A DNA stretch of 64,000 nt from the NCBI RefSeq assembly GCF_009914755.1, contig NC_060927.1; one strand, written 5' to 3'. Shown one piece after another: positions 1 to 64,000 of the stretch. Below the pieces are notes generated by a model, which was not told the origin of the DNA, did no database searches, and saw only the letters and a list, made by a program, of their open reading frames with translations. Both the position numbers and the translations under genes were made by a program. The number at the start of each line of letters is the position of its first letter. The first letter of the stretch is position 1. The stretch is from the human T2T-CHM13v2.0 reference genome, Homo sapiens.

Positions 1-1139
1 TTGACACATTTTCTCAATATGTTCATAGGAATTCTCTTGTTTAATAATTTAAAGATATTATAGACTTTATAATACAAAAAAGCAACAGACAAGCTGATAT
101 TTTTGGTACGATATTATTTATAATTCAAAGAAATGTAAAGAGTATGCTAACTTGGAGATGTTTTGGTTGGAAATGGTGCCCACATTTGATGACTTTCTGC
201 CTCCCTTTCCGTTTTGTCTTTCCATGTGTCTTTTAAAAAATATATACTGTTGCAGTTTCATAGCTGTCAATGTCTTCTCTTTCTGAGGATATTAATTAAT
301 AAATTCTTCCTCCCTCTGTATAGTCATTCTTCAAGTTGCTTTTTTCTGACGCTTTCAGGTCTAGTAATCTTTGGTTGGTTGAGTGTATTTAATTGTGGAC
401 CAGGTTACTTGAATCTCCTAAGGCATTATTGCTTATTTATATACTGTCCAGCTTCCAAAGTTTATTGCTTTTACCTCTACTCCCTGTACCTCCATAATGA
501 TGTATTTATGACGTTTTACAAATTTTGCTCTATCATTTAAATAGGACTTTGGAAGGTAGCAGATGATAGTGTGTATTTTGTTCTCATCTTTACTTGAAAT
601 AATTTGCTTATTTAAATGAAAGCATCTAGACAGTAATTGAAACCATGAGTTGAGTTCAGCAAGTACTAAAGTCAATATGATAGCTTAAGAAAATGTTTTA
701 GCAATTATATTTTTATATTGATATAGATCCCATTAAACAGTCATATGGGTTCAGGAGTATTAGTTATGAATTATCACATGTATATTTTAATTAAAATACT
801 ATAGGGTTTTAAAATTAAATTATGAATTATTTAAGAATAAGCCTATTTTTATTTACTTAATGAGTTAGGTAGTTCTAATTAGGTAAATGTAAATAGAAGT
901 GACCATCTTAATGCCCTACAATGTAAGCAGTAATTCACAATTTGTAAAGATTTATAGGAGGACAAAATCAGTTTGATCTTGAATATGCTTAAATTTTGCA
1001 CGCTTGTACATTTCTCCCAACTTACCAAGTGGCACCTTCTAGGGAAACACGTTTCAAGAATTGTATCCTTAAGTTTTTACCAACTCCCCCCCAAATACTG
1101 TAGTAATAAGTGGCTTTGGCTTGAATAGTGGGATGTCCA

Positions 1140-1320
1140 CAAGTGTTAGAATCAGCTATACCTGGCTTTAGATCTTAGCTCCATTACCTTTTAACCATGT
1201 CTAAGAAGAACAAAATGCAAAATATTACTGATACCCTTACTTTGGAATTATTGTCAGGATTAAGTGAGATGAAATATGTGCAGTAACTAGAGCAATGTCA
1301 GACATTCAGATATTAGTTTC
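1140..1320 (+). mobile_element. MIR SINE fragment
   Basis: Degenerate MIR-like core (ttagaatcag...ttgtcaggattaagtgagatgaaatatgtg); boundaries approximate. Confidence 0.55.
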
Positions 1321-1704
1321 CTTCTCTTATAAGCCCCTATGTAGTTTTTATTTCTTTAGGATGACAGACATGAGTTCTCCCATTATTTTCTCATTGCCTG
1401 TGCTTTATTCATATTACCATCATTATCCTTCATTGCGAAGAATCCATTACATACTATAGTGAATTAACAATAAAATTCAAGATGAATTTACACAAAAAGG
1501 AGGATATTATTTTTACACAAATAAATATTAAGGTAATGAAAACAGTTTTGCTATTGTTGACAATCATTATAAAATTGTTTACCATGTCTTGTAATTTTAA
1601 AAGTTTAGTTTTTATCATTTAAAGACAGGTATTCTTATTAGACACTTGACATCTGTTAGTCTCAAAATTTGCTATGTTTTGGATCGCTTACAAGATTAGC
1701 TGAG

Positions 1705-2376
1705 TGTATTAGTCAGGGTTCTCCAGAGGAATGGAACCAATAAGATATATATACAAAAGAGAATTTGTTAGGGAGAATTGATTCATGCTATTACATAGGT
1801 GAAGCCCCGCCATAGGCCATCTGCAAGCTGGAGAATGATGGAAGCCGGTAGCATGGCTCTCTCTAAGTCCGGAAGCCTCAAAACCGGGTAAGCTGACAGT
1901 GCAGCTCTCTCAGTCTAAGGCTAAAGACCTGAAATCCCCCAAGAGGCTGCTGGTACAAGTCCCACAGTCCAAAGGCTGAAGAACCTGGAGTCTGATGTCC
2001 AAGCACAGGTGGAGGAAAAGATGTACTGTTCCAGAAGAGAGAGAAAGTAAAAAGAAGAGCAAGCAAACTGAATATCCCCCTTCTGTCTGCTTTGTTTTAG
2101 CTGTGCTCACAGCCAGTTGGCATGGGCAACTGTTCTAGTTCCTGGCCACTTTGTTCTAGACCCTGCCCACTTTGAGGGCAGGTCTTCCTCTCTCAGTACA
2201 CTGACTCACAGGGGTGCCTTGTTATATTTCCCAGGCTGGTCTCTAACTCCAGGCCTCAACTGGAGTTGTCATCTTCTCTGGAAACATCCTCATAGACACA
2301 CCCAGAAACAATACTTCAGCAGCCATCTAAACATCCCTCAATCCAGTCAAGTTTACACCTAATATTAACCATAACA
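1705..2376 (-). mobile_element. MLT2-family (ERVL) solo LTR
   Basis: Termini tgtattagtcagggttctc and caagtttacacctaatattaaccataaca match reverse-complemented MLT2 ends; perfect 5-bp TSD CTGAG (1700-1704 / 2377-2381). Confidence 0.9.
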
Positions 2377-2503
2377 CTGAGGGTAGTGAACATAGTTCAC
2401 ATAACATAGTTACAATAGCTTAGGTGCTAGATATTTCAAATACCTCATTCATTCATTGGCAACTACATCATCAGCCGGGCCTGGGGCTATGATGGTGAAG
2501 AAA

Positions 2504-3183
2504 TGTATCAGTTATTTATTGCAGCATAACAAGTTACTCCAAAGTATATTGACCTAAACCTTTATTATCTCATAGTTTTGTGGGGTAGGAATTGAGGCAT
2601 AGGCTGTTCTGTCTTGGGGTATCATGAGGTTGTTATCAAGATGTCTCCTGACGTCTTTCACATTGTATACTGTATGTCAGAGCATCATGTGCATCTTGAA
2701 TATATATATAATCTTTGTCAATATTACCTCAAAGCTGGGGAAAAAAGATGTCTGCTGAATAGCAGCGTTTAGTCATTTGAAGGCTTGACTGGGGCTGGAG
2801 GAACTACTTTCAAGTTAGCTCAGTCACGTTCCTGCCAGGTTGATGCTGGTTTTTGGCAGGAGGTCTCATTTCTTCCCTGTATAGATCTCTCCACAGGTTA
2901 CTCGACTGCCCTCGTGACATGGTGGTTGGCTTCCACCAGAGCAAACAGTCTAGAGGAAGGTGGAGGAAGATGGAGAGGAAGAGAAAAGGAAAGGAGAAGG
3001 GGGAGTCACAGAAGCTATCTAAAAAGAATACTCTCAAAAGTCACATAGCATCAGTTCTGTCACATTCTTTTTATGAGAAGGAAATCACTAAGACGGGCCC
3101 ATGTTCAACAGACCGAGATTAGACTCTGCTTTTTGAAGGGAGAGATATCACAGAATTCATGGATATATTTAAAAATCACCACA
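2504..3183 (-). mobile_element. MLT1F/G-like MaLR LTR, interrupted by a short L1 tip
   Basis: Reverse complement of the right end, tgtggtgatttttaaatatatccatgaattct...cccttcaaaa, resembles the MLT1F start; the left end is tgtatcagttatttattgcagcataacaag. Confidence 0.75.
2647..2744 (+). mobile_element. Very short L1MA-type 3' tip inserted in MLT1
   Basis: Ends tttgtcaatattacctcaaagctgggg plus an A-run; 9-bp TSD aagatgtct (2638-2646 / 2745-2753). Confidence 0.7.
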
Positions 3184-3649
3184 ATATAACACCTTTCCTT
3201 TCCAGATACTAAGTTTCACAGGTGACTTGAGACTACAGTTACGTTGGTAAGTTTATTATTGTCTAACACTGAATTAGAGTTACCAATTAAGTACCAAAAT
3301 GCAATGAGAAAGTGATATAAAAGCATTATGTGCAAAAGGCATGCCTTTTTTTTTTTTTTTTACAAAAATTCTGCTAATTTGGGGTATTTTTGAGTTGGAT
3401 ATCTTACTGTCTTTTCAGATTCAGAAGATTTATAATCAGACTGACTAAACACATCTCCAAACCTTCTAATTTCTTGTTCGTTATTGTTACATGTTTAGAC
3501 TGAAATAGAGAGGGAAAAGATATTACCAGGTTTACTGCAGTGTGGAAAAGCTGTTGGAGAAGAATGGGGAATGAAAAGGAAAGAGACAAGATTCTTTGGA
3601 CAAGGCAGAAGGAAGAAGTTGAAGGATTCAAGTTAAAGGATAACCCTGA

Positions 3650-3774
3650 GCCGGGCATTATGACTTCTACCTGTAATCTCAAGGACTTGGGAGACTGAGG
3701 CAGGAGGATCACTTGAGCCCTGGAGTTCAAGACCAGCCTGGTCAATATAACAAGGCACCCCTGTCTCTATAAAA
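3650..3774 (+). mobile_element. FLAM / Alu left monomer
   Basis: gccgggc...cctgtaatc...gaggcaggaggatcacttgagccc...gttcaagaccagcctgg, followed by an A-rich end; no right arm. Confidence 0.85.
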
Positions 3775-3910
3775 GTACATACATGCATGCATACTCATAC
3801 ACATAAAAGATAATGTCAGTTGATGGCATGAGTGTGAAAGCAGAGCTGTGTGAAACATCACTAAGGATAAGATAATAAGGATGTCATTATTCCTAGACTG
3901 TGTAGCATGA

Positions 3911-4515
3911 TTTTTTTTTAATACTTTCAGTTCTAGGGTACATGTGCACAACATGCAGGTTTGTTACATATGTATACATGTGCCATGTTGGTGTGCTGCA
4001 CCCATTAACTTGTCATTTACATTAGGTATATCTCCTAGTGCTATCCCTCCCTCCTGCCGCCACCCCACGATGGGCCCTGGTGTGTGATGTTCCCCTTCCT
4101 GTGTCCAGGTGTTCTCATTGTTCAGTTCCCACCTATGAATGAGAACATGCGGTGTTTGGTTTTTTGTCCTTGTGATAGTTTGCTGAGAATGATGGTTTCC
4201 AGCTTCATCTATGTCCCTGCAAAGGACATGAACTCATCCTTTTTTGTGGCTGCGTAGTATTCGATGGTGTATATGTGCCACATTTTCTTAATCCAGTCTA
4301 TCATTGATGGACATTTGGGTTGGTTCCAAGTCTTTGCTATTGTGAATAGTGCCGCAATAAACATACGTGTGCATGTGTCTTTATAGCAGCATGATTTATA
4401 ATCCTTTGGGTATATACCCAGTAATATATACCAGGTGTATATTTGGCTGGGTCAAATGGTATTTCCAGTTCCAGATCCTTGAGGAACCACCACACTGTCT
4501 TCCACAATGGTTGAA
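3911..4515 (-). mobile_element. 5'-truncated L1PA 3' end (about 600 bp)
   Basis: Poly(T) then ttctagggtacatgtgcacaac...; the minus-strand ORF track shows a remnant of the ORF2 C-terminus ([22 protein letters not shown]). Confidence 0.95.
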
Positions 4516-4574
4516 TTAGGAAACAGTGTAGCTCTCTACTGTAGATGGTTAATAAAATATGGAGAACCATTAGT

Positions 4575-4710
4575 GTAATCAGAGAGACTTGGGTTGCCAG
4601 TGGCTGCTTGTACAACCTTGGTCAGTTGCTTACATTCTCTGTGCTTTAGTTTCTTAATCTGGGAAAAAAAATGGATTGAACTAAATCATTTCCAGTGCTA
4701 ACATGTTATA
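4575..4710 (+). mobile_element. MIR fragment
   Basis: accttggtcagttgcttacattctctgtgctttagtttcttaatctg is a MIR-core-like motif. Confidence 0.55.
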
Positions 4711-4934
4711 CCTTTGGAAAGGAACTTAGATATAGTTGAAACAATTTGAATTTCTCTAGTTTTTAGTTTTTATTTATTTAAATTTTTTCTTTTTAAATCG
4801 TGGGTACATAGTAGGTATATATATTTATGGGATACAGGAGATATTTTGACACAGGCTTACACATCAAGGTAAATGTGGTATCCATCCCCTCAAGCATTTA
4901 TCCTTTGTGTTACAAACAATCCAGTTATACTCCT

Positions 4935-5347
4935 TCATATGGTTTGGATCTGTGTCTCCACCAAATCTCATGTTGAATTGTAATCGCCAGTGTTGGAGGT
5001 AGGGCCTGGTGGGAGGCGATTGGATCATGGGGAGTGGTTTCTCATGAATGGTTTAATACCATCAACTTGGTACCATCTTCATGATAGTGAGTGAGTTCTT
5101 GCCAGATCTGGTTGTTTAAAAGTATGTAGCACCTCCCTCCTCTCTTTCTCCTACTCATAACATGTGAGATGCCTGCTCGCCCTTTGCCTTCTGCCATGAT
5201 TGGAAGCCTCCTGAGGCCTCCCCCCCAAAAAAAGCTGCTATGCTTCCTGTACAGCCTGCAGAACCATGAGCTGATTAAACCTCTTTTCTTTATAAATTAC
5301 CCAGACTCGGATATTTCTTTATAGCAATGCGAGAACAGACTAATGCA
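4935..5347 (+). mobile_element. MSTA/MSTB-like MaLR solo LTR
   Basis: Starts atatggtttggatctgtgtctccaccaaatctcatg and ends agcaatgcgagaacagactaatgca. Confidence 0.9.
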
Positions 5348-6433
5348 TGAGATATTTTGATGCAGGTATACAATGCATAATAATCATATCAGGGTAAATG
5401 TATTCCTTCCCACAAGCATTTAGATTTGTGTTACAAACAATCCAGTTATACTCCTTCAGTTATTTTTACATGTATAATTATTATTGACTATAACCCACCC
5501 TGATGTGCTATCAAATACTGGATTTTTTTTTTTTAATCCGTTAACCATCCCACGTTTCCCCAATCATCCCCCTACCCTTCCCAGCCTCTGGTAACCATCC
5601 TTCTGCATTCTCTCTCCCTGAGTTCAGTTGTTTTGTTGATTTTTTATATTGTTTCTTTTGTTTTGATTTCATTTATTTCTGCTCTGATCTTTATAATTTC
5701 TTCTACTAAATTTGGGTTTGGTTTGCTCTTGCTTTCCTAGTTAAGATGCATCCTTGGGTGGCTTATTTGAGTTCTTTTTTGACGTAGGCAAAAAAGTACT
5801 GCTCTTTCTGTATCCCATAGGTTTTGCTGTGTTGTGTTTTCATTATCATTTGTTTCAAGAAAGTTTTCAATTTTCTTCTTAATTTCTTCATTGACCCACT
5901 GGTCATTCAGGAGCATATTGTTTAATTTCCATGTGTTTATATAGTTTTAAAAATTCCTCATTATTGATTTCTAGTTTTACTGTATTGTCATCAGAGAAGA
6001 TACCTGATACTATTTCTTTTTTGGTGGAGAATGTTTTGAGAATTGTTTTGTGGCCTTACATATGTTCTGTTCTTGAGAATGATTCATGTGCTGAGGAGTA
6101 CACAGCGTATTCTGCAGCTGTTGGGTGAAATGTTCTATAAATATCTACTAGATCCATTTGGCCTACAGTGCGGATTAAGTCTGATATTTCTTTGTTGATT
6201 TTCTGTCTGGATGATCTGTTATATCATCTTGCTAATTGACCCTTTTATTGTTATATAGTGACCTTCGTTTCTTACAGTTTTTGTCTTGAAATCTGTTTTG
6301 TCTGATTATAGCTACTCCTGCTGTTTTTTGGTTTCCATTTGCATGGAATATTTTTTTTCTATCCTTTTATTTTCAGTCTCTTTGTGTCTTTATAGGTGAA
6401 GTGTGTTTCTTGTAGGCAATGGATCATTGGGTC

Positions 6434-6731
6434 TTTTTTTTTTTTTTTTTTTTTGAGGGCATCTCGCTCTGTTCCCAGGCTGGCGTGCAGTGGCGCAATC
6501 TCAGCTTACTGTAACCTCTGCCTCCTGGGTTCAAGTGATTCTCCTACCTCAGCTTCCTGAGTAGCTGGGATTACAGGCGCATACCACCATACCTGGCTAA
6601 TTTTTGTGTTTTTAGTAGAGTCGGGGTTTCACCATGTTGGCCAGGATGGTCTCCATCTCTTGACCTTGTAATCCACCCACCTCGGCCTCCCAAAGTGCTG
6701 GGATTACAGGTGTGAGCCCCGGTGCCCAGCC
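6434..6731 (-). mobile_element. AluS (AluSc-like), nested in L1MA
   Basis: Full dimer with poly(T); contains ccaggatggtctccatctcttgacct, an Sc-type diagnostic. Confidence 0.92.
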
Positions 6732-7181
6732 TGTCTTGTTTTTTTAATCCTTGCATCCACTCTGTGTCTCTTGATTGGAGAGTATAGTCCACTTACATTC
6801 AGTGTTGTTACTGATAAGTAAGGATTTGCTCCTGCCGTTTTGTTACTTGTTTTCTGGTTGTTTTGTGGTCTTCTCTTCCTTCTTTCCTGCCTTCCTGCCT
6901 TCCTTTTAGTGAGGGTGATTTTCTCTGGTGGTATGTTTTAATTTCTTGCTTTTAGTTTTTTGTGTATCTTTGGTATGTTTTTAGATTTGAGGTTACCATG
7001 AGGCTTGTAAATAATATAACCATTATTTTAAACTGAAGACAGCTTAACACTGATTGCATAAACAAGCAAACAAAAAGGAAACTAATAACTCTAACTTGGT
7101 CTCTCTGCTTTTTAACTTTTTGCTGTTTTTACTTATATCTTGTTGTACTGTCTATGTCTTGAAAAGTTGCTGTAGTTACTC

Positions 7182-7478
7182 TTTTTGTTGTTGTTGTTAC
7201 AGGGTATTACTTTGTCACCCAGGCTGGAGTGCAGTGGCACAATTACAGCTCACTGTGGCCTTGATTTCCCGGTTTCAAGTGATGCCCCCACCTCAGCCTC
7301 CTGAGTAGCTGGGACCAAAGGTGCACACCACCATGCCTGGCTAACTTTTATATTTTTTGTAGATAACGTGATTTCATCATGTTGTCCAGGCTGGTCTCAT
7401 ACTCCTGGGCTCAAGTGATCCTCTCGCCTCTACCTCCTAAAGTGTTGGGATTACAGGTGTGAGCCACTGTGGCCCGCC
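7182..7478 (-). mobile_element. AluJ, nested in L1MA
   Basis: Diverged dimer with J-type ctcctgggctcaagtgatcc and a (TTG)n tail. Confidence 0.9.
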
Positions 7479-10400
7479 ATATTATTATTTTTGTTGGGTT
7501 TATGTTTTTATCTTTCTACTAAAGATATGAGTAGTTACATCACAATTAGTGTTATAATATTCTTTGTTTTTCTGTGTACTTACTATTACCAGTGAGTTTT
7601 GTATCTTCACATCATTTCTTCTTGCTCATTAATACCCTTTTCTTTCAGATTGAAGAATTCCTTTAGCATTTGTTGTAGGACAGGTCTGGTGTTGATGAAA
7701 TCCCTCAGCTTTTGTTTGGGAGAGTCTTTATTTCTTCTTCATGTTTGAAGGATATTTTAACCAGATATGCTTTTCTGAGTAGAAGTTTTTTTTCCTTCAG
7801 CACTTCAAATATGTCATGCCACTCTATGCTGGTCTGTGACGTTTCCACTGAAAAGACTGCTGTCAGATGTATTGGAGCTCCATTGTATGTGACTTGTTTG
7901 TTTTCTCTCACTCTTTTTAGTATCCTTTATTCTTGAACTTTGGGAGTTTGATTATTACAAGCCTTGAGGTGGTCTTCTTTGGGTTAAATCTGGTTGGTTT
8001 TCTATAAACTTCTTGTACTTGAATATCGACAGTCTTTTTCTCTAGGCTTGGGAAGTTCTTTGTTATTAGCCCTTTGAATAAACTTTCTACCTCTACCTCT
8101 CTCTCTTTACCTCCTCTTTAAGGGCAGTAACTCTTAGGTTTGCCCTTTTAAGGATATTTTCTAGATCTTGTGTTAGAAAATTTTGGTGCAGCTGAGCTGG
8201 CATCAAAACCACAAGACAAACTTCTTCCCACTCTTCCCCTCCCCTTTCCCCAGGCAGAGGAGTTTGTCCCCATTCCATTACCAACACAGGCCCACGGGGA
8301 GTACTGCTAGGCTACCTTTGATGTTCATGCCGATTTTCTAGGTGTGCTTCATTTTTTTTTTTTTTTCATTTGTCTCCTCTGACTGAAAATTTTCAAATAG
8401 CCTGTCTTCAAGCTCACTAAATCTTGCTTTTGCTTGATGAATTCTATTATGAGACTGATACATTCTTCAGTATGTCAGTTGCATTTTTCAACTACAGGAT
8501 TTCTGCTGGATGCTTTTTAATTATTTCAGTCTCTTTGATGTATCTGATAGGATTCTGAATTCCTTCTGTATTATCTTGAGTTCATTCAAAACAGCAATTT
8601 TAAATTCTTTTGTATGAATCGTTGCATAACTCTGCCTCTCCGAGATTGGTCTCTGGTGCCTTATTTAGTTCATTTGGTGAGGTCATGTTTTTCTGGATGG
8701 TCTTAGTGCTTGTGGATGCTCATTGGTTTTGGGGCATTGAAGAGTCAAGTATTTATTGTAGTCTTTGCAGTCTTTGGTTGTTTGTAACCGTCATTTATGG
8801 GAAGGCTTTCCAGGTATTTGTTGGAACTTGAGTGCTGTAATCTAAGTTTGTAGTCCCTGCAACTGTATTTCCATTAGAGGATACCCTAAGCTTAGTAATG
8901 CTGTGATTCTTGCAGACCTGTAGAGGTACCATCTTGGTGGTCTTTGTTAAGATCTGGAGGAATTCTCTGGATTACCTGGCAGAGACTCTTGTTTTCTTCC
9001 TTTACTTTATCCCAAACAAATGGAGCACATTCTCTCTGTGCTGAGCTACCCTGGAGCTGGTGGAGAGGTGACACAAGCATCCCTGTGGCCGCCACCCCTG
9101 GAAATGCACTGGCTCAGACCTAAAGCCAGCGCAGCACTGAGTCTTATCCAGGGTCCCCTGTAACCACTGACTGGCTACTGCCTGTGTTTGCTTAAGGTCC
9201 TAGAGCTTTGCCGTCAGCAGTTGGCAAAACCAACCAGGCTTCAGGGTGATGCCTTCCCTTAGGTCCTGTATGGGTCCAGAAATGCCATCCAAGAGCGAGG
9301 GCCCGGAGGTGGAAACCTTAGAAATTTACCTGGTTCTCTGTGCTACTGCACCTGAGCTGCCACCGAAACCACAAGACAAAGTCCTTCCCACTCTTCCTTC
9401 CCCTTACCCCAGGCAGAGGAGTCTCTCCCTGGTCCATTGTCACCACAGGCCCACAGGGAGTACTGCTAGGCTACCTCCAGTGCTCACCTAAGGCCAAGGG
9501 CTCTTCACTTAGCTTGTGGTGAATGCTGCCACACTTGCAATTCCCCCCGTAGGGCAGTGGTCTCCCCTCTGCCCCAGGACAGGGCCAGAAATGCTGTCCA
9601 AGAGCCAAGGCCTACAACTGGCGACCCCAAGAGCCCACTTGGTGCTTTTCTCTATTGTGGCCGGGCACAAGACAAAGTACCCTTAATCTTTCTTCTACTT
9701 TCCTCAAGCAGAAGGAGTCTCTCCCATAGCCACCACAGCTGGGAATGTTCTGGGTCATACCTAATGGTGGCACGCCTCAGAGTCTCGCTCAAGGCCCACG
9801 GCATGTACTACCTTGGCTACTGCTGCTGATCATTTAGGGCCTAAGCGCTCTTAAGTCAGCAGGTGATGAATCCTGACAGGACTGGGTGCTTCTCTTCAAG
9901 GCAGTGGGCTCACTTCTGACCCAGGATATGTCTAGAAATGTCATCCAGGGAATTAGGGCCTGGAATGGGGACCTCAGGACTCTCTCTGGTGCCCTATCCT
10001 CCTGTGACTGAGCTGGTATCCAAGTTATAAGTCAAAGTCCTCTTTACTGGTGCCTTTCCTCTCCTCAAGAAGAAGGAAAGGGCCACTTTTGTTGCTGTGA
10101 GCTGTGCTGCCTGGAGTTGGGTAAGCATGGTGCATACGCTCCTTTAGCCTCCTTGGCTGGTGTGTCACTAGGTCATGTGTCCCCCCAAATGTGCTGGCTC
10201 TGAGCCCAGCACGGCACTAGGACTTGCCTAGGAATTGTTGTCCTTGTGGCCTAGACAGCCTTTCAAGTTAATTTAGAACTGTGGGGGTAAAGCTTGTGAA
10301 AGTTCCAGGCTACTGGTATGGGCAGTTCCCCTGTGGCTAGTGCTGGTCTCAATGCCTTCTTCATGGGCATCACCTGAGTTCTGCCCAGCATTGCTTTCTG

Positions 10401-10516
10401 CTGTGACAGGGCATCAGTGAGTTCCAATGCAAAGCCCACAGTTGGTGTGCTCTCCGTCCCCCAAGTGCACAGATTGTCTCTCCGCACCATGCAGTCTCTG
10501 CTGGTGGATGGGGAGG

Positions 10517-10870
10517 TGTATTAGTCTGTTTTCACACTGCTGATAATAACATACCGGAGACCGGGTGATTTATACAGGATAAAGGGTTAATTGGACTTAC
10601 AGTTCCGCATGGCTGGGAAGCCTCACAATCAATGGTGGAAGGCAAGGAGGAGTAAGTCACATTTTAACTTGAATGGCAGCAGACAGAGAGAGCTTGTGCA
10701 GGGAAACTCCTCATTGTAAACCCATCAGGTCTTATGAGACTTACTCACTATCATGAGAACAGCACGAGAAAGACCTGCCCCCATGACTCAATTACCTCCT
10801 ACCGGGTCTCTCCCACGACATGTGGGAATTCAAAATGAGATTTGGGTGGGGACACAGCCAAACCGTATCA
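10517..10870 (-). mobile_element. THE1A/B solo LTR, nested in the L1MA 5' UTR
   Basis: tgtattagtctgttttcacactgctgata...gggacacagccaaaccgtatca; perfect 5-bp TSD GGAGG (10512-10516 / 10871-10875). Confidence 0.93.
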
Positions 10871-11231
10871 GGAGGGGTGATGTCTGCAATTCAAGACCCT
10901 CTTTCTTACCCTTTTCAGTGCCTCTTTCAGCAATATGAAGTTAAAACCAGGTACTGTGATCGCTCACCTGATTTTTAGTTCTTATGAAGGTGCTTTTTTG
11001 TGTAGATAGTTGTTAAATTTGGTGTTCCTGTAGGGACGACAATCAGTGGAGCTTCTATTTGGCCATCTTGTTCTGACTCCCTCTTATCTAGGTTTTAAAA
11101 AACAAGTTTCCTCCCTACTTTTTGATTCTAATGGATAATTCCAAGCTTCTCTAGTGTGTTTAATGGTTTTTTTAAAAAGGTATTTATTTATGACAGGGTT
11201 TTAAAAAAATTTTTTTTATTAATGAATGAAT

Positions 11232-11360
11232 GACAGGGTCTTGCTCTGTCTCCCAGGCTGGAGTGCAGTGGTGTGATCACAGCTTACTGCAGCCTCAGCC
11301 TCCCAGGCTCAAGTGATTCTTCCACCTGAGCCTCCTGAGTAGCTGGGACTACCAGCAACA
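11232..11360 (-). mobile_element. AluJ right-arm fragment
   Basis: gacagggtcttgctctgtctcccaggctggagtgcagtgg...gtagctgggactac. Confidence 0.85.
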
Positions 11361-11500
11361 CAGCTAACCTTTCATTAAATGGAAGCCAATAGCAAATCAG
11401 ATTATACAATTAGCACTAAAGTTGCTATTTAATCAATATATATTTTAAGAAATATATTCATCAATAGGTTATAACTTGAAAGTGTTTATTAGAGAAACAA

Positions 11501-11876
11501 TGTATTGGTCCATTTTCATGTTGCTGATAAAGACATACCCAAGACTGGGTTATTTATAAAGAAAAAGAGGTTTAATGGACTCACAGTTCCACGTGGCTGG
11601 GGAAGCCTCACAATCATGGCAGAAGGCAAAAGGCACGTCTATGTGGTGGCAGGCATGAGAGAAAATGAGAGCCAAGTGAAAGGGGAAACCCCTTATAAAA
11701 ACATCAGATCTGGTGAGACTTTTACTTACCACTTATTCACTACCACGAGAACAGTATGGGGGAAACTGCCCCCATGATTCAATTACCTCCCACCAGGTCC
11801 CTCCCACAACATATGGGAATTATGGGAGTTAGCATTCAAGATGAAATTTGGGTGGGGACACAGCCAAACCATATCA
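11501..11876 (-). mobile_element. THE1B/C solo LTR
   Basis: tgtattggtccattttcatgttgctgataaagacatacc...cagccaaaccatatca; TSD aacaa/aacac (4 of 5 match). Confidence 0.92.
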
Positions 11877-12130
11877 AACACTTCCCAAAATTTACAAGCA
11901 AGAAAGAGTTAAAATTGGAAATATATCTGTGTAAATAACAATCTGCCTATACATTGTCTTATAAATTAATTTCTCTTTACATAGTTTTGAGTATTATTTT
12001 AAGATTGCATCTTTTCCAGTGTTCCTTTTCTCAAAAAATGTTTTCATGAGGAAGGAGAATGTTGTGTGTTTAAGAAGCCAATGTATATTAAATTGAGAGA
12101 AACTGAGAGTCTTTTACTTTTACTTTATAG

Positions 12131-12171
12131 GCAGTAAAGTATTTACAAACCATGACTGCTTATTTAAAACC
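12131..12171 (+). other. Candidate 41-nt cassette exon (unverified)
   Basis: Strong acceptor cttttacttttactttatag| and donor ACC|GTAAGC, in non-repetitive sequence. Confidence 0.25.
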
Positions 12172-12597
12172 GTAAGCCAAATTTGTATTGTAGTTAATCC
12201 AAATTGATCCTGTTAAGTGAAATTGGTTAAAATCTGGTTTTATAAACTTTTTAATTTTATAAAATAAACAGGAAGGAATTGTGTTTATTTATTTATTAAT
12301 TTATTCATTACTCTCTTGCTGATGTTCTCTTCGGTCTGAAATGGACCTGGCTGTTCTTCTAAAACTTAACATTCTTAGTGAGAACAGTTATAGGTGAACA
12401 AAATCTCCTTTAATGTTTTAGCTTCTACCTCTGTGAAAATGTTGTGTGTGTTAGCTTCAGTAATACGCTATGTTTTGTTTTCATTTTATAGTTTATATAG
12501 TGTTGATTGTGTGCCAGATACTATTCTGATTTCTTTTATTTGTATTAACAAATTTAATTCTTACAACAATCCTGTGACCAAAAGCTATCCTTCTCTA

Positions 12598-13037
<440 letters not shown>

Positions 13038-13419
13038 TTAGAGAATAGTTTTCTTTCAAGAAGGAGACTTGTCACACACCCACTGCAGCCACCATATGTG
13101 AAAGTCTCCTGCCCATGGGAAAGCCAGGCTTTACTTGAGTGATTACAGTGCCTAGTGTAAAGGTACCCATGTAGAAAGCTGGGGGTTGTCATAGTCATCT
13201 TTCTCCCCTTAGTTTCTCACATTCAGTCGCAGGTACTACTGTTCTTTCAACAGTGTTTCACTTTATTAGTCCCTTCTTCCCTGCGTCCATTGAAGGAGTT
13301 CAAGTTGTTATTATCTCCAACTGGATGTGCTTAAGCAGTAGCCCCTGTTCTTCTTTCCTCTTATATATTACTCCACTCTAATTCTTTGCAAGTTGTAGGC
13401 TTGAATAGCCTTTTTCTTT

Positions 13420-13668
13420 CTTAGTAATGACTTTATTAAGATATAATTCACATACCATACACTTCATTCAAATTGAATAATTCAGTTGGTACATGCACAG
13501 AGGTGTGCAACCATCATTCTGGAAAGAAATCCTGTATTTTTTAATAGCAGTCACCCCAGCCCTAGGCATCTGCTAATCTACTTTGCCTCTATAGATTTGT
13601 CTGTTCTGGGCATTTCATATAAAAATAGAATCGTCTTTTAGTTAACATAATGTTTTAAAGGTTCACTG
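13420..13668 (-). mobile_element. Old L1M 3' UTR fragment
   Basis: ctttattaagatataattcacataccatac...gtgcaaccatc...tgctaatctactttg, typical of antisense L1MB/MC. Confidence 0.65.
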
Positions 13669-13912
13669 TACAGAAAGGTTACGTATTTGGCCTGGGTTCA
13701 GCCAAGGGCTTGTAGCACAGAACATCCCTCTGATTGTTCCTCGGAAGCTGCGACCTTGGATTTGTGTATAGTCTGGACTACTAGGGATTATTGTGGCTTT
13801 AGCTGGACTCTTTGATTAATCCACCCCGGCATCCCCCATCTCCTGTTAAGCTTTTGACTAGTCTGTGTCTATTGGTATCATACTCAGCTGTTTGTCTCCA
13901 CTAATTCCTAAC

Positions 13913-14341
13913 AGTATTAGTTTCCTAGGGCTGCTGTAACAAATTACCATAATCTGGGTGGCTTAAAACAACAGAAGTTAGTGCCTCACAGTTCTGAGAA
14001 CTGGAAGTCTAAAATCAAGTGTCTGCAGGGCCATTCTCCTTCAGAAACCTTTAGGGAAGAATCTTACCTAACTGGTCTGGTGTTTGCCAGCAGCCGTTGG
14101 CCATTCCTTGGCTTGTATCTGCATCACTGCAATCTCTGCCTTTGTATTTACACAGCATTTTTTCTCATGTGTCTGTGTCTTTACATGGTGTTCGCCCCTA
14201 TATGTGTATGCCCAAATTTTCCTCCTCTTACAAGGATATCAGTCATACTGGTTTAGGGTCGACTCTGATTAACTTGCAGATTTGGGAAGGGGATTAGGAC
14301 TTCAACTTTTTTGGGAGGGGCTGGCACAATTCAGTCCATAA
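13913..14341 (-). mobile_element. MLT1B/C MaLR LTR
   Basis: gtattagtttcctagggctgctgtaacaaattacc...ggcacaattcagtccataa. Confidence 0.85.
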
Positions 14342-16502
14342 AGAGCTTGTTCTTTACCAGCTGTGCCACTTGGATCTACCCTGCAGAGCAGGACCTGTGT
14401 GTATACTTGTTTGTGAAGACGATAGAAACTGATGTTGCCATCCAACTCCCGGCATCTAGTAGGGAGAGTCAGAGTGGCAAAACAGGCATTGCCTGGCTGC
14501 CGCTACTACCTACTTGGTACAGGTCTTCTGTAGCATGGAGCTTTGGGAAGCAGTATCTGCTGATGTTCACCAGCTGCTAAATCTCCTAGGAATAGCTCTT
14601 CTACTCCTGGGACCTACAGGAGATGAGAGCTGCTACTCAACTGACCCCACTAGAATAGCTCTTCCATAACACAGAGTTGTGGGGGAATGGGGGTAGTCTC
14701 TTATCTCGAATGCCATGGCTTCCCACTATTATGACTGAATTTCGATAGATTTTGTTGAATGAATGTTTTACAATTTGTTGTAAGCCCTCTGATCAATCTC
14801 CAGAGACTGAATCATTGTCTTTGCTAATTTTTGCTGGTTTAATAAGTGTTGGAGAGAAGAGATTTATCCAAGCTCTTTATACTCCCATTCTAGAAGTCTA
14901 GCCCCTTGAACCGTTTTTAAAAGCACCACCTTCCAGTGTAGAGATTGGGATGACATATAATTCATCAGGTAATTTATGCCGTAAGAGAATGATTCACATT
15001 AGTGTCAATGTTATTTTTCAACATACTCAACTGCTGTAAAGTTTTATAATCCTTTGTCATAAAAATAGAAATTATTTTAAAGTTTAATAGCCTGCTTTTT
15101 GTACCATAAACAAAACATAGAAGAAAAACTTAAGTGGTTAGAGAAGAATGCTAATAACCTTTCATTCAATGAGTGAAATTATTCTTGAAATATTTAGTAA
15201 GTTATATAACCAAAGTCTTCCTTTAGCTGGAAGCTGGAATTTTTCATAGTGAACTTAATAGTGCATCTCTTTCATGAGTATTTATTTGATGTAAATGTCA
15301 CCATCTGGGCTGCAAATTTTCTCTTATTCAGTTAGTTGAAAGGGTCGGTAGGATACCTTTAAAACTTTAAAAAACTTTAAATACATTTAGTGCCTGCACT
15401 TAATAATTTGTATCTAAGCTGAGTTCAAGATGTCTAAAACTGGAAGCTATGAGAAATTTCTGTTTTTCCTCCCAGTCTAACATACTGTTTTTTGGACAGA
15501 ATCCCCATGTGACTTGATTAATGATAAGGAATAATCACAAAGTATTTTAAAAATTATTTTCTGTAAAGCTTCATAGTCTATATCTTAAGATGGTAACTAT
15601 CTCTGTGTATATGTTCATTTATTTTAATAATGCTTTTATTATTTTAGAGATGGTTTGAACCTTATATTTTGTTTAGTCCACCCTCATCATTTTGATGAAG
15701 TAATTAAGTCCAGAGAGCATGTAACTTCGTAAGCTTTACAGTCTAAGGTTACATATATAACTCTAAAGGAAAGAACAAAAACCATAATACTTCCAAAAAT
15801 CCCTGAAGCAGTGCGTAGTATTTTTTCAGAAAGCTTTCATAAATACAGTGTATTTTCTCTATAATTTAATATTATCATTATTTTGTCTAGCATTAATTTG
15901 GTATCTATAATAAATAATTGATTTTAGCCTTAACTTAGCTGTAGAGTCCTAAGGATTATATATTTATATATTTTTTCTATTAGACAGGCATTTTCTTGTC
16001 TCCTTTCACAACATACGTGGTTCAGTAAAACATAAAATCACTTGTCAATAGTTAGTATTAATATAAATATATAATATCGTGTCTATACATTTCACTTAAT
16101 TTTTGAATCCATGAATTAGGAATTATCTAGATTTATTAGGCTTAAACAAATAATTATTTGCTTTGTTTTGTGCTGTACTGTTGATAAAGAAGCTGTCTAT
16201 ATGTTATTATATTTGATCCTCACAACCACCTTATGAAGGTAGGTTGGACAGCTTTTATTATTTCTGTTTTATTGATGAAGAATCAGGTTTGGTGTTTAAG
16301 TAAATTGCCTACATTTTATAACTTTAATAATTTGCTCCTATAGTTACCCATTTATTTTTATGTTACTGGTTAGTCATGGTAGTACTTACTGTCTTGTTTC
16401 TTCTAGGGAATACAAAAGTCTTGATTTTTATTCTAGACAATTTAAGAAGACCAATTTGGGTCATTTGGCATGACCCCAGGGCTAGCTCAGGTGTAAGTAA
16501 TA

Positions 16503-16726
16503 CGGGGTGAGCATCCCAAATTCGAAAATTCAAAACACTTTGTAATTCACAACTTTTTCAGCACCAACATAACACTGAAAGGAAATGCTCATTCAATTCT
16601 CAATTGGATTTTTGGATTTTGGATGCCCACTAGGTAGGTATAATGCACATATTTCAAAATCTGAAAAAATAAAATATCCAAAACACTTCTGGGGTTAAGC
16701 ATTTCAGATAAGGGCTATTCAACTTG
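16503..16726 (-). mobile_element. Tigger4a (MER46A/Zombi) MITE
   Basis: Imperfect TIRs cggggtgagcatccc and agggctattcaacttg; internal gaaaggaaatgctcatt; TA on the left flank. Confidence 0.85.
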
Positions 16727-16789
16727 TGTAAGTTAAACTTCTCTGAATGCCAGGATTCCTTTTTTTCCCTTTTAGCAAACTCCTGTCCT

Positions 16790-17052
16790 TATTTTAGTTT
16801 TAGTTCAATGTCACCTTCTCTGTGAAGGCTGCCGTTTTTCACAGGATGCAGAAATCTCTTATTCCCCTGTGCTTTCTCATAGCACTTTTGTACTTGCCTC
16901 ACTTGGTACAAGTATTATTTGTTCATGCCATGATTGATTATTGAGCTCCTTGAAGACAAAAGTTGTGATATACCTCTTCACTTCTCCATGGCCTTGAATT
17001 AACCATAATGGAGCTCAGTAAATGTTTTTAAAGTAAATGAATGAACAAATGG
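16790..17052 (+). mobile_element. L2 3' end
   Basis: aatgtcaccttctctgtgaaggc...gagctcagtaaatgtt...aatgaatgaa tail. Confidence 0.7.
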
Positions 17053-17949
17053 TACATGCTTGATGTGTGTCTGTAAACTGTATAAGCCAAACATTGTGTA
17101 CTCCCTGTTTCTGGAATAACTGTGCAATGCTAAACATTTCTTTGACTACTTACTATATGATGTCTGCTGGTTTTTGCTGCATAAATATTCTGATATCTTC
17201 AGTTGGTGCTTAGCCAGTTTATTCCTGTTCCACTGCATCACTTATGATTATTTGGGACCTGGATGAAGCAGTTTCATTGTAATGTTGTATTAGTCGAATC
17301 TGTGATTTTATAAAATACAAATTAAATTTCTTATAAAATGAAGTTTGTCACTCATATTTGTCTAAATTTGTTTAAAAATAAAAATCCTAGCTAAACTCTT
17401 GCCTATCCCAGAAATGAATTTAAGGACCGTATTCCTTATGAATTATGAAGGGAATTTAAAAGGGAAGCATCCAGGAAGGTGTAATTAGTGTCTGGTAAAC
17501 TGGCTCTTGTGTTTTCTCTGCCTTTCCTCTCTTTCTTTTACCAGCTACCTGTAGACCATTTCCCTGTTTATTAGCTGCAGTACCAGAAGGTGGAATAGGA
17601 AATGAAGTTTACATCCTTCAGTTTTGTTATTTGTTAGCTGATTTCTTAAATTTTAGGTGTGAAGAACTATAAAAAAGTTAGGTTGTTTGTGCTGCATCCT
17701 TATTATTTTTTGTATCCTGTTATCACAGGCATTGATGACTTATGTATAATTGAGTAAAGCTGCAGGAAAGAAAAGCACTTAGGAAATGCCTCTTCAGATT
17801 TTCAAGATCTTTTCACACCTCTCTTGGAGAAAAGAATTTAAAAAAAAAAAACCTAAATGGATTCTAATTATTTTCTTTATCTGTGGTATTTTGTTTTGTT
17901 AAATAGTGTGTTATATAATGAATAGTGGAATTGGGTTCAGTTGTGAATT

Positions 17950-18095
17950 ACAGGAAGTGACACATATGATAAAGATTGTGGTTTTATGTCTGTTCAACAA
18001 ACCACAGTGGAACTGAAATGAAACTATAAATATTTTAACTACACCAATTGCTTTCTGCCGCCAAGCAGGACTAGTCCTAATGAAAACTAGATAAG
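17950..18095. promoter_or_regulatory. Candidate haematopoietic-type enhancer (ETS/GATA/RUNX/ETS-IRF motif cluster)
   Basis: ACAGGAAGTG 17950, TGATAA 17967, TGTGGTTT 17977, AAACCACA 17999, GGAACTGAAA 18009, AGATAA 18089. Motif evidence only. Confidence 0.4.
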
Positions 18096-19110
18096 CTGAT
18101 ACAAAGTTGTTGAGAAGCAGTACAGAATATAGGTCCTTATGTACCATCAGGAAACTTTAGCAGTTTTGAATCTTCTAGGCACACATTACTTTTGATCAGT
18201 AAGAAACAATTATTAGGTTATTTTACTCTTTTAAGAATTGAAGTAGCCACAATAAAGCTATTGTGTGTTTTTTTTTCCTTTGGGACAAGGATTTAGATTT
18301 AATAATAAAATGTGTTTTGTATAGTAAATATTCATGAAACAATTGAAAAGCAAATAAAAACATTCAATTTGTGTACTCTTTTCACAATTTACATACTAAT
18401 CTGAGGCTGGGCTGGAGGAGAAATATATTCCCACATTATTCACTTACCAGGAGTATACCATACTTTCAGAAGCTTTTTCTTGACTAGTGATGACTCTTAA
18501 GATTTTACTGTTAGGATTTGAACACTTGTAGGTCCTTTAGTATACAGAAAACATTAGATATATTTAATGGGATAGCATAAGTAATTTCCATTCTCATTCT
18601 TTTCTTGAGTTTTAAAGTCTAAACCCATAGACTTACACACTTAGTCTTTGTCCACTAGTCAGAATGTTTACACTTTGCTAAGTAGTTATGAACGTCCTCT
18701 CCGGTGTATTTGTTTCATTTTTCACCATGTGAGGCTTGACTGCTTAGTTTGTGTGAGAGAATGTGCTACTGTGAGAAATATAATAGTGAATATCTAACCC
18801 CTCCGTATCACTGACCTTCGGTCTAGTAGAGGAGAGACCATTATAAAAATAACTAGGGAGCCCTTATATCCTAACTTCTCTTATCCTGGCAAAATTATCA
18901 ATATCACCCTTTTTCACTTTCCAGTGTTGTGGTTTGGGTGATGAGTGATATAGTCACACTGTGAGTAATGAGGGGAAAGAACAAATATTTTTAACCTGAT
19001 ACTTTTTCTGAATTCATGTTTAGGTGGTAGAGGATACCATTTGATTCTTGGAGACTCCCAAATATAATTTTCTGTCTCATTTTGACTTCTTGTAGATACA
19101 TGCTTTGTAA

Positions 19111-19417
<307 letters not shown>

Positions 19418-19710
19418 ATCTGTAATCTTTTAAAAAGGAAGAGAAGGGTACCAATTATCTGGCTTTTCAAGATTTTTCCAAACATTTTTTGAAAAATTTC
19501 TGAGTTTTTGGAATTAACCCTTTGAGCAGCTGCTGAGATTTTTATGTTCTTAAATTGGTTAGATTAAAAGAAACATTTAAGATGTGTCTGTCCCTTGCCT
19601 TTTTCTAAATAATTTATGATTAATGTCACATATCCTATACAAAAAAAAGTATGAGGTTGTATGTAGTTTTGACTTGAGATTTTCCAGAAGTCTTTTAATG
19701 GCACATAAAG

Positions 19711-20467
19711 GTTTTTTGTTTGTTTGTTTTTGTTTTATACTTTAAGTTCTTGGGTACATGTGCACAACGTGCAGGTTTGTTATATATGTGTACATGTCCC
19801 ATGTTGGTGCGCTGCACCCATTAACTCGTCATTTACATTAGGTATATCTCCTAATGCTGTCCCTCCCCACTCCCCCCACCCCACCACAGGCCCTGGTGTG
19901 GGATGTTCCCCACCCTGTGTCCAAGTGTTCTTATTGTTCAATTCCTACCTATGAGTGAGAACATGCGATGTTTGGTTTTCTGTCCTTGCGATAGTTTGCT
20001 GAGAATGATGGTTTCCAGCTTCATCCATGTCCCTGCAAAGGACATGAACTCATCCTTTTTTATGGCTGCATGGTATTCCGTGGTGTTTATGTGCCACATT
20101 TTCTTAATCCAGTCTGTCATTGTTGGACATTTGGGTTGATTCCAAGTCTTTGCTATTGTGAATAGTGCTGCAATAAACATACATGTGCATATGTCTTTAT
20201 AGCAGCATGATTTATAATCCTTTGGATATATACCCAGTAATGGAATGGCTGGGTCAAATAGTACTTCTAGTTCTAGGTCCTTGAGGAATCACCACACTGT
20301 CTTCCACAATGGTTGAACTAGTTTACATTCCCACCAACAGTGTAAAAGTGTTCCTATTTCTCCACATCCTCTCCAGCACCTGTTGTTTCCTGACTTTTTA
20401 ATGATCGCCATTCTAACTGGTGTGAGATGATATCTCATTGTGGTTTTGATTTGCATTTCTCTGATGG
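19711..20467 (-). mobile_element. 5'-truncated L1PA (about L1PA4-6), about 750 bp
   Basis: ORF2 C-terminus in ORF 19938-20180 ([19 protein letters not shown]); 15-bp TSD taatggcacataaag (19696-19710 / 20468-20482). Confidence 0.96.
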
Positions 20468-21332
20468 TAATGGCACATAAAGTTTAATCTGCAATACGGA
20501 ATCTGATATACCACCCCTTTCCTCTCACCATCATCTACTCTATTTTACTAACATGAAACTCCTTAAGCAGCCTTTTAACTAGGAGAAATACTTGTATCAA
20601 CCAATACAGAAAGATTATTTATTGTTCTTATAGGCAGGTTTGTTTGTGGCTGCAGTTAGTATTAGACTGTCACTTGGGATGTTATTCTGGAATTGCTTTT
20701 TCTAATTCTTTCAGTGAAGGTATGTGACTCGTTCTCTTTTTTCCTTTTGCAAAGCAAAGGCTCGACAAAATTTTATAGACTGGTGAAACATTTTGCAGGT
20801 CTGAAAAAAGTGTTGTAAACCTGCTCATGAGGTTCAGACAAAACTTCTGTGCATAAATTAGGAGTTGGTGTTGTCTAGGAGTTTGTGAAGATTAAGTTTT
20901 TCAGGGTTCTGATTTCATGAAATGTCATTCTAGATTTCTGTCAATCTCAATTATAGGATGATAGAAGTATGCTGATTTCTCGCTTAATAATTATGTAGTA
21001 TTTGCAATAAGTATACAATAAGAACTTATGTACTTATTGTACATATTATATGCAGTATACAATAAGTATACTTATGTTGTCTTATTACCATAAACAGAGC
21101 AGTGGTCATGATATATAAATACTGAGGAAATCAAATGTTTTCTTTTTTTGTGATCTAATATGAAAATCAATGCAACATTTCTGGATAATTTGCGACAATA
21201 AAAAAGAAAAGAAATATGAGGCATGCAGTAATCTTGACAAGCAAATTTCCTAATTTGCAAAATAAAAAATTACATTAGATAATCTCTAAAAAGAACCTTC
21301 TATCTCTGTGTCATCTTTGAATCTATAAAATA

Positions 21333-21670
21333 CAGTTGGTCCCTGACTTACAATGGTTAGATTTAAATTTTTTTGACTTTATGATGGTGCAAAAGTGATA
21401 AACATTCAGTAGAAAATGTACTTCAGTGTGGTATTCAGTGAGTTACAGGAAATGTTCAACATTTTATTTAAAATAAGCTTTGTGTTAGATTGTGCCATAT
21501 TTTGCCCAACTGTAGGCTAATGTAAGTATTCAAGCATGTTTAAGATAGGCTAGGGTAAAGCTATGATGTTTTAGTAGGTTAGGTATATAAATGCATTTTT
21601 GACTTTGGATATTTTCAGTTTATGATGGCTTTATTGGGATGTAACACCATTGTAAGTTTAGTCACATCTG
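21333..21670. mobile_element. Tigger3a (MER7A/Golem) MITE
   Basis: TIRs cagttggtccctgacttacaatgg and ccattgtaagtttagtcacatctg, with TA on both sides. Confidence 0.88.
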
Positions 21671-21708
21671 TAGATTCATTTAGCTAAAATGCCGTAATCT
21701 CTCTCTCT

Positions 21709-22009
<301 letters not shown>

Positions 22010-22833
22010 TAAAATGCCTTAATCTCGATAGGCTTTTTGCACATGCACTATTTAAATTGAGTACAATACTCAATACTTACGCCCTTGCCCCCTTCTCCCT
22101 GGATCTTATTTGCTAAAGTAGACATTGATTTCTCTTGAAAATGTAACAAAATTTTTGTTGAACATTTTAGTGTTTAGTGAAAAGATGAGAATTCTCAGAC
22201 ATGAATTTTTTATTTGATAATAGGAAACTGTAGTTATAGGGGAAAGTCAGTATTTTGAAAAGGCAAACCAAATAGGCAAATATTTATGGAGTTTCTAACA
22301 CAAGCAAGGCTCCCTCTGTCAGAATGGACATCAGGAAATGTCCACTGAGTGAACATTCAATAAATTTTATCAGTTGCTGTGGGGGATAAAATTATATATA
22401 ATTTTCGCTTTATAGTTTGTTTTGAATGTTCTGGAAACAGTTAAAAGTAAATGAGTGTTTATATTTTGCCAAAGTATCAAGACAGAATAGTAGGCAGACA
22501 GTTGGTATTTAGGCAGGCAAAAGGGCAGATTCTCTGCCAAATGGTTGTAAATGAATTGACGCAAGGAATTTAAATATTAAGCTTTGATGAGAGATTGTTA
22601 AATTTTCTCAATATTATTGTTTCCATTGGTATGCAAGCTAATTAGATACAACAACTAATTGGAGCCGGTGGCTCAGACTGGCTTGCCACCATTGGCACAC
22701 ACACTGGATGGCGGCACAGTTGTTCTGATTGTTGGCTAGGAAGTCTTCCATCAAGGCTTAGCTGTAGTCTTATCTGCAAATTCCTCCTGGTCTTCTCTGG
22801 AGAACGTTGCCGTACATGGGTCTTTGGAAACAA

Positions 22834-22854
22834 GGAATTTCCCAGGAAATCCCC
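22834..22854. promoter_or_regulatory. Tandem NF-kB sites with an overlapping STAT6-type site (candidate)
   Basis: GGAATTTCCC-A-GGAAATCCCC; both reverse complements fit GGGRNWYYCC; TTCCCAGGAA (TTC-N4-GAA) at 22839-22848. Confidence 0.45.
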
Positions 22855-24304
22855 ACCATCTTTACTGTCTGTGATATTAATACAATTTGTACTCTGCCCT
22901 TTTAAAATATTTTAGTGATCTTAAAACTTGACCACTCTGGAAGAATGGAGAAGTTCTGTATTTGGCAAGAATAAAAAGTATTACAAAGCATCCTGCTTCT
23001 GCGTTAAGTGGTAGTTTACAACAAAGCTGCTGATCTTAATTGTGCATTTAAAAAAACAGGAATCTTGTTAAAAATTTTTATTTCTGTGATGCTACCCCAT
23101 ACATTTTAGTACAGTAGGCATGGGATAAAAGAAACACTCGAGAAGCTAGCCTTTCCTCAGCTTTCCTAGAATGGAGACTGCCTCCTAAAATATTCAGAAG
23201 TCAGAAATTATTTTAAAACTAAAGTGTTAATGAGCAAATTTAAATAAAGTTGGTCTGTAAATATGTACTTCAGAGCTGAACTTAGTACTCTCTTTTCACA
23301 GCTCTAAATGTAATACTTTCAATTACATGAACTCATTAGTCTCTATTAGCATACTTCCAGGCTTTAGAAATAAAGACTTTGAAAGAGCTCTTCTCTTATT
23401 TTATTGTATGGAAGTAAACATTGAAAAATAAAGAATCCTTACAAAAGTAAACTTAATCTACGTTGCTGGCAGAATACATTTATTCTATAGGAGGTAGGTG
23501 ACAGCTGTTTTTAAAACTTTGACACATAAGTACAAGAAAGATTAGAATCCTGTGGTCCACATTATATATTGAATAGTACACGAATTACAAGGAGGAATGA
23601 TTTGGGTGTCCCCTAATTGAGTCACTTGAATTTGGATAAGGCAGAGTGCTTTCCCTGGAGGTGTATGGAGAGAATTCACATGACCCCTTCATTGTCCAGC
23701 AGCTTTATGCATCAAGATTGGACTAGAAAAAATGTGGGATGAATGAATTTAGGATTCTAAAATGCTCCAGACTTTTCAGTTCTTTTTGTTTGCATAGTTG
23801 CATTCTAAGAACAGATCGAATTACTATCCTAGGCTCAGAAAACACATTTGAGGTTAGTTTTGTCCAAAGAGCATATTTAGTCTTCCTTAATAAAAGTATA
23901 TAAGAAAGGATTTATTGTTATTAAAAAAGATTAGAATGAAACTGTTAAGCTACTTAATTTTTTCTAATTATCTTTTATGATTCTGTAATACCTAGGTAGT
24001 TTATGCATATAATTAATATATTAGTTGACTATTCTTGCTTTTTTCTTTTTTAAAAAAATTAATGTTTGCATGGAATATCTTTTTCTCTTCATTTTCTTTC
24101 AACCTATTTATGTATTACTTTGGATTTTAAAAGTAAATCAAAGCGAAGTTCACATCTTAAATGTTCTCATGAAGTTCTTTTGAATTTTTTCCATTAGTGT
24201 CAGAATACATGTTTGGGTAAGTGGCACAAACACTTTTAAAATGTAGAAAATGGAATATTGGTACAAAGCAGAGTAGAAACAGCTTGATTCAATAAGTCAG
24301 TCTT

Positions 24305-24910
24305 TAAGTCATTAAACAGATATTTGTTCAGTACCTGATAGGTGCCAGGTTTAGGTGCATTGTTTAGGTGCCAGAGAGATAGTAATGAACCAAACAAAGA
24401 AAACAAAGTACTGCCAACCTGGAGTTTACATTGTAGTGGAGGAAGAAGAAAATGAACAAATAAACTATATCATATGTCAAAATGTAATAAATACTTTGGA
24501 GCAAAGTCAAGCTGGGAAGAGAGCAGAGAGATAGCTGTCAATGGATGGGGGCAGGGAGGGGGGTAAGGTGGTGATTTCAGATAGGGTGATCAGAGAAGAC
24601 CTCTCTGATAAAGTGACACAAAGACCATAAGATGGTGAGGAGGGGACAAGGTGTGCTAATTTGTCTGGTAGAAGAGTGTCTGAGGTAGAAAAGGGCATGC
24701 TGACATGTTAGAGGGACCAGTGGGAGATTAGAGTGACTGGAGAGGAGTGAGCCATGGAAAGAGTGGGAGGAGATGAGAGAGAGGAAGTAGGGGATTGAGC
24801 CATGATGAATCCCGTAGGATATGGTAAAGACTTTGGTTTATGTGAGATGAGAAATCACTAAGGGTTTTGAACAGAGTAGTCACATGATTTAGCTTACATT
24901 TCTAAAGGAA
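24305..24910 (-). mobile_element. L2 fragment
   Basis: cattaaacagatatttgttcagtacctgataggtgccagg...agggtgatcagagaagacctctctgataaagtgaca...ggtaaagactttgg. Confidence 0.8.
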
Positions 24911-25198
24911 CATTTGGTCATTTGTGTATACTTGTCTAGTTGCTTAGTAAATGACAGCAGAAAGACAAGAATTTAATGCAACTAATTTTAAAATTTTTTT
25001 TAAAAGATGAAGTTGGACTGGATAATTTTGCATGGCCTTTTTACTTCTAAAGTCCTATGCTTCTTTACCTTAATACGGATCTGAAATAATTGATTTAAAA
25101 AATTTTAAAGTATGTAAAGGAATATTGTGGAATAATTTGTATTAATGCTATTGCTGTATATTTTGTATATTCAGTGCTTTATTATTTATATCTTTCCA

Positions 25199-25477
25199 CT
25201 TTTTTTTCTTTTTGAGATGGGGTTTCGGTCGCCCAGGCAAGAGTACAGAGTGGCATGATGTCGGATCGCTGCAGCCTCGACCTCCTGGGCATCGATCCTC
25301 CTACCTCATCCTCCTGAGTAGCTGGGACTACAAGTGCTGTGCCATTATGCCTGGCTGATTTTTGTATTTTTAGTAGAGATGGGGCTTCATGATGTTGCCC
25401 AGGATGGTCTTGAACTCCTGGGCTCAAGCAGTCCACCTGCCTCAACCCCCACAAGCATGAGCCATTGTACCTGGGCA
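25199..25477 (-). mobile_element. AluJ
   Basis: Diverged dimer; TSD atctt(t/g)ccactt. Confidence 0.9.
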
Positions 25478-25721
25478 TCTTGCCACTTCTGAAAAACAAA
25501 TGCATACATGGCAATTATTAAAATAAAGATAAATCACTGGGGAAAAACATTTAAAAGCATGTGACTTTAAAATTTAAAAACTGTATGTAATAAGATTTTG
25601 AAGAAAGAAAAGTTAATAGGATTTATGTAACGAAAGAAAATAATTGTGACAGAAAACTGGGCTAAGGAAATTGGTGCATTTGAACACAAATTTTAGCTTT
25701 GAGCTTCCTGGCAGCCAGTGG

Positions 25722-25724
<3 letters not shown>

Positions 25725-25760
<36 letters not shown>
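25725..25760. repeat. (TG)18 microsatellite
   Basis: Uninterrupted TG run. Confidence 0.97.
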
Positions 25761-25763
<3 letters not shown>

Positions 25764-27177
25764 CTATGGATATCTCTCTAGGAAATTTATCAGGTGATGT
25801 TTTTGTTTGAGAAAAGGAGTAGTATTTAGTTACCTGGGAAATCACTTCTAGATGCCAACCAAATGTGTGTCACTAAGACTTGAAATCATTTTGATAATTT
25901 AAAAGAAACCCAGCACTTTATAAGACTCCCTTGACACTTCTAAAAAGTGATGACAGGTGTGCATGGCTGTTAGCCCTGGAAAATACAGCTATACGTTTCG
26001 TTTTACAGGTGATAAAAGCCTCTATTTTGAAGCAGAGATTTGTGAAAATTACTAGGAAAAGTATGACATTGGTGATGTATTACTCTCCCTCATCTGCAGG
26101 TCCCACTGGTATCTCTATATTGGTTCTGTTCTTTAATAGATCATAATTTCAGCCTTAATCTGAAATACCTAATGCCCTGCAAGGCTCTCTGAGACTAGTG
26201 GTTTTCAAACTGTGTTCCAGGGGATCATGGAGGCATGTCAAATGCAGAGAGTCCTGAGCTTCTAGAGCTTTGAAGAAAGGGTTCTTTTTCAATTTAAATG
26301 TTTCTTAAATTTCATACCCAGTGTTCATCAAATATGATATTTATCTATGTCTCTTTCGAAGGCTATAAAAGACTGAGAGAATAAGTTATAGGACATTTCA
26401 GTGACTAGCCTTGGTTATTTTTTTCTTTAAGAGAAACAGAGTTATTAGGACTAAAAGACATTTTGATGTTTCATATCAGCAGTAGGGAGGGAGAACCTCA
26501 GGGACAGGTTTTCCTCCCCAACTCCCCCTAAACCTTTTGTACTCCTAGGAGACAGATTTTCTGCCACAAAATTGCCTGCCATGCCTATTTGACTCAGTTT
26601 TTTTCACCTGCAAGAGAAAAAATTAAGACCCTACAAAGCTTTCCTAGCCTTCATTTGTTTCCATTACAAGAGAATGATGAATGACAGTGTTAAAATAATT
26701 TGACAGTATTTATAATCTTGTGTATTATTGTTAGTAATAGTAGGAGCAGTAGTATCTCGTAGTAGTTCGCAGTGTAGAAAATATTTGCTTCTGAGTATTA
26801 AAGGACATGAATATATCTGAGAGATATATCTGATATATGTCTGAATGTATTTATGAGAGATATATTAGTCATCACCTCCACATAACATGAATAAATCAAG
26901 CTTTGTAAAGGTTAGGTAACTAGCCTAAGATAACAGACTAGTAAATACTAGAATCTGATACTCAAGTTCAGATCATAGAACTTAAGATCTCATGTTCTTT
27001 CAATTGTATTATTGTTAAATTAAAAGTTTCAGTTGTTGATGCATTTTGTCCTCACAGAAAGATCAACATTAATTTGATTCTTTGTATTATTTAGAAAAGA
27101 AGCAGTTTCTATCCTTACTCAAAACTTATCTTAAATTGAAATATGCACTCTCATATCTAGTAACAAGACATATTTTA

Positions 27178-27232
27178 TTAGGTTGGTACAAAAGTAATTG
27201 TGGTTTTTGCCATTAAAAGTAATGGCAAAACC
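27178..27232. mobile_element. MADE1 (Hsmar1-derived MITE), right TIR truncated
   Basis: ttaggttggtacaaaagtaattgtggtttttgccattaaaagtaatggcaaaacc. Confidence 0.88.
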
Positions 27233-28581
27233 TCGTAGTAATAAAATAGTCTGTACTGATTTTTCTTTTAAAAAGAGATTTAAAGGTTTCCTCATCTACT
27301 TTATTCTAGTAAAACTTACTAGTACTTTGGGGATGATTTATTGTATTTTTTTTTTGAGATTATGAGAAGACTTTCAAGAAATCTCTTTGTCTTTGTCTTC
27401 TAAGCCCTCGAGATCTCTTTCTCCATCACTATTGATGGGGCACAGCCGTTGGTGTGTAAACGTCCTACAACTGCGTATTGGTGGTACCTACTCATAGGAA
27501 AAGATTTTAGTGTACAAAAAGAGGCTAGTATATTTATATTTCACCATTTTTTAATGACCAGAAATTCCAAAATAAAACATAGTAAGTGAAGAAATTATAA
27601 CTATAATTTCGAAGTTTATTTTAAATAATCTAGAATGACTTTTGGATAAAAAGGTATGTTTTGAATAAGAATGCAAACAAGAAAATAATAGCAAACATTC
27701 AGTAAGCTGTACTAGCATATTTTGGTACTGATGAAAGATCAACTGTATTATGTTTTTCCTTTTGCTAAGGTGATGCTTTTCATGCCTCCAGGGCAGACCT
27801 TCTAATGTATTTTTCTGGGCAGGAGCACATTCAGCCACAGGCTTTGGAAAAAGGCAGTTAGCTATATGATTCAGATTGATCTTATATTGATCAGCTATTG
27901 ATATGTGAATTATCCAGAATAGCTGTCTGTTCTGTTTGAAATTCAGCTATTTTTTTTCTTGGTCTATAAAGATCTTTACATTTATGATGCAATTGAAATT
28001 TCCATTTTGTGAAAATTTGAGAGAAAGGAAACTTTTGAGCCTTAAAAGCTCTGGCAGATATCACATTAAATATGCACATAAATGAGTACCATTCCTAAAT
28101 AAAATGATTTATTTTCCAGTTGTATAGATTTCCAGGCATCTTAATTCTTCTTTTGCTGTGCTTTCAAATGGGTTATTTTGTGGGTCTCAAATATATTTCC
28201 TTAAATATTTGGTGAATCCTTGGAGTTAGAAGAGAAAGGACTATTACCATCATTTTATTAGTGCTGGTCAATTCTGATGGGGGTAAAAATTAAAGAAGCT
28301 GATATGGTAAAGACGAAGAAAAAATAAAAATATGGGGAGACTGACCCTGGCTTTCATTGGCGTAGTTCATTTCTGCCCTTCCTTTCTATAGATTTAAATA
28401 AAGACAAGTATTTATTTTGACTAAATCACAGACATATAAGGCATTTTCGGGGGTAGATTGCGGAGGTAGTAAAATAAACTATAGTATTTCTTGGATTTGC
28501 TTATTTCTTGTAGCAGTGTCTATATTAATGCATCTTGAATTTTATGCAGTGTAATTACTGTTTAGTGAAATTTAAAAAAGG

Positions 28582-28875
<294 letters not shown>

Positions 28876-29898
28876 TAATGAATAATTTTTTTAAATTGAA
28901 AAGTCACAAAACTTATTACGAACAAGGTAAAAGGTGTACAGTTTGACTTAGCTCTTTGCTCAAAAATACTGATAACATAATAAGTAGGGTAAGCCTCCCC
29001 AGTGCCTCAAAATACCAGATACCGTGTTCATCATTCTCTCAGACATGAGTGATTAAAGTAAGATTATTTCATTTTTTTATGATACCTGCTGTGCTCTTGA
29101 AGAAGACTGTCTTATTTTCACTTACTAGTAAAAGTGAAAGAGGAACATTGTTTTAACATTTTAAAAATAAAAATTATTTTTTAATTATTGTTGATTTGAA
29201 ATAATCAGTTTCCTAATATGTTGGTTCAGGTTTCCTGAGATGCAAGGAAATAATAATTGTACCAGAATGGGGGGAAAAGGAGGGAAGAAAAAGGGGAAGA
29301 GAGGAGAAACCAGTTGCAATGAATTATAGTCCTTATCATGTTACTTTCTGAGAAATAAAATGGGCTTCTGATTCTAAAAAATATACTGTATCTGCAAGAG
29401 TAAAAGTCGTAATCTTTCCCATATTTCCTATAGGCAAATTAAGTTACTTTAGTGGCAAAGTACATTTAAAGGCCCATTTATTTCTTCAATCACATGATAG
29501 TAAAAGTTTTGTCAGGAGGTCTGCTGAACTGAGAATACAGAATCAGTGGCAGTGACAGAACATCTAAAAATTTCCAATCACCATCTCCTTTAGACATACT
29601 GGTCCTTGCATTAGTCCTTAAGCCAACATAAATGATCTTTAATGTAAAATTGTAACAAGTACATAAAGCAGGCTAACGTAGATATTGCGTATCTCAAAGC
29701 AGTTGGATTTAAAATAAGTGATAGTTAACGAAATCCAATACTGTAATGAACTTTTGAGAAAAAAATAGTTGATTATGCTTTTTAATTGTGTGTTTGGGGT
29801 TTTGGCTTTTATTATTACTGTTAATTTGGCCATAAGCTCATTATGTTAATCAGTTTTAACAGTGTTTCTCCATTTGCTGGATAAGAATTTGGCTGATT

Positions 29899-30198
29899 GG
29901 CCGGGTGCGGTGTTGCATGCCTGTAATCCCAGCACTTTGGGAGACTGAGGCGGGTGGATCAGTTCAGCTCAGGAGTTTGAGACCAGTCTGGGCAACATGA
30001 TGAAACCCCATCTCTACAAAAAATAGAAAAATTAGCCAGTGTGTTGGCACATGCCTGTTGTCCCAGCTACTTGGGAGTCTTGAGGTGAGAGGATCACTTG
30101 AGCCTGGGAAGCAGAGATTGCAGTGAGCCGAGATCATGCTACTGCACTCCAGCCTGGGCAACAGAGTGAGAGCCTGTCTCAAAAAAAAAAAAAAAAAA
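29899..30198 (+). mobile_element. AluJ(b)
   Basis: Full dimer with an A18 tail; imperfect TSD aatt(tg/ca)gctgatt. Confidence 0.93.
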
Positions 30199-30371
30199 TT
30201 CAGCTGATTACTACTTTATAGTTATATTTTCAGCATTAGCTAGGCAATATAATGCAGCAGAAAGGATCCAGAAGTCTTCACATCCATAAAAATTATAGAA
30301 AGTGTAGTTTCTATGTATTGCTGGTAGTTGTCAGTCACTATATCTAGCTAATTTTCGATAATATCTTTTGG

Positions 30372-31160
30372 TTCATTTATTCATTTAGGCATTCATTCAG
30401 TACTAATTCGGCCCTCTTTCTGTGCTGTACCCTGTGTCGAGCACTGGGATGTAACAGTGTGCAATACAAAGTCCTTGTCCTTAAGGAATTGATAATCTAG
30501 CTGGGAAGGCCTACTTCATGAATTACAGATGAGTTTAGCACAAATTGTCATTGAGAGATGCTGTGTGCTTTAGGACGATTTCACATAGGAGTCTAACCCA
30601 GACTGGGAGTTCAGGGACAACTTTACTGAGGAATAATATTTAAGTGAAGACTTGAATGATATATAAGAGTTAGCAGGACTAAGGCGGGGATGTAGGGAGA
30701 AGGAGTACTTATAGTTTAGTGGGAACAGTATGTGCAAGAACTGGAGTACGAAAGAAGAATTCAAAAAGGTTAATATAGGTGGAATGTAGAGAATATTGAG
30801 TGACTTGAAGCTATAAAGATTGGTAGGAGTTAGATCATGCAGTGTATTTTAGGCTACGCTGAGGATTTTAGACTTTATCTGACATATAGAGAAAGCCATC
30901 AAAATGAGTGAAAGTAGAGTGATTAGTTTGTCTATTTAAAGGCTAAGCCCCTGGAGATTGGAGGGAAGCAAAATTGGATGTGGGGAGATGACCAAAGGCT
31001 GTGGCGGCAACTTGACTGAAAGATGTGGTACCTTGAGGGAGAAAAGTGGGCAGTCTGAGAGCTACCTGGGAAGTATAATAAACAAGACTTGCAAACCATG
31101 AGAAAAGATTACTTAAGATTTCTTCCTGGTGTTGCTATCACCAAGATGGGTAAAACTGGA
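30372..31160 (-). mobile_element. L2 fragment
   Basis: ttcatttattcatttaggcattcattc tail, then gtccttgtccttaaggaattg...gaggattttagactttatc. Confidence 0.7.
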
Positions 31161-31349
31161 AGTATTTGTTGGTACACTTCCAGTGGTTGTATTTGTGTGG
31201 GTGGGCATGTCATTTGTGCATTTTATGATCAAAATGTGCAGTCTAACTGGCTCATTAAAAACTTGACAAAATTTAGGTGAGTTAGCAATTCTGAAACAAC
31301 TTTATGTGTAGTTTAAGATTAAGCAACTAAATATGTGGTGGATATTAAG

Positions 31350-32610
31350 AGTTAATTTTTTTAACATCAGAAAAAAAGAGCTAGAAATAAGGTAAAGGGG
31401 AATCTATAATGAACCTTGGATTAGAATTTGAGATATCAGTATGAATGAATGGAGATAAAGAGAAGGTTGCATATATGTGTATGTATACATGTATGCCTTA
31501 TATATTTCTTACTTCTGTTCATGAGAGGGCCTAGAAGCAGTGACATCATAGCTCCAGTCAATACACCCAGTACCAGATCTTGGGTTTAAGTGCCAGGCAC
31601 CAATAAAAGGAACCAGAGTTCCTTGGAAAAACTGAATTGGGGACTGGGACTGGGACTGGGGAAGTACAGGATGAAAGTGGCAAAATGTTCAAAAAATGAT
31701 GGGAGCATGTCAAAAGAATGTATGAGCCAACTCTAAGGAGCTCTCAGTGGCCAAATTAGGGACACTTTGAGCACTATAATAATGGGCCATAACCCATAAA
31801 ATAAAAAGAAGTATCCAGATATAATTAAGTAAATTCAAAGGGGAGAAAGGAACACACTTTCTTGCCATAGAATTCCAATTAGTAAATGAAGAGTCATTGA
31901 TATAGGAAATTACCATTTGAAAAGAAACACTACAGTAATAATTGTTTTAGGTGAGAACAGTTAGTGGACAATGTAAGATGGTTATAAACAGGATATTTAC
32001 AGTCACAAAAAGATCTCACTAAAAGATATTTACTATAATTATAAAGGAATCATAGTAACCTTACAGTGGAGAAAATGGACATCTTCTTAACCAACTAATC
32101 AAAGTAGACATACTAATAATGAGACATGGATATCATGCATTTTCTGATATGATGTACTGAGAACGACACAACATTACTTTTGTGGTATTCTTGACAAAAT
32201 GCATATCCTGAATTTAATCATAGAAAACATCAAACCCAAATTGAGGGCCATGCTACAAATTATTGACTAGATTTTTAGAAAGTGTCAAGATTATGAAATA
32301 TGAACTAAGCAACTGTGCCAGATTAAAGGAAACCAAAGAGATCTGATAACTAAATGCAGTGTGGTATTTGGATCAAACACTGGACTAGAAGGAAGATATT
32401 AGTAGGACAATTAACAAAATTTGAATAAGATTTATAGATCAGTTAATAGAATAATATCAGTATTAGTTTCCTGATTTAGATAATTGTACTGTGGTTATAT
32501 AAGATGTTAATGTTTGGGGAAGCTGGGTGAAAGGGATATGGGAATTCTTTGTGTAATGCTTTGTAAAGTCTGAAATTATTTCAAGATTAAGAATTAAAAA
32601 ATTACAAAAA
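31350..32610 (+). mobile_element. L1MC/L1MD 3' UTR (L1MC4-like)
   Basis: cccagtaccagatcttgg, aaacccaaattgagggcc and agctgggtgaaagggatatgggaattcttt motifs, with an A-rich end. Confidence 0.75.
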
Positions 32611-34095
32611 CTTAGAGACCCTAGTTAAATGTTTTCTTTAATTTAATGAAGGGAAGAGGAGATGATATGGTGGGGTTGGTTTTATTAAATTTGACTTTAT
32701 AATTATGTTATGTTTAAATTTTGATTCCTGAGTATTTACTTCACTTGAGGATTTTTTTTTAAATCTTCCCATTCTCTTAAACATTGTCTTGGGAACAGAT
32801 GTATTTTTATTGTGTTAGCAAGATGTGTCTTTAAAATATTTTCTTGAAATACAGTAATTGCACTTCTAGAAATGGATTCATTTTAACCTGATTTAAAATA
32901 ATCAAAGTAGTCAGAGTGATTAATTTTATGTTTGTTTTAGTTTATTTTTAATTGTCAGGAATAACGGGAAATACTGAAATATTTAGAGAAAAAGAGTTAG
33001 GATGAAAAGAGGGAAAACATTTAAAGTCTTTAAATATTTGGATAATACTGTGAATTTTCAGTTGTTAACTCCCATTTAATACATGGATAAGCTGAAGCCT
33101 AGAAGCTTAACTGTTTTGCCAGGACCTACGTAGTTAACCTATATTGGAGGTGACATTTTAACCTGTGTCTGTATGTCAGGCTCCAGATTTTCCCACAATA
33201 CTGTAATGAATAAAAGATGTATATATTCTACTGAATTGTAAAGAGCCATTACTCTTTAAAATTTTTTCTTTTTGCCTGTTTGATAATCATGTTTTCAGAA
33301 TGCACAGTTTTTAACATTTATTTACATTAAATTTTTAGCTAAAATACAGAGTATTTATAAATTGGTTATGGAAAAGTGAGGAAAAATAATTTGCATCTAC
33401 TATGCACTATATTTTTTTCTTCTTGTGAAGCAAGTGCCTGTCATGCTCTGGAAAATATAAATATGAAATCTGAACAGTTGATGATTATAAAAATAATTAC
33501 AGGTTGCCATTATGAAGCACACAGTCACACCTAATCCTTTAAATAAATGTGCTTAACTACACTAAAATACATGTTTTAAAATGTTAAACAGAGACATTCT
33601 AAAAAGACAAGTGAAAACCATTTAATTTTTTTAAAGAAAAAGATGCTGAGTGGGTCCATAGTGGGAATTATTTTAAAACAAGAAAAAAGAAATCTTTAGC
33701 CCTGGAAACCCTTCTTGGACTGCATTAGAAATAAATTTCCTGATGTAGCCTGTAAGTCAGTCAAAACAGGGAAGACTGAATGCTGGGAGCAATAGGTGTG
33801 TTTGTTAACTCTGAAATACTGAAAGTCAGAAACATGTGAAAAGGATGGTCATGTTAAGTAGGATCTTTAAAGTCGGTATATAAACCATTTCTTTGCCTTC
33901 TATTCAAGCAATATACTTTCATCCTTCTGTTGTGTTTCCTCAATTCCTACACTTTGTTTTCGTACTCCCCCCACCAGGAATGAGGCACCAACACCAGTGG
34001 GAGAGTTTTAGATTCCTTAGAAATTCTGCTTATATAAGTGAGTACATCAAATGATCTTTGCCACAAAAATGATGAATGTTTCTTTTGAAATGCAG

Positions 34096-34151
34096 ACCAT
34101 GGTTCCAAGAAGTTTATGCTCACAGAATCAGGAGCCTTGCATTGAAAAGGT
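34096..34151 (+). other. Candidate 54/56-nt exon containing ACCATGG (unverified)
   Basis: Acceptor tttcttttgaaatgcag|; overlapping donors AAG|GTGTAA and GGT|GTAAGT; unique sequence. Confidence 0.3.
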
Positions 34152-34289
34152 GTAAGTCTTGCTAATAGCCTAAAATTCTATTTTTTTCACCCAACTGCAG
34201 CATTAAATATTGGAGGTAAGACTACAGACCTAAAGAGCAGACTGGGAAGCAACAAATTATCTTATTGGTGGTGATGTTCCTTATAGTAA

Positions 34290-34445
34290 CAATGATGAAC
34301 TTTTATAGAGCACTTCCTGTATGCCAGACAGGAACCCATTAACTCATTTAATCTTTACAGTCGTTTAAGTACTCATCTTATCCACATTGTGTGGATGAAG
34401 AAACTGAAGTATAATTAGATAAATTTACCCAAAGCCACACTATTG
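34290..34445 (-). mobile_element. MIR fragment
   Basis: gagcacttcctgtatgccag...cattaactcatttaatcttta...gatgaagaaactgaag. Confidence 0.65.
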
Positions 34446-35223
34446 AGATTCTACTTGAGGGCATTGTAGGTCTCATTTTGGACATATGAACTCTGGTAGT
34501 TATAAATACAGTATATGTTTTTCTAGTTGTGTCTTCACCTAGAATCTTCAAGACCACAAGCTAAAGGTTTGAGTGTAGGTAAGCTTAGGTTTAGGGTCTG
34601 CATTTGAGCATCTTATCCAGCTGACAGCTGTGAACAGAAATTAAAGGTAGCATTTTAAAACTGTGTCTCCCACAGCTACTCTTATCTGCATAAACTGTAT
34701 TCTAAAGCATAATCATTTCCCCTCTTTTCTTTCACTTCCTTCTTCTCGTTCTTTTTTTTTTCTAAAAATACTTTAGTAATTTTAATAGTGTAGTAATTGA
34801 TCAAACTATTTGCTTGCAAAAGTATCTGGCCAATTTTTTCTTTGTGAAAAGTAAACAGCAGTCAGCTAGCTGTGTATCAGTTTATCTTAGTTCTGAAAAG
34901 GAATCAATGAGAAGATGTAAACAATTATGACAAAACCAAGACCCAAACCACAAAAGACTTCAAAGATTAAGTAATTATGTATACATAGTTCCATATAACA
35001 AAACTAATAATTGATAGTAGGGAAGTAAAAGAGAACAAACATTTGTTGATTTCTTGCCCAAGCATTAGGTGTTTACAAAATGTATTGTTTACAGTGGAGA
35101 CTTTGAAATTTCAAATTCATTTAGGTTAGTTGGAGGAGGGAGGAAAGCTATTGACAGAAACACTATTTATTTCTGTCTAGCTAAAAAGAGGATTTAAGCA
35201 TTATGGGGGGTACTTTGATTTAG

Positions 35224-35448
<225 letters not shown>

Positions 35449-36336
35449 TAGTTTATTTAGCACAGGAGGGGATATGATAGGAGAGCTCTTCCTTCCGCAG
35501 ATAAAAATGTTCTCTTCCGTGCTTATAAACATTTCACTTTAGTCTCTATGAGATTGTGTGAATTTTTCTGTGGTCGTAGGCTACATTTTCACACTACATA
35601 AACTATGCCCCTGGTTATAGAATGCACATGCATTCTGCAGTACACCAATGTATTTGTTTGTAGTTGGCTTTATTATTTATTCGTATGTGTATATTTAAAC
35701 ATTCCTGACTTGGTTCCTGACACCAAGAATACATACATGTATATTTTCTTGGAAATACTATGGAATATAAATGAGTATTAGCATCACCCTGCGTTGATCA
35801 GGTGAATTTGATAGAAATGGGAGGGGAAATTTTCTTAATAAGTCCTAAACCCAAGAATAAACTTTTATATTTTTTTTTCTGCTTCATAGCTGTGGAAAAT
35901 TATTGCAACCAAACTATTGAAACCATTCTTAAAGTTAAAAGAATTGTTATTTTAGGACAAATTTTGAAGATAATACTTTTTTGGGGGTGGGGAACTTCTG
36001 CTGTTATTGTTGCTGTGCTGGAGGAATGGTGCTTATTCTTTTGGTAGCATAACTAGTGGTCTGACATGAAAAACTCTTAAAACTTACCCTATATTGGGTC
36101 TTTAACTGCTATTTTATGTTAAAACCTTACATATTAGTATGTATATATATATATGTGAATGCATACATATACAAACTACATTTTCTTATTTTTAAAATAT
36201 CTTAAGGTACATGAAGGAGTTAACATGTTCATGAAACATTGTGACATGGAAATGTACTTAGGACTTAGTCTAAAATGGAAAAAAAAAAGCAAGACGCAAG
36301 ACTGAATATGTAGTATATTCAATTTAAAAAATTTCT

Positions 36337-36627
36337 GGCCAGGAGCAGTGGCTCACGCGTGTAATCCCAGTACTTTGGGAGGCTGAGGCAGGTGGATCAC
36401 CTGAGGTGAGGAGTTCAACACCAGCCTGGCCAACATGATGAAGCCACATCTCTATTAAAAATACAAAAATTAGCTGGGTGTCGTGGCACTCACCTGTAGT
36501 CCCATCTACTCAGGAGGCTGAGGCAGGAGAATCGCTTGAACCTGGGGAACAGAGGTTGCAGTGAGCCGAGATGGCGCCACTACTCTAGCCGGGGCGACAG
36601 AGACTCCATCTAAAAAAAGAAAAAAAG
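36337..36627 (+). mobile_element. AluS
   Basis: Full dimer; imperfect TSD aaaaa(t/g)ttct. Confidence 0.93.
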
Positions 36628-36649
36628 TTCTGAAGTGAACATGTGTATT

Positions 36650-37010
36650 ACTTTTAAAGTAAACTTTTGTGAAGTATGTGGCATGCTCCTCAAGTGAACA
36701 CATCTGTGTAATCGGTGCCAGATTTAAAAAAAGAACATTGCCAGCCCTCCTTTCCAAGGAGACCTCGTGCCTCCTTCACTTAGCCACTGTCTGGACTTCT
36801 CACACCATTGATAAGTTTTGACTGTTTTGGGACTGTACATAAGTGGAATTATACAGTACTACTTTCCTATGTCTGGTTTCTTCTGCACAATATTGTTTGA
36901 GATTCGTACATATTTTATGTAGTTGTAGTTTATTCTTATTGCTGTGTAATATTCCATTGTGTGATTATATCATAATTCATTCTATGTTTATGGGTAGTTC
37001 TCAGTTTGGA
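36650..37010 (-). mobile_element. Old L1ME/MC fragment
   Basis: aagtgaacacatctgtgtaatc...gtttgagattcgtacatatt...aatattccattgtgtg. Confidence 0.6.
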
Positions 37011-37668
37011 CTTAAATCATTTGTTACTTTTATCATTCAAAATGGATTTTAAAAACCAGAAATATCAACTAAATCTAGTTTTCAAGTGAACTCTCTTTAA
37101 ATTTGCAGATGTACTGTGCTAATTATTCTGCAAATTAGCTACTTTGATTTGATTTTTTTTCAGTCCTGATTTATCAGGAGTTTACAGATTTGGGGATGTC
37201 TAATCATGTTATTGATTATGTTCAACCTGTTTTTCTTCAAGCATGAGTACTTTGATTTATCTGGTTAAGAAATTTTCAGTCCTTCATACTGAGGTCTCAG
37301 TCATCTTACAATAGAGACAGCCAGTTTACTCCCCACTTTCTAGCCTCCGACTCTTGAAAGCTTCCAAGAAACACATCCAGAGGTCACATATTGGGCAACC
37401 GAAGGCTCATGTGAAAAAGCCTTAGAGCCACAAAAACCTTGCGCCTCAGTCATTAATGTAATTTGGGGCAGATTTTATGAAGCAAACTAACGCCTTTGAA
37501 TTTTTTTTTTTCAGTTTTAACGTGAGTATAATTACTTCCACTCCTTTTTCCACTTTCCAGTCTCTCCGAGTTGCGTCCCTAAAGGATCCTGCTGCAAGAA
37601 ATGAGTGAATGAATGAAGATATTAAGAATTAAAGTACTGATGTTAATGAGAGCATGGGTGATGTGGTT

Positions 37669-37875
37669 TGGATTGCTTGAGGCCAGGAGATTGAAACTAG
37701 CCTGGGCAACATAGTGAGACAAACCTTGTTTCAAAAAAAATAATATATATATATACACATACACACACTAAGTGAGGTGGTGTGTGCTTGTAGTCCTAGC
37801 TGCTTGGAAGGCTGAGATGGGAGGATTGTGCCCAGGTGACAGAGCGAGACCCAGTCTGTATTAAAAAAAAAAAAA
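37669..37875 (+). mobile_element. Degenerate AluJ with an internal deletion and a TA/CA-expanded linker
   Basis: ggattgcttgaggccaggag...cctgggcaacatagtgagac...gtgacagagcgagaccc, followed by an A-tail. Confidence 0.8.
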
Positions 37876-40146
37876 TTAAATGTTGTATACTTAGCACATA
37901 AGTGATCATTAAATGTTTGATGAATGAATTAATGAGGAAAGATTTTTTTTTTGAAAAAGAAGTTTTATGAGGAGAGAAAACATTGCATATGTAAGGCATT
38001 ATCCTCAATTCCATTGTGGACTCTCCCCCAGGTGTGCAGCCTTGAATGATGGAAATATCCTCATGAGATTCTGAAAGAGGAGGAAACGAATTTTGCCCTT
38101 AAATAGGTGTCAGTACAGCTGCACTTATTTGCACATTTCTAGTTCTGCCTCTGACTAGAGATCAATTGTGATGACTTTGAATTTGTAGACCATCTGCCTG
38201 TCAGTGCACTTAAAATTGCAACTGATCTTTATAAGCTGAGTATAACTATTATTGTAGCAAACAGCAAATTAAGTGACTATACACTGGAAAGAGTTAGGTT
38301 CATACCTCCTTGAAGACTGTGAGCTGTTCTTTATTTGGACACCTGGTATTAAACTCTTATTGGTTATTAATATTTGGGACAGGTTAATGAAGACAATATT
38401 TTACAGAATATAGCAGTTTTCAATATAATAGATTCAATACAACAACTTTTTGTGTGTTTATAATTTTGTTACTTATTATTTACCATAAGTGGTTTAAAAT
38501 ATACGTGGCAAAACATTCTTTAGAGCTTTGATTGCAATAATTATCACATAACCAACACCTCTTAAGTATTACGTACTTAAGAAGGAACTTGAACTTTATC
38601 TTAACACAATAGCATTGACAAATTACTCACAAAATTAGTAGTTGTGGAAGAAAATAGGTATAGGAAGAGTAAGTCACTGATATTGAGTAAATTAAAGTTA
38701 TAGACATTAAATTACAGACAATAAAATTATAGAAGCACTAAATAGATAAATTGATTTTTTTAATGTCATGTTAAGCATTTAAATTGCCTTTACAAAATAT
38801 TCTTCACAGTCCTTGGAGAAATTGCTGCTGTATATTTGATTAATATGTGAACAACATTTTTATTGTTAAAATATTTTCTTCATTCCTTTCAAATTTGTAT
38901 TTAAGGTTAGCAGAGCCTCAAGCAGTGCCTGAGTAGGAAAGTGATAAACTGACACCACACTGTAGAGGAGGAAGAAAAACATCTCACCAACGGCAGACAG
39001 CAGAAACTAATGGTTTTCAACTGTTGCTGATCTAATCAATCATGGTGCTATAATATAATCAGTTCTGTGTGATTCGTTTGTTGTTCTACTGGAATGCATT
39101 GTATTCCCTTCTTATTTTTAAGCCCCCCTACTTCTAGTTTTCGCCTTTCTTAAAAGGCAATTTCTAACATTGTGTTTCTTTTAAAGCCAATAAGTAATTG
39201 TGAAAGACAAACTCAGAGCCTGTTGAATTTCAACAAAAGTTAAGTATTTTGTAGGACATACAACAATAGTGTTCTTTAATTAAAATACTGAGCCATATGA
39301 AAATTTGTCCAACATTTGGTAAATGCCCTTAGTTGAATCGTTAATATCCTAGATAGTAAAAGATTAGTACCTTTTATCTCTAGTCTACTGGGTACAGATT
39401 TTGCTTTCAGATACTATCATCACATCATCACACACAGGTTGAAGATGACATTTTCTCACCTGTTAAGGCATGACTTTCAGTAAAATGTATTTAGCTGTCA
39501 GAGGTCTGCAAGCAGTCCATCAGTTGAGACATGATGCTGTTTTGACCGATATTGGTGACATTTTAAAAGCTACACAAAAATTCATAATTATAAAAGTGTT
39601 CACTGTTTCACTAAAGACTGTGTAATGCATTGCATATTAATTAATAAGATGTTCTCTTTTAAATGCTATCCCTAAAATGTACTTAATGTTACTTTCCATT
39701 ACCATGCATAAAGTTTTAACCATTTATTCATGCCATTAGAAAAATGTAGACTTTTCCTTTCTTTTCGGTATGTTCCTTTTACTTTTCTACTCATTATAGA
39801 GTCATGAACAACTATGGAAAAACACACTTTGTTGATTCCTTGTGATGTTTTTGAAAACTTCGTTCATATATGAAAACTTCTAATTCACCTTGCTTTCTGA
39901 AGGAGAAGACTAAGTTACATATGAGCCCTGTTTTGAGTAATGTATTACTATTAGTATTACAGTATGAAAGATCTATAATCAGAAGCCCCTTTCCCTTGAA
40001 GTGGAATTATTCTCTATGGCCATTAGTACTTAGGGTGATATACTATCTTCAGTGCTATCCTGTGCCTTTCCATTTTTGTCATGTTACTTCCCTCTCTTTA
40101 CATCCCTGCCCACCTCCACTTTCTGCTGTTAAGAATAGTCCATAGG

Positions 40147-41403
40147 GACTGTAAACTAGTTCAACCATTGTGGAAGACAGTGTGGCGATTTCTCAAGGAT
40201 CTAGAACTAGAAATACATTTGACCCAGCCATCCCATTACTGGGTGTATACCCAAAGGATTATAAATCATGCTGCTACAAAGACACATGCACACATATGTT
40301 TATTGTGGCACTATTCGCAGTAGCAGAGACTTGGAACCAACCCAAATGTCCATCAATAATAGACTGAATTAAGAAAATGTGGCACATATACACCACGGAA
40401 TACTATGCAGCCATAAAAAAGGATGAGTTCATGTCCTTTGCAGGGACATGGATGAAGCTGGAAACCCTCATTCTAAGCAAACTATCACAAGGAGAGAAAA
40501 CCAAACACCACATGTTCTCACTTATAAGTGGGAGTTGAACAATGAGAACACATGGACACAGGGAGGGGAATATCACACACTGGGGCCTGTTGTGGGGTGG
40601 GGGCCTGGGGGAGGGATAGCATTAGGAGAAATACCTCATGTAAATGATGAGTTGATGGGTGCGGCAAACCAACATGGCACATGTATACCTATGTAACAAA
40701 CCTGCACATTGTGCACATGTACCCTAAAACTTAAAGTATAATAATAAATAAATTACATTTCTTCCAACGTATTTATCAGCTACAAAAGCGGACCCTTTTA
40801 ATCTCCCTCTCACCAACTACTACTTCTGTGTCTCAATTTGTCATTAAATCAAGTGAGGAATGTTTATTCTTAGAGCCATCCTTAAAAAAGAAAAGAAAAG
40901 AAAAGAAAATATCTTGCACTTATCTTTGGTTGATGACCTAATATCTGGAACACTGTTTCTTATTAATAAGTTTGTGGTAGGCTATAATAAACTCCATATA
41001 AAGCCATGCCAGTTGTGCACATGTACCCTAGAACTTAAAGTATAATAAAAAAAAGAAGGGGTTCATAAGCACCCTGTAAACACTGAAGCCTATTCAAAAG
41101 GAGAGGGGTAGGACACATCTCACCATCAATCATCACAAGACGACAATGGTATGAATAACCAATGTTTACTTCATACAGGGGCTACTTAAGGAGGTCACTA
41201 TATCTCAATGTGAAAACTCCAATGAACCAGGCACTATGTTCAATTGAAATCAACCTAGAGAACCTTATCTCTCTGCATAAATGCTCCTGCTGCATGGTTT
41301 TTCATGGCCACTGGTGGAATTCTGTGATGGGGGAACAGGAAATCTGGACACAGAAGGGTGGGAATAAAATGAGCCTGTGCTGCTTTCAAAAAAAAAAAAA
41401 AAA
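40147..41403 (+). mobile_element. 5'-truncated L1PA (about L1PA6) carrying a 3' transduction of about 640 bp
   Basis: L1 3' end 40147-40751; non-L1 sequence to 41387; AATAAA 41363-41368; poly(A) from 41388; whole unit bounded by the 16-bp TSD aagaatagtccatagg (40131-40146 / 41404-41419) at a TT/AAGA endonuclease-type site. Confidence 0.92.
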
Positions 41404-42275
41404 AAGAATAGTCCATAGGCTAAAGCTTATTGCTAGGGTTACCACCTAGAACAGGGAAGCTTAATTGTGAATTAGAAAGTAGATTTTTTTCTTTTTCAAA
41501 GTTCAAAGATAAGACAATAGCCAGACATTCAAGTGGTTAAAGGATTTTCTGAGAACTTCCAAAGCTGGGTTTTTACCTAACAAAAAGCATATTTGGAGGA
41601 TTATTTTATGTCATAATCATAGTAAGAAGAGTAATTCTAGACACCAAGGACTGGTCAGTCCATCCCATTTAGGTATGGGGGACTGAGGTACATAGATTCA
41701 GAGTGGGTGAGGCTAGGGTAAGAATGATACCTGGGCCCTGAGGAGGGAATAAGTTCCCTTTATCTTAGAGATGAAACAAAATAGAACTTTCACAAAGGCC
41801 AAAGAGTAATCCCTAAAACTGCAGGCTGTTGCTAGGGTTTCTCTGGGTATAGCCTGCAAAACCCACAGACCTTTTGGAAAGTCTTGTTTGGAGCAAAGTG
41901 CCATCTCTGTCATAGCACAGTAGTAATGAATAAAGGATGAAGGACAAAGCCAAAGGGCAGTTTTTATAGGGTTCTGCACACTCCAGGGTAATGCAGAGAA
42001 AGCAACCAAGAGTTTTGACTATCCCCTGACCACCCCCCCACCACCTCCCCGCAGGAGTTGATAGTACTGAGTGGGCTGCAAGACTGAAATTGGCTTGGTT
42101 TCAAGAGGGAGGAGGAGGCAGCTCTATGCAGATTTCTTGTGAACAGAGAGATTGGACATCTCTCTGCAACTACTGGCACAGCTTGCCTGCTGACCAAGTG
42201 GATGAAGTCAAAGCAAAACCTGATGCTGAGAAGTGAAGCTCATGAAAAGCCATCCTGGAAGGACAGTAAAAGAAG

Positions 42276-42737
42276 TCATGCTTCAGGGAGGCAGCCAAAA
42301 TGGCCGAATAGGAACAGCTCCAGTCTACAGCTCCCAGCGTGAGTGACGCAGAAGACGGGTGATTTCTGCATTTCCATCTGAGGTACTGGGTTCATCTCAC
42401 TAGGGAGTGCCAGACAGTGGGCACAGGACAGTGGGTGCAGCACACTGTGCGCGACCCGAAGCAGGGCAAGACATTGCCTCACTCGGGAAGCGCAAGGGGT
42501 CAGGGAGTTCCCTTTCCCAGTCAAAGAAAGGGGTGACAGACGGCACCTGGAAAATCGGGTCACTCCCATCCTAATACTGCGCTTTTCTGACGGGCTTAAA
42601 AAACGGCGCACCAGGAGATTATATCCCACGCAAGGCTCGGAGGGTCCTACGCCCACGGAATCTCGCTGATTGCTAGCACAGCAGTCTGAGATCAAACTGC
42701 GAGGCAGCAGCGAGGCTAGGGGAGGGGCGCCCGCCAT
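42276..42737 (-). CDS. L1 ORF0 (antisense), extended to 153 aa
   Basis: N-terminus MAGAPPLASLLPRSLISDCCASNQRDSVGVGPSEP matches primate L1 ORF0; the frame stays open past the element 5' end. Confidence 0.55.
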   Translation of the reverse strand: MAGAPPLASLLPRSLISDCCASNQRDSVGVGPSEPCVGYNLLVRRFLSPSEKRSIRMGVTRFSRCRLSPLSLTGKGNSLTPCASRVRQCLALLRVAHSVLHPLSCAHCLALPSEMNPVPQMEMQKSPVFCVTHAGSCRLELFLFGHFGCLPEA

Positions 42738-43320
42738 TGCCCAGGCTTGCTTAGGTAAACAAAGCAGCCAGGAAGCTCAAACTGGGTGGAGCCCACCACA
42801 GCCCAAGGAGGCCTGCCTGCCTCTGTAGGCTCCACCCCTGGGGGCAGGGCACAGATAAACAAAAAGACAGCAGTAACCTCTGCAGACTTAAATGTCCCTG
42901 TCTGACAGCTTTGAAGAGAGCAGTGGTTCTCCCAGCAGGCAGCTGGAGATCTGAGAACGGGCAGACTGCCTCCTCAAGTGGGTCCCTGACCCCTGACCCC
43001 CGAGCAGCCTAACTGGGAGGCAACCCCCAGTAGGGGCAGACTGACACCTCACACGGCCAGGTACTCCTCTGAGACAAAACTTCCAAAGGAACGATCAGAC
43101 AGCAGCATTTGCCGTTCACAAAAATCCGCTGTTCTGCAGCCACCACTGCTGATACCCAGGCAAACAGGGTCTGGAGTGGACCTCTAGCAAACTCCAACAG
43201 ACCTGCAGCTGAGGGTCCTGTCTGTTAGAAGGAAAACTAACAAACAGAAGGGACATCCACACCAAAAACCCATCTGTACATCACCATCATCAAAGACCAA
43301 AAGTAGATAAAACCACAAAG
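42285..43320. promoter_or_regulatory. L1 5' UTR internal sense and antisense promoter
   Basis: CpG-containing L1PA 5' UTR; YY1-type site present as the variant AAAATGGCCG (42297-42306). Confidence 0.8.
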
Positions 43321-44337
43321 ATGGGGAGAAAACAGAGCAGAAAAACTGGAAACCCTAAAAAGCAGAGCACCTCTCCTCCTCCAAAGGAACGCAGTTCCTC
43401 ACCAGCAATGGAACGAAGCTGGACGGAGAATGACTTTGATGAGTTGAGAGAAGAAGGCTTCAGACAATCAAACTACTCCGAGCTACAGGAGGAAATTCAA
43501 ACCAAAGGCAAAGAAGTAAAAAACTTTGAAAAAAATTTAGACGAATGTATAACTAGAATAACCAATACAGAGAAGTGCTTAAAGGAGCTGATGGAGCTGA
43601 AAGCCAAGGCTCGGGAACTACGTGAAGAATACAGAAGCCTCAGGAGCCGATGTGATCAACTGGAAGAAAGGGTATCAGTGATGGAAGATGAAATGAATGA
43701 AATGAAGCAAGAAGGGAAGTTTAGAGAAAAAAGAATAAAAAGATATGAACAAAGCCTCCAAGAAATATGGGACTATGTGAAAAGACCAAATCTACGTCTG
43801 ATTGGTGTACCTGAAAGTGACGGGGAGAAAGGAACCAAGTGGGAAAACACTCTACAGGATATTGTCCAGGAGAACTTCCCCAATCTAGCAAGGCAGACCA
43901 ACATTCAGATTCAGGAAATACAGAGAACGCCTCAAAGATACTCCTCGAGAAGAGCAACTCCAAGACACATAATTGTCAGATTCACCAAAGTTGAAATGAA
44001 GGAAAAAATGTTAAGGGCAGCCAGAGAGAAAGGTCGGGTTACCCACAAAGGGAAGCCCATCAGACTAACAGCAGATCTCTCGGCAGAAACTCTACAAGCC
44101 AGAAGAGAGTGGGGACAAATATTCAACATTCCTAAAGAAATGAATTTTCAGCCCATAATTTCATATCCAGCCAAACTAAGCTTCATAAGTGAAGGAGAAA
44201 TAAAATACTTTACAGAGAAGCAAATGCTGAGAGATTTTGTCACCACCAGGCCTGCCCTAAAAGAGCTCCTGAAGGAAGCACTAAACATGGAAAGGAACAA
44301 CCGGTACCAGCCACTGCAAAATCATGCCAAATTGTAA
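43321..44337 (+). CDS. LINE-1 ORF1p (RNA-binding chaperone), intact 338 aa
   Basis: Canonical length; coiled coil, RPNLRLIGVPE, REKG, ARR and YPAKLS motifs all present. Confidence 0.93.
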   Translation: MGRKQSRKTGNPKKQSTSPPPKERSSSPAMERSWTENDFDELREEGFRQSNYSELQEEIQTKGKEVKNFEKNLDECITRITNTEKCLKELMELKAKARELREEYRSLRSRCDQLEERVSVMEDEMNEMKQEGKFREKRIKRYEQSLQEIWDYVKRPNLRLIGVPESDGEKGTKWENTLQDIVQENFPNLARQTNIQIQEIQRTPQRYSSRRATPRHIIVRFTKVEMKEKMLRAAREKGRVTHKGKPIRLTADLSAETLQARREWGQIFNIPKEMNFQPIISYPAKLSFISEGEIKYFTEKQMLRDFVTTRPALKELLKEALNMERNNRYQPLQNHAKL

Positions 44338-44400
44338 AAACCATCAAGGCTAGGAAGAAACTCCATCAACTAACAAGCAAAATAACCAGCTAACATCATA

Positions 44401-48216
<3,816 letters not shown>

Positions 48217-49786
48217 ACAGTGAGAACACATGGACACAGGAAGGGGAACATCACACTCTGGGGACTGGTGGGGGGTTGGGGGAGGGGGGAGGGATAGCAT
48301 TAGGAGATATACCTAATGCTACATGACGAGTTAATGGGTGCAGCACACCAGCATGGCAAATGTATACATACGTAACCTGTACATTGTGCACATGTACCCT
48401 AAAACTTAAAGTATAATAATAATGAAAGACAAAAAAGAAGTCATGCTTCCTCTTATATCCAAATGCCAACTTGGTAAGAAGGGAGGAGATAACTGTAGGG
48501 AGGGGTAGAAATTTTTATGGATTAAACAGCCAAAGCAAAGTGTTTTAAATCAGAAGATACTGAGATGCCTTTTTAAATGACAAGGTTGATTTTTTTCCTG
48601 TGATGATTTGAAATAGCGACTTGTAACTAGAAACAAGTTTAGAAAATACAGTTACTTTTTTTTGTTTGTTTGTTTCATGCCCTGGATTGTGGCTGACCAG
48701 TTTATACCTACTGTGCTGGAAAAGTTTAAATTATAAATTACTGTCACAGTCTCCGTAGATACTAAAATCTCTGATCTATAAAACCTGTATTGCATGAGCA
48801 ATACTGTCATTCCTCCTTTTTCTATAACAGTTATTAAAGGAGAAGAACTATGCTACGATTCATGTGTATTTACTGAGCATATAAAGCAGTCTATGCAGTT
48901 CGTACATACCTCTCTCTAAATGCATTGAGGAAAATTATATCTCTTACGTAAATCATCTAAGACTTTCTGAATTTTGTTAGATCCTGCCATTTCTTATTTT
49001 ACACAGGAGGCTGCCAGCTCTCAACTGATTGAATTGATTACTTCATTAAAGCTAGAAATACAGATCTGATGAGTTTTGCAATTAATTGTATAGAAAGCTG
49101 GGCTTGGAAAAAGAAGAGGATGCACTGAGTAGCAGAGTAGACCTGATGCTCAGTTAAACCTAAACTGCTACTGGTACAGCAAGTCAGACAAGCAGTCTGG
49201 ACCTTACTCAGGGTCAGGAGAAAGCGGCAAATCAGAACCCAGGAAGAGAGTCAGGGAACATTATGGTATATACCCATTGAATTTAGATGATCAAGAGTTT
49301 AAGCCAGACAGTAACCTACAGGGCTACAGGGCAATAAAGAGTCACACGTAACAAATCTTTGTTGTGAAATAGACAAATATTTCATGCTATTTCAGAAACT
49401 ATTCCCAGAGTTGAGCAGAGTAAATCTGCAGTTAGGCAGTGTTAGGTAAGTGAAAGAATCATGTGAGGTTAGGACTAAGGCTTCATCCTGATGTCAGCCT
49501 GTGGTGGTACATTCTGACACTAACTGCAGACAAATTTCTCACCTTCATATGTTTCCTGAAAACTTATCCCGAATTTATTTTTGTTAATTATCTCATCTCC
49601 TCTTATACCCAAGTGCATTCCTTGACTCAACTTCTCATCTTTCTTTTATGTATCCCAAAAAAGTTTGCTCCTCATCAGTGTCCTTTACACTGTAAAATTT
49701 TTGCCTGAGAGTATTCTCTTTTAGAAAATCTTCTCATATCAATTCCAAGTAGTTTTAGGTGGAAGCACAGAAACACTAAATCTCTG

Positions 49787-50255
49787 TTGTCAATCAGGTT
49801 ATGCTAAATTATGCTGCATAACAAACAACATCAAAATTTCAGTTATTTAACACAGGTCTCCAGCCCCTGGTGCCAGTTTATGGACAAACTGTCTTCTGAA
49901 AAACTGGTCCCTGGTGCCAAAAAGGTTGAGGACCGCTGATTTAACCCATCAAAAGTTTATTTCTCCTCACACAGATACACTGTGTAACTGGGTGATTCTC
50001 TGGGGTGACTGACTTCGTCTTGGTAGTTTAGCAATCCAGACTGCTTTGATCTTGTGGCACCATGATTGCTATGGCAGGGAGGGGAGATTCTGTAGAAAGT
50101 CTCACACTGGCAATTAAATGCTTTGACCTGGCTTAAGTATCATTGGCCAGAATAGTTGCATGGTCTTACTTCACTGCAAGGAGTGGGGAAATACAACCCT
50201 TGCATGGGCCGGAAGGAATGGGATATCAGAATGGATAAGTACAAAGTCACTAGTA
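49787..50255 (-). mobile_element. Old MLT1 (J/K/L-like) MaLR LTR
   Basis: ctaaattatgctgcataacaaacaac...aaaagtttatttctc...cattggccagaatagttgcatggtc. Confidence 0.65.
49853..49938. mobile_element. Internally deleted MER1-type hAT MITE (86 bp)
   Basis: Ends ggtccctggtgccaaaaaggttgaggaccgctg (MER1 terminus); 8-bp TSD atttaaca/atttaacc. Confidence 0.8.
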
Positions 50256-50890
50256 CACCTTATTTGGGCAGTGTAAGGTTTTTGTGGTGATTATTGATTT
50301 CTGAGAAGCAAGAAATTATAATGGTGTTTGTTACCGTAAGTGCTTTTTTTAATCTACCCATTGTCTAATAACCTTTAAAATATTTCCTAAAGGGCAGGTT
50401 ATTTACTGAATCTTGAGGATGCCAGTGCCTGGAGATATGTGTGTGTGTGTGTGAGTGTGTATATGTATATCTGCATACACATAAATGAGATTATATCCAT
50501 AGAAAATATTTGATTCTTTTTCAGTTCTTAATATCTAGCATAACAGGCAGGTTTAGCATTTTTTTAAATAATCCTACTGTCTTAAAATGGTATGTGGAAT
50601 TATGTTCCCAAGAGGATCTGAAGAGTATGAGGGCATAGCCTTCCCATTAAATCCATTAATTCTCTATGGGAGCTCCATATCAGCAGCTTCTGTTTCCAGA
50701 AAACAGTAAATATATTGAATGGAGAGACCATTAAAAGAAATACAGAAAGCTTAGATGTATCTCTGAGGGGCGATTTGACCCCAGCAACAGTATCTGACTC
50801 CTTATTATTTATAAACATACGGTGTCTACATTTAGGAAAAAATTCTTCTGAAATTGGTAAATCTTCGAAGACGGAAGGAAATCTATTTAA

Positions 50891-51176
50891 TTTTTTTTTG
50901 ACACAAGGTCTCACGCTATCACCCAGGCTGGCATGCACTGGCACAATCACAGCTCACTGCAGCCTCGACCTCGTCAAGCGTGATCCTTCTACCTCAGCCT
51001 TCCAGGTAGCTGGGACTGCAGGTGTGCACCACCATGCCTGGCTAATTTTTTTATTTTTTATAGAGATGGAATTTCACCATTTTGCCTGGGCTGGTCTCGA
51101 GCTCTTGGGCTTGAGTGATCAGCCTGCCTTGGCCTCCCAAAATGCTAGGCCAGGCATGAGCCACTGTGCCTGGCCC
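50891..51176 (-). mobile_element. AluJ
   Basis: Diverged dimer; TSD gaaatctattt on both sides. Confidence 0.9.
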
Positions 51177-52871
51177 AGAAATCTATTTTAAAAGGAAGAA
51201 AACTGATAGGAGGACCACTTGAAAAAATATTTATATGTACTGTAGTTGCCCTTTGTTTTTCTGTCAGGGTTTTGAATTAGCTATGTTGAATGAGAGCTCT
51301 CAGTCAGCAACTACTGATTTCATTTCAACAGAGCAAACACAAACATACTGAACTTAGATTTTAGAAAAATAACTTTGTGTATGATGGTTCACAGAACCAA
51401 TGGTGATGGTTCACAATGATGCTTAAAGGTTCATCAAGCCCTGCCAATAAAATTAGTCTGGGAACATTTAATATGTTTGTCACAATAAAATGTTCTATAT
51501 AACAAACCTCTTTAAAGGAAGTGGTGGAAATTAGTTTCTAACAGCTGCATCAAATATCAATAAGTACGTTTGCAAAAAACTGAGCTGATAGTTGAGACTT
51601 TTATTTTAGGATTGAAAAAAACAATCTGAGAATTAAATTCATATACTTGTCTACAATTATAAATTACAAATAATTTATTATATGGTTAAAACAATCATGC
51701 TTTTTATTTTGCTTCTACCTCTTTTATTTAAAAAGTAGCTGTAAGAATAACAGAACTGAAATTAAGTATTTAAATATCTAAATATTTCTTGCTATGGAAA
51801 GCAAAAAAGCTGATGTGCTTTAAGTTATTGTGCCATTGTGCATGAACTAACATGGGTTGTTGAGTGCTTGCTTATGTCTAGGCATTGTTACCTATTTATT
51901 ATGTGTAGTATCTCCTTTGGTCCTATTATTACCTTGTCAAAATTAACATTCACATATATCCAGTAAATTGACCAAGGGTACCTAGCCACAAAGTGTTAGA
52001 AGCAAAATTTGAATCCACATGTATGTTCTTTTCATTATACTGTTTTTGAGATTTGGAATGGGAGTGGCAGAGACAAGGGGATGATCATGAAGCAGCCATG
52101 ATCTGATCTCATTGCCGTTTTTGACTATTCAACTATTCAACATCATGAACATTACCTTTTTTCAGATTCTTTATTTGCTGCTTTTCATGGACTCTGGACA
52201 AATGACTAGTTTTTTGTCTTTGCCTGTGTTTCTTGTACTCTTTCAGGATCATTTCCCTACTCTAATGATGTTGCTAAGGGGAATGGCAGAGTGCTGGTCC
52301 TGTCATCTTTATTGCTAACATCTCCTTTGAGAAATATGGTTCTGGCAGGTTTTTAGAATGTAGATCAACAAGATAAGAGTTGTACTAGGCCTTCATAAGC
52401 AGTGAGGACTGGAGAAATCACCTAGATTCCTCAGGCCAGATATGAATGGGCTAGTGTTAGCTCATAGTACAAATTTCTTTTCTAAACAAAAGACTATCTC
52501 CTTGTTCCTTCTTTTGGAATTAAAAGTTGCTTGTAAATAACTTTTTCATAATCTCTATAACTGGTGTCTACAGATTTTGGAAACAGCTTTAATGGTAGCA
52601 TATTTGAAATGATCTTTGATCTATTAAAAAAAATTTGTAGCACGTTTAGAAACCAACTTAAGATGCAGAACTTTTCTTTTTTTGCCTTTCTCTGGAAATT
52701 TCTAATGATATGTCCTTATCTTTGTGTAATTCTTAGCTGAGCATGGAGGTGTTTTTATTTTTTATATAATTAATAATTTTATTACTCAGGAAATTATACT
52801 TGCACCTTGAGGACACCTTGAAAATTTGGAATTCCAGTGTACTCAGACAGGGGAGATTCATGAAACATAGA

Positions 52872-52930
52872 TAATTGAATGAAATATGAACTAGCTTTCT
52901 AATTGAATGAAATATGAACTAGCTTTCTAA
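52872..52930. repeat. Perfect 28-bp tandem duplication
   Basis: taattgaatgaaatatgaactagctttc twice, followed by taa. Confidence 0.97.
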
Positions 52931-53869
52931 ACTCTGACTGTAGGATCACATCCCTGAATTGTTAAGGGTATGGAGAAAAATCTCTGAGCTGCCACCACAA
53001 AGCCAGTCCTCTCACTTGATGCCCCAGGAGTGATCTAGGACTCTCCCCAGTGTTCAGGTTAGTGGTTTTACCTGCTGGTCTAATTAGTTTTCCTTGGCAG
53101 TCTTCAGTTCTTCTTTCAGATCAGAAATAGTATCCCCAAATGGAAAGGCCCCATAATAGATGAATTTTTATAAAGGGCCTAAGTATTTGAATATTACTAT
53201 AAGACATCATTATTATAGCAGAGTGACACGATGTTCCAAAGTATTCCCATAGTCATCCAGAAAAGTTCAGCATGTTTATGCTGTACAGTAACAAAAAGAA
53301 GTGAGTGCTGTAACTTAGAAAAATTCGTTTTAAAAAAGTCAGTGTTAAAAAAAAAGTGAGTCCTTTCTCCCTATTACCTTCCTTCCTTTGTGTAACAAAG
53401 ATTAATTTTACTTCTGCTGTGTGCCAGAACAGTACTGAATGCTGTGGATACAAAGATGAATAAAACATGTTCTTTGTCCTCAAAGAGCTTGCTATGTAAT
53501 TGTTCAAATAGACATAAGAAAATAATTAGAATATGATGTAGTATTTTGATGGTAGTGTTCAAAATATTTCTGGAGAGCATAGAAGAAGAAATAATAATGA
53601 AATCTTCCTGACATGGTATGCGGGGGACCTATCAGGACTAGCTTCAGGTTCATGGTGAATTTTCCAGTTAATACTTCATTTTCCAGTGGTGTCAGATAAA
53701 TGAGGTACAGCTATATTTTTGAAAGATTACCTGTTTGGCATTTAACATCATTCCTCTGGGATTTTACCCTGTTTTGAATGGAAGGTAGCCTTTTTGAAAG
53801 AAGATGAGCCACTTTTGTAAATTTAGTATGAAACATTTTGAGCTCCTCAAGAAATTTCTTTATAATTTC

Positions 53870-54886
53870 TAAATAAATGGGACCTAATTAAACTAAAAAG
53901 CTTCTGCACACCAAAAGAAATAATCAGCAGAGTAAACAGACAACCCACCGAGAGAAAATATTCACAAACTATGCATTTGATAAAGGACTAAAATCCAGAA
54001 TCCACAAGGAATGCAAACAAATCAGCAAGAAAAAAAAATCCCATCAAAAAGTGGGCAAAGGACATGAATAGACATTTCTTAAAAGAAGATATACAAACAG
54101 CCAACAAAAATATGAAGAAATGCTCAACATCACTGATTATCGGGAAAACGCAAATTAAAACCACAGTGAGATACCACCTTACTCCTGTAAGAATGGCCAT
54201 AATTTAAAAATAAAAAATAATAGATGTTGGTGTGAATGTGGTGAAAAGGGAGTCCTTTTATACTGCTTCTGGGAATGTAAACTAGTACAACCACTATGGA
54301 AAACAGTGTGGAGATTCCTTAAAGAACTCAAAGTAGAACTACTATTTGATCCAGCAGTTCCATTACTGGGTATCTACCCAAAGGAAAATAAGTCATTATG
54401 TGAAAAAGACAACATGCACACACATGTTTATAGTAGCACAGTTTATAATTGCAAAGTTATGGAACCAAGCTAAGTGCCCGTTGACCAATGAGTGGTTAAA
54501 GAAAATGTGGTATATAGACACCATGGACTACTACTCAGCCATTAAAAGGAATGAAGTATGTTCTTTGCAGCAACTTAGATGGAGCTGGTGGACATTATTC
54601 TAAGTGAAGTAACTCAGAAATGGAAAACCAAATATTCTATGTTCTCATTTGTAAGTGGAAGCTAAGCTATGAGGATGCAAAGGCATAAGAGTGGTATGGA
54701 TGTTGGGGACTCAAGGAAAGGTTGGGAGCAGGGTGAGGGATGAGTTGGGTACAGTGTACATTACTCAGATGGTGGGTGCATTGAAATCTCAGAAATCACC
54801 ACTAAGGAACTTATCCATGTAACCAAAAACTACTTGCATCCCCAAAAACTATTCATATAAAAATAATAAATACAATAAAATACAAG
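53870..54886 (+). mobile_element. 5'-truncated L1PB-type 3' end (about 1 kb)
   Basis: aaatgggacctaattaaactaaaaagcttctgcac...gctaagctatgaggatgcaaaggcataag...A-rich tail. Confidence 0.9.
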
Positions 54887-55097
54887 GTATTATTGGATAT
54901 TCTTTAGCCATAGAACCATTTTTTAGAAAATCATGTATTTGAATGTTGAGTATAGTACAAGACCACTATCTGTATAATCTTATGTAATTTAAAAGTTTTA
55001 ATTGTATACATACTTAATCTCATAAATAGTGGGTACATATCTGAGAATAATTTCATAAAAAAGCTCCTTAAAACGAATTCATTTTAAATCAAATTCA

Positions 55098-58000
55098 GGA
55101 AGAAGGGGCCAAAATGGTGAACTAGTAGCACCTAATGTGCACCACTCTCATGGAGATAAAACAAAAGGGCTAGTTAACCCTGACCCTGTAGGCTGATGAT
55201 CTGCGAAACCACATTAGGGTCCATCAAGGCAGCAGGGGGACACAGAGAGCAGAGAGGAACAAAGAAGGGCATCAATCTATCTGGGCTCAGTGTGGAGCCA
55301 GGAGAACCTCCCAAACATGGGAAAGAATGAGTGAGTGTGAGCTTCCTGGGGGAGCACATCCCCCTGCGCTTATAGGCTGAAGCAGAGAGCCCATTTTGTG
55401 TGGGGGCAACTCTCGAGTCCAAGGAGACCACTCTGAGACTTGGGCCCTGGAGCAGACCAACACTGGCACCATAGCACCAATAGAACCTTCAGTCGTGGGG
55501 CCTGGGAGCAGTAAGATTACACCACTTCTGCCCTCCTCCCTCCATCCCTGCTGGATGAGGCTTGGTGTCAGCTTCTGGCCTAGTGGTCCTGCTTCTGTCT
55601 GAACTCGGACAGAGGTCCTGGCTTCCTATTGTCCCAGGAAGGACCCAGATGGCAGGGTGGGCCACCCTACCCACCCCTGCCACAGGTAGCCAGGCAAGCA
55701 ATGCCTGCTAGAGTTTCTGGCTCAGTAGTCCAGCTTCTGTGTGAACTTACCAAGAGGGTGCAACCTCCCTTTGTCCTGGGAAACACCTGGACAAAAGGGA
55801 GAGTGACCTCACCCCAACCCTGTCACAGGTAGCCAGGTAGCAATGCCTGCTAGAACTTCTGGCAAACAGTCCCACATCTGTGAGAACTCAGGAAGAAGGT
55901 GCAGCCTACTGTTGCTTGTAAAGTGTCTAGAGAGAAGGGGTAGGTCACCTACAAAGGGAACCCCATCAGGCTAACAGTGAAACTTTCAGCAAAAGCCCTA
56001 CAAGTCAGAAGAGATTGGGGGGTCTATATTCAGCATTCTTAAAGAAAAGAAATTCCAACCAAGAATTTCATATTTGGCAAAACTAAGCTTCATAAGAGAA
56101 GGAGAAATAAGATCCTTTTAAGACAAGCAAATGCTAAGAGTATTTGTTACCACCAGACTTGCTTTACAAGATGTCTTGAAGGGAGTGCTAGATATAGAAA
56201 GGAAAGACTGTGTTACCAACCATCACAAAAACACATTTAAGAACGTAGACTAGTAATGCTATAAAGCAGCAACACAATCAAGTCTGTGTGATAACCAGCT
56301 AACAACATGATGATGAAATCAGACCTGCATATACCAATATTAACCTTGAATGCAAACAGGCTGAAAGCCCTAATTAAAAGGCACAGAATGACAGCTTGGA
56401 TAAAGAAGCAAGATCGAACTGTATCCTCTCTACAGGACTCATCTCACATGCAATGACACTCATAGGCTATAAGTAAAGGGATGGAGAAAAATTGCCCAAG
56501 CAAATGGAAAACAGAAAAAAGGAGGGGTTGGCATTCTACTTTCTGACAAAATAGACGTTAAACCACCAATGATCAGAAAACACAAAGAAAGGCATTACGT
56601 AATGGCAACAGGCCAAATTCAACAAGAAGACTTAATTATTCTAAATATATATGTACCCACCCCTGGAGCACCCAGACTCATAAACAAGTTCTTACAGACC
56701 TATGAAGAGACTTGGATAGCCACACAATAGTAGTGAGAGAGTTCAACAACCCACTGACACTATTAGAAGATCATGGGGCAGAAAACTAACAAAGATATTC
56801 AGAACCAGAGCTCAACATTTGACCAAACGGGCCTAGTAGACATCTACAGAACTCTCTACCCAAAACAACAAGATATACATTCTTCTCATCTGCACATGGC
56901 ATGTACTCTAAAATTGACCACACAATTGGCCATAAGACGATTCTCAGCAACTTAAAAAAAAAAAAAACTTACCAAACACACTCTCAGACCAAAGCACAAT
57001 AAAAATAGAAATCAATACTAAGAAAATTGCTCAAAAGCATACAATTACATGGAAATTATATAACCTACTCCTGAATGACATTTGGGTAAACAATGAAATT
57101 AAGGCAGAAACCAAGTACAACATACCAGAATCTCTGGGGCACAACTAAAGCAGTATTAAGAGGGAAGTATATAGCACTAAACACCCAGAGAAACGGACTA
57201 AAAAGTTAAAAGTTAAAAGGATCTCAAGTTAACCTAACATCACACCCAGAGGAACCAGAGAAATGAGCAAACCAACCCCAGAGCTAGCAGAAGACAACAG
57301 ATAACCAAAATCAGAGCTGAAATGAAGGAAACTGAGATGTAAAAAACCATACAAAAGATCAACAAGTACAGAAATTGATTCTTTGAAAGAATAAATAAGA
57401 TTGATATGCCACTAGCGAGACTAATAGAGAGAGAGACAGAAGATCCAAATAAACAGAATCAGAAATGACAAAGGGGACATTACCACCAACCCAACAGAAA
57501 TACAAAAAAACCCCAGAGACTACTGTGAACACCTCTATGCATGCAAACTAGAAAATCTGAAAGAAATGGATAAATGCCTGGAAACATACGACCTCCCAAG
57601 ATTGAACCAGGAAGAAGTTGAATCCATGAACAGACAAATAATGAATTATAAAATTGAATCAGTAATAAAAAGCCTGCCAATCGCAAAAATCCCAGGACCA
57701 GACAGATTCACAGCCAAACTACTGAATGTGTAAGGAAAAGCTGGTACTATTCCTACTGAAACTGCTCCTACAAATTGAGGTGGAGGGAATCCTCTCTAAT
57801 TCATTCTGTGAGGCTAGCATCATTATGATACCAAAACCTGGCAGAGACACAACAAAAAAGAAAATCTTAGGCCAATATTCCTGATGACCATAGAAGCAAA
57901 AGTCCCCAACAAAATACTAGCAAGCCAAATTCAGCAGCACATCAAAAAGTTAATCCACTGTGATCAAGTAAGCTTTATTCCTGGGATGCAAAGTTAGTTC

Positions 58001-59825
58001 AGCATACACAGATCAATAAATGTGATTTGCCACAAAAACAGAATTATAAACAAAATCACATGATCCTCTAAATAGATGCAGGAAAAAAAGCTTTTGATAA
58101 AATTCAATATCCCTTCATGTTAAGAACCCTCAACAAACTAGGCATTGAAGTAATGTACTTCAAAATAATAAGAGCCACCTATGACAAACCCACAGCAAAC
58201 ATCATACTGAATGGGCAAAAGCTGGAAGCATTCCCCTTGAGAACCGGAACAAGGCAAGGATGCCAACTCTCACCACTCATACTTAACCATAGTACTAGAA
58301 GTCCGAGCCAGAGCAATCAGGCAAGAGAAGAGCAATGCCAAGAGGAAGAGAGGAAGTCAAACTATTTCTGTTTGCAGATGATATGGTTCTATAACTAGAA
58401 AACCCCATAGCCACTGCCCAAAAGTTCCTAGATCTGATAAACAACTTCAGTAAAGTCTCAGAAGACAAAATCAGTGCACAAAAACCAGTAGCATTTCTAT
58501 ACACCAACATCATCTAAGCTGAGAGCCAAATCAAGAACACAATCGCATTCACAATAGCTACAAAAAGAATAAAATACTTAGGATTGCAGCTAATCTGGGA
58601 GGTGAAAGATCTCTAAATGAGAATTACAAAACACTGCCCAAAGACATCATAGGTGACACAAATGGAAGAACATTCCATGCCCATAGATAGGAAGAATCAA
58701 GATTGTTTAAAATGGCCATACCACCCAAAGCAGTCTACAGATTCAGTGCCATTCCTATCAAACTACTGATGACATTCTCCATAGAATTAGAAAAATTATT
58801 TTTAAATTCGTATGGAACCAAAAAAGAGCCTGAATAGCCAAAGCAGTCCTAAGCAAAAAGAACAAGGTTGGAGGCATCACATTACCCAACTTCAAACTAT
58901 ATTACAAGGCTACGATAACCAAAAAAGCACAATAGTGGTACAAAAAGAGACACACAGACCAATGAGACTGAATAGAGAGCTCAGAAATAATGCCAGACAT
59001 CTACAATCATCTGATCTTTGACAAAGTCGACAAAAACAAGCTATGGGGAAAGGACTTTCTATATAATAAGTGGTGCTGTGATAACTGGCTAGCAATTTGC
59101 AGTAGATTGAAACGAACCATTAGAGAAATGCAAATCAAAACCACAGTGAGATACCATCTCACACCAGTCAGAATGGCCATTATTAAAAAGTAAAAAATAA
59201 TAGCTGCTGTTGAGGTTGTGGAGAAAAGGGAACACTTATACACTGCTGGTGTGTGTAAATTAGTTTAGCCATTGTGGAAAGTAGTGTGGCAATTTCTCGA
59301 AGAACTTAAAACAGAAATACCATTCAACCCAGCAATCCCTTTATTGGGTATATACCTGAAGGAATATAAATCATTCTCCACAAAGACGCATGTGTGTGCT
59401 CATCACAGCACTATTCACGATAGCAAAGTCTTGGAATCAACCTAAATACCCATCAGTGGTAGACCAGATAATGCAGTATGGATATACCATGGAATACTAT
59501 GCAGCCATTAAAAAAGAATGAGATCCTTCGCTTTGCAACAACATTGATGGAGCTGAAAGCCATGATGCCCCATGTTCTCTCTTACAGGTCAGAGGTAAAC
59601 ATTGAGTACACATGCACACAAATAAGGGTACAACAGACACCAGAGCCTCCTAGGGTGGAGGGTGGGAGGAGGGAGGGGATTGAAAAACTGCCTGTTGGGT
59701 ACTATGCTTATTACCTGGGTGACAAAATAATCTGTATACCAAACCCCTGTGACATGCAATTTACCTGTATAACAAACCTGCACGTGTACCTCTGAACCTA
59801 AAAGTTAAAAAAAAGAAGAAAAAAA
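55098..59825 (+). mobile_element. Older L1PA (L1PA15/16-like) with both ends and two internal deletions
   Basis: 5' UTR 55100-55925; only the 3' part of ORF1 from 55926; decayed ORF2 (ORFs 58117-58398, 58990-59193); 3' UTR gggtactatgcttattacctgggtgac plus A-tail. Confidence 0.88.
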
Positions 59826-60263
59826 TACCCTGGGATCAGACATTTAGAGTAAATTGTGAAAAATTACACTAAAACTTAGACATATAAGTTGATTTTAGTT
59901 CAATTAAGAAAATTTGTATAACAGAAACTATGTTCTAATTATAGAAGAACAATGAAAATTAGTGTTTATTGGCATTTTTTGTATGTACAATAGCACATAA
60001 TTTTTACAAAAAAATAGTAAATTGCTTCTATCAGTTTTTCTAAGGGACTCTCTTAGTCCTTGGCAGACAAGTCATTCTGAAGAATTTATCCTGTCATTAT
60101 CCTTTTTGATTTTCTCATCAGGGCCTTTGAATGTGATCCTGCAGTTCTCCATCATCCCTTTAATGGATTTCATGAAATCTTTTAAGTGATTTTCAGTTTC
60201 ATTATAAAATGGAATTAATTTGCCCTGTGTTTGTTGACAAACCAATCTTTATGATAGAATGGC

Positions 60264-61038
60264 TGTGATATATTTGGTTTACAATCCAGTTTCTTGGTAT
60301 TAGAAACTCTGAAGTGATGTCTTTTTGTTTGCTTATGAGTTGACTGATGGCTGGCAGCATCTAGGTAGCTTCATGATGGGGGCTGGTCACTGGAAAAACC
60401 AAGGCAGGATTAGAGGGGTGGGGCTGAAAGTCACACCAACATCTGTGCTGAAAGTTAATTTGATCACCAATGGCCAGTGGTTTAATCAATCATGCTTATG
60501 TTATGAAACCTCCATAATAACTCGAAGGGTTTGGAGAACTGCTTGATGACTGATCACGCAGAGGGTGGTATGCCCAGGAAAGGCATGGAAGCTCTGTGCC
60601 CCTTCCCCCCATACCTTGCCCTATGCATGTCTTCATCTATATCCCTTGCAGTATCTATGTGGAAGTAAGCTTAAGTATTTGTGTGAGTTCCGTGATTTCG
60701 TTCGGGCAGATTAATTGAACCCAAAGACAGGGTTGCAGAAACCCTAACTGGAAGCCAGTGGGCAGACGTTCTGGAGACCCAGACTTGTGACTGTTGTGCA
60801 AAGGCGGAGGGGTGGGAGGGCAGTCTTGTGGACTGAGCCCTCACTTTGTGGGATCTGAAACTACCTCCAGTTAGGTAGTGTCAGAATTGAATTGGAGGAC
60901 ACCCAGCTGGTGTCCACTGCAGAATTGATTGCTTGCTTGTTGTGTGGGGAAAACTCTTCACACATTTGCTCACAGAAATCTTCTGTGTTGATTTTTGTTG
61001 TGGTGTGAGAGCAGAGGAACTGTGGTTTTCCGTACACA
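60264..61038. mobile_element. MER21-like LTR
   Basis: gagttgactgatggctggcagc...gggctggtcactggaaaaaccaaggcaggattagaggg...tgtcagaattgaattggaggacacccagctggtgtcc. Confidence 0.8.
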
Positions 61039-61314
61039 GAATGGTCGATATATATATAGATATTTGGCTTTGGTCTAATTTTGTAAGTGGTCATTTAATT
61101 AGCATTTTCATTTTGTGATGGCATTTGATTTCCTATGTACTGTGTTTTTTTCAAACTAGTATACATCAATATTTTTTAACACAACATTTCATTTACTCTT
61201 AATTATTTATATTATGTATAGTTCTCACTTCATAAAAATTATAATCCTAATTTAGAAACCAGGTAGATTGTGAAATGGCAAAGTTGATGATGATGGCTCC
61301 TCCAATGACAGTGA

Positions 61315-61500
61315 TAATAGCTGCCATTTGTAAAGCTTCTACTCTATGCCAGCTGCTGTACTAGGTAGTTTAATAATCCTTCCCACAACCTCAAAAGATT
61401 GATGTTAATCACCTGACTTCATGGATAAAGAAATTCAGGAAATTCGTAGAGGCAATGAGTGTCTTACAAGTTAAAAACAAGCCATTATAATGATCAAGTT
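61315..61500 (-). mobile_element. MIR fragment
   Basis: atagctgccatttgtaaagcttctactctatgccag...aatccttcccacaacctc...gataaagaaattcagg. Confidence 0.55.
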
Positions 61501-64000
61501 TGTGTTTTTTTCCAAAACACTATGTCTTTCTTTGGTTTATAGAAGCATTTACTTCAGGGTTTTCTCTATAAATTAATTATATTTTTGGTACATATAATAT
61601 AAAGTTGATAAAAATTGGAATAGCCCACAGTTGTAGGAATACTTTTCTATGTTATTATTTCTATCTGTATTATTAATGCAGTGGGTGTTAATCTTATAAA
61701 AATTATTTTTTCCTTTTGCTTTTTTTGTTGAGAGGTATTTCACAAATACTCCTTCTTCAGCAGATTTGAATCAAAATGGAATGGAAGATGTGGAATTTAT
61801 GAAATTGGATTTTCACAACAAAAAAGTCATAAAATATACTGTAATGTTTTAAAAATGGCTTGACTGTACATCCATTTCTAATAGTTTATTTTCAAAGAGA
61901 ATGGTGTACCATTTCCCAATGACTTCTTAATGGAAACCAGTGATTGCCATTGGAATTGCAGTTATTTTACAGTGTGTGTGTTTATATAAACCATTACTCT
62001 AAAATATCAGGTTGCAGCTTTGGTATGTGAATGAATTGAAATGAACGAAATTTAGATATTTTACTGTTTTTTATAGCTGCAGAAACTGGAATTGCAGATA
62101 CTAGTCTTGATTTAGCCTATGGTGAATTTTCAGTTATTTGAAAGTTTTATTTCTCATTCAAAGAGTAGCTTTTATCATGGCCTTTGGTCAGAGATGCTGT
62201 TTGTATTGTTAAAATAAAAATCTCTTCAATATCAAATAGTATATAAGGAAGGAATCCAGAATTAGCCTGTTAGGCACACACAGCTTTGTGGTCCCAGGAA
62301 TAATGGCATTCTTGAATAGTAACTCCTGAGATCAGTAAAACTTCAGAAGTTATTGCTTTATTGTCATTTTTTTACTGTTTGTCCTCTAACATGTGTGATT
62401 AATAATACATTTCTCATGTATAGCCATAATGTGCCATTGAGTTTTGGATCTTTTGATTACTTGTATTCTCTCCTAAGAAAAATAATGGGATTGCATTCTT
62501 AAAGCTACCAGTTTCTTGCAGGTTATTATTTGACATGCATATTACATTTTTGGTACAGCTCATTTCCAGGGACTTGCTCTGTTGCTATTTCTCACTCAGC
62601 ATGTTTCAGAACTACCAAACCTGCTGAGGCATTAAGCATACTCTTTGTATATGCTCTTAGGAATATGGGAATTGCCCATATCGAAGCCAGTCATCCAGCC
62701 ATCATGTGTGATTTTCTGCTTTGAACACATTTTTGTCTTGTGTTAGAGGTAAGCATTAAGGTCCTATGAGTCTCCTACTTCAGCAGTCATATACAGAAGA
62801 TAGAAACTTAATTTTGATTGCATCCAGTGATGTTTTTATATACCCTGAAAGCATGATGTTTTATAATTCTGGTCTAGTGTGTTTGCAGTTTTGTTTTTAT
62901 TTATATGTATCTCTAAACCTAAAACAAGTTTTTATAGAGGAAATTTTAGGTAAATTTTGTATAATTTTTTAAAAGTTGTCAGAAATCTTTATTTTACATC
63001 TGTTCCCCCTTTAGATACTAATATCCCCATGTGGGAAATGGAAAATGTAAGTTCTCCATGCTGTTGTAAGGGCTGTAAACATTTCTCAAAAGCTATATCA
63101 ACGCAGTCACCAGAACATGTTTCTGCTCTGTTGCATGTTTGTTTCCCCATCCTTTTACCATTGTTGCATTTTGTTTTTAGTGGCCCTAAGAAGCCTGCTT
63201 CTTTAATTTTTTTTCTTTAATCCTGTCTACATTCTTTGTTAAACTTTTGGTCTTTGTCACTTCTAGATTACTTTACTACCATAGATTTCCCTTTCTGTCT
63301 TTAAGTTTGTTATTTTGAATCACTTTCAACTTTTTCTGTGACACACTAGTGAGGAACTGTTCAGAGTGAATTCACTAGGTGGCTAGCATCTTAGAGTCAA
63401 AACATAAAATGTTGAAATTGATTAACTAGAGATAGTAATGTCAATTTTTAAGTAATTAAACATTGTCTAGTTTAGAACAAAGTAAACCCCATTATAGAAG
63501 TGGGAATTTAGGAAGAGGGAATGCCCTGTTGTTATATAGCCTTTCTGTATAAAATATTATAGGAAATATAGAATCAGATTTATGGTAGTTAAGAACTTTC
63601 TAAATGAATTTTAGTATATTTTCACAGGAATGATGTGAAAAGAAGAATGGATGAATGTTATCTGTGAAATGGTGAGAAAAGAAGGAACTGTGAGAATTGT
63701 GTTTTGTTATTTAAGGACCTGTGAAGGAGATGGAGGAGATCATAAGTTCCACCAGTGGTGGAGCTAGATCTCCTGGATTCATTTGAATAGAAAAAGAGAG
63801 GATATGTTGTGTTCTGTAGATGAAGGCTATCAAAGGACACCTCAATGGAAGATCCCAGGAGGAAGGTGATAAACAAATGGAAGGTAGACTTGAGTGTAGC
63901 TTTCTTCTGAAATGGGAAGAGAGTAGAAGTAAAAGCAGAAAAGAAAAATGAGGCTGTTGCTTATAAAATTTGAAAACGTTTAAAAGATTGGGTAGTAGTT

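What the first reader, a model, noticed from the sequence alone, without database searches (positions are those of the whole stretch)
40131..41419. L1-mediated 3' transduction: about 640 bp of foreign DNA inside one TSD pair
Seen: the 16-mer aagaatagtccatagg lies directly before the truncated L1 (40131-40146) and again only after a second poly(A) (41404-41419), not after the L1's own short tail near 40751. AATAAA (41363-41368) lies 19 nt before that poly(A). Known: this is the signature of L1 read-through, where downstream genomic flank is retrotransposed with the element. Inference: 40752-41387 is a copy of another locus and tags the source L1. A repeat annotation alone would treat it as native intron.
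Basis: partly seen in the sequence, partly recalled or inferred. Interest (0 to 1): 0.8.

Follow-up and report, generated by a model that had tools for sequence, protein, structure and literature searches.

The report
Composite L1 insertion from several donor loci
One old L1 retrotransposon insertion in a UBE2E2 intron carries DNA copied from two other loci (one 290 kb away on chr3, one on chr9) with a second L1 tail between them; it is a more tangled case of a well-known process.

Summary
AAGAATAGTCCATAGG occurs only at 40131-40146 and 41404-41419. The pair encloses a 5'-truncated L1, 636 further bases and a terminal A16-18, with AATAAA 19 nt before it.

- **40753-41014** copies the 3' flank of an extant L1, here called S1, at chr3:23.061-23.067 Mb, 290 kb away. 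The copy includes S1's own poly(A) and 3' target-site duplication.
- **S1 itself** carries an older 131-bp transduction whose only unretroposed copy found lies on chr4.
- **41015-41054** is a second L1 3' end plus A8, from a different L1.
- **41055-41387** copies chr9:110,955,121-454. No L1 lies there in this assembly.

S1's flank joins the second L1 end at a GTT microhomology, and the donor has no poly(A) there. The best reading is one target-primed insertion of a chr9 L1 read-through RNA that jumped to an S1-locus template. A two-generation route through chr9 is not excluded. It is a new instance of known processes and of modest interest.

The parts
40131..40146 (+). 5' copy of the target-site duplication AAGAATAGTCCATAGG. 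It is preceded by tt, so the bottom-strand nick site reads TCTT/AA.
40147..40752 (+). 5'-truncated L1, the last ~606 bp including the short tail aataataaataaa, copied from the L1 'S1' at chr3:23.06 Mb. The last 3 A are also shared with the next part. GG at 40145-40146 is shared with the donor, giving a 2-nt microhomology at the 5' junction.
   Evidence: 36 substitutions in 596 aligned sites; 8 derived states shared with S1, against at most 3 for any of 28 other L1 copies.
40753..40883 (+). TD0, a 131-bp piece that S1 already carried as an older 3' transduction. It is related to chr4:80,792,894-80,793,028 (87%). ATTAAA lies at 40843-40848.
40884..40906 (+). A-rich tract (aaaaaagaaaagaaaag...) corresponding to S1's own A13 poly(A) tail.
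40907..40921 (+). Copy of S1's 3' target-site duplication AAATATCTTGCACTT. This is the only copy in the window.
40922..41014 (+). Native chr3:23.06 Mb flank of S1. It ends at ...catgccaGTT, whereas the donor continues cttaccttg... with no poly(A). GTT at 41012-41014 is shared with the next part.
   Evidence: 3 substitutions in 101 sites over 40911-41011.
41015..41054 (+). Second L1 3' terminus (about 32 nt) plus A8 at 41047-41054. It reads tagaac and ataataaaaaaaa where S1 and 40709-40752 read taaaac and ataataataaataaa, so it comes from a different L1. The last 2 A are also shared with the chr9 piece.
41055..41387 (+). Copy of chr9:110,955,121-110,955,454 with 11 substitutions and 2 one-base gaps. 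AATAAA lies at 41363-41368.
41388..41403 (+). Terminal poly(A), 16 A plus 2 A shared with the duplication.
41404..41419 (+). 3' copy of the target-site duplication.

Best explanation
This is a single L1 endonuclease and target-primed reverse transcription event at tt|aagaat. The proposed steps, with their status, are:

1. **Priming (inferred).** Reverse transcription started on the poly(A) of a read-through transcript from an L1 that once sat at chr9:110,955,120. That L1 is absent from this assembly.
2. **First template (shown as sequence, inferred as order).** The enzyme copied 333 nt of chr9 flank, the A8 tail and about 32 nt of that L1's 3' end.
3. **Template jump (inferred).** At a 2-3 nt microhomology (GTT), the growing cDNA moved to a second template from the S1 locus at chr3:23.06 Mb, 290 kb from the integration site. 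Whether that template was RNA or nearby DNA cannot be told.
4. **Second template (shown).** It copied 93 nt of S1's native flank, S1's target-site duplication, S1's poly(A), S1's older 131-bp transduction and the last 606 nt of S1's L1.
5. **Joining (shown as sequence).** The product was joined to the target at a GG microhomology, which duplicated 16 bp.

S1 is itself a 5'-truncated offspring of a lost L1. That parent read through into chr4-like sequence.

Shown: the anatomy, both donor loci, the direction of copying, and the two nested duplication pairs. Inferred: the order of synthesis, the jump happening in this event rather than one generation earlier, and the nature of the second template.
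For: **One insertion event**
- The 16-bp duplication encloses everything.
- There is a terminal A16-18, a T-rich/AA nick site and 5' truncation.

**The S1 locus is a donor**
- An 870-bp colinear match at 92.6% covers the L1, the identical odd tail and the flank. The flank continues at the donor with no poly(A).
- The L1 part shares 8 derived states with S1, against at most 3 with any of 28 other close L1 copies. Its distance to S1 is 6.1%, against a mean of 7.4% and minimum of 6.4% to the others.
- S1 has its own duplication pair, AAATATCTT[G/C]CACTT, at L011 325-339 and 6481-6495. These are the only 2 matches in 10 kb at up to 2 mismatches; 1 of 200 shuffles reached 2.
- The window holds a single copy of that 15-mer, inside the insert. 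This fixes the direction as S1 to window.

**The chr9 locus is a donor**
- 334 bp match at 96%, and this is the only other copy in the genome.
- The chr9 copy is colinear with its own flanks and has no A tail. A T14 run follows the copied end directly. Such a run could serve as a U-rich downstream element for cleavage and polyadenylation; that role is inferred from recalled knowledge.

**A jump rather than read-through**
- The S1 flank ends at an internal site (ccagtt|cttacc in the donor).
- It abuts the 3' end of a different L1: tagaac against taaaac, and a different tail.
- GTT is shared across the junction.

**The jump happened at this site**
- The second donor lies 290,062 bp from the integration site. 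Under uniform placement the probability is 1.9e-4.
- Most traced transductions are interchromosomal (PMC9311842, passages).
- S1 lacks about 500-545 nt of its 5' end compared with 9 other copies. It is therefore a poor autonomous source.

**Experimental precedent** (PMC11702581, passages)
- Same-orientation composite L1 inserts are ascribed to template switching or RNA ligation, with junction microhomology.
Against: - No L1 lies at the chr9 site in this assembly, so a lost allele must be assumed.
- The chr9 hexamer reads ACTAAA, not AATAAA. The signal may not have existed in the donor.
- Microhomology of 2-3 nt is weak evidence. Its length also depends on the unknown sequence of the lost L1.
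- If everything was copied at one time, divergence should be even. It is not quite even:
  - S1-derived parts 50/832 against the chr9 part 11/332, p=0.08.
  - L1 plus TD0 47/731 against native flank plus chr9 part 14/433, p=0.02.
  - This leans towards an older S1-derived copy, which would favour a two-step route.
- The proximity argument is post hoc.
- Nothing here shows that the S1 locus is transcribed on the needed strand.
- No outgroup genome could be examined.
Confidence: 0.55

Rival explanations
1. Two-generation (serial) route. The chimera L1(S1)-TD0-A(n)-S1 flank-second L1 end-A8 formed when an S1-locus template was captured during an earlier insertion at chr9:110,955,120. That chr9 element was later transcribed and read through 333 nt to the chr9 poly(A) site. 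It then inserted here as a classical, 5'-truncated 3' transduction. The chr9 element never became fixed.
For: - The structure L1 end-A8-chr9 flank-AATAAA-A(n) is a textbook 3' transduction.
- The chr9 junction at|aagaag is an acceptable endonuclease site.
- S1-derived parts are somewhat more diverged from their donor (6.0%) than the chr9 part is from its donor (3.3%), p=0.08.
Against: - The 290-kb closeness of S1 to the final site would be pure chance, at 1.9e-4.
- The chr9 intermediate could be no longer than S1, which lacks about 0.5 kb of its 5' end. An outside promoter would therefore be needed twice.
- A template jump is still needed.
- No chr9 element and no siblings exist in this assembly.
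Confidence: 0.25
2. Pure serial read-through with no template jump. In the ancestral S1 haplotype, a tiny 5'-truncated L1 (about 32 nt plus A tail) sat 260 bp downstream of S1 in the same orientation. S1's read-through transcript ended at that fragment's own poly(A) signal. The product landed on chr9, read through again and landed here.
For: - The second L1 end contains the L1's own AATAAA within agtataataaa, and A8 follows it.
- Very short L1 insertions exist (recalled knowledge).
Against: - The present S1 locus reads ccagtt|cttacc, with no trace of such a fragment or of a duplication.
- That site, TAAG/AA on the bottom strand, is a poor endonuclease target.
- Two lost alleles are needed, together with the chance proximity.
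Confidence: 0.07
3. A chimeric RNA made before reverse transcription. RNA ligation or aberrant processing joined a fragment of an S1-locus transcript to a fragment of the chr9 L1 read-through transcript. One continuous reverse transcription then copied it.
For: - RNA ligation is a documented route to L1 chimeras (Law & Burns, bioRxiv 10.1101/2025.02.02.635956, passages; PMC11702581, passages).
- The outcome would be identical in sequence.
Against: - The shared GTT at the junction fits annealing better than blunt ligation, though only weakly.
- No splice-site dinucleotides lie at either side of the junction.
- Ligation gives no reason for the donor's proximity.
Confidence: 0.08
4. One source L1 read through about 640 bp of its own downstream flank, so that 40752-41387 is a copy of one locus.
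For: The outer anatomy fits: the L1 tail, then non-L1 DNA, then AATAAA, poly(A) and the duplication.
Against: - The stretch maps to two chromosomes, with a second L1 end between the parts.
- The donor flank on chr3 continues into unrelated sequence after 263 bp.
Confidence: 0.01

Closest known systems
Classical L1 3' transduction (read-through of the weak L1 poly(A) signal)
   Same: - The L1's own tail is followed by non-L1 DNA, a downstream AATAAA and a second poly(A), all inside one duplication pair.
- The flank identifies an extant donor L1.
- This is a common process. Of 5,311 polymorphic L1 insertions, 466 (8.8%) carry a transduction (PMC12350158, passages).
   Different: - The carried DNA comes from two loci, with an L1 3' end between them.
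- The first flank ends at an internal donor site with no poly(A) signal or tail.
- The second flank's donor has no L1 in this assembly.
Chimeric L1 insertions made by template switching or RNA ligation (U6/L1, mRNA/L1 and Alu/L1 chimeras; experimental composite inserts)
   Same: - Two templates lie in the same orientation inside one duplication pair.
- There is junction microhomology, and the 3' part is an L1 end with poly(A).
- Sources: Law & Burns 2025, passages; PMC11702581, passages.
   Different: - The 5' partner here is not a small RNA or spliced mRNA. It is an unspliced copy of another L1 with its flank.
- The 3' partner is itself a transduction-bearing transcript.
Templated insertions from genomic DNA near L1 integration sites
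   Same: - The second donor lies on the same chromosome arm, 290 kb away.
- PMC11702581 reports 3 experimental insertions with extra sequence templated from nearby genomic DNA, and cites ORF2p extension on DNA templates (passages).
   Different: - I did not see the distances in that paper, because the figures are not held.
- The template here may equally have been RNA.
- This is a fixed germline event, not one from cell culture.
Multi-generation (serial) transductions used to trace L1 lineages
   Same: Nested poly(A)/duplication layers record successive hosts: chr4-like locus, then chr3:23.06 Mb, then here. That such serial cases are in print is recalled; the phrases 'serial transduction' and 'nested transduction' had 0 occurrences in each of the 12 papers listed.
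   Different: The last step is not a simple read-through from the previous host.

Membership tests
L1 target-primed (endonuclease-dependent) insertion | Target-site duplication flanking the whole insert | tested here: met
   A 16/16 repeat at 40131-40146 and 41404-41419, the only two copies in 64 kb. None of 100 shuffles gave 2 matches.
L1 target-primed (endonuclease-dependent) insertion | 3' poly(A) directly before the downstream duplication copy | tested here: met
   A16-18 at 41388-41405.
L1 target-primed (endonuclease-dependent) insertion | T-rich/AA nick site at the start of the duplication | tested here: met
   tt|aagaat, which reads TCTT/AA on the bottom strand. The consensus TTTT/AA is recalled.
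Classical single-locus L1 3' transduction | The transduced DNA is colinear with the 3' flank of a donor L1 | tested here: met
   True for 40753-41014 against chr3:23.06 Mb, where L1, tail and flank are all colinear.
Classical single-locus L1 3' transduction | All DNA between the L1 tail and the final poly(A) comes from that one flank | tested here: not met
   41015-41054 is a second L1 end. 41055-41387 maps to chr9.
Classical single-locus L1 3' transduction | The transduced piece ends at a poly(A) signal of the donor locus | tested here: inconclusive
   - The S1 flank piece ends at no signal.
- The chr9 piece ends 19 nt after AATAAA in the window, but chr9 reads ACTAAA there.
Classical single-locus L1 3' transduction | A donor L1 is present upstream of the chr9 piece | tested here: not met
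   In this assembly chr9 reads gatcacat|aagaagggg, with unique sequence and an Alu upstream. A lost allele cannot be excluded.
Template-switch (or ligation) chimeric retrocopy | Two different templates in the same orientation inside one duplication pair | tested here: met
   Both parts lie in L1-sense orientation. The two L1 3' ends differ: taaaac against tagaac, and the tails differ.
Template-switch (or ligation) chimeric retrocopy | The junction lies at an internal acceptor site and shows microhomology | tested here: met
   The donor reads ccaGTT|cttacc and the window reads ccaGTTgtgcac. S1's own L1 reads cacGTTgtgcac at the same place. The overlap is 2-3 nt, depending on the lost L1.
Template-switch (or ligation) chimeric retrocopy | The second template was RNA | not testable with these tools
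   The copied stretch is unspliced and colinear with the genome, so RNA and DNA templates give the same product.

The most novel reading that the evidence does not exclude
The reverse transcriptase (or a repair polymerase) working at this chr3:23.35 Mb break picked its second template because that template was physically close. It could have been a nascent transcript or the DNA of a locus 290 kb away in the same chromatin neighbourhood. If so, this fixed germline insertion would be a natural record that L1 template jumps sample the local nuclear environment. Old chimeric insertions could then be mined as fossils of ancient three-dimensional contacts or local transcription.
Probability: 0.3. 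Interest if true: 0.5.

Novelty: new member of a known kind. Interest (0 to 1): 0.3.

Why it matters
Taken alone this is a neutral intronic insertion, and I found no evidence of function.

Its value is as a clean worked example. One 1.26-kb insert keeps nested poly(A) and duplication layers. These layers name four loci: chr4-like, chr3:23.06 Mb, chr9:110.955 Mb and the present site. At least two of the source L1s are no longer present.

It also shows that a naive '3' transduction' call can merge a true source-tagging flank with an unrelated second donor. Pipelines that map the whole inter-poly(A) stretch as one unit would mis-assign or discard such cases.

The 290-kb donor distance is a small data point for the idea that template jumps favour nearby templates.

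Tried and rejected
- **Siblings.** Whole-genome searches with the S1 native flank (107 nt) and with the chr9 piece (335 nt) each found only the window and the donor. No sibling insertions exist in this assembly.
- **Parent of S1.** The 135-nt piece found 5 places: the window, S1, chr4, chr5 and a 46-nt partial match on chr4. None has an L1 upstream.
- **Was S1 inserted into a pre-existing copy of the chr4-like sequence?** Rejected.
  - Only L011 353-490 matches that sequence within 20 kb.
  - S1's duplication lies beyond the piece and its A13.
- **Splicing at the S1-flank/second-L1 junction.** Rejected, because GT/AG dinucleotides are not in the right places.
- **Nested independent insertions.** Rejected, because the only duplication pair encloses both parts.
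- **Divergence as a clock to separate one-step from two-step routes.** Inconclusive, with p=0.08 or 0.02 depending on the grouping.
- **Polarising the 11 TD0 differences against chr4 and chr5.** Read by eye from the alignment: 6 arose on the window lineage, 2 on the S1 lineage and 3 are ambiguous. This is not informative.
- **Naming the chr9 gene.** The neighbouring minus-strand exon matches ankyrin repeats only generically. The name ANKS6 is recalled, not verified.
- **L1 subfamily.** Not assigned, because no repeat library is held here.
- **Literature.** The phrases 'serial transduction' and 'nested transduction' had 0 occurrences in each of the 12 papers listed. PMC13009371 held none of my six search terms.
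Full report
**1. Observation**

The 16-mer AAGAATAGTCCATAGG occurs at 40131-40146 and 41404-41419 and nowhere else in the window, even with 2 mismatches allowed. None of 100 shuffles gave two matches. L1 sequence begins at 40147. Its odd short tail (aataataaataaa) ends at about 40752. AATAAA is at 41363-41368, and an 18-A run starts 19 nt later and runs into the second 16-mer. The site reads tt|aagaat, which is TCTT/AA on the bottom strand and close to the L1 endonuclease preference (that consensus is recalled).

**2.

A repeat scan shows a second copy of the L1 3' terminus at 41013-41052. It is 95% identical to 40709-40748 and is followed by eight A. The 636 'foreign' bases are therefore not one block.

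**3. Donor loci**

I searched the window's own assembly with 40752-41387.
- Bases 1-263 of the query match chr3:23,061,232-487 on the minus strand at 91%, with an L1 3' end directly beside the match.
- Bases 302-635 match chr9:110,955,121-454 at 96%.
- The stretch between them matches L1 3' ends all over the genome.

Separate searches gave the following counts.
- The 107-nt chr3 flank piece has only 2 places in the genome, the window and chr3:23.06 Mb.
- The 335-nt chr9 piece has only 2 places, the window and chr9.
- No sibling insertions exist in this assembly.

**4. The chr3:23.06 Mb locus (S1)**

Window 40145-41014 aligns colinearly with S1 over 870 bp at 92.6%. The alignment runs through the L1, the identical tail and 263 bp of flank. 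At S1 the L1 continues further 5', and the flank continues after ...catgccagtt as cttaccttgaag..., with no poly(A).

The L1 part is specifically related to S1.
- Against 28 other closely matching L1 copies, the window and S1 share 8 derived states. The next best copy shares 3.
- The window-S1 substitution distance (6.1%) is below the window's distance to every other copy (minimum 6.4%, mean 7.4%).
- The 28 comparators were the best matches to the window. This biases against finding window-private changes.

S1 is a retrotransposed copy with a transduction of its own.
- After its tail come 131 bp (TD0), then A13, then AAATATCTTGCACTT.
- The same 15-mer with one mismatch lies at L011 6481-6495. 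That is exactly where S1's similarity to other L1 copies stops.
- Nine other L1 copies stay similar to each other for a further 480-545 nt upstream of that point, while S1 does not. S1 therefore lacks about 0.5 kb of its 5' end.

The window holds one copy of S1's 15-mer, at 40907-40921, inside the insert. S1's poly(A), its 3' duplication and 93 bp of truly native chr3:23.06 Mb DNA were all carried here. This fixes the direction of copying as S1 to window.

**5. TD0**

The 131-bp piece has two other full-length matches, on chr4 (87%) and chr5 (86%), plus a 46-nt partial match on chr4. In both full copies the sequence runs uninterrupted across the point where S1 has its L1 tail, and past the point where S1 has A13.

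The chr5 copy is a 592-bp block, 98.3% identical to chr4. It is bounded by T9 on one side and by T13 plus a reverse-oriented SVA-like body on the other. It looks like a young SVA-borne copy of chr4.

That leaves chr4:80.79 Mb as the only unretroposed copy found. It is the candidate site of S1's lost parent L1 (inference).

**6. The chr9 locus**

The match has 11 substitutions and 2 one-base gaps in 334 columns.
- It starts at gatcacat|aagaagggg, with unique DNA and an Alu upstream and no L1.
- It ends at ...gccgcttt, directly before a T14 run.
- About 130 bp further on is a minus-strand exon encoding ankyrin repeats. The gene name ANKS6 is only recalled.
- In the window the hexamer is AATAAA, but chr9 reads ACTAAA.

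The layout 'L1 3' end - A8 - chr9 flank - hexamer - 19 nt - poly(A)' is the signature of read-through from an L1 that once sat at that chr9 site and is absent from this assembly. The T14 run would serve as a U-rich downstream element (inference from recalled knowledge).

**7. The internal junction**

S1's flank stops at ccaGTT, and the second L1 end begins (GTT)gtgcacatg. S1's own L1 reads cacGTTgtgcac at the homologous place. The second L1 end differs from S1's end (tagaac against taaaac, plain A tail against aataaataaa).

So two different L1-bearing templates were joined at a 2-3 nt overlap, at a donor position with no poly(A) signal. Read-through cannot do this. A template jump during reverse transcription can, and so, less well, can prior RNA ligation.

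Both routes are documented.
- Law & Burns (bioRxiv 10.1101/2025.02.02.635956; abstract and passages).
- PMC11702581 (passages), which reports:
  - same-orientation composite inserts with junction microhomology;
  - ORF2p extension on DNA templates, cited from other work.

**8. One event or two generations?**

Either the jump happened here, or it happened when an S1-derived element landed on chr9 and this site then received a classical transduction from chr9. In the first case the primary template was the chr9 read-through RNA and the second template came from the S1 locus.

For the first:
- S1 lies only 290,062 bp from the integration site, which has probability 1.9e-4 under uniform placement.
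- Traced transductions are mostly interchromosomal (PMC9311842, passages).
- S1 lacks its 5' 0.5 kb.

For the second:
- S1-derived parts are more diverged from their donor than the chr9 part is from its donor: 50/832 against 11/332, p=0.08.
- Grouped as L1 plus TD0 against native flank plus chr9 part, the counts are 47/731 against 14/433, p=0.02.

I put the odds at 0.55 and 0.25.

**9. Age**

Pooled donor-copy divergence is 61/1,164, or 5.2%. Against recalled species divergences, this suggests insertion between the orangutan and macaque splits. The L1 subfamily was not assigned, and no outgroup genome could be examined.

**10. Verdict**

This is a composite, multi-donor L1 insertion that preserves a short pedigree: chr4-like locus, then chr3:23.06 Mb, then here, with a chr9 read-through transcript as the priming template. 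Every mechanism invoked is already described, so this is a new member of a known kind. It has modest interest as a clean example and as one data point on donor proximity.

Noticed in passing
L005 1077-1668 (chr5:63.902 Mb) and L004 1468-2059 (chr4:80.793 Mb): A 592-bp block is 98.3% identical between chr4 and chr5. On chr5 it is bounded by T9 on one side and by T13 plus a reverse-oriented SVA-like body on the other. This looks like a young SVA 3' transduction of chr4 sequence. chr4 shows no SVA at the matching edge.
   Followed up: partly
L011 7443-7890 (chr3:23.068 Mb): An L1 3' fragment whose 5' piece is inverted lies between two copies of agaaatgctacttca. The orientation switch is at 7795/7796. 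This is a twin-priming type insertion, about 1 kb upstream of S1.
   Followed up: no
L011 4452-4811 (inside S1, chr3:23.065 Mb): The S1 body is interrupted by a piece of about 360 bp that matches an L1 3' end in the opposite orientation. It is either a later nested insertion or an internal rearrangement.
   Followed up: no
L002 1835-1848 and downstream (chr9:110,955,455 onward): A T14 run follows the copied chr9 segment directly. About 130 bp further on is a minus-strand exon encoding ankyrin repeats. The copied segment is therefore intronic and antisense to that gene. The gene name is not verified.
   Followed up: partly
window 40147-41387 against its donors: Substitutions are unevenly spread. 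There are 30 of 36 L1 differences before 40531, 11 in the 135 bases of TD0, 3 in 101 bases of native flank, and none in the first 125 nt of the chr9 piece. This is unexplained. Possible causes are chance, gene conversion among L1 copies, or an older origin of the S1-derived part.
   Followed up: partly
window 43118-48441: A 5.3-kb L1 on the plus strand, 85-89% similar to S1's body. It is unrelated to the finding.
   Followed up: no

What the first reader, a model, noticed from the sequence alone, without database searches (positions are those of the whole stretch)
40752..41403. The transduced cargo looks layered: possible transduction of a transduction
Seen: the cargo contains (i) ATTAAA at 40843 followed by an A-rich tract aaaaaag(aaaag)3aaaa at 40884-40909, and (ii) a 45-bp L1PA 3' tip with its own A-tail (41013-41057) for which I find no TSD. 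Inference: the A-rich tract may be the decayed poly(A) of an earlier transduction generation. The TSD-less tip plus 41058-41387 may itself be an older L1-plus-transduction whose poly(A) signal was reused, so its 3' TSD was not carried along. If so, the insert records two or three donor loci in series. Caveat: the ATTAAA-to-tract spacing of 35 nt is rather long.
Basis: inference. Interest (0 to 1): 0.72.

Follow-up and report, generated by a model that had tools for sequence, protein, structure and literature searches.

The report
Layered L1 transduction from three loci
A truncated L1 retrotransposon copy in a UBE2E2 intron carries a 636-base tail stitched from three other places in the genome, a clear fossil of one jumping element picking up flanking DNA over successive hops, which is a known process.

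Summary

The insert (window 40147-41403) has a perfect 16-bp target-site duplication, a 5'-truncated L1 3' end, a 636-bp cargo and an A18 tail.

The cargo maps to three separate places in the same genome:
- seg1 (40752-40883) matches a low-copy unit on chr4 and chr5.
- seg2 (40910-41014) matches only chr3:23.06 Mb.
- seg3 (about 41055-41387) matches only chr9:110.955 Mb.

The chr3:23.06 Mb locus is the predicted intermediate. It holds a roughly 5.6-kb L1, then seg1, then A13. Its own target-site duplication follows, and that is where seg2 begins as native flank. So the A-rich tract at 40884-40909 is the poly(A) of an earlier generation. This is a true transduction of a transduction (about 0.9).

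The third layer is different. A second L1 tip with A8 is joined to seg2 with no A's. The junction lies 21 nt after an AATAAA, at a 3-nt microhomology. No L1 sits at the chr9 site. I favour RNA-level recombination or reverse-transcriptase template switching (about 0.45).

Unexplained: the intermediate lies only 291 kb from the insert.

Concatenated transductions are already in print, so this is a new member of a known kind.

The parts
40131..40146 (+). 5' target-site duplication of the whole insert (AAGAATAGTCCATAGG). It is preceded by TT, so the site reads TT/AAGA, which resembles an L1 endonuclease site.
   Evidence: Perfect 16-nt direct repeat with 41404-41419; sequence read.
40147..40751 (+). 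5'-truncated L1 3' end of about 605 bp, with L1's own AATAAA and a very short tail.
   Evidence: Aligns to the 3' end of the L1 at chr3:23.06 Mb: 35 mismatches in 593 aligned positions plus a 9-bp gap. The whole block 40145-41014 is 92.2% identical over 870 columns. The partner element matches the window's large L1 at 43118-48441 over about 4 kb at 89%.
40752..40883 (+). seg1, the oldest transduced layer. It derives from a member or ancestor of a low-copy unit now found on chr4 and chr5. ATTAAA lies at 40843.
   Evidence: The own-genome search gave 5 candidates, all scored: the window itself, chr3:23061356-487 (92%), chr4:80792897-3028 (88%), chr5:63902724-855 (86%) and a 43-nt partial on chr4. 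The chr4 and chr5 copies have no L1 upstream. Homology to them ends within 2 nt of where the A tract starts.
40884..40909 (+). Decayed poly(A) of the generation that inserted at chr3:23.06 Mb.
   Evidence: The same position at chr3:23.06 Mb reads A13GAGAAA. The chr4 and chr5 copies continue with unrelated sequence.
40907..40921 (+). Carried-along copy of the 3' target-site duplication of the chr3:23.06 Mb insertion (AAATATCTTGCACTT).
   Evidence: The 5' copy, AAATATCTTCCACTT, matches at 14 of 15 positions. It abuts the point where 39 other L1 copies begin to match (query position 212-223 of 400).
40910..41014 (+). seg2, the second layer: native 3' flank of the chr3:23.06 Mb element. It ends 21 nt after the AATAAA at 40986. 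The last 3 nt (GTT) are shared with the L1 tip.
   Evidence: The only other match in the genome is chr3:23061234-336, at 97% (2 candidates, both scored). There the sequence runs on into unique DNA with no A run. There are 3 mismatches in 103. Signal distance.
41013..41054 (+). Second L1 3' tip, about 42-45 nt, plus an A8 tail. It comes from a different L1 RNA or copy than the element's own end (G instead of A in CCCTAGAAC, and a different tail).
   Evidence: 40-nt direct repeat of 40709-40748 at 95%. Many genomic L1 ends match it at 94-100%. No A's separate it from seg2.
41055..41387 (+). seg3, the third layer, from chr9:110,955,12x-454. AATAAA lies at 41363, 19 nt before the tail.
   Evidence: The only other match in the genome is chr9, at 96% (2 candidates, both scored). 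There are 11 mismatches and 2 indel columns in 328 columns. No L1 3' end lies within 1.5 kb on either side of the chr9 match. At chr9 the signal reads ACTAAA and a T15 run follows.
41388..41405 (+). Terminal poly(A), A18.
   Evidence: Tandem Repeats Finder row.
41404..41419 (+). 3' target-site duplication.

Best explanation
One endonuclease-dependent, target-primed L1 insertion carries cargo that records three source loci.

Step 1 (inferred). An L1 sat in a copy, or the ancestor, of a low-copy unit now on chr4 and chr5. It read through its own weak signal and was polyadenylated 35 nt after an ATTAAA.

Step 2 (shown). That RNA inserted at chr3:23.06 Mb as L1 plus seg1 plus poly(A), with its own target-site duplication.

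Step 3 (shown as to source). A transcript of that element read on into its new flank (seg2). In the window seg2 ends 21 nt after an AATAAA.

Step 4 (inferred, least certain). This RNA was joined without a poly(A), at a GTT microhomology, to the last roughly 45 nt plus A8 of a second L1. That second L1 RNA had read through into chr9 DNA (seg3) and was polyadenylated 19 nt after an AATAAA. The join was most likely made by reverse transcriptase switching templates, or by ligation of the two RNAs. It happened either in the event that made this insert or one generation earlier, at chr9.

Step 5 (shown). The product integrated at TT/AAGAATAG in what is now a UBE2E2 intron, 5'-truncated to 605 bp of L1.

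The insert has no evident function. It is a lineage fossil.
For: Hallmarks of target-primed insertion: a perfect 16-bp duplication, an A18 tail and 5' truncation.

Separate origins: seg1 has 4 full loci, seg2 has 2 and seg3 has 2, on chr4/chr5, chr3 and chr9.

Intermediate locus:
- The block 40145-41014 aligns colinearly to chr3:23.06 Mb at 92.2% over 870 columns.
- There the A13 run is followed by AAATATCTTGCACTT. Its partner, AAATATCTTCCACTT, sits exactly at the L1/unique-DNA boundary.
- seg2 continues there into unique DNA.
- The direction is chr3:23.06 Mb to window, because only the former has the duplication and the continuing flank.

All three layers end 19-35 nt after a poly(A) hexamer.

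Third layer:
- The L1 tip plus A8 directly precedes chr9-derived DNA.
- At chr9 the boundary reads AT/AAGAAG, which resembles an L1 endonuclease site, and no L1 is present.
- The seg2/tip junction has no A's and a GTT overlap.

Precedent in print:
- 27 SVA copies carry concatenated transductions from several source loci (PMC12593883, passage seen).
- Chimeric L1 insertions are ascribed to template switching or RtcB ligation (PMC13174262, passages and section 10 seen).
Against: - Nothing here shows that the seg2/tip joint was made at the RNA or cDNA level. The same structure could arise from two insertions or from a nested donor.
- A template switch onto a polyadenylated RNA should leave A's, and there are none. 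The acceptor would have to be cleaved but untailed, deadenylated or uncleaved.
- The GTT overlap lies past the CA where cleavage is usual. A cleaved RNA might therefore not contain it.
- The chr3:23.06 Mb L1 starts inside its 5' UTR, so it may not have been an autonomous donor.
- Neither the chr4 nor the chr5 copy has the ATTAAA (both read CTTGAAAT). They differ from the window/chr3 ancestor at 8 of 132 sites, so neither is proven to be the first donor site.
- L1 plus seg1 differ more between the window and chr3:23.06 Mb (46 of 725) than seg2 plus seg3 differ from their sources (14 of 431). Fisher p = 0.027. Simple descent does not predict this.
- The 291-kb distance between parent and offspring (chance about 1.9e-4) is not explained by ordinary retrotransposition.
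Confidence: 0.5

Rival explanations
1. Two successive insertions at the window site. First came an ordinary offspring of the chr3:23.06 Mb element: L1, seg1, poly(A), seg2 and a poly(A) tail. Later a heavily truncated L1 carrying the chr9 transduction (tip, A8, seg3, poly(A)) was nicked in at the TT/AAAA formed where seg2 (ending in GTT) met its tail. It left no duplication of its own, and its tail merged with the old one.
For: The end of seg2 plus an A tail would create a textbook L1 endonuclease site. That seg2 ends 21-24 nt after an AATAAA is explained by normal polyadenylation. No lost allele of chr3:23.06 Mb is needed. That A tails are favoured targets is established knowledge and was not tested here.
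Against: A normal second insertion would leave a 7-20-nt run of A's as its 5' duplication between seg2 and the tip. There are none. The insertion would have to be blunt and exactly at the first A. It also leaves the 291-kb proximity unexplained.
Confidence: 0.2
2. A truncated L1 tip with the chr9 transduction inserted into the 3' flank of the chr3:23.06 Mb element, right after seg2. The element then read through it and reused seg3's AATAAA, so the nested insert's 3' duplication was not carried along.
For: The site fits. TAT/AAAGCCATGCCAGTT would give a 15-bp duplication ending in the GTT microhomology that is typical of 5'-truncated L1 joints. Only standard steps are needed.
Against: This genome's chr3:23.06 Mb locus has no such insert and no scar, so a second lost allele must be assumed. 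The donor would have had to fire during that allele's short life. The AATAAA 21 nt upstream becomes a coincidence. The donor L1 lacks the start of its 5' UTR. The proximity remains unexplained.
Confidence: 0.1
3. DNA-level templated repair. Target-primed reverse transcription of the tip, A8 and seg3 RNA stalled after 45 nt of L1. The break was then sealed by microhomology-mediated copying of 870 bp of DNA from the nearby chr3:23.06 Mb locus, in inverted orientation.
For: It explains the 291-kb proximity and the opposite strands. It also fits the 2-3-nt microhomologies at both ends of the 870-bp block: GG at 40145-46 and GTT at 41012-14.
Against: Templated fill-ins of this length at L1 joints are not something I know to be described (recalled, not searched). 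The right end falling 21 nt after an AATAAA, and the left end looking like ordinary L1 5' truncation, would both be coincidences.
Confidence: 0.05
4. No layering. The cargo is one contiguous ancestral flank, and the A tract and L1 tip were native to it.
For: None was found.
Against: The three segments map to chr4/chr5, chr3 and chr9. No locus in this genome holds any two non-adjacent layers together apart from the intermediate described above.
Confidence: 0.01

Closest known systems
L1 3' transduction (read-through of L1's weak poly(A) signal; classic papers by Moran, Goodier and Pickeral are recalled and were not held in the library)
   Same: L1 end, then unique flank, then a downstream hexamer, a poly(A) tail and a target-site duplication. 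The source flank is identifiable elsewhere in the genome.
   Different: Here there are three stacked flanks rather than one.
Concatenated or sequential transductions (27 SVA copies with sequence from several source loci, PMC12593883, passage seen; L1 transduction lineages such as AC002980, RP and LRE3, PMC4866827, passages seen)
   Same: An offspring element becomes a donor and adds its new flank behind the old one, leaving an internal poly(A). The chr3:23.06 Mb locus is such an offspring turned donor.
   Different: This is an old, fixed L1PA-age example, not a polymorphic SVA or L1HS. Its last layer is not joined through a poly(A) but through a second L1 tip.
Chimeric L1 insertions (U6/L1 and others) made by template switching or RtcB ligation (PMC13174262, passages and section 10 seen; PMC6789731 and PMC2104539 seen as search listing and abstract only)
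   Same: Two RNAs joined head to tail in the same orientation inside one target-site duplication. The 3' part is a 5'-truncated L1-derived RNA, and the 5' part ends at that RNA's 3' end.
   Different: Both partners here would be L1 read-through transcripts. This type was not mentioned in the passages I read, which do not cover the whole paper or its tables. The event is inferred, not shown.

Membership tests
L1 target-primed insertion with 3' transduction | Target-site duplication flanking the whole unit, at an A-rich endonuclease-like site | tested here: met
   Perfect 16-bp repeat at 40131-46 and 41404-19, preceded by TT.
L1 target-primed insertion with 3' transduction | L1 3' end followed by non-L1 DNA that ends in a poly(A) tail 10-35 nt after a hexamer signal | tested here: met
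   AATAAA at 41363, 19 nt before A18.
L1 target-primed insertion with 3' transduction | The transduced DNA is found as the 3' flank of a source L1 elsewhere | tested here: met
   Met for seg2 at chr3:23.06 Mb. Not met for seg3, because chr9 has no L1. Not met for seg1, because chr4 and chr5 have no L1.
Serial (concatenated) transduction | Layers map to different loci | tested here: met
   chr4/chr5, chr3:23.06 Mb and chr9:110.955 Mb.
Serial (concatenated) transduction | An intermediate element carries the shorter combination, with its own duplication starting the next layer | tested here: met
   At chr3:23.06 Mb: L1, seg1, A13, then the duplication AAATATCTTGCACTT, which is the start of seg2. 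The 5' copy matches at 14 of 15 positions and sits at the L1 boundary.
Serial (concatenated) transduction | An internal poly(A) lies between every pair of layers | tested here: not met
   Present between seg1 and seg2 (40884-40909). Absent between seg2 and the tip. Only the tip's own A8 precedes seg3.
Serial (concatenated) transduction | The order of events is confirmed by presence or absence in other species | not testable with these tools
   The own-genome tool states that the genome has no relatives held.
Template-switch or RNA-ligation chimeric L1 insertion | Two unrelated RNAs in the same orientation inside one duplication, with a 3' partner that is a truncated L1-derived RNA carrying the tail | tested here: met
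   Structure read.
Template-switch or RNA-ligation chimeric L1 insertion | The 5' partner ends at the 3' terminus of its RNA | tested here: inconclusive
   seg2 ends 21-24 nt after an AATAAA, at or next to a CA. There is no tail, and the GTT overlap lies beyond the CA.
Template-switch or RNA-ligation chimeric L1 insertion | Both parts arrived at the same time (all-or-none across species), the criterion used in PMC13174262 section 10 | not testable with these tools
   No other primate genomes are held. Criterion read.

The most novel reading that the evidence does not exclude
A single integration event stitched together two different L1 read-through RNAs. Reverse transcription began on an L1 RNA carrying chr9 flank. 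After 45 nt of L1 it jumped onto the cleaved but untailed 3' end of a transcript made by a promoter-less L1 only 291 kb away on the same chromosome. If so, ORF2p at a nick can capture RNA produced locally. That would explain three things at once: the missing poly(A), the junction 21 nt after an AATAAA, and the otherwise improbable (about 2e-4) closeness of parent and offspring.
Probability: 0.12. Interest if true: 0.65.

Novelty: new member of a known kind. Interest (0 to 1): 0.4.

Why it matters
The insert is a clean example in which the intermediate generation of a serial L1 transduction survives in the same genome, with its own target-site duplication carried inside the offspring's cargo. 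That makes the order of hops readable without any other species.

Such cases let L1 lineages be traced through old, fixed copies. They also show how unrelated bits of DNA from four chromosomal sites can be assembled into one place.

The odd third joint is a candidate record of L1-to-L1 RNA recombination. That event is normally invisible, because both partners look alike.

The insert lies about 470 bp upstream of a RefSeq-listed enhancer (41875-43074), but nothing suggests that it has a function.

Tried and rejected
- **Splicing at the seg2/tip joint.** The chr3:23.06 Mb flank after seg2 does not start with GT in a frame that fits, and the L1 side is not preceded by AG (read). Rejected.
- **Twin priming.** All parts are in the same orientation. 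Rejected.
- **A target-site duplication around the tip alone.** None was found.
- **Ordering the events by divergence.** Mismatch rates were L1 5.9%, seg1 8.3%, seg2 2.9% and seg3 3.4%. The contrast is weak (p = 0.027 pooled; 0.10 and 0.11 for single pairs) and is partly CpG changes. Inconclusive.
- **Polarising seg1 with the chr4 and chr5 copies.** 6 changes fall on the window branch, 2 on the chr3:23.06 Mb branch and 3 are ambiguous. The numbers are too small to use.
- **The ORF1 start of the chr3:23.06 Mb L1.** A short recalled motif found nothing. The size of the 5' truncation is therefore estimated from length only: 5,994 bp including a nested inverted L1 piece of about 417 bp.
- **L1 subfamily names.** No repeat library is available, so 'L1PA' is not tested here.
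- **Literature on layered L1 transduction.** Searches found no paper in the held library describing this locus or a layered L1 transduction. The classic L1 transduction papers are not held: Szak 2003, Pickeral 2000, Macfarlane 2013 and Tubio 2014. I cannot say that L1-specific serial cases are absent from print. From memory they are described.
- **Other papers checked.** PMC4862182, PMC6425141, PMC13009371, PMC9311842, PMC10606232, PMC10883270, PMC7058536 and bioRxiv 2024.04.18.590093 were searched for such wording, with no relevant passage.
- **Supplementary tables.** The chimera tables of PMC13174262 were not opened and might list this locus.

Full report
**What is there**

Window 40131-41419 holds one retrotransposon insert.
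- A perfect 16-bp direct repeat (AAGAATAGTCCATAGG) lies at 40131-40146 and 41404-41419.
- Between the repeats are a 5'-truncated L1 3' end (40147-40751), 636 bp of non-L1 cargo (40752-41387) and A18 (41388-41405).

**Mapping the cargo**

The window's own genome could be searched.
- The whole cargo gave three kinds of non-self match: bases 302-635 on chr9, bases 1-263 on chr3 at 23.06 Mb, and bases 1-135 on chr4 and chr5. The remaining rows scored (40 of 215 candidates) were generic L1 ends matching the tip.
- seg1 (40752-40883) gave 5 candidates, all scored: the window itself, chr3:23061356-487 (92%), chr4 (88%), chr5 (86%) and a 43-nt partial on chr4.
- seg2 (40910-41012) gave 2 candidates: the window itself and chr3:23061234-336 at 97%.
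- seg3 (41058-41387) gave 2 candidates: the window itself and chr9:110955126-454 at 96%.

**The intermediate generation**

At chr3:23.06 Mb (minus strand) the block 40145-41014 aligns colinearly at 92.2% over 870 columns.
- The locus reads L1 end, seg1, A13GAGAAA, seg2. seg2 then continues without any A run into unique DNA.
- The L1 runs 5,994 bp upstream, including a nested inverted L1 piece of about 417 bp.
- A 400-base probe across its 5' end matched 39 other L1 copies, all starting at probe position 212-223. Of 2,174 candidates, 40 were scored.
- Immediately before that boundary lies AAATATCTTCCACTT. Immediately after the A13 run lies AAATATCTTGCACTT, a match at 14 of 15 positions.

This is the target-site duplication of an L1-plus-seg1 insertion. 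seg2 is therefore that element's native 3' flank, and the window copy carries the duplication at 40907-40921. It follows that the A-rich tract at 40884-40909 is the poly(A) of the earlier generation, and that the direction of descent is chr3:23.06 Mb to window. I put this at about 0.9.

The element starts inside its 5' UTR. By length it is roughly 0.5 kb short of a full L1; the full length is from general knowledge. It may have needed an outside promoter or another element's proteins. PMC13174262 describes 5'-compromised L1s driven by co-opted promoters (passage seen).

**The first layer**

The chr4 and chr5 matches have no L1 next to them.
- They are copies of one unit that is 98.3% identical over 592 bp.
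- seg1 homology to them starts at TAAATTAC and stops within 2 nt of where the A tract begins. This fits an L1 that once sat in such a unit and was polyadenylated there.
- The window and chr3:23.06 Mb copies share 8 differences from chr4/chr5 in 132 sites, two of them inside the ATTAAA.
- The first donor site was therefore either the ancestor of the chr4/chr5 pair or a lost paralogue. This step is inferred.

**The third layer**

seg3 begins right after the tip's A8.
- At chr9 the boundary reads AT/AAGAAGGGG, an acceptable L1 nick site.
- No L1 3' end lies within 1.5 kb on either side of the chr9 match.
- The window has AATAAA 19 nt before the tail. chr9 now reads ACTAAA and continues with T15.

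The simplest source is an L1 that once sat at chr9, read through, and never became fixed.

The joint between seg2 and the tip is the odd part:
- no A's;
- a GTT shared by both partners;
- a position 21 nt after an AATAAA, next to a CA.

A plain third round of serial transduction would put a poly(A) there and no L1 tip.

**How the third layer was joined**

I weigh four routes.

(a) *RNA-level recombination, about 0.45.* Reverse transcriptase jumps from the L1/chr9 RNA onto the 3' end of the chr3:23.06 Mb read-through RNA, or the two RNAs are ligated. This could have happened in this event or one generation earlier at chr9.
- It uses mechanisms in print for chimeric L1 inserts (PMC13174262).
- It explains where seg2 ends.
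- It does not need the truncated chr3 element to be autonomous.

(b) *Two successive insertions at the window, about 0.2.* The second insertion enters the TT/AAAA at the start of the first one's tail. This is plausible, but it must have left no duplication.

It requires an allele of chr3:23.06 Mb that is absent here, and a donor that fired during that allele's short life.

(d) *DNA-templated fill-in from the nearby locus, about 0.05.*

None of these can be separated with one genome.

**Unexplained**

- Parent and offspring lie 290,660 bp apart on opposite strands. A random insertion would fall that close with probability about 1.9e-4, or about 6e-4 allowing for three source loci.
- L1 plus seg1 differ more between the two chr3 copies (46 of 725) than seg2 plus seg3 differ from their sources (14 of 431; p = 0.027).
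- The mismatches are patchy, with a 110-bp identical stretch at 40524-40633.

**Rough age (inference)**

Pairwise difference is about 3% for seg2 and seg3, and about 6% for L1 and seg1. Matches of the chr3 L1 to other copies run at 87-92%. These figures point to an event tens of millions of years ago, within the L1PA period. Subfamily names were not tested.

**Comparison with what is known**

The insert meets the tested defining features of an L1 3' transduction. For the first two layers it also meets those of a concatenated (serial) transduction.
- Such stacking is in print for SVA: 27 cases (PMC12593883).
- From memory it is also described for L1 lineages. Those papers were not held.

It fails one feature of a purely serial stack, the poly(A) between the second and third layers. 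There it resembles chimeric L1 inserts instead. I file it as a new member of a known kind, with a possible L1-to-L1 recombination joint as the only unusual element.

Noticed in passing
L020 (chr3:23060500-23070400), reverse-complement index about 1523-1953, that is roughly chr3:23068450-23068880: A separate small L1 insert lies upstream of the intermediate element. An 83-bp inverted piece (98.8% to the window's large L1) abuts a 348-bp direct 3' end, with a gap of about 60 nt in L1 coordinates. This is the pattern expected of twin priming. GAAATGCTACTTCA occurs on both sides of it.
   Followed up: partly
L020 reverse-complement index 4530-4947 (inside the chr3:23.06 Mb L1): An inverted L1 3'-end fragment of about 355 bp is nested in the body of the intermediate L1, splitting it at a point that is contiguous in L1 coordinates.
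   Followed up: no
L005 about 1660-1840 (chr5:63.90 Mb): The chr5 copy of the seg1-bearing unit is interrupted, right after the unit's ...CTCATAAATTTT, by a T run and sequence that I recall as the antisense 3' end of an SVA (SINE-R part). The chr4 copy lacks it. The name is recalled and was not tested.
   Followed up: no
L002 1925-2251, minus strand (chr9:110.955 Mb): About 135 bp downstream of seg3's chr9 source, on the opposite strand, lies an open frame with ankyrin repeats (Pfam Ank_2, E = 3.6e-12). It ends at a GT that looks like a splice donor. seg3's source therefore appears to lie in an intron of an ankyrin-repeat gene, antisense to it.
   Followed up: partly
L004 41-119 and 1468-1546 (chr4:80.79 Mb): The last roughly 79 bp of the chr4 unit occur twice, 1.4 kb apart (91% to the chr5 copy; 43-nt hit).
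   Followed up: no
window 40206-40223: The window's L1 fragment has 9 bases that the chr3:23.06 Mb parent lacks. This would be a deletion in the parent after the copy was made.
   Followed up: no
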